DNA of 64,000 bases, taken from positions 21,144,001-21,208,000 of the forward strand of contig CM052816.1 in assembly GCA_028534125.1 (NCBI GenBank), read 5' to 3'. The notes beneath the pieces were generated by a model, which was not told the origin of the DNA, did not search any database, and was given only the letters and a program-made list of their open reading frames with translations. This stretch comes from Lama glama. Its lineage: Eukaryota. A program made the position numbers and the translations under genes. The number at the start of each line of letters is the position of its first letter. Positions within the stretch are counted from its first letter, which is position 1. Positions 1 through 64,000 of this stretch are shown here, in pieces.

Positions 1-753
1 AGGAGCTGTGGCCAAGAGCAGCATGCTGCCCCCAGAATCTTCATCTGTGCTGGGCTAGAGGACAGTTACTGAAAGGACCCAGGAGATTGTATTTCAAGTG
101 TATTTAACTCTATCAAGTCTAAATACATGGTATCCAATAGATGTAAAATGAGATTCAGACAGGGTTGAAAGGGATTAAGGTGTATTTTAACAAAAGCTCC
201 AACAAGCAAATTTGTTTCAACAAATGACAGAGATTTGTGCTACATACAACACTATTATAGTATATCTGGTTCTTGATTATTTTGTGCCTAGTGGCAGATC
301 ACACTCCCCGTGGCTTAGCACGTTTACAAAAAAACTGTTCACAGTGAACGGACTTCACAAATCACCTCTAAATGTGTGGCTCAGCCATTCATACCCCCAC
401 CACTACTTACACAGCCCCAGCTGGCAGAGATGCCAGCTGGACTCCACTGCCTAGAGAATGGCTCTATAGTGTCACAGCTTCCGAGGGGCAGCTGGCTCCT
501 CCCTCACAGCCACGCTAGTCATCTCTTCCTCCTTCTGACAGCACAGTGTTTGGAGCAGGCTTAGCCTCAGAACTAGCCCATCTCAACTAAAAGCTCTAGG
601 AGCTGTGCCTTCCCATCACAAGGGTCACCTTGAAATGTCATTCTTTAACACAGACATTCCTCTAGTTAAGCGAAGAAACTACTTTGCTTGAGAGTAACAA
701 AGGAGAAATGTGCCTAAAGCTTGACCAAATACTGTACATTAAACAAAGCATAC

Positions 754-759
754 TTTATT
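754..759 (-). terminator. Candidate CCNI2 poly(A) signal (AATAAA on minus strand)
   Basis: tttatt at 754-759, ~480 nt downstream of the last-exon stop. Confidence 0.45.
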
Positions 760-1241
760 GAGTCCTTATAAAGCAAAGATATAAATCATGGCCAAGTCAG
801 GGTAAACGTATCTGGAGAGACGGCCCCCTTTTGCAGGGGCAGGCAGGGTACTTGGGACTTGAAGTGCTGCACATGTTCCTGGTATGAGCCTGGGAAGCTG
901 GGAGAACCTGGCCAGCTCTGGCAGGTGGAACAGTGAGAACTTGCCTGTCAGCACCAGCAAGGCTGACCCCTGGCCTCGTACTCCAGCTGTCTGATGAGCT
1001 AATCCAGCCCTTGATGGAGAAGGAAGAAAAACCAAGCTGCAGTATGAGCACTTACTCCTTCTCCCTGGTCTCAGGCCCAGGGTTGTGAGGGAGGCAGGGT
1101 TTTGATATGTCAGGACTACCCTTCCCTTTAGGGACCCCAACCTGTCTTTTTCCCCCCTCATTTTCTTCTAAAGACTCAGGAACATTTTCTCAGTTGCTCT
1201 TTCTGGGCTTTCTTCCTTTCTTGTTATAGGATCCATAAAGC

Positions 1242-1412
1242 CTAGACTAGAGAGGAGTCCAACCAAGAAGGGATCACCATTATGCTCCAAAGGGCATTGG
1301 GGTACGGACACAGAGGCTGGCAGGTGAAACAGAAAGTGCAGGAGGATGACTCAGAACTTGCCAGCTGCTGCTTTACTAGTTTCTTGCAGCGGTTCAGCTG
1401 CCAAATACTGAC
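1242..1412 (-). CDS. CCNI2: CCNI2 exon 6 coding part (VSIWQLNRCKKLVKQQLASSESSSCT... to TAG)
   Basis: aattacag| acceptor; first ~26 codons resemble the human last exon, then the frame departs and reads to TAG at 1244-1242. Confidence 0.7.
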   Translation of the reverse strand, partial: VSIWQLNRCKKLVKQQLASSESSSCTFCFTCQPLCPYPNALWSIMVIPSWLDSSLV

Positions 1413-2051
1413 CTGTAATTAAAACAGAACAGTGGTCCTTGAGGAGATCCATTCTACATTCTGAAGAATGAGTAACTGAGTGACAAAATGTTACCATGGA
1501 GCAATTCAGGAAGATCCAACCACCCAACTTAATAACATTAACACCACCATCTCAGGGACCTCCCTCTTCAACCTCAGTAAAACTGCTGTTAGTCTAACTG
1601 CATTCTGTCTTACCCTGTCCATCCTGAGCGATTCTGACCTCCCAGTGTCTACCTCATGGTACCCCAGTGCCTGGTACCAGATCGAGCGTCAGGGGTCTGA
1701 AATTTACATTCCCCAATATTACCCCCAGGGTTGCTTCCTCCTGAGCTAGACATGTCCCTGCATCCTCTTGCCTACAAGGACTGCCACTGAGATAAAGCTT
1801 CTCTCACTGTCAGAGAAACCCACTCCAACTGGTCTGGTGAAGGTAATCTGTGTCTCATACCCAAGCCCAGACAGCGTGCCATGTGTGGAAAGCCTAGCCC
1901 CGAGGAAGACTCTGTTCAGAGTCATGATGGCCAGACCATCCTCTGGAGCCCACAAGGGCAAAGAAGGGCCATGGGTGCCCTTTTGGGGTCAGAGTGCATC
2001 AGCTAAAGGGGCAAAACTGAGAGCCTGGTCAAGGGCAAAGTTGATTTCTAC

Positions 2052-2282
2052 CTGTGCTTTCTTTAGCAGATCAGATATAGGAGTACAGCAGTCGGGCATG
2101 AGCCTCTCCAACTCTAAGGTGATGATGACCAAGGCCAGTGTGGAGCCCTTGAACTGCAGCAGCTGGTGGCCCGCCATACAGTGCTGCAGCTGCCTGGTCA
2201 GGGACGCGACGTGGAGGGAAGGATTCCTCTGAGGCAGCAGCTCCTTCACATGGGGCCAGCCCAGGACCACCAGGCCGTGGAA
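2052..2282 (-). CDS. CCNI2: CCNI2 exon 5 ([19 protein letters not shown]...DLLKKAQ)
   Basis: ctccag| acceptor, CAG|gtagaa donor, 231 nt; near-identical to remembered human protein. Confidence 0.9.
2067..2232 (+). CDS. SEPTIN8: Septin-8 alternative terminal coding exon (upstream exons lie before the window)
   Basis: Acceptor tgtgctttctttag|C AGA TCA GAT; translation [54 protein letters not shown] (TGA 2230-2232) matches the remembered C-terminus of the long human SEPT8 isoform; synteny SEPT8-CCNI2-KIF3A. Confidence 0.9.
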
Positions 2283-3430
2283 CTGGAGACCGTGGTTTTT
2301 AACGTTAGAACAGAAAACCCCCTACTTTTCATTTATCAATGACCAAAAGTGCAAACAATTTAAAAATTTCCATCAGGGAACATCAAATGTTGTCCAGCCC
2401 TTTTCATTTCCATTCATGCCCCCACAAGGGGCTTGAGTCATGGCCTCACAAGGGGCTTAAAGCTTAATACCCACTCTGTGGCCAAGCTCAGTTTCAACCC
2501 TGGAGAGAAAAAGACAGTTTGTTTTGTAACATGGTCATTATGAGCCTAAAGTGCCCATGACAATGTTTCAATTCTGAAAAATAGAAGCCTACGATTCAAG
2601 ATTAAGGTAGCAGAAGAGTTACTTGTATCTGCTGGACATGAAAAGAAACTCTGCAACTTGGCAACAGTGACTAGTTTTCATGATACAGCCCTCAGTGATT
2701 TAATCTTCATGCTTCATAACAGACCAAAACCCCATGACATTTCCACATTGCATAATTTTGCCTTACTAACAGAATCATACCCTTAAGGATAACCATCATT
2801 CTCTAACTAAAACAAATACAAACTAATATGACATTTTTTAAGTGCCAGATCAATATATGGTCTAAAGCCTCAATAAGGATTGTGTGTAGGTGAAGAAAGA
2901 CAGCTAAGTGAATGTGTGTAAAGTGTAGCAAAAGCAGACAGATTTTTATGTACAGTATTCATAGAATGGAAAGTTACATATTTTTGCAGTGTGTATTTAA
3001 AAGAGAAACTCACCATAATAGTGCCGTCTAAAAATCTTTGTAAAGTTAATTTAATGTCCTTTAGAAGTGGGAGTCTGGTGGAACTGTGTTGGATTTAAGA
3101 TAAAATTACACTCTTCCGTATGTCGTGAGCCTGTGGGTCACCTCACTGTGATGCATGTGCAAGGATGTGTGCTTTGCCATCCTATGTTGTGAACAGCTGT
3201 TCCAAAGGCACAAATGAGTCCAGGGTAGGCTCTGGAAAGTCCTCATACTTACTATGACCAAGAAATCCAGCGGTGTCCCAATATAGTGGTCCCAGTGCAG
3301 TTTGTCCAAAATAGCCAGCTCCATCCTCAGCAGCTCATTCGGGGAATAGCCAGAGCCATAGTGCTTTATGAAGTCTTATATGCGTGGAATTAACTGTAAA
3401 AAGAAAATAAAGAGGCCAAAGCCCTACTCC
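2233..3430 (+). other. SEPTIN8: SEPTIN8 3'UTR with poly(A) signal AATAAA at 3406-3411
   Basis: Repeat-free AT-rich sequence after the stop; first AATAAA I found downstream is at 3406-3411, followed by GT/T-rich sequence; end position inferred. Confidence 0.65.
3253..3393 (-). CDS. CCNI2: CCNI2 exon 4 (LIPRI*DFIKHYGSGYSPNELLRMELAILDKLHWDHYIGTPLDFLVI), contains in-frame stop
   Basis: tttttacag| acceptor, ATA|gtaagt donor, 141 nt; codon 6 is TAA. Confidence 0.85.
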
Positions 3431-4833
3431 ATGTCATGGTAGCTTTTGTTTTCTTATCCCTGGGGGGGCTGGGCATCTATGACCCTAGTAGATTTGTCTT
3501 CTAGTGACCTGTCACTGAAGCTGCTTCTGAAAGAAAAACCAAACCAGATCTTGGCTATCTGTCAAGTCCCCAGGTACCTGTGACAATATGTAGTGAATGT
3601 CACATGGTCACCCTCTGCCAACAGGTCTTGCTCCCCAACTGTACTCCAGCTTATACCCGAAGGTGCCTTGGAGGCTGGGGCTGTGCCGTCTCCCCGATTC
3701 AGCTGTAAGAATGCACTCAAAGCTTTCCAGCTGTAGGCTCTACCCATTTCTGTTATCTTTTCCCTTGTCTTTGAGAAGAAGAGTAAGTAAGCCTTTGAGC
3801 TTCATGGTCTAAATTAGACAGATTCATTGATAAAACCTCTCATGGTTTTGGCAACACCATAGCTGCAAACACATTCCTTTCAGCCTTTATTTAAGGCAAT
3901 TCACTTCTGGAAAAACTATGACTTTTTCCCAGGGAGACTAATAAGGCTTGTCTATGAGTAAACATTCAAGTACCAAGTGCTTTGAAGGCTTGGTCCTACT
4001 TTTTTAGATAAAGTATTACTATAACCTCTAGAAATATTTCTTTCAAGGACTATTTTCTTGACTTTTAATTGGACAAAAGTATCTTGTGGGACAGAAATTA
4101 TACTCTAATAAACAGGGTTAAAATATTTTTTATTGACTGTTTGGAACTGCACACATAAGCAACTTTTTCAGGCACCCTTGGTTCCTGAGATCAGCCGAGG
4201 GAGTCCTTGTAGAAATGGTGGTGGTTCCACTATCCTGAAAGGGGAAGAGGTTGGAGGGATGGAGGAAGGGAGGTGTGGGAAGGATATTGGAAAAGAATCT
4301 TATACTAAACAGAAGCCCTAGTGCAACTGAGAAGTTCAAGCGAGCCTGAAGTACTTATGGGGGCTTCTCTTCCACCTGCTGCACATGGCCCTCATGCCCA
4401 TTTTGGAGAATGGTCCCAGAGTCCCTGAAGACCAGTTTCATTGATACAGCCAAGTCCTTAAGTCTCAAGCAACTTTCTTAGATGTAGTTTCTGAGGGGTG
4501 GCCATTAGGCCATATGGTTTGGAAGGCCTTTTCCTCTGCTTAGTGGGAGGTGGCATCTGGCATCAACCAATGAAACAACATATCATATCTGCCAGGATGT
4601 CAGGCCTCTGGCTTTGCTGGGCCAAGACCATTCAGCTGTGCTAATTCCTCATTTGTGGGGTGCCAGATTCTGGCAGTCCTTAGGAAGGAACAGCAGAGAT
4701 CCTGGATAGGTAATGAGTTTTCCAAAATGCCCATTCCCAAGAGCTCAGACCTTTCAGGAAACTTGAGTGCTCCCAGTGTTACACACCCTGATACTTCGAA
4801 AGCAGCTGAGAATGAACTTCCAGGGATGCATAC

Positions 4834-4908
4834 CTCCTCCTCTTCGTTAACTTTTGCAGCAAGTCTTAAGGAAGTAATTGTGACACAATGGAGTAAATGC
4901 TTTTTTAT
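4834..4908 (-). CDS. CCNI2: CCNI2 exon 3 (IKKHLLHCVTITSLRLAAKVNEEEE)
   Basis: ctgcag| acceptor, GAG|gtatgc donor, 75 nt; cyclin-box LAAK.EE motif. Confidence 0.9.
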
Positions 4909-5491
4909 CTGCAGTATGGAAGAAACACATTCAAGCAGAATATGAATGCCAGAAACTAACTATAAAGCATCTGTGTTTTTTTTAAGAACTTAAGTTTTTT
5001 CTTTTTAAATTTTTTAAAAAGACTGATTATATTTATCTATAAGAAAGTTAGTCCCAGTTTTAGATGTGACCAGTGATAACTTGGTTTCAGAACCACAGAT
5101 AACTGACTAGTCTAGTCCTTTGTGGGAGGACTGACTGAAGGTGGGAAATATGGCACTATCTCAGGCAACACACAGCTCCATCCTGGCCTTTCGCTGCACT
5201 GGACCAGTCCAGACAAGCACACCCCACCTCATCACATGGGGAGTCCTTTCCCAACTGTATCTTCTCATGCTCCCCAGATGGACCCCTGTCAGCCGCACAA
5301 CACTGAGCCAGACAGGCACAGTGGTAGGACATGGAGAGGTTGCAATTCCAGTTCTACCACTTGGAGCTATTTACATCGTTTATGAGCCTCAGTTTGAAAA
5401 TCTGGGATGGCTCACTTGTCAGGCAGCAATGGGAAACAGAGGTCAATTTCTGCGCCCAACATCTGTCACCATCCATCAGAGATCTCCCTAC

Positions 5492-5623
5492 CTTTACTGA
5501 AACCATGAGGCGACTGAAGATACTAAGAGCCAGGTTAAAAGTGGTCTGGGAGAAGTCAAAGATGTTCTCAATTCTCAGGAGCCATAACATGACTTCCTGG
5601 AAGGCGTCGCAGGTCTCCACTTG
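5492..5623 (-). CDS. CCNI2: CCNI2 exon 2 (QVETCDAFQEVMLWLL...LMVSVK)
   Basis: ctcttcttttcag| acceptor, AAG|gtaggg donor, 132 nt, phase 0-0. Confidence 0.85.
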
Positions 5624-5899
5624 CTGAAAAGAAGAGGTCGGGGAGGGCAGGGAGGGTCTCTGGTGGCTGGACTTGGTGCACCAGGGGCTCGACCCCCTGC
5701 TCAATGTGCCCAGAGGAGCTGTGAGAAGCGCCTTCGCCTTAAATCGCGGTCGGATAAAGTGCCTCTCTTGTCTAGCAGCTCCCTCAATTCAGACCCTTCT
5801 TCCCGCACCCATTGTTTTGGTCCTAAGCAAAGTTCCCCAATTCAAACAAGCCCTCGTCACAAGCACCTACTAGAGAAGTACCGTTTCAGTGAGAATCCC

Positions 5900-6780
5900 G
5901 GAGAGTGCCGCCTCTTGTCTCGTGCAGGGGACGCACCTGGGGAAGGTGCTGACTCCAGGGTGCGGCTCACCTGAGCCAGGGTGCAGGCGGAACCCGGCCG
6001 CGTCCGCACGGTGCGCGCGTGAGGACGGGGATGAACGTGCTCCTGGGAGGGCCCCGCGCGAGGACCGGGGCCTGGAGTTGGCCGCCCCGCCACAGGCGCG
6101 CCTCGCGGCCCAGGGCCTGCGTCAAGTGGGCGTCCAGCTGGCGCTCGTCCACAGCGCCTGCCCAGTCTTTCGGCTCCAGGAGGCACTGGCCTAGGTCGCG
6201 GGGCGGCGGGGGTGGCTTCCACATAGCGAGGGCTGGGACGGGGCGCGCAGCTTGCCGAGCCTGCGTTGCCCTCAACCTCGGTCCGGTCCCGGACGGTGCG
6301 GGGAGCCGGGCCGCTCCACGCTGGTACGCCTCCGGGAAACTTCGGCTCGCCGCGGGGAGAGACACTTCCCCCGGAGGCGGCGAGAGAAGACAGCGAAGGG
6401 CCGTTGCGTCCGGACTCTCGCCTGGACGCTGGACAGGTCCTACCTCCGAGGCCAATGTCTGCGGCGGGGGCTGCCCGCCGGAGGCCATGGCGGCGCCAGG
6501 TCCTGGGTCTGGGTCCCGGCTTAACCCGGCTTTTTCTAACCCAGCGCCCGGGACACACAGCTGGGGCTGCGCGGGGCGGGGCGGTCTCTGCGGGCCCACC
6601 CCGCAGCCCTGGCCCGGGCGCTGGGGGCTCGCTCCTCCTGGCCACTTGCTCGCGAGGTGAGGGGCACGCACCTGGGACGCGGCGGGACAGGGCACACAGG
6701 TGGGTGAAGGATCCCCCCTACTCGTCCGGCCACCGAGCGCCAACCCACTGAGCCCCTCTTCCCCACCCTAAGTCCGAGTC
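5900..6780. promoter_or_regulatory. CpG island / CCNI2 promoter-exon 1
   Basis: Very GC- and CpG-rich; GC boxes ggggcggggcgg at ~6573-6584. Confidence 0.8.
6072..6488 (-). CDS. CCNI2: CCNI2 exon 1 coding part (MASGGQPPP...EARLWRGGQLQ, 139 codons)
   Basis: ATG at 6488-6486 in gccgccATGG Kozak context; 3' boundary placed by protein homology and followed by GCCCCG rather than GT. Confidence 0.7.
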
Positions 6781-8355
6781 TCTGGCATAGGGTCTTGAGT
6801 CCAGGATGGGGTGGGTAGCTGGTGACCACACAGGCCCTGGAGAAGGTTATGTATTGAAGCCCTGCAATGTGTTAGGGCGCTGGCACATAACAGTAAATAA
6901 AACAGACGTGGAGCTTACCTTCTAGTTGGGACAGAGACAATAAACATGGGTAGAATATATGGAAATCCCAGCACTTCCACGCCTAAGTATGTGCCAAACA
7001 GAAATGCACGTGTGCACCAAAAGACACCTACTTATTTAGAGCAGCTCTATTTGTAATAGCCCCAAAGTGGGTTCAACTCGAATGTCCATCAACAGTTGAA
7101 TGAGATAAACAAATTGTGGTATATTCACACAGTAGGATACTACACCACATTGAAAAAGAATGAACTGCTAAAACCAATAAGAAAGATTCTCACATAGTAT
7201 TGAATGTGATGAGACAGATATAAAAGAGTTATCCTTCCATTTATGGTTATGGAAGTTATGATTCCATTTATATAAAGTATAAAAACAAGGAAAACGAATC
7301 TATAATGTTAGACTCAAGATAGTGGTTACCCTTGGGGGCATATTTACATGTTGAAAACTACAAAACATCTGAAAGAAATTAAAGAAGACCTAAATAAATG
7401 GAGAAACATTCCATGTTCATGACTTGGAAGATTTAAATTGTTAAAATGGCAATACTTTCCAAATTATTTAAATTCAACATAATCCCTGTTATGCTTGCAA
7501 CTGTATTTTTGCAGAAATTGACAAAGTGTTTCTAAAATTCCTATGAACATGTAAGGGATTCAGAATGGCAAACACAATCCTGAAAAAGCAGAATAAAGAT
7601 GGAGGCTTCACACTATCTGATTTCAAAATTTACTGCAAGCCTATAGTAATCAAGATACTACAGCACTGACATTAGGATAGACATATACAGGGATAGACAT
7701 ACATAGATTAATGGAATTGAATTGAGAGTCTAGAAATCAACCCTCCTATTTATGACCAATTGGTATTCGACAAAGGTGCCACAATAATTCAGTGGGGGAA
7801 GAACAGTCTTTGTAGCAAATGATTATGGGTTATTTATGTGCAGAAGAATCAAGCTGGATCCCTATACCATATTTTACACAAAAATAACTCAAAATAGATC
7901 ATAGGTATAAATATAGGAATTAATGCTATAAAACCCTTAAAAGAATAAATCTTCATGTCTTGGGTTGAGAAGTAGTTTCTTAGATACACACCAAAAGTAC
8001 AACAAAAGAAAAAATATATAAATTGGACTTGATCAAAATTAAAAACTTTTGAGCTTCAAAGAATACCATTCAGAAATTTAAAAGACAGTGCTCATAATGG
8101 GAGAAAATATATGTGTATCATATGCCTGAAAAGAGGCTTGTATTTAGAATATATATAGAATCTTACAATTTAATAATGAAAAGAAAGATGAAAAGGGCAA
8201 AGGACTGGCTAGACATTTCTCTGAAAAGACATTCAAATGGTCAATAAGCACACAAAATGATGTCCAACATCACTAGTCATCAAGGAAGTACAAATCAAAA
8301 CCACAATGAGATATTATTTTACACCAGTAGGATGGCTGTAATAAGAAAGGCAAGA

Positions 8356-9410
8356 CATATGGAATGGGAAAAAATATTTGCAAATGATGCTATTACAAGG
8401 GCTTAATCTCCAGAAAATACAAACAGCTCATACAACTTAATAACAAAAGAAGAAAACAAACAACCCAATCCTAAAATGGGCAAAAGATCTAAACATACAA
8501 TTCTCTAAAGAAGACATACTAATGACCAATAAGTACATTAAAAAATGCTCAATATCACTAATTATCAGAGAAATGCAAATCAAAACTACAATGAGGTATC
8601 ACCTCACACCAGGCAGAATGGCCATCATTTAAAAATCCATAAACGATTAATGTTGGAGAAGATGTGGAGGAAAGGGAACCCTCCTACACTGTTGCTGGGA
8701 ATGTAGTTTGGTGCAGCCATTATGGAAAACAGTATGGAGATTCCTTAAAAAACTAAAAAGACAATATGATCCAGCAATCCCACTCCTGGGCATATATCCA
8801 AAGGGAACACTAGTTCAAAAAGATACAAGCACTCCAATGATCATAGCAGCACTATTTACAATAGCCAAGACATCGAAACAACCTAAATGTTCATTGGCAG
8901 ATGACTGGCTAAAGAAGTTGTTATCTATCTATCTATCTATCTATCTATACCACAATGGAATACTACTCAGCCATAAAAATAGCAAAATAATGCCATTTGC
9001 TGCAACATGGATGGACCTGGAAACCATCATTCTAAGTGAAATAAGCCAGAAAGAGAAAGAAAAGTACCATATATCACTTATCTGTGGAATTCTTAAAAAG
9101 GGCACAAATGAAGTTATTTATAAAACAAACAGACTCACAGACATAAAAAAAACAAACTTATGATTACCAAGGTGGGAAGGGGGTGGGAAGGGATAAACTG
9201 GGATTGAGATTTGAAGATACTAATAAATATAAAATAGATAAACAAGTTTATACTGTATAGCACAGGGAATTATATTCAATATCTTGTAGCAACCTATAAC
9301 AGAAAAGAATATGAAAACAAATATATGTATATGTATGATGAAAATATTGTGCTGTACACCAGAAATTGATACAACATTGTATACTGACTATACTCCAATT
9401 TAAAAAAAAA
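8356..9410 (+). mobile_element. Younger 5'-truncated L1 with poly(A) and TSD aaaggcaaga
   Basis: ORF 8708-9163 = L1 ORF2 C-terminus ([24 protein letters not shown]); TSD 8346-8355 and 9411-9420. Confidence 0.9.
8922..8948 (+). repeat. (TATC)n microsatellite inside the L1
   Basis: tatctatctatctatctatctatctat. Confidence 0.9.
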
Positions 9411-10099
9411 AAAGGCAAGATAATAGCAAGTGTGAGGATGTAGAGAAATTGTAAACCTCTTACATTGCTGGTGGTGAGGCCACTGTGAAAAACAGCTTGG
9501 CAGTTCCTCAAAATGTCAAATGTTAGAGTTTCCAAATGAGCCAGCAATTCTACTTGTAGTATACACCCAAGGGAAATGAAATATATTTACATTAAAAACT
9601 TGTAGCAGCATTATTCATAGTAGCCTAAAAGTAGAAACAACCCAAATACCTATCAACTGATAAAGGGATAAAAAGTGGTATATCCATACGATGGAACATT
9701 AGTCAACCGTAAGAAGTAAAAGGTTACTGATTTGTTCTACAGTAGAGATGAAACTTGAAAACTTTAAGTGATAGAAATCATTTCACAAAAGGTCATATAT
9801 TATATAATTCCACTTTAATGGACTGTCCAGCATAGGCAAGTCTACAGATATACAATGTAGATTGGTGGTTGCCTAGAACTGGGATGTTGTGAGGGGAAGA
9901 GGAAGTGATGGCATTGAATATAGAGTTTCTTTTTAGGATGATAAAAAGGTTTAAAATTGATTGTGATTATGGTTGCACAACTCTGTATATAGTAAAAATC
10001 ACTGAGTTGTACAACTTAAATTGGTGAATTGTATGATATGTGATTATATCTCAATAAAGCTGTGTATATGTACATATAATATATACCATATATATGGTA

Positions 10100-11130
10100 T
10101 ATCACATAGTGATTAGTACTGTGGAGAAATATAAAGTAGGGAGGGGAGATAAGAAGACTGGGGCTGAAGGCTGGAATTTTAAATGGACAGATCATTGGTA
10201 GGCTCACTGAGAAGGTAATGTGTGAACAAAGTAATTCTGAAAGGGGTAAGGGAGTCAGGTGGATATCTAGGGGGAGAGATTTCCAGGGCTTGGATTTGGA
10301 CCTGGGCTTTGTCACTGCCCAATATATATGACTTTGGACAAGTTACTTAATGACTCTATGCTTCAGTTTTTAAAATCTGGGAAAAAGTTATTCTAATTTT
10401 CTATAAAAATGACTAATAGTACCTATTTCAAAAGGTTATTGTGTAAATTGAATTAATAATAAAATAGGAAGTAAAGTTCTTAGAACAGAGCACTTCCACT
10501 AAGTATTTTCATTAGCTCCCATTGCAAGCACAAAAGCCCTTGCATTCTAACGTGGAACCATGCTCACAATGTTGGCGGAATCAAGGAGGCCAGGTGTAGC
10601 TGGTGTGAGAGGAATAGCTGGCAATAATGAGTAAGAGGGAAGATGGCAGGAAATGGGGAGGGCCCGTAACTTTTATCCTGTGAGATGTGAAATCATTGCC
10701 AGGTCTTGAATGAAGAAAAGGCAAGTATCTGATTCATGTTTTAACAACATCCCTCTGGTTCCTGTGTTGAAAATAGACTAAGATGGACGAGGATCCACTG
10801 AAGGAAACCAGTCTGAGTTGCTTAGTGGCGCAGGTGAGAGATGGTGGTGGTAGTGAGAAGTGGTCGGATTCTGGTTCTACTTTGAAGATAGAGGCAACTA
10901 GCTCAATAGAAACATTGGATATTGAGTATGAGAGAAAGAGACTTTGGTTTTGACTGGATCATTTGTCAGCATTCAGTTTACATTTATTGTGATGAGAATT
11001 TAAAAATTCATTTATTTATTCATTTAAGTTTAGCGGAGTAGGGAGTGGGAGGCGGGGAATCAATGTTTCAATTTTGGACATAATAAACTTGAAATGCCTA
11101 TTACACATCTAAGCAGAGTGGCGTTCAGGG
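10100..11130. mobile_element. L2 and MIR fragments
   Basis: MIR core ttggacaagttacttaa..ctctatgcttcagttt (10330-10370) flanked by L2-like purine-rich sequence. Confidence 0.65.
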
Positions 11131-11765
11131 GACATGTTCGGACCGGAAAGAGAATAGATCATTCTTCCCTTCACAAATGATTGAAAACCTACGGTGTGCC
11201 AGGCTCTGGAGGTAATCGTGAGAATACTCACAAAGATTCTCACGACCTCACCTAACGGTGAGACAGGTTATAAACAAGTCGTCAATTAAGCGTAGTAAAA
11301 TGTGTAAAGTCTTAAGCTCTTCAAATGGGACACAATGTTTAATTGCTATTGTTGTTTTTAACATTCAGAGTATTGTAAAAGCTAGAAGATGGGCCTTGGG
11401 ATCTAGGAGCGCCTCCTCCTCCCCCACCCACGGTAGCCAGATATCCCCGCCCCAATGCGGGCCAGATTTCCAGCAGAGGAATGGCCGCATTGCGCAGGTG
11501 CGGCCTCAGTCCGGTGTCCTAGGAGACGGACTCCGAAAGTCTTTGCGCAGGCGTATTGCAAGAGGCCGTGAAAGCCCGAGGCCACGGGACGGGGCGGGGC
11601 GAGTTCGGAGTGCGCCTGCGCACAGCGCGCTCTCGCCTGAGGAGCCGCAGTATCGGGAGCGCCAAGGCGGTGTTTCGGTAGTCTCTGACCCGCCTCTCCC
11701 GCGAACCCGGCGTCGTTGGACCGCACCGCGGACGGGGACGTCCGCCGGTCACGGAGGTCGTCACA

Positions 11766-56076
<44,311 letters not shown>

Positions 56077-59030
56077 CTGTTACAGACTTAAAGTCACAAT
56101 AAAAATTAGTGATATTCTCATGCCTGGGCAAAATCTTTAATAAAAACACTGAAGATTTTTGTGTAATTTCAAATAATGGAAGCTGTAGATCATGGACTAA
56201 GACTGGAACTAACAATTTGCCTAATAACTTTTAGTCTATATTTATTAAGTTAATGTAACATTAAAATTGTAAACTGGTAATTGTTCAAACTGACATATTA
56301 CTTTTCAGTTTATACTGTGCAGGGAAGTTAAGGGAGCAGCTTATACTATAGAGAGTTGCAGTTTAAGTGTATACATAAATCTGCTAGTGATTTATTCATC
56401 TACTGTATATTTAGATAACTGGATATTCAAAATAGAAAAAAATGTCCTGTTTTTCACACAGACAGTTGCAGGCCTAATTGTCCTATGTCTTGCTGTTATA
56501 TATGAATGTATGGGCTACATATCTAAGAAATTATTTACTGCTGACACCCACCTGGTCTGTTTAAATGTGTTCTAATTTTTATACTAACATTCATTGCATT
56601 TGAAGTATGAGATGACTGATCTGTAGAAAATTTTATAATTAGACAGTCTTTAGAAGTGTACGTGCTTAAAAAACAGAAGTTGAGAATGTTTCATCTGAAC
56701 TTCTCGAGTTCTTTTGCCACTTTGACTTCAAGTCAATTTTTTGTTTTGGTTTCATGTTCTCTTGAAACATTGAATTTGTACCTAACTATAAAGTAGTCAA
56801 CAACTGCAGATAATAAGAAGCTAAATACTGGTCACTAATATTTGCCTGTATGTGTATATTTTTTAAACTTTACTTTGCAGTGTGACTAGTGGATGTTTTC
56901 CTTTGTCTGAGTTCTAAATTTTGATGGAAGTAGCTTTGTTTCTCCTAGTTGAGAAAGATCTCCATTTTCCAGAAAATACAGCCAAAGCAAGAAATATATC
57001 TTTTAATTCTTTACCTTTAAAGTACTTTGTTTTTCTTCATATTTTACCAAGAAAATACTCTTCCCTGAATATCTTTCATTGACAAATCCAGTTAGGCCAT
57101 ATCTCTAAAATAAGTTATTTTTATTTTACAGTAAAATAAGTTGTAATAGAATTGTTTGTTCTTTTGTTGGCTGCTTACAAAAAGTTATGCTACTCCAAAA
57201 AGAAGCATATACATCTTTTAAGTGTTTTAAAATTATGTAATCAGCCCTGAAACACATTGACTACAAGTTTTGAGACTTCATAAATGAGTATTTATTAAGT
57301 TAACATTGTTGTAGTAAGTTTGTATAAATATTGGTTTGTAATTACAAAGCTGTGCATGCAGTGGGAGTGAGTGAAGGTAGTGTTTGTGAAGTAGTGGTAA
57401 AAATATGTCCATAAATTTAAGGTACATTCCAAAGGTGGTGTACTAAATGTCCTGTGTAGGGTGAATATTTTCTGGGTAATAAGAATTGCATTTAACTGGC
57501 AGCATTTTCTTTGTAATGTGTAAGATAATTAGACAGTTACAACTTTACTCTGTGGAGCATTGTTTAGGTACTGTGAAGACTTGAGGTGAACTTGTGTCTT
57601 GTAAAAGCTTTGTGTGAGCAGACTATCTTGGCAATTATAGATGCACATTTAACTCTGTTAGTAATTGCTGTAGAGAAATCTTAATTTTACTTGTAGGAAG
57701 AAAAGATGACTACTTCTTTTTAAAGTCCATGTGTCTAGCCTTTAACCATCAAGTTAACAGAAAAGGAGTAACTTTTGCATTTTTTTCTATTCCACTCCAC
57801 TGCAGTAACTACAACAAAAAAAACTGTAAGAAGTCAAAACATTGAGAAATTTTAAAAACTGGTTGCTTTAGTAGTTTTTTTTAAAGCATTTACATTAGAA
57901 TTGATTATACTAAATGGGCATTAACTATTTACCTTATGTAATACCAGAATTAGATATTGGAGCCAGGCCCGAATATCTATGTGAAAACATGGGAACCTGA
58001 CTTTAGAGCTCTTCATTTAGCTCCAGTCATAGCAGTTCTCTGGTTTCTTCACATTTGCTATGTCTTTGTCCACAAATGAAATATTTTGTAACTTTAGTGT
58101 TAATTTCATGAAAGGATATAGATGAACAAACTTCTCATTATTTGAAACAATAGGCTGATTTAAAATCAGTATCACATAAAGTAGGTTATTGAATGGCTAT
58201 TTTCTTTTTAATTTAAAAGAATAATTATTTATTAAAAATAGCCTTGGTAGAATGTTATTTGCTTGTGGTATGTTCTTTAATAAACCCTACAATTATATAT
58301 AGTAATAATTAGGATATTAAAATATAGTAATATTCCCCATTTTTGTTTAGATTTTTTGTGAAGTATAAAATTAATCAAAGTGAGAGTTCTATACCTATGT
58401 ATTCATCCCACAAGTAGAATCCATCTGACATGCTATGTTGTCTACTTTCTGGGGAAAAGGAACATTTTTTTGCAGCAAGAAATTTAAGGTTACTTTGAGA
58501 GAGGGGGTTGTACTACTACAACTATAACATTTTTTTTAATTATTATTATAGCTTTAGGTATTTTTTTGTCTTGTTTGTTTTTAGTATTTTAAAAATATCT
58601 TTCCCCTTAACTCTTATTTTAAGGAAAGCCCCTCCCTATCCTTCAGGGCTGTGAATTAAGGAATGGGTAGAGTTTACATTTAAGTATGCCAGTGTCTGCC
58701 CAATTTCTTAATGGATGCATTTGTTTTCCTTTTTAGTTATTCTTTGATCTTAAAATGCTAGAAGAAAACGTAGATCTTCCTAGTGCCTTTGAACTTACAC
58801 TATTGTCTAGTGAATTTCAATCATTAATAACTTTAATAGCATTACTACAATACTATATGGTGGCCAAAAATAAAAATTGTATGGTGAGTTTGCTGAATTA
58901 ATTTCAAAAGCCACACTTTCATTGTATTTTATGTATAAATTGTATTTGTTCAAATTGTATATATTGCTATTATATGTACACATATAGCATGGTTAAATAA
59001 GAAATAAAAATCCTTATGCTGTAATAGTGG
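56077..59030 (+). other. KIF3A: KIF3A 3'UTR with tandem poly(A) signals (56098, 56139, 58279, 58869, 59003)
   Basis: Repeat-free AT-rich tract; AATAAA at the listed starts; distal one followed by a T/GT-rich element. Confidence 0.7.
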
Positions 59031-59899
59031 CCTGCTTCTTTACTGAACTATTTTTTGTGTTTATGTGCATCCTGATCTTAATAGGCAGGTTCTTTGTGGT
59101 TGGCATCTCAATTTCATGAGGCTGAGAGAGGCCGGTGTAATTTTATACCCAGAAATGCTCAGTGTTCTAGGTCTTTAAACAGCAATCATCATGATACAGA
59201 AACCTGGGAGAGATGTTTTTAAAATGCTTCTTCCCATTGATTGAAACTTATTTTCATCAAAAACATTTTTACCCAAGTTTTGTTATCCTTTTCTTTCAGT
59301 GTTTGAGAACAAAAACTTAAAGAAGTGTATATGGAAAATGCATCTCACTAAAAGATAAAAGGAGACGTTTCTTAGTGGTAATGATATGATCTCTTTCAAA
59401 AACTTTTAATGAGCTTAAAATAGCTCCAAAACAGTAACATTGCTTGGATTATTGTTAATCATGTGTTCTTTTGACAAACATTTGTTGATCACCAGGCAAC
59501 ATGCTAGGCAGCCTTAAGAAATTGACAGCAGACATTGAGAAGTTTTGATTTGTCATCATGTTTCAAAGGATTTCATGTGCTCTTTGCATAGGAGAGGAGA
59601 CTCCTCTGGCCATTTCTGGGCTTGCTCTCTTCCTTTTCCCAACTGTTAGCTGATGTAAAACTCTTATGTGTGTGTAGAATATGAAAATAAAATTAGAGAC
59701 CTGCCATAGTGTAAGCAAGATGATCAATAGTGCCGCCTTCGCACCTGCTGCCCCTCCTCCCCGGTTGAGTTTTGGACTCTGATGCTCACTTTCATCAAGC
59801 AACCTTAGGAAACTTATCACTGTCTGTGTTGTCAGGATGCTGCTGAGGACATTGTCCATCCCACCGTCTTGTGAAGACCCTTGAGAATCTCTCTTAAAA

Positions 59900-60300
59900 C
59901 CAAGTACAAAAAGCAGAACAAAACAAAATCCTGAGTACCAGCCTAAAGGACCACAGTTAATCTGTGCCCACAGGAACAGTTAACACAGTTCTGAAGCTGC
60001 AGCCTAAACTTAAAGCGAGTTGGAGGAGCCTTCTAAACACATATGTTATAACATCTGAATGTCTCATTCTTAAGCTGTTTGATTTGCAAAGCAAATCAGG
60101 TATTCAGTCCTCCTTCGGAAGTTGAACAAATGTGTGGGAAAATGATTACGAAGAGGCTACTTCAAAAAGAACCTGTTTCCTCTCAGCATTTATCTTGGGC
60201 TTCCTGTGACCCAGTCTTCAAGTTACTTTTATCACCGTTATCAGAACATCACATTGTCTTACCCAAACACGTTTATGGCTCTGACTAAAGAATATGACAG
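59900..60300. promoter_or_regulatory. Candidate IL4 3' enhancer CNS-2/HS V
   Basis: Non-repetitive; RBPJ TGTGGGAA 60133-60140, ETS-like agaggaaac (minus, ~60175-60183), GATA ttatct/ttatca, AP-1-like tgactaa; lies between KIF3A and the expected IL4. Confidence 0.5.
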
Positions 60301-60569
60301 ATCAGACATTCTTCTACACCTGCTCCCTCCCCCATCCCTTTTTAGAGGGCTGGGGAAAGTTTAGTTTTTAATCAAAGGCTTTATTTCTCCAGTTTTACAA
60401 AGGAATTTAACTGGGACTTTACAACTGAATTAAGATATTTCTCAGAGTTGATACCAATCTTAGCAAGAGGATATTGCCTAACCCAACCTAAAACTACCAG
60501 AGTCATTACAGAAATATTGTGTTGGCCTTTATTTCTACTCCATCATGAGTTATGCCACTCAGCCACCCA

Positions 60570-61140
60570 GGTGTCTTTTGTATTTACTGTGGACTAATGC
60601 TGTGCTGAGTAGAGGGTCCTTGCAAAGCTCACAGCCTCCCTCAGGAGGGAGAGATGGCCATGTAAGTGGTGAATGACCATGCAGCCTGTTGAGGGCTGTA
60701 GTGAAGGAGGGTGAATGGTGAGCTGCTAGGCACATCATCCTTCCCTAGCAGCTGACATGGTGCCTAGAACACATCTACCTGACCAGAAGGTTAGAGAAGG
60801 CCTATTCTCTCTTTGAGGTGTCTAAGCGATCCAACACGTGCGGAAAGACATTCCAGGCAGAAGAGGTAACGTGAATCTAGGTGCCACCACGTGCATTGGT
60901 GGTATGTTTGAAGTTAGGCCAAAGCGGTTGGGACAGATGAGCCTGAAAAGGAAAGAGGCCAGGATCCTACTGTCAAAAGAGTTTTCTGTAAGCACTGAGA
61001 AGTCATGGAAGGATTTTAAGTGGGACCCGCGCGCTGTTTGTGTTTTAGAGAAATAACTGCTGGAGAGATCATGAAGGACTAGAGACAAAGGAAGCTGGGA
61101 GAGCAGACAATGTGCGTGCGCACCAGTGCCTTGGAGGCTG
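60570..61140. mobile_element. L2 fragment
   Basis: ggaaagacattccaggcagaag..., cactgagaagtcatggaaggattttaag. Confidence 0.6.
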
Positions 61141-62654
61141 AAATGGTCATGGGCCGGAGGAGCTAACCTCCCTCTCTTCTCAGCTGGCTCTCTTGCACTT
61201 GTGATTGGTACCAAGACTGAGCGAGCGTATGTCTCTTTAATTCTCTTTAGTCGTGTTCTGTAACAGGTGCCCAGGTGTGCAGTTGGCACCCAGAACGTCT
61301 AAACATGCTTGTGTTTGATATAACACTGGCTAGGATGAAACAGGAAGGGAAGAGACAGCTTAAAGAGTGAACATTGAACTGGAAGAAGTTGACAGGAAGA
61401 ATGGATTAGAAGAGAAACGCTGGAGAGCTGAGGAATGTCTGCGCACTGAGGGCAAGCACCAGACCAGGAAATGCTAGGTGTGACACTAGCTAGATTTTAG
61501 TACTCCCCCTGGGGACGGGGCTCCAGTGGAGCTGAGGGCTTGAACCAGGAAGTCAGCTCCCAGACTAGAGAAAGTGCTTACCTTGCCCACAGCTTAAGGT
61601 GGTAGGAACTGTGAAGCTAACCTTGTCTGCTGATAGGCCAGGCCGCGCCTTGCTCTGGGAGAAAGCTGAGACCTGCACTCTCCTCTGAAATCCCTCTTTC
61701 TCAGATGATTTGGGTAGGGAAAAAATAGGACAGTGCACTGGCATGGACAGGCTAATAGCAAAGAGAGAACCCCTGGTGCATGATTATCAGAGAACAGCAT
61801 TTCTCACTGGCCCAAGAATGTTTTAATAAGGGACATTTGGCTGTAAATTTGAGCAAATTGTTTTTCTTTCATTTATGCAATAAGTATCACCTACCAGTGC
61901 CTACCAGGGATGTAATAGGTTAGTAGGTAAAAGGTGGAGGTAGCTGACAGCAGGGAGGGAGAGAATCAACCTTTGCTGTCAACTTCACATAGTCTGTGCA
62001 CAGATAAGAGGCACATCCCCTGAAGCAGGTGTGGGCTGTAGCTAAATTTCCTCAGTGAATGTGCTTATGTGACAAGCATCTCAACTTTCACTTAATCCTA
62101 ATGTTTCTTCACTCATCTTTTAATGTATGTCCTCCTCAGTTCATGTTCTCTCACCCTGTCTTTGGCTGTTTCCGTCCATGACAGACAGACCTGCCTGGAG
62201 CTTGTGCCTATCCCTTCTATGGCCTGTTCTGAATTTTTCTTCCAGCTGCCCTTTCTTTTACCATCCTGGCCTCATACACAAATTACAACCCACAACTCAT
62301 ATCCTGTGGCAGACTACAGCTCACATTAGCCATTGAATGCAAATGAGTCTCAATCAAAGAAGAAAGGAAATTTCAGTGTGGCCTTAGAAGGCTCCATGAC
62401 TGTCTTAGTTACTTGTTGCCCTTGGCATGCTGGTATTTTATGTGGGCAGGGTGAAACTGGCTGTGGTCAGGGTGTGACTTTTAAGCTTTTGATTTTTTCC
62501 CTTATTTTGAAAGGGTTAAAAAGATATTACATGGTTTGGTATAATTTTAGTACACGTATTAATTTTCGCTCATTCACTGTTACTGGGTCCATATTCTTGC
62601 AGAGAATGTATCTTTAAAAGGTAACTTTTAGTGACTTGACACTTTTTTTTCCCT

Positions 62655-64000
62655 GTAATTTTTTTAAATAACAGCTTTATTGATTATAACTCACATACTG
62701 TAAAATTCATCCTTCTAAATGTGTAATTCAGTGGTTTTTAGTATTTTCACAGAGTTGTGCATCCATTATCACTATTTAATATCAGAACAATTTCATTATG
62801 CCTGAAAGAAACCCTATGTCCATCAGCAGTTACTCCCTCTTCCTCCATTTCCCCCAGCCCCTAGTAACCAATGTTCTGCTTCTTACCTCTGTGGATTTGC
62901 CTCTAATAGGCATTTCATATAAATGGAATCATACCATATGTGGTCTTCTGTGTCTGGCTTCTTTGTCTTAGCATAATGTTTCCAAGGTTCATCCATACTG
63001 TAGCATATATCAGCACTTCATTTATTTTCATTACCAAATAATATTTCATTGTTTATTTGTTTATCCATTCACCATTTGATTGACATTTGGTTCGTTTCTA
63101 CTTTTTTTTTTTTTACTATTAATGATTAATGCTGCTGTGAACATTTGTGTATAAGTTTTTGTGTAGACTCATGTTTTCAGTTCTCTTGGGTGGATACCCA
63201 GGATTGGAACTACTGGATTATACAATAACTATGTTTGTTGCTGGTAGATGTAACCGGTTTCCAGGTTCTTGTCCCATCCCTGAAGGAATTCAGAGACAAT
63301 ATGCAGTGGTTAAAAAAGTAAAGTGAGGATTTATTAAGGAGTGGATAGTATACTCTGAAGGGGAGAGTGGGCAGGCTCAGGTGTGCTAGCTGCCGAGTTT
63401 CTTTGGCAGGTTTGTTACATAGGGTGTAAAAATGAAGGGGTGGAATATTCATTAGGGAGGGAAGGGTCTGGGGTCATATTCCCTGATTTTCATCCTAACT
63501 CCACCTTCCCAAAGGAAGGAGGGATTTTTGTCCTTATTTAGTCTGGATTGGAAGTGTCATGGCGTCGGTGCATGATGGGTACTTTTAATCTGCAAGGCTA
63601 ATTTTATTGAAATAAGGGCATAATGAGCAAAAGGTACTGGACACTGGAGATTCTTGCCTTTTCTCACCTTTCTTTGTTGGCCTCCAGGCCGCTCGTCACC
63701 CCAAAAGGTGTGACCACTTATCAGCCCAGAGGTTCCTGCTTTTCTTTCTCTGCCCAGGGACCCCTGGTGCTTACGTGATGTGTGGTTTTCTGCATTTGAC
63801 CTGTGTCTCCTTTCTGCCCAATTCCTGCCATTTGGCCTGCTCATATCTAGCTATGTGCCTGCTCTACCATGTTTAACCTTTTGAGGAATTGCCACACTTT
63901 TTTCCAAAATGACTGCACCATTTTCCAATCATACCAGCAATGTGTAAGAGATGCAGTTTTTCCACATCTTCATCAACATTTGTTATTGTCTGTCTTTTTA
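62655..64000 (-). mobile_element. Antisense L1M 3' region, interrupted by an LTR
   Basis: taacagctttattga...ggaatcatac...aaccttttgaggaattgcc. Confidence 0.8.
63236..63869 (-). mobile_element. Solo LTR (ERV1-like)
   Basis: TG...CA termini, 4-bp TSD tgtt (63232-63235, 63870-63873), minus-strand AATAAA at 63330-63335; host L1 rejoins across it. Confidence 0.85.

Follow-up and report, generated by a model that had tools for sequence, protein, structure and literature searches.

The window analysed here, a 64,000-nucleotide stretch of a camelid genome to whose positions all coordinates refer, contains on its minus strand the CCNI2 orthologue of the animal, which encodes a cyclin-I-like CDK5 activator. 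The gene lies tail to tail with SEPTIN8, whose alternative last exon ('10b') is read from the plus strand. The features of both genes are as follows.

6488 to 1242, minus strand: whole CCNI2 coding span
6072..6488, minus strand: coding part of CCNI2 exon 1, with ATG at 6488-6486 and 139 open codons (tblastn at 51-60% identity, translation)
6070..6071, minus strand: intron-1 donor with GC in place of GT, CAG/GCCCCG (sequence and orthologue models)
5492..5623, minus strand: CCNI2 exon 2, 44 codons, where the cyclin box begins (tblastn)
4834..4908, minus strand: CCNI2 exon 3, 25 codons, with 0 camelid-specific changes (tblastn)
3253..3393, minus strand: CCNI2 exon 4, 47 codons, where the cyclin box ends (tblastn)
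3376..3378, minus strand: premature stop TAA, codon 6 of exon 4 (orthologue alignment)
2052..2282, minus strand: CCNI2 exon 5, 77 codons, phase 0-0 (tblastn)
1242..1412, minus strand: coding part of CCNI2 exon 6 with a 38-codon extension, TAG at 1244-1242 (tblastn, translation)
2067..2232, plus strand: coding part of the SEPTIN8 alternative last exon ('10b'), with a phase-1 start, 54 full codons from 2068 and TGA at 2230-2232
2233..3430, plus strand: putative SEPTIN8 3' UTR (poly(A)-signal scan)

All six CCNI2 exons were matched in order on the minus strand, at 51-96% identity, when the goat, gray whale and rhino proteins were compared with the window by tblastn, and the best-scoring database relatives in protein searches are named cyclin-I2 or CCNI2. 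The position of the gene is also conserved, its 3' end overlapping the last exon of SEPTIN8 on the opposite strand with the other SEPTIN8 exons upstream. The internal exons (132, 75, 141 and 231 nt) are all multiples of 3. In the goat protein residues 147-252 correspond to Pfam Cyclin_N (PF00134), a domain that spans exons 2-4 and scores 66.8 and 62.7 bits in the goat and whale orthologues, respectively; the piece of window exon 4 that follows the premature stop, scanned alone, reaches 16.3 bits against a cut-off of 23 bits.

The SEPTIN8 coding part at 2067-2232 falls within CCNI2 exon 5 (2282-2052), and translation of the plus-strand frame 2068-2232 gives a cysteine-rich septin-8 C-terminal tail 100% identical to those of Camelus and odontocetes, which in Camelus is annotated as RefSeq isoform X3. 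This exon lies ~9 kb beyond the preceding one, the upstream SEPTIN8 exons being found 7-11.6 kb to the left of the window with 98-100% identity to Camelus septin-8. The first AATAAA past the septin stop is at 3406-3411, just beyond CCNI2 exon 4, so that exon 4 would sit inside the septin mRNA. In mouse the exon 10b tail of SEPT8 is described as a palmitoylated, filopodia-inducing motif, defined by two adjacent cysteines with nearby basic residues (Yuan et al. 2018, Genome Biol, PMC6092797); the camelid tail fits this definition of SEPT8-X1, with its cysteines side by side (..IQCCSC..) and arginines close by (LVR, WRE). The tail called SEPT8-X1 in that paper is the same as that encoded at 2067-2232; its function was shown in mouse neurons, palmitoylation and use of the exon in camelid transcripts are presumptive, and the available portions of the paper make no mention of exon 10b being antisense to a CCNI2 coding exon.

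The 39-residue core of the tail is unchanged in 10 of the 17 placental sequences compared, is retained in mouse, hamster and gerbil (36-38 of 39 identical), and is recognisable in birds, a monotreme and teleosts (63-76% identity). Of seven loci returned by a metagenome scan with the tail, six were rejected, as their 38-41% identity is at chance level, which leaves L017, on a sauropsid-like contig, as the single true relative. Three Logan ORFs (P0057, P0064 and P0065) considered as tails of CCNI2-less rodents were dropped, their frame length being unlike that of the mouse tail. In L017 the CCNI2 and septin frames are both open in the same arrangement and, from the coordinates, in the same phase, which indicates that the overlap is conserved at least across amniotes.

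The phase of the overlap is such that the third codon positions of CCNI2 and SEPTIN8 coincide; CCNI2 positions 1 and 2 are thus paired with septin positions 2 and 1. Among 375 point mutations in the overlap that would change CCNI2 only 34 are silent for SEPTIN8, so that with shared wobble positions selection on the septin blocks the remaining 341. The CCNI2 residues QRNPSL...LELERL are near-invariant in 18 placentals, with two exceptions, both in a single mole. Literature searches found nothing on a CCNI2/SEPTIN8 overlap, the two genes being co-mentioned only in GWAS gene lists.

The earlier note on this DNA had placed lesions of CCNI2 in exons 1, 2, 4 and 6, and these do not carry equal weight. 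The reading frame is interrupted by an in-frame TAA at 3378-3376, a site occupied by K in 17 of 18 aligned orthologues and by R in the other; this stop is the sole unambiguous lesion and is one of three camelid-specific states in exon 4 (K>stop, L>H and T>V). The exon-1 donor lesion is likewise borne out: GC stands at 6071-6070, while in all seven orthologue gene models extending into intron 1 the intron opens with V, that is, GTN. Because this donor is followed 6 nt later by a weak GT in frame, loss of intron-1 splicing is judged from the sequence to be probable, not certain. The shift of the exon-2 acceptor by 3 nt, by contrast, is no lesion: the window exon starts ...LQ/QVETC, taking the upstream member of a tandem acceptor, as whale and bovid genes also do (their models show LQQVE or LQQAE as well as LQVE or LQAE), and the camelid change consists only in loss of the second AG (CAA). 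The departure of frame in exon 6 is real but mild: laurasiatherian CCNI2 ends in ...LAS, LTS or LRS, then F or L and the stop, whereas the window continues ...LASSESSSC... for 38 more codons, as does the Camelus ferus model EPY84927. An out-of-frame TGA remains at the old stop site, and the loss looks like a 1-nt deletion. The primate CCNI2 tail at exon 6 is also longer. No frameshift was found in exons 1-5 and all splice sites other than the exon-1 donor look normal; by comparison with intact orthologues, the disabling lesions present are the nonsense codon and the GT>GC donor.

Searches of the animal's own genome with exons 2, 4, 5 and 6 recovered this locus and fragments of a frameshifted processed retrocopy only; there is no intact CCNI2 paralogue in a search that, being run on a fragmented assembly, was not exhaustive. 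The retrocopy fragments, short contigs of 88-91% identity, were at one stage considered to be contamination from another mammal, which was rejected since exons 3, 4 and 5 are joined without introns and match dromedary P0061, identifying them as the retrocopy. At the stop site the retrocopy has AAA, and the ancestral L and T are preserved in it at the other two changed sites of exon 4, which places the origin of all three exon-4 changes in the parent gene, after retroposition. Replacements counted as parent-derived versus retrocopy-derived are ~3:14 in exons 3-4 (a ratio of ~0.2) and 0:9 in exon 5 (p=0.53), and DNA divergence between the two copies is 27/208 in exons 3-4 versus 15/189 in exon 5 (p=0.14). 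Whales, bovids and rhino have RefSeq-style cyclin-I2 entries; of the 252 exon-5 relatives 120 were listed, and the only camelid entries in that list are EPY84927, a C. ferus model of 151 residues that omits exons 1, 3 and 4 (and so amounts to an exon 2-5-6 protein), and a dromedary model based on the retrocopy. The earlier note's warning that annotators could be misled has in effect already come true, a C. ferus 'hypothetical protein' having been built around exon 5 and a dromedary 'Cyclin-I2' on the retrocopy.

Taken together, camelid CCNI2 is probably a unitary pseudogene (or, at a minimum, the assembly carries a loss-of-function allele of it) whose exon 5 is shielded by the septin. A unitary pseudogene is an orthologue inactivated in place with no functional copy. 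The likeness lies in the syntenic position, the premature stop, the splice-site change and the presence elsewhere of a dead retrocopy only; the difference is that camelid CCNI2 shows no significant relaxation of constraint outside the shielded exon and that its fixation as a pseudogene is presumptive. The exon-4 TAA cuts the protein within the cyclin box and before two further exon junctions, the GC donor of intron 1 stands in a poor context, and the normal stop is gone. Purifying selection on the septin peptide would at the same time fix the first two bases of each overlapped CCNI2 codon, and the CCNI2 reading of exon 5 would be kept open and near-unchanged irrespective of CCNI2 function. The exon-6 stop loss is the sole CCNI2 lesion seen in C. 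ferus as well; that the lesions are fixed and common to camelids is suggested by the missing annotations.

The strongest alternative, which we nevertheless consider unlikely, is that camelid CCNI2 still works. The TAA, and possibly also the GC donor, would then be an assembly error or a private allele, or would be bypassed if splicing used the GC or a cryptic donor or if exon 4 (141 nt) were skipped in frame, and exon 5 would be conserved by both genes as usual. Exons 2-4 are indeed as conserved as in intact relatives (counts below), exons 1-5 are free of frameshifts with their other splice sites intact and their internal lengths multiples of 3, an in-frame GT is at hand 6 nt beyond the donor, and the lesions are those seen in a single assembly. 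A working gene is, however, difficult to reconcile with the fact that the 120 listed relatives include no full-length camelid cyclin-I2 in a database that does contain Camelus RefSeq septin-8, that the C. ferus model is built without exons 1, 3 and 4, that the lost stop is common to C. ferus, and that the animal's own genome yields no alternative contig for the parental exon 4; skipping of exon 4 would, moreover, delete the end of the Pfam cyclin box. An exact-pattern scan of genome contigs with the 27 bases beside the stop gave 0 matches. When the exon-4 ORF was searched against proteins of near lengths, 10 were recovered, 0 of them camelid, a result that says nothing on the TAA in Camelus.

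Comparison of exon 5 with the other exons was made on protein residues, not normalised by synonymous rate. On this scale the near-identity of exon 5 asserted in the earlier note holds: of the 77 residues, 1-2 differ in ruminants, whales and pig, and 7 differ in a mangabey. The sole camelid-specific residue is A>G at codon 3, within the 17 codons outside the septin overlap. That exon 5 alone is pristine was an overstatement, as exon 3 has 0/25 camelid-specific residues and the other splice sites are normal. The proposed contrasts fall short of significance, both within exon 5 (camelid-specific 0/60 in the overlap versus 1/17 outside it, p=0.22) and between exons 2-4 and the overlap (7/116 versus 0/60, p=0.10). 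Lineage-specific changes in the overlap are 0/60 in the camelid, pig, ruminant group and whale group alike, and unique states in exons 2-4 number 7/116 in the camelid and 8/116 in the pig. Relative-rate counts for exons 2-4 against seven intact artiodactyls (window-unique:other-unique 5:3, 4:1, 6:3, 6:2, 5:1, 5:3 and 6:7) show no significant excess of change in the camelid. Cow and goat, in which CCNI2 is intact, differ at 0/77 residues in exon 5 and at 6/135 elsewhere. The natural experiment that the earlier note saw here, one in which the two constraints come apart, is thus not visible in the window: with the overlap equally invariant where CCNI2 is intact and exons 2-4 showing no excess, the window alone cannot separate them.

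The scarcity of change also permits an account in which CCNI2 is dead and exon 5 owes its pristine state to the short time elapsed on a slow camelid branch, with no current selection needed. Few changes are seen anywhere (none camelid-specific in the 25 codons of exon 3), and the two contrasts above are compatible with it. We regard it as improbable, given that the window and C. ferus differ at 6/74 residues in exons 2 and 6 but at 0/77 in exon 5 (Fisher p=0.012), that the neutral retrocopy has changed at ~8-10 of 64 exon-5 codons and the parent at none, and that the septin tail is functional and conserved in CCNI2-less rodents. We infer that septin selection, not short elapsed time, accounts for the state of exon 5 on the camelid branch. 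The tail is functional in mouse, mouse and rat are reported to be without CCNI2 (Liu et al. 2017, Sci Rep, PMC5256034), and the wobble positions are shared; selection on the septin therefore suffices to preserve exon 5. Of the claim that antisense selection maintains the exon, then, the mechanism is well supported (a conserved, functional tail and 341 of 375 mutations blocked), and its action on this particular branch is likely. Maintenance of exon 5 for some residual CCNI2-strand product (an exon 2-5-6 protein, for example) or an antisense RNA regulating SEPTIN8 is very improbable. In its favour, EPY84927 is a model of just this kind, and CCNI2 retains an undamaged CpG-rich 5' region and an exon-1 ORF of 139 codons. 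Against it, EPY84927 lacks a Pfam cyclin domain and gives the impression of a work-around by a gene predictor, and an RNA role needs no open frame.

The reported absence of CCNI2 in mouse and rat offers a parallel to the probable septin-shielded pseudogene in camelids, the same gene being gone in a mammalian lineage that has kept the SEPTIN8 tail exon, as here. The two cases differ in that the mouse and rat loss, in the available part of PMC5256034, is absence from the genome with no relic described, whereas the camelid gene is recognisable, with one to three lesions. Literature searches gave no report of CCNI2 loss in Camelidae, returning GWAS gene lists only. The arrangement itself resembles the antisense dual-coding regions treated with OLGenie (PMC7531306), in which proteins are encoded on opposite strands and sites synonymous in one gene are under constraint from the other; those described, as far as that source goes, are mostly viral or prokaryotic, whereas here two vertebrate nuclear genes are involved, one of them broken. 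If the loss is true, camelids would be the second mammalian lineage, after mouse/rat, to be without this CDK5 activator, and their CCNI2 would have been broken recently enough for dating. The locus shows how an overlapping gene can keep a single exon of a dead gene looking alive.

A broader reading joins these observations and is offered tentatively, its several parts together being somewhat doubtful: the septin tail overprinted a CCNI2 exon, each gene then froze the other, CCNI2 died independently in muroids and camelids, and ghost exons were left behind. The filopodia-inducing tail would have arisen antisense to the CCNI2 exon, in wobble-aligned phase, at least as early as the amniote ancestor, the teleost tails hinting at a still earlier origin. 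Each death of CCNI2 would leave a ghost exon open indefinitely, and would also free those sites of the septin tail that had been held in place by CCNI2 alone. Were this reading true, the locus would be a rare one among vertebrates for measuring reciprocal constraint between overlapping proteins; given DNA from multiple species, the wobble alignment of CCNI2 and SEPTIN8 and repeated loss of one partner could separate the two constraints. Translated in the CCNI2 frame, changes found in the tails of hamster and gerbil would become A>V, M>R/K and V>A, while the tails of mouse, a Pipistrellus bat and mouse lemur have changes at CCNI2-silent sites only.

The exon-5 peptide of the cyclin-I2 gene CCNI2 (2282–2052, minus strand) has its best match, at 100% identity, in a Camelus ferus protein, followed at 96–97% by cyclin-I2/CCNI2 of deer, whales, goat, pig and rhino (among the 120 matches listed of 252 proteins found). 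Exon bounds come from the raw sequence and from tblastn searches with three full-length orthologues. Each internal exon is in phase 0 with a length divisible by three, and in the goat and whale proteins the Pfam cyclin box maps to exons 2–4.

CCNI2 exons (tblastn, three orthologues) and the overlapping SEPTIN8 exon
6488–6072, minus strand, CCNI2 exon 1
5623–5492, minus strand, CCNI2 exon 2
4908–4834, minus strand, CCNI2 exon 3
3393–3253, minus strand, CCNI2 exon 4
2282–2052, minus strand, CCNI2 exon 5
1412–1242, minus strand, CCNI2 exon 6
2067–2232, plus strand, last coding exon (tail) of SEPTIN8

Lesions that the earlier note had placed in exons 1, 4 and 6 hold up on comparison with orthologues; that in exon 2 does not. 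Codon 6 of exon 4 is TAA where aligned placental orthologues have K (17/18) or R (1/18), and because Pfam puts the cyclin box on exons 2–4, the stop truncates it. The exon-1 donor reads CAG/GCCCCG, the camelid codon GCC specifying alanine, whereas valine (GTN) comes first in 7/7 orthologue gene models that read into intron 1. A weak in-frame GT stands 6 nt downstream of the mutated donor (6063–6066, minus strand); judged from sequence, it could serve as a cryptic donor adding two residues, with residual splicing possible. All other CCNI2 splice sites are canonical, and no frameshift was seen in exons 1–5 in the window sequence. Exon 6 runs 38 codons past the point at which other laurasiatherian proteins end (…LAS/LTS/LRS plus F or L); a TGA remains where that stop was but is displaced by one base from the reading frame, as expected after a 1-nt deletion; the extension is common to the window and the C. 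ferus model EPY84927, and its effect is mild, since C-terminal length differs among mammals, primates being longer. The supposed 3-nt shift of the exon-2 acceptor was rejected as a lesion: the camelid junction reads LQ/QVETC, with CAA where the second AG would stand, and since the extra Q is present in some whale and bovid entries and absent from others, this is the signature of a normal tandem acceptor.

Among the 120 matches listed of 252, the only camelid entries are the 151-aa C. ferus model and a dromedary 'Cyclin-I2'; whales, bovids and rhino are represented by RefSeq-style cyclin-I2 entries, and the database also contains RefSeq septin-8 from Camelus. Both camelid entries are annotation traps: EPY84927 (exons 2-5-6) begins within exon 2 and omits exons 3 and 4, and P0061 (203 aa), the only dromedary protein named Cyclin-I2 among the matches listed, joins sequence of a processed retrocopy to an unrelated N-terminus. 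The same retrocopy occurs in the llama's own genome (L002–L014, contigs of 210–315 bases) with exons 3-4-5 joined without introns, the 5' end truncated in exon 3 and 86–88% identity to the parent gene; its contigs carry frameshifts and match P0061. It is known only from short unplaced contigs, in which two SNPs appear in all four combinations, apparently assembly-graph bubbles. Where the parent has its premature stop the retrocopy still has AAA, and it also retains L and T at the other two exon-4 residues specific to the camelid; thus all three exon-4 changes arose in the parent after retroposition. No second contig with the parent form of exon 4 was found in the own-genome assembly. On this indirect evidence, that CCNI2 is a fixed pseudogene in camelids is favored with some confidence, and the locus is probably a unitary pseudogene in which an overlapping functional exon shields one of the exons.

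The upstream SEPTIN8 exons of this genome lie 7–11.6 kb left of the window and are 98–100% identical to Camelus septin-8, one residue (A vs T) differing from the sequence common to four Camelus taxa; with the exon-5 match, this marks the window as camelid DNA, probably from outside the genus Camelus. Because the preceding septin exon ends ~9 kb upstream, the tail exon is an alternative last exon, lying within CCNI2. It opens at a plus-strand acceptor (ctttag, at 2066), and the frame from 2068, 54 residues followed by a stop at 2230–2232, is the C-terminal tail of long septin-8 isoforms, identical in Camelus and odontocete proteins. The first AATAAA after this stop is at 3406–3411 (plus strand), just beyond CCNI2 exon 4, and the predicted septin 3' UTR would therefore also cover that exon; on the opposite strand, this AATAAA reads as the pyrimidine tract of the CCNI2 intron-3 acceptor. 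An exon-like block at 1229–1323 (plus strand), bounded by ttgttatag and gtgaaa and with stops in all frames looked at, is a possible alternative exon of SEPTIN8, either non-coding or UTR.

Recognisable versions of the tail, at 63–76% identity, occur in birds, a monotreme and teleosts. A sauropsid-like metagenome contig of 6611 bases (L017) carries intact CCNI2 exons 1–5 together with the septin tail, likewise arranged antisense and with the overlap wobble-aligned as in the window; this bird-like contig is host-derived. According to PMC6092797, mouse Sept8 exon 10b specifies a palmitoylated pair of adjacent cysteines with arginines close by, and its filopodia-inducing motif is required for dendritic branching and spines; PMC5256034 reports CCNI2 absent in mouse and rat. 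Septin tails are nevertheless kept in mouse (38/39 core residues), hamster (36/39) and gerbil (37/39).

Within the overlap, third codon positions of the two genes coincide, and CCNI2 positions 1 and 2 face septin positions 2 and 1, respectively. Of 495 single-base changes that could occur in 2068–2232, 375 alter the CCNI2 peptide; only 34 of these 375 (9%) are silent for septin, just 6 of the 34 being transitions and 3 creating CCNI2 stops. The final 15 bases of exon 5 (2066–2052) correspond to the acceptor of the septin exon and the pyrimidine tract before it. Given this phase coupling, the tail's own function and its retention in mouse, which is reported to lack CCNI2, selection for the septin peptide is enough to hold exon 5 open and nearly unaltered once CCNI2 has died. 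The proposal that exon 5 is now kept by such selection stands as to sufficiency, but this effect is not separated here from CCNI2 constraint.

Lineage-unique residues per CCNI2 exon, camelid and pig (intact CCNI2, branch of similar age)
Exon 2: camelid 4/44, pig 3/44
Exon 3: camelid 0/25, pig 2/25
Exon 4: camelid 3/47, pig 3/47
Exon 5, 17 non-overlapped codons: camelid 1/17, pig 1/17
Exon 5, other 60 codons: camelid 0/60, pig 0/60
Exon 6: camelid 2/19, pig 3/12

The earlier note had seen in this locus a natural experiment separating the two constraints; the window does not show them coming apart. The counts are similar in pig, and within exon 5 the camelid contrast of non-overlapped codons with the rest (p=0.22) is matched by identical pig counts. 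The overlapped core (QRNPSL…LELERL) is near-invariant across 18 placentals, the only exceptions being two residues in one mole. Relative-rate counts for exons 2–4 (outgroup perissodactyl and carnivore), as unique residues in window:other, were 5:3, 4:1, 6:3, 6:2, 5:1 and 5:3 against ruminants and whales and 6:7 against pig, none significant. Window and C. ferus differ at 0/77 residues in exon 5 and 6/74 in exons 2 and 6 (p=0.012); cow and goat differ at 0/77 in exon 5 and 6/135 elsewhere. Parent–retrocopy DNA divergence is 27/208 in exons 3–4 and 15/189 in exon 5 (p=0.14), and the parent's share of replacements, polarised by orthologue residues, is ~3/17 and 0/9 respectively (p=0.53). All tests lean in the predicted direction and none tells dead CCNI2 from live.

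Overlapping-gene constraint is a well-known general idea, and CCNI2 loss in mouse and rat and septin tail function are already published; on the CCNI2/SEPTIN8 overlap or camelid CCNI2 loss, the literature search found only GWAS gene lists. Rodent tails hint, at the sequence level, at an ancient, mutually freezing antisense pair that has repeatedly lost one of its partners: replacements in hamster and gerbil (P0190, P0194 and P0133 compared with others) would be A>V, M>R/K and V>A if read in the CCNI2 frame, and the septin tails of mouse, Pipistrellus and mouse lemur differ only in ways silent for CCNI2. This hint may be tempered by naked mole-rat and Sturnira, whose tails also hold CCNI2-changing differences. 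Three Logan ORFs through exon 5 (P0057, P0064 and P0065) have the 17 non-overlapped N-terminal codons heavily changed or missing, with little alteration of the overlapped part; other species without CCNI2 may be the source of these ORFs, which would then be ghost exons.

Follow-up and report, generated by a model that had tools for sequence, protein, structure and literature searches.

The window, a stretch of 64,000 nt of Lama glama DNA, contains near its start a place where two convergent neighbour genes, SEPT8 on the plus strand and CCNI2 on the minus strand, have coding frames on the same nucleotides. A preliminary description, made from the letters of the sequence, had placed a SEPT8 tail (+) and exon 5 of CCNI2 (-) at this location, and the frames, the splice signals and the matches to orthologues all agree with that placement. 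SEPT8 exons 1–9 lie upstream on the plus strand of the same contig (C1:21132400-21137019), and exon 9 ends in phase 2 with ...AAG AAG AA/gtaggt (at L012:3018; the slash marks the exon border). The coding part of the alternative last exon, exon 10b, spans 2067..2232 (+) and consists of C2067, 54 codons at 2068-2229 and a TGA at 2230-2232. C2067 turns the split codon of exon 9 into AAC (Asn), giving the junction ...KDKDKKN-RSDIG..., which exactly matches orthologous SEPT8 proteins. Because exon 9 ends in phase 2 and C2067 restores this orthologous junction peptide, the acceptor was placed at 2066/2067 and not at 2070. The acceptor region (2045..2066, +) is a pyrimidine-rich tract followed by AG at 2065-2066, TTTCTACCTGTGCTTTCTTTAG, and is at the same time the reverse complement of the cyclin codons ...KKAQ and the cyclin 5' splice site. 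From the genomic DNA, the tail exon is predicted to join the last common exon, exon 9, in frame through this canonical acceptor, across an intron of about 9 kb. The frame at 2068-2229 translates as RSDIGVQQ... and is rich in Trp and Cys, and its adjacent Cys pair with basic residues nearby fits the filopodia-inducing motif as defined for the mouse in the available text of PMC6092797. The window's tail is identical to that of a RefSeq-type Camelus ferus SEPT8 X3 model (P0288). Downstream, the putative 3' UTR of exon 10b would occupy 2233..4130 (+), with AATAAA at 3406 and 4107 in a signal scan, and would lie antisense to CCNI2 intron 4 and exon 4.

On the minus strand, comparison with orthologues by tblastn resolved CCNI2 as a six-exon gene that is convergent with SEPT8. 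Exon 1 (6063..6488, -) has its ATG at 6488 and is poorly conserved, with 44–54% identity to goat, rhinoceros and one primate-like orthologue. Exon 2, which holds the cyclin box (5474..5623, -), and exon 3 (4831..4914, -) were placed by tblastn with approximate borders; Cyclin_N (PF00134) was found on the orthologues. Exon 4 lies at 3253..3393 (-). Exon 5 (2052..2282, -) has 231 nt and 77 codons (FHGLVV...LLKKAQ) in phase 0/0, an acceptor AG at 2284-2283 and a donor CAG/gtagaa with its GT at 2051-2050. The last coding exon, exon 6 (1242..1412, -), has its acceptor AG at 1414-1413 and a TAG at 1244-1242, lies inside the last SEPT8 intron and is followed by a candidate poly(A) signal, AATAAA, at 754..759 (-). 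Exon 5 encodes the start of the C-terminal (second) cyclin fold, with its first helices, as aligned to cyclin E1 residues 148-197. It is 95% identical to goat CCNI2, to which exons 2-4 also align by tblastn, 100% identical across the exon to a Camelus ferus protein, and 51% identical to the CCNI exon of the same genome. Pfam searches with the two short pieces, septin tail and cyclin exon, on their own gave no match at E<=10. Short contigs with 88–91% identity to the exon were considered as other haplotypes or contamination, and this was rejected, as they derive from a CCNI2 retrocopy that is spliced and has a broken frame. Matches on C24 and C37 that had been considered cyclin G-like proved to be CCNI processed pseudogenes.

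The third codon positions of the septin and cyclin frames coincide, at coordinates divisible by 3, just as the preliminary description had observed. In this phase, the first codon position on one strand pairs with the second on the other and vice versa, so that each protein all but dictates the sequence of its partner. Under this phase rule, the window's own septin/cyclin pair is compatible at 77/77 codon positions. The arrangement is also visible in the SEPT8 and CCNI2 protein models of many species, which between them contain both readings, with the same nucleotides annotated as coding for a different gene on each strand. A scan of metagenomes for orthologous DNA returned a single locus out of 194 pattern matches, the bird-like contig L019, in which the tail is 91% identical to stork SEPT8 and the cyclin exon 85–90% identical to quail CCNI2. 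Both frames are open in L019, with the same three splice borders and zero indels across 231 nt. In the DNA of the window and of L019 alike, the two readings sit at one place.

Whether both readings are used in this animal is a separate matter, as an in-frame TAA at 3378-3376 interrupts CCNI2 exon 4 at a codon that encodes Lys in orthologues. Read directly, the codons around it are TTA ATT CCA CGC ATA TAA GAC; the site is Lys in goat, whale and rhinoceros and also in the CCNI2 retrocopy. Only one 100% copy of exon 4 is present in the assembly, and there is no second copy of the gene, so the coding sequence of CCNI2 stands interrupted. We lean towards the view that CCNI2 is non-functional in this animal and that the shared exon is translated here as the septin tail only. 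If CCNI2 is indeed dead here, the perfect cyclin frame of exon 5 is probably held open by its coupling to the septin frame. The label "bidirectionally coding" in the preliminary description is accurate for the DNA, where both frames are present, and may not hold in this animal, given the stop in exon 4. The alternative is that both readings are translated and that the TAA comes from faulty assembly, belongs to a rare allele, or is bypassed by alternative splicing, which we regard as a serious possibility on the doubtful side. Exons 1, 2, 3, 5 and 6 are all open and exon 4 is otherwise identical to goat at 43/47 positions, so that pseudogenisation, if real, would be recent; in the one assembly seen, the TAA could also reflect a polymorphism or a fault of assembly. 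Weighing the other way, the TAA stands in the assembly's only copy, the sole Camelus ferus CCNI2 model found (P0027) joins exon 2 straight to exon 5 and skips exons 3-4, and a dromedary protein named Cyclin-I2 (P0087) is 96–98% identical to the retrocopy contigs and does not match the CCNI2 gene found here.

Searches were made for both products across taxa. The tail was found in 24/24 candidates in a search of longer proteins, all of them SEPT8-type or unnamed, and a profile built from seven tails matched 61 of 614 candidates. The named profile matches were SEPT8, septin-8-A or septin-8-B, and the rest were unnamed or hypothetical septins. None of the 61 was named septin 6, 10, 11 or 14, and the remaining septin loci in the genome showed no tail. 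The comparison with septin paralogues that the preliminary description had proposed thus located the tail in SEPT8 only. Species with the tail included placentals, echidna, birds, gharial, caecilian, frogs (Xenopus, 57%) and teleosts (septin-8-A). No shark or lamprey appeared among the 61 matches out of 614 candidates, an absence that is weak evidence. In the tail alignment, 28 of 55 columns are invariant, including SKVM, EPLNC, SWW, AIQCC and CLV. Teleost genomic open reading frames with the tail (P0021, P0023-P0025) were codon-compatible with the cyclin-like frames P0177 and P0188 at 51–62 positions, against a maximum of 27–32 in a control of 200 shuffles per tail frame, in which P0177 only was shuffled. 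This codon match runs from LQASLW to LLRKAQ with hardly a break, the two frames being the reverse complement of each other codon by codon. The zebrafish has CCNI2 according to the available text of PMC5256034.

The cyclin exon extends further. A search with it matched 252 of 342 candidates, and among the 120 matches listed, CCNI2 was found in mammals, birds, reptiles, coelacanth (74%) and lungfish (71%). Searching exhaustively brought 110 matches, and ten of these were looked up; six of the ten were named vertebrate cyclin-I or cyclin-I-like. Identities of vertebrate cyclin-I to the exon were 55% in lungfish, 53% in rabbit, 52% in dragonet, 51% in squirrel monkey and 48% in medaka, while cyclin-I-like proteins reached 47% in char and 46% in a hemichordate. 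Other matches were amphioxus CCNI (45%), sea urchin cyclin-I (43%) and an unnamed mollusc protein (33%). The cyclin frame would be the ancestral one, because CCNI of vertebrates, amphioxus, hemichordate and sea urchin has a recognisable counterpart of the exon and the tail was found only in SEPT8; by these matches, the cyclin reading predates the vertebrates. The preliminary description had proposed this order of events, with the septin tail overprinted on a cyclin exon, and this part of it is upheld by the 43–55% identity to CCNI and the deuterostome spread. The overprinting is not recent or mammalian, given that teleosts, frogs, caecilian, gharial, birds and echidna have the tail.

The paralogous pair on contig C2 offers a view of the same exon without a septin product. 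There, a SEPT8 paralogue at 44.212-44.245 Mb (-), which we take to be SEPT11 from the human map, is convergent on the cyclin-I gene (+), and this convergent septin/cyclin-I arrangement is common to the pairs on C1 and C2. The homologous CCNI exon, exon 5 (C2:44189672-44189944, +), has the same borders as CCNI2 exon 5. Its antisense strand, read in the same relative frame, gives TCAF*SSSIVRGSQSGMSFSISKLIMARASMDPLNCRSWLQAIQ*SSCLVRTAKC*DGL (a shorter excerpt being ...SKLIMARASMDPLNCRSWLQAIQ*SSCLVRTAKC*). This antisense "shadow" is 57% identical to the tail, with TGA replacing both the first Cys of the CC pair and the Trp of ATW. It also retains an acceptor-like string, CTGTGCTTTCTGAAG/CAG, similar to the acceptor tract of SEPT8 exon 10b. 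A stop-broken, tail-like shadow antisense to CCNI is what the frame coupling predicts if the source of the tail was the opposite strand of a cyclin exon. CCNI exon 5 is therefore like the SEPT8/CCNI2 exon in its borders, its convergent setting and its antisense resemblance, and unlike it in that the antisense frame is closed by TGA stops and that no such septin isoform occurs among the 61 tail matches; it represents the non-overprinted state. One could also suppose that the tail predates the duplication, existing on a single ancestral septin/cyclin-I pair and later being lost from the CCNI-side pair, as the convergent arrangement kept by both pairs, the acceptor-like string and the 57% identity would suggest. 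We think this unlikely, as 57% is expected anyway between frames that are mechanically coupled when CCNI and CCNI2 are 51–56% identical in the exon, and no tail was found on another septin, either in the 61 matches or at the other septin loci of the genome.

To compare the constraint on the two frames, the window was set against L019. Differences were found at 1/15 bases in the acceptor and pyrimidine-rich tract (2052-2066), at 26/163 bases (16%) in the septin coding sequence (2067-2229), at 0/3 bases in the septin stop (2230-2232), and at 21/50 bases (42%) in the cyclin-only rest of exon 5 on the septin 3' UTR side (2233-2282). Divergence thus makes a step at the septin stop codon (septin coding sequence against cyclin-only part, Fisher p=3e-4). 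Third codon positions differed at 11/55 sites in the shared block against 27/46 in CCNI2 exon 4 (p=8e-5), and codon positions 1 and 2 together at 15/108 against 35/92 (p=1e-4). The preliminary description had expected wobble changes to be tolerated in both proteins. This is true to the extent that 6/11 of the third-position differences from L019 are silent in both frames, but the shared third positions as a whole are slow, as the comparison with exon 4 shows. By class of change, we observed 6 differences at about 22 sites silent in both frames, 6 at 14 septin-only sites, 3 at 10 cyclin-only sites and 11 at 104 sites affecting both frames; these counts are small, come from a single species pair and alone do not rank the protection of the frames. 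Sites silent in both frames have changed less than third positions in exon 4, with 6 differences at about 22 sites against a baseline of 0.59 (p=0.004). RNA structure was considered as a cause of these slow silent sites and rejected, as folding was no better than in shuffled sequences (z of +1.25 and +1.49 for the two strands).

The protein alignments add a second comparison. Between goat and lungfish CCNI2, 41/55 of the overlap columns (75%) are identical against 50/114 (44%) in the cyclin box exons 2-4 (OR 3.7, p=2.5e-4). Between rabbit and lungfish CCNI, the same columns are identical at 35/55 (64%) against 89/115 (77%) in the cyclin box (OR 0.51, p=0.067). The conservation patterns of CCNI2 and CCNI, overlap against cyclin box, run in opposite directions. 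The shared block is also the best conserved cyclin-I stretch in invertebrates (49–56% identity), and cyclin function would for that reason add to its conservation. Taking together the 16% against 42% divergence, the third positions at 11/55 against 27/46 and the ratio that is inverted relative to CCNI, conservation of the block appears to exceed what one frame alone explains.

The mouse bears on the same question from another side. CCNI2 is absent from mouse and rat according to the available text of PMC5256034, and the mouse SEPT8 X2 tail is the same as the window's at 44/45 of the last residues. The preliminary description had counted a tail in species lacking CCNI2 as a finding against the cyclin-first order. 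The mouse is formally such a species; we read its state as a secondary loss of the cyclin, for which reason the cyclin-first origin stands. Could cyclin function alone conserve the block, with the septin reading a tolerated passenger? The block is, after all, the cyclin-I motif that has changed least between sea urchin and mammals. We consider this very unlikely, as these columns fall below the cyclin box in CCNI, where there is no overlap, and far above it in CCNI2, DNA divergence jumps at the septin stop inside one cyclin exon, and the mouse retains a tail without CCNI2, one whose function has been demonstrated in mouse neurons, as reported in the accessible part of PMC6092797. It is the septin frame that now seems to bear most of the constraint on the shared block.

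We also asked how often the plus frame would be open by chance, fixing the cyclin amino acids, resampling the synonymous codons 20,000 times and scoring openness of the plus frame across 54 codons. The frame was open in 18% of recodings with uniform codons and in 49% with the gene's own codon usage, and an open plus frame alone is not beyond chance. Conservation of both frames across vertebrates, judged from the alignments, is. The notion that the septin frame is a chance opening propagated by annotation pipelines, with the exon coding for cyclin only, can draw on these 18–49% and is otherwise given practically no credence by us, as the tail is kept from teleosts to mammals with its invariant columns, a full-length frog-type SEPT8 with the tail is present on a 3.7-kb Logan contig (P0274), and for the mouse the notion is refuted already by an isoform-specific antibody and acyl-RAC, as described in the available text of PMC6092797.

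The explanation that we favour, and hold to be quite probable, is an ancient antisense dual-coding exon common to two convergent neighbour genes, with the cyclin first and the septin tail overprinted upon it. In this mechanism, the proximal last exon of SEPT8, 10a, would be bypassed and exon 9 spliced to the 2066/2067 acceptor inside CCNI2; 54 codons of the opposite strand of the cyclin exon would then be read, in frame and with coinciding third positions, as a Trp/Cys-rich tail. The cyclin reading would be the older, and the tail may have been recruited once from its antisense, no later than in the ancestor that bony vertebrates share, which is roughly 430 million years old. As sharks and lampreys are missing from the sequences recovered, the bony-vertebrate ancestor sets a minimum for the age of the tail, which may be greater. 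Two factors may have favoured the recruitment: the convergent septin/cyclin-I arrangement, shown also by the pair on C2, and the end of the cyclin exon with its donor (AAAGCACAG/GTAG), the reverse complement of which would provide a pyrimidine-rich tract and AG. Afterwards the septin reading would have become the main constraint, with CCNI2 fast-evolving in mammals and probably dispensable.

This history suggests, more tentatively, that the overprinted reading has outlived its template: a tail born antisense before bony fishes and tetrapods split may now be the reason that the exon survives, a proposal that we would put at somewhat short of even. Where CCNI2 died, in mouse, rat and perhaps a camelid-like lineage, the only conserved relic of the cyclin would be exon 5, as the reverse complement of the septin tail. 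There is also a possible regulatory side to the overlap. SEPT8 read-through to exon 10b runs antisense across CCNI2 exons 4-6, and a CDK5 activator could be repressed in those neurons where NOVA drives the choice of the palmitoylated isoform.

Both products have functions described in the literature, although in different species: that of the septin tail is known from the mouse, which is without CCNI2, and that of CCNI2 from human and chicken. Yuan et al. 2018 (PMC6092797, available text) reported that C469/C470 of mouse Sept8 exon 10b are palmitoylated, with the protein expressed in COS-1 cells, and that these residues together with R475/R480 form a filopodia-inducing motif that increases dendritic arborisation; control of the mouse exon by NOVA is reported there as well. 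The palmitoylated Cys pair named in the preliminary description is borne out by this work, in which acyl-RAC and C-to-S mutants of mouse SEPT8-X1 were used. For the cyclin, Liu et al. (PMC5256034, available text) found that CCNI2 from human and from chicken binds CDK5 and activates it. The available portion of PMC6092797 has zero occurrences of "ccni2" or "antisense", and SEPT8 is not mentioned in that of PMC5256034. By their titles and abstracts, the publications that name both genes are association or selection scans and a methylation study. In this literature the overlap was not found described as a dual-coding exon, and the supplementary tables of genome-wide overlap catalogues could list the pair.

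The overlap is visible in public gene models and is not new sequence. What appears to be new, on limited data, is its age, the step in conservation that falls at the septin stop, the inverted pattern of CCNI2 and CCNI, and the survival of the exon where CCNI2 was lost. These matter, first, for the reason that each product has a literature-backed function, one as a CDK5-activating cyclin and the other as a palmitoylated, dendrite-shaping septin isoform. Second, natural knock-outs of the older gene make it testable how constraint is shared, which frame wins and what becomes of the exon after the death of its partner. Methods for measuring selection in overlapping genes have reportedly been described by Wei and Zhang in 2014. 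Third, variants in the shared exon, in human and livestock studies, need scoring in both frames.

Compared with known systems, the closest relative of the exon described here is mouse Sept8 exon 10b (SEPT8-X1), an orthologous alternative last exon that is joined to exon 9 and has the same Cys pair and the same two motif Arg (PMC6092797, available text). It differs in being single-coding, because the mouse is without CCNI2, and in that palmitoylation and NOVA control are known from the mouse. Overprinting of the viral type is alike in that a coding sequence already in place gives rise to a new frame and the two frames share the constraint; the SEPT8/CCNI2 case is unlike it in being a cellular and spliced antisense overlap that does not reach beyond one exon. 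Antisense exons with coding sequence on each strand are rare among animals, and the textbook example, TR-alpha2/Rev-erb-alpha, is confined to therian mammals. In that system, an alternative final exon of THRA (TR-alpha2) lies antisense to the 3' part of the mRNA of its convergent neighbour NR1D1 (Rev-erb-alpha) and supplies a new C-terminus, as exon 10b does for SEPT8; in the available text of PMC4569393, TR-alpha2 is reported to have arisen in mammals before the eutherian/marsupial split and to be absent from the platypus. The SEPT8/CCNI2 overlap, by contrast, is found in teleosts as well as tetrapods, involves a cyclin exon that is internal and not terminal, and has an older partner that was lost in some lineages.

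Sites that are silent in both frames of the shared exon were also found to evolve slowly. Between window positions 2068-2229 and the bird-like locus, a metagenome contig with both frames open, 6 of ~22 such sites differ, compared with 27 of the 46 third positions in CCNI2 exon 4. RNA folding of the shared exon was also examined, with nothing remarkable observed. On the septin side, directly downstream of SEPT8 exon 9 (3019-3024 of L012, the upstream stretch carrying exon 9), the frame reads ...KDKDKKK when the exon 9 donor is unspliced and then closes immediately (AAG TAG); intron retention at this donor would yield a short C-terminal variant.

On the cyclin side, exon 4 of CCNI2 (minus strand) carries an in-frame TAA at 3376-3378 in place of the Lys codon seen in orthologues. 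Either the assembly may be wrong at this base, or CCNI2 may have become a pseudogene recently in the source lineage. We also found a spliced CCNI2 retrocopy, with exons 3, 4 and 5 joined directly, on short contigs of 210-315 bp in the source assembly (L002-L008 and L015-L018), which occur as near-identical pairs. The retrocopy is 87-92% identical to the parent gene, and its reading frame is broken by a stop and by frameshifts. The dromedary model named Cyclin-I2 (P0087) seems, from its sequence, to have been annotated on this retrocopy, given its 96-98% identity with these contigs.

CCNI2 lies head-to-head with a plus-strand kinesin gene, putatively KIF3A going by the human map. Its motor-domain exons span 14767-39114, with Pfam PF00225 detected in open reading frames at 14767-15135, 26337-26546, 38105-38353 and 38740-39114. 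A kinesin intron holds a minus-strand L1 ORF1-like open frame (20655-21536) with Transposase_22, trimerisation and dsRBD-like domains.

Two intronless copies of CCNI, the CCNI2 paralogue, are interrupted by stops or a deletion and are processed pseudogenes: L010 (G000:C24:4160000-4161600; 88% identity with rabbit CCNI) and L011 (G000:C37:45372200-45373300; 77-90%). Their antisense strand also resembles the septin tail, interrupted by stops, as does that of exon 5 in CCNI itself (L009, G000:C2:44188800-44190400). There, the antisense strand retains a pyrimidine-rich tract and AG (CTGTGCTTTCTGAAG|CAG) ahead of a tail-like frame, which is closed by TGA at Cys and Trp positions. Judged by its sequence, this antisense stretch, beside a SEPT8 paralogue, looks like a latent, unused counterpart of the SEPT8 exon.

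Follow-up and report, generated by a model that had tools for sequence, protein, structure and literature searches.

An in-frame stop codon inside the cyclin box of an otherwise intact camelid CCNI2 gene, a possible recent gene loss

Has the atypical cyclin gene CCNI2 been lost in a camelid lineage? The question was raised by a 64,000-nt stretch of the Lama glama genome (hereafter the window), for which the original prediction had reported a TAA codon in CCNI2 exon 4 and proposed a probable lineage-specific gene loss. CCNI2 is described in PMC5256034 as binding and activating CDK5 through its cyclin box, in agreement with the activator role given in that prediction, and according to the same report mouse and rat lack the gene in their genomes and it is 'missing in many species'. 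A lineage-specific absence of CCNI2 is thus already in print for mouse and rat (PMC5256034), and since the gene is described there as absent from both, it is known to be dispensable in some mammals.

We modelled the gene by tblastn with the cyclin-I2 proteins of goat (P0023), whale (P0024) and rhinoceros (P0016), in which all six exons were aligned, and obtained the following features.

6072..6488, minus strand: CCNI2 exon 1, coding part; ATG at 6488, 139 codons, open; aligned by tblastn with goat, whale, rhinoceros, hippopotamus, sheep, monkey and squirrel
6070..6071, minus strand: donor of exon 1, GC (CAG/GCCCCG) in place of GT
5492..5623, minus strand: exon 2, 132 nt, phase 0, intact, AG/GT
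4834..4908, minus strand: exon 3, 75 nt, phase 0, intact, AG/GT
3253..3393, minus strand: exon 4, 141 nt, 47 codons, phase 0 at both ends; acceptor AG at 3395-3394, donor GTAAGT from 3252
3376..3378, minus strand: premature TAA, CCNI2 codon 214
2052..2282, minus strand: exon 5, 231 nt, phase 0, intact
1242..1412, minus strand: exon 6, coding part, 56 codons and stop, open

The internal exons are all in phase 0 and all multiples of three. Apart from the TAA, all six exons are open, with no further stop and no frameshift, and nine of the ten splice sites are canonical, the exon-1 GC donor being the sole candidate for an additional lesion. The joined frame from the ATG at 6488, with exon 1 ending at 6072, contains exactly two stops, the one at codon 214 and the terminal one, and the premature product is 213 residues long, which is the size that had been estimated (~213 aa).

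The premature stop reads TAA at 3378..3376 of the minus strand (TTA at 3376-3378 of the plus strand) and lies 16 nt into an exon with good splice sites. Its minus-strand context is ...ttttacag/TTA ATT CCA CGC ATA TAA GAC TTC ATA AAG..., so that the exon 4 text originally given as L I P R I * D F (* for the stop) matches the sequence exactly and in the coding frame. The frame itself was established by tblastn with the goat, whale and rhinoceros proteins, in which 'ELIPRIKDFIKHYGSGY...' was aligned to 'QLIPRI*DFIKHYGSGY...' of the window over 3396..3211. Across 23 mammalian orthologues the codon 214 column holds lysine in 21 and asparagine in the other two, both New-World monkeys; the lysine corresponds to K222 of goat P0023 and is nearly invariant in alignment A1. 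The orthologue in the window therefore carries an inactivating mutation at a conserved coding position, in which the altered base is the first of the codon, at window position 3378. The human sequence FIPQVKDF, which had been quoted as the basis for a lysine-to-stop change, is the one read by the primates of the 23-orthologue alignment, the human protein itself not being among the matches.

That the gene is CCNI2 was evident from the protein searches. With the exon-4 translation, in which the stop was replaced by X, 77 of 78 candidate proteins were significant, the top identity was 92% and most of the named matches were cyclin-I2 or CCNI2, several others bearing the UniRef name Cyclin-G1. The exon-5 piece gave 240 protein matches, the best of which was a Camelus ferus protein (P0082) with 100% identity, and the 65 residues searched were 97-98% identical to those of pig, goat and whale. 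The best matches of the individual exons were cyclin-I2 proteins of other mammals, as expected of a CCNI2 orthologue. Exon 5 (2052-2282) is nearly invariant at the protein level across 23 mammals, with NPSLHV, AGHQ and one 17-letter run unchanged in all 23, and the N-terminal exon is only 40-60% identical among mammals.

We then examined the copy number and the surroundings of the gene. Searches of the same genome with exon 4, exon 5 and P0082 matched only a single contig (C1) at 100%, giving one intron-bearing CCNI2 copy; the other matches were paralogues with 44-63% protein identity and tiny contigs of a retrocopy with 76-92% (86-92% at the DNA level). No intact duplicate able to take over for CCNI2 was found in these own-genome searches; over 440 aligned nt the retrocopy has four indels that break the frame or change the length. 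Pieces of a kinesin motor domain, in order along Pfam positions 1-327, were encoded by 6 of the 150 scanned ORFs, on the plus strand between window positions 14767 and 39497, and this kinesin gene adjoins CCNI2 head-to-head with a G+C-rich island at about 11.4-12.3 kb between them. By human gene order the neighbour is presumably KIF3A, which would fit the KIF3A-CCNI2 arrangement of human. In human the 3' part of CCNI2 overlaps SEPTIN8 on the opposite strand, and such an overlap might add to the constraint here.

The retrocopy offered a view of the codon before the change. The own-genome loci L010-L012 and L014-L022, on contigs of 210-315 bp, represent a dead processed CCNI2 retrocopy: no intron interrupts them at the exon 3/4 and exon 4/5 junctions, and they share 86-88% identity with the spliced coding sequence. 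Its indels are a 4-bp insertion, a 1-bp deletion, a 3-bp deletion and a second 4-bp insertion. Where the gene has ATA TAA GAC, the retrocopy has GTA AAA GTC, and because it reads AAA, the change from AAA to TAA would be a single A-to-T step that took place after retroposition. Together with the lysine found in 21 of the 23 orthologues, the AAA of the retrocopy points to AAA as the ancestral codon 214 and bears out the lysine-to-stop change originally proposed. All of the retrocopy sequence is on tiny unplaced contigs, grouped in twos or fours with single-base differences, and these groups resemble unresolved assembly bubbles or two copies. One further locus (L028, G000:C450814) has a link to the retrocopy.

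What would the stop do to the protein? In goat P0023 the Pfam domain Cyclin_N (PF00134) spans residues 147-252 with 66.8 bits (62.7 bits in whale P0024; cut-off 23), and the stop corresponds to K222, inside the cyclin fold as had been claimed. Exon 4 of the window alone reached 20.4 bits (E=4.5e-4), under the 23-bit cut-off, which is the expected outcome with a piece of only 47 residues. The AlphaFold model of goat CCNI2 has a mean pLDDT of 51 and is usable only about residues 150-250, where the pLDDT is 70-84. It places helices at 145-164, 173-189, 194-212, 221-228 and 234-254, and in this moderately confident model the stop coincides with the beginning of the fourth helix (221-228), before that of 234-254, exon 4 thus probably encoding the last helices of the first cyclin fold. 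Translation ending after 213 residues would keep the first three cyclin-box helices and lose the last two together with the whole second cyclin fold, and because these parts would be missing, the truncated product is predicted to be unable to act as a cyclin partner of CDK5.

The transcript is predicted to be affected as well. Nonsense-mediated decay (NMD) generally acts on stops that precede the last exon-exon junction by more than 50-55 nt. Here 123 nt separate the stop from the exon 4/5 junction, beyond which follows the exon 5/6 junction; both junctions had been counted in the original prediction. Since the stop precedes the exon 4/5 junction by this distance, a normally spliced CCNI2 mRNA is a predicted NMD substrate, as was also proposed, and would be degraded. 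Loss of CCNI2 function is the expected outcome. The functional CCNI2 of human and chicken, described as a CDK5-binding activator in PMC5256034, is the same gene with the same exon structure and a kinesin neighbour, and mammalian cyclin-I2 proteins are 84-92% identical to the window in exon 4 and 89-98% in exon 5; the difference is that here codon 214 ends the frame within the cyclin box, so that the CDK-binding fold could, as judged from the sequence, not be completed.

A gene loss presupposes that the stop is real and fixed. Alternatively, the assembly or the sequencing may be in error at this codon, or the sequenced animal may carry a rare or heterozygous allele, with CCNI2 intact and functional in the species. 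Such a reading fits the rest of CCNI2, which looks fully constrained, and the very fragmented assembly, which consists of 1,072,352 contigs, many of them of 200-430 bp. However, a substitution error that creates a stop within a coding sequence of ~1.2 kb should by our estimate be rare a priori, and the sequence context does not appear typical of substitution errors. The own-genome DNA search returned no alternative exon-4 contig near 100%, only C1 and the retrocopies at 86-92%, and exon 4 is absent from every camelid protein model found. The exon-1 GC donor is, moreover, a second unusual change in the same gene, and with two changes at critical sites an assembly error becomes less likely than with one. 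We consider an erroneous or rare stop a serious rival, if somewhat unlikely, and lean slightly towards a real and recent nonsense mutation that disabled canonical CCNI2 in this camelid lineage, either as a very young unitary pseudogene or as a spreading null allele.

The exon-1 donor can be read in two ways. In all three orthologues that read through the site (whale-like P0078, squirrel P0042 and mole P0053) it encodes valine (GTN), which implies GT, and the change from GT to GC, a second lineage-specific one at a functional site, may be a second hit. It may also have no effect, as another GT in frame follows after 6 nt (6065-6064) and the orthologue models differ in their exon-1 donors, several being in use. 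A consensus donor (CAG/GTGAGC) is found about 100 nt further on and is in frame only with another exon-1 reading frame, that of the deer and dog models.

Data from other animals and from transcripts were also compared with the locus. In fourteen DNA runs, a share of 0.94 or more of the words sampled from window 1300-6500 was present; six of these runs were unflagged as possible sources and came from five studies and four organism codes. The 5.2-kb stretch as a whole is present nearly unchanged in other animals, word sharing being silent on the single base 3378. Two RNA runs from reproductive tissue held 0.20-0.21 of the words, near the exonic share (1119/5201), a word share that alone shows neither expression nor splicing. 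Among transcript-derived proteins, an exon-1 query at near lengths gave four matches, the best with 60% identity and none from the camelid lineage, and neither a truncated nor a full-length camelid CCNI2 ORF was found.

If the gene has been lost, when did this happen? At sites otherwise invariant in the 23-orthologue alignment, the window has one private change, compared with 0-7 in other mammals. We also compared 129 codons of the gene and the retrocopy, with the changes polarised by the majority residue of 13 orthologues, and counted 3 non-synonymous changes on the gene side, 22 on the retrocopy side, 1 ambiguous and 11 synonymous. The difference between 3 and 22 was significant (binomial p = 1.6e-4; 5e-4 if the ambiguous codon is assigned to the gene side) and indicates that purifying selection acted on CCNI2 through most of the period after retroposition. 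Relaxed selection, the branch-specific signature suggested in the original prediction, was thus not seen at the protein level by either measure. Gene loss was partly supported: the in-frame stop in the orthologue stood, but the rest of the gene is intact and the signature of relaxation was not seen. Because the protein-level tests show long-term constraint, the lesion is young; if this is a loss, it is a young one, and the decay expected of an old pseudogene is absent from the gene.

The age of the lesion also bears on a variant of the disabling mutation in which the loss is old, common to all camelids and earlier than the camel/llama split. No camelid protein with exon 4 was found (none among the 77 exon-4 matches), which is indirect evidence for a loss, and the C. 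ferus model avoids the exon. By our own arithmetic, neutral evolution is allowed for up to roughly a third of the age of the retrocopy, and the camel split lies, on a rough estimate, at perhaps a fifth of that age. On the other hand, an old loss would have left just one or two lesions after many millions of years, and between exon 5, which follows the stop, and its C. ferus counterpart there are 0 differences, where we calculated about 4 under neutrality. The exon-5 protein is identical between the two genomes, while neutral stretches differ in ~4-11% of residues between this genome and dromedary P0108. We therefore regard an old, camelid-wide loss as distinctly unlikely.

Only two camelid entries, P0082 of C. 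ferus and P0108 of the dromedary, were present among the 120 exon-5 matches listed (of 240). P0082 (hypothetical protein CB1_000434006) represents the same locus of a related camelid: the exon-5 query is identical, and the glycine in FHGLVV and the C-terminal ...ASSESSSCT... tail are common to both. It differs from the window in being an automatic model without exons 1, 3 and 4, which starts inside exon 2, joins exon 2 to exon 5 and stays in frame, and in 6 of 151 residues compared by eye with the window translation, so that the host is a camelid but a different one from C. ferus; P0082 says nothing direct about codon 214 in Camelus. P0108 ('Cyclin-I2 [Camelus dromedarius]') also derives from CCNI2, but it corresponds to the processed retrocopy with flanking sequence and not to the gene. 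In this protein exon 4 is followed directly by exon 5, the exon-5 query matches with 85% identity, and the part upstream is found on a different contig of this genome; because P0108 represents the retrocopy, the name 'Cyclin-I2' is misleading.

P0082 suggests a further possibility, namely that the stop is real but bypassed, exon-4 skipping giving a selected in-frame product similar to P0082 with exon 2 joined to exon 5. Skipping would keep the frame because exon 4 is 141 nt long and in phase 0, and the phase-0, multiple-of-three structure of all internal exons is compatible with such products. Exon-3-skipping CCNI2 models or transcripts exist in sheep (P0002) and deer (P0020), P0082 omits exons 3 and 4 with the frame kept, and this genome and C. 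ferus share an identical exon 5. All three gene-side non-synonymous changes (K214*, L244H and T254V), moreover, are in exon 4, although the clustering of 3 of 4 changes in this exon was not significant by our estimate (p about 0.14). A protein without exon 4 would, according to the goat model, miss two helices of the first cyclin fold; P0082 had no Pfam match to Cyclin_N, and it is an automatic gene model, not a transcript. We accordingly judge a functional bypass to be improbable. A combination, in which the stop is old and common to camelids and exon 5 is kept through the in-frame exon-4-skipping transcript, whose product would lack a complete cyclin box and have a role other than classical CDK activation, is slightly more improbable still.

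In the favoured reading, a recent disabling mutation, one germline A-to-T change would have converted the AAA lysine codon of the single CCNI2 gene to TAA, and the locus would now be a young unitary pseudogene or an inactive allele heading for fixation. It would resemble the absence from mouse and rat in being a lineage-specific loss of the same non-essential atypical cyclin. It differs in that the gene is reported as absent there, whereas here the gene body is almost perfectly preserved around a single nonsense codon, and it would be a much younger event. Among the exon-4 and exon-5 matches listed, squirrel, beaver, kangaroo rat, pika and rabbit were present, and mouse and rat were absent. 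In the literature searched we found nothing on a camelid CCNI2 loss, and among the listed papers on CCNI2 and pseudogenes none dealt with an evolutionary loss by title or abstract start.

If the stop is fixed, camelids would join mouse and rat as a second group of mammals lacking CCNI2, a member of the small set of known CDK5 activators, which would add to the evidence for its dispensability and provide a natural knockout in a large mammal. With everything else in the gene intact, the locus would also show a pseudogene at a very early stage. In practice the value is modest and lies mainly in a warning to annotators: the dromedary 'Cyclin-I2' represents a retrocopy, and there is a stop in the real locus.

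Patterns of the two exons were also searched in metagenome contigs. The exon-4 patterns matched 73 stretches, none of which was confirmed, and the exon-5 patterns gave four loci with a best identity of 73%, none of them a close relative; neither scan yielded camelid DNA. The 73% stretch was at 5616-5807 of a 6611-bp contig (L003), which is presumably animal DNA in an environmental sample.

Finally, the C-terminal part of the gene showed two features of its own. The window reads ~38 residues beyond the stop of goat, whale and horse, and a 1-bp deletion considered as the cause was rejected, as primates and a bat share the frame (...RSFQSSSCTDNF...); because they read the same frame, the extension reflects a stop/sense difference at one codon. 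An isoform in which exon 5 is read through into intron 5 is common in mammals (29 protein letters). In the window (1989-2051, minus strand) this read-through is cut short (...ADAL*) where most others have a cysteine codon, and a tamarin model stops there too.
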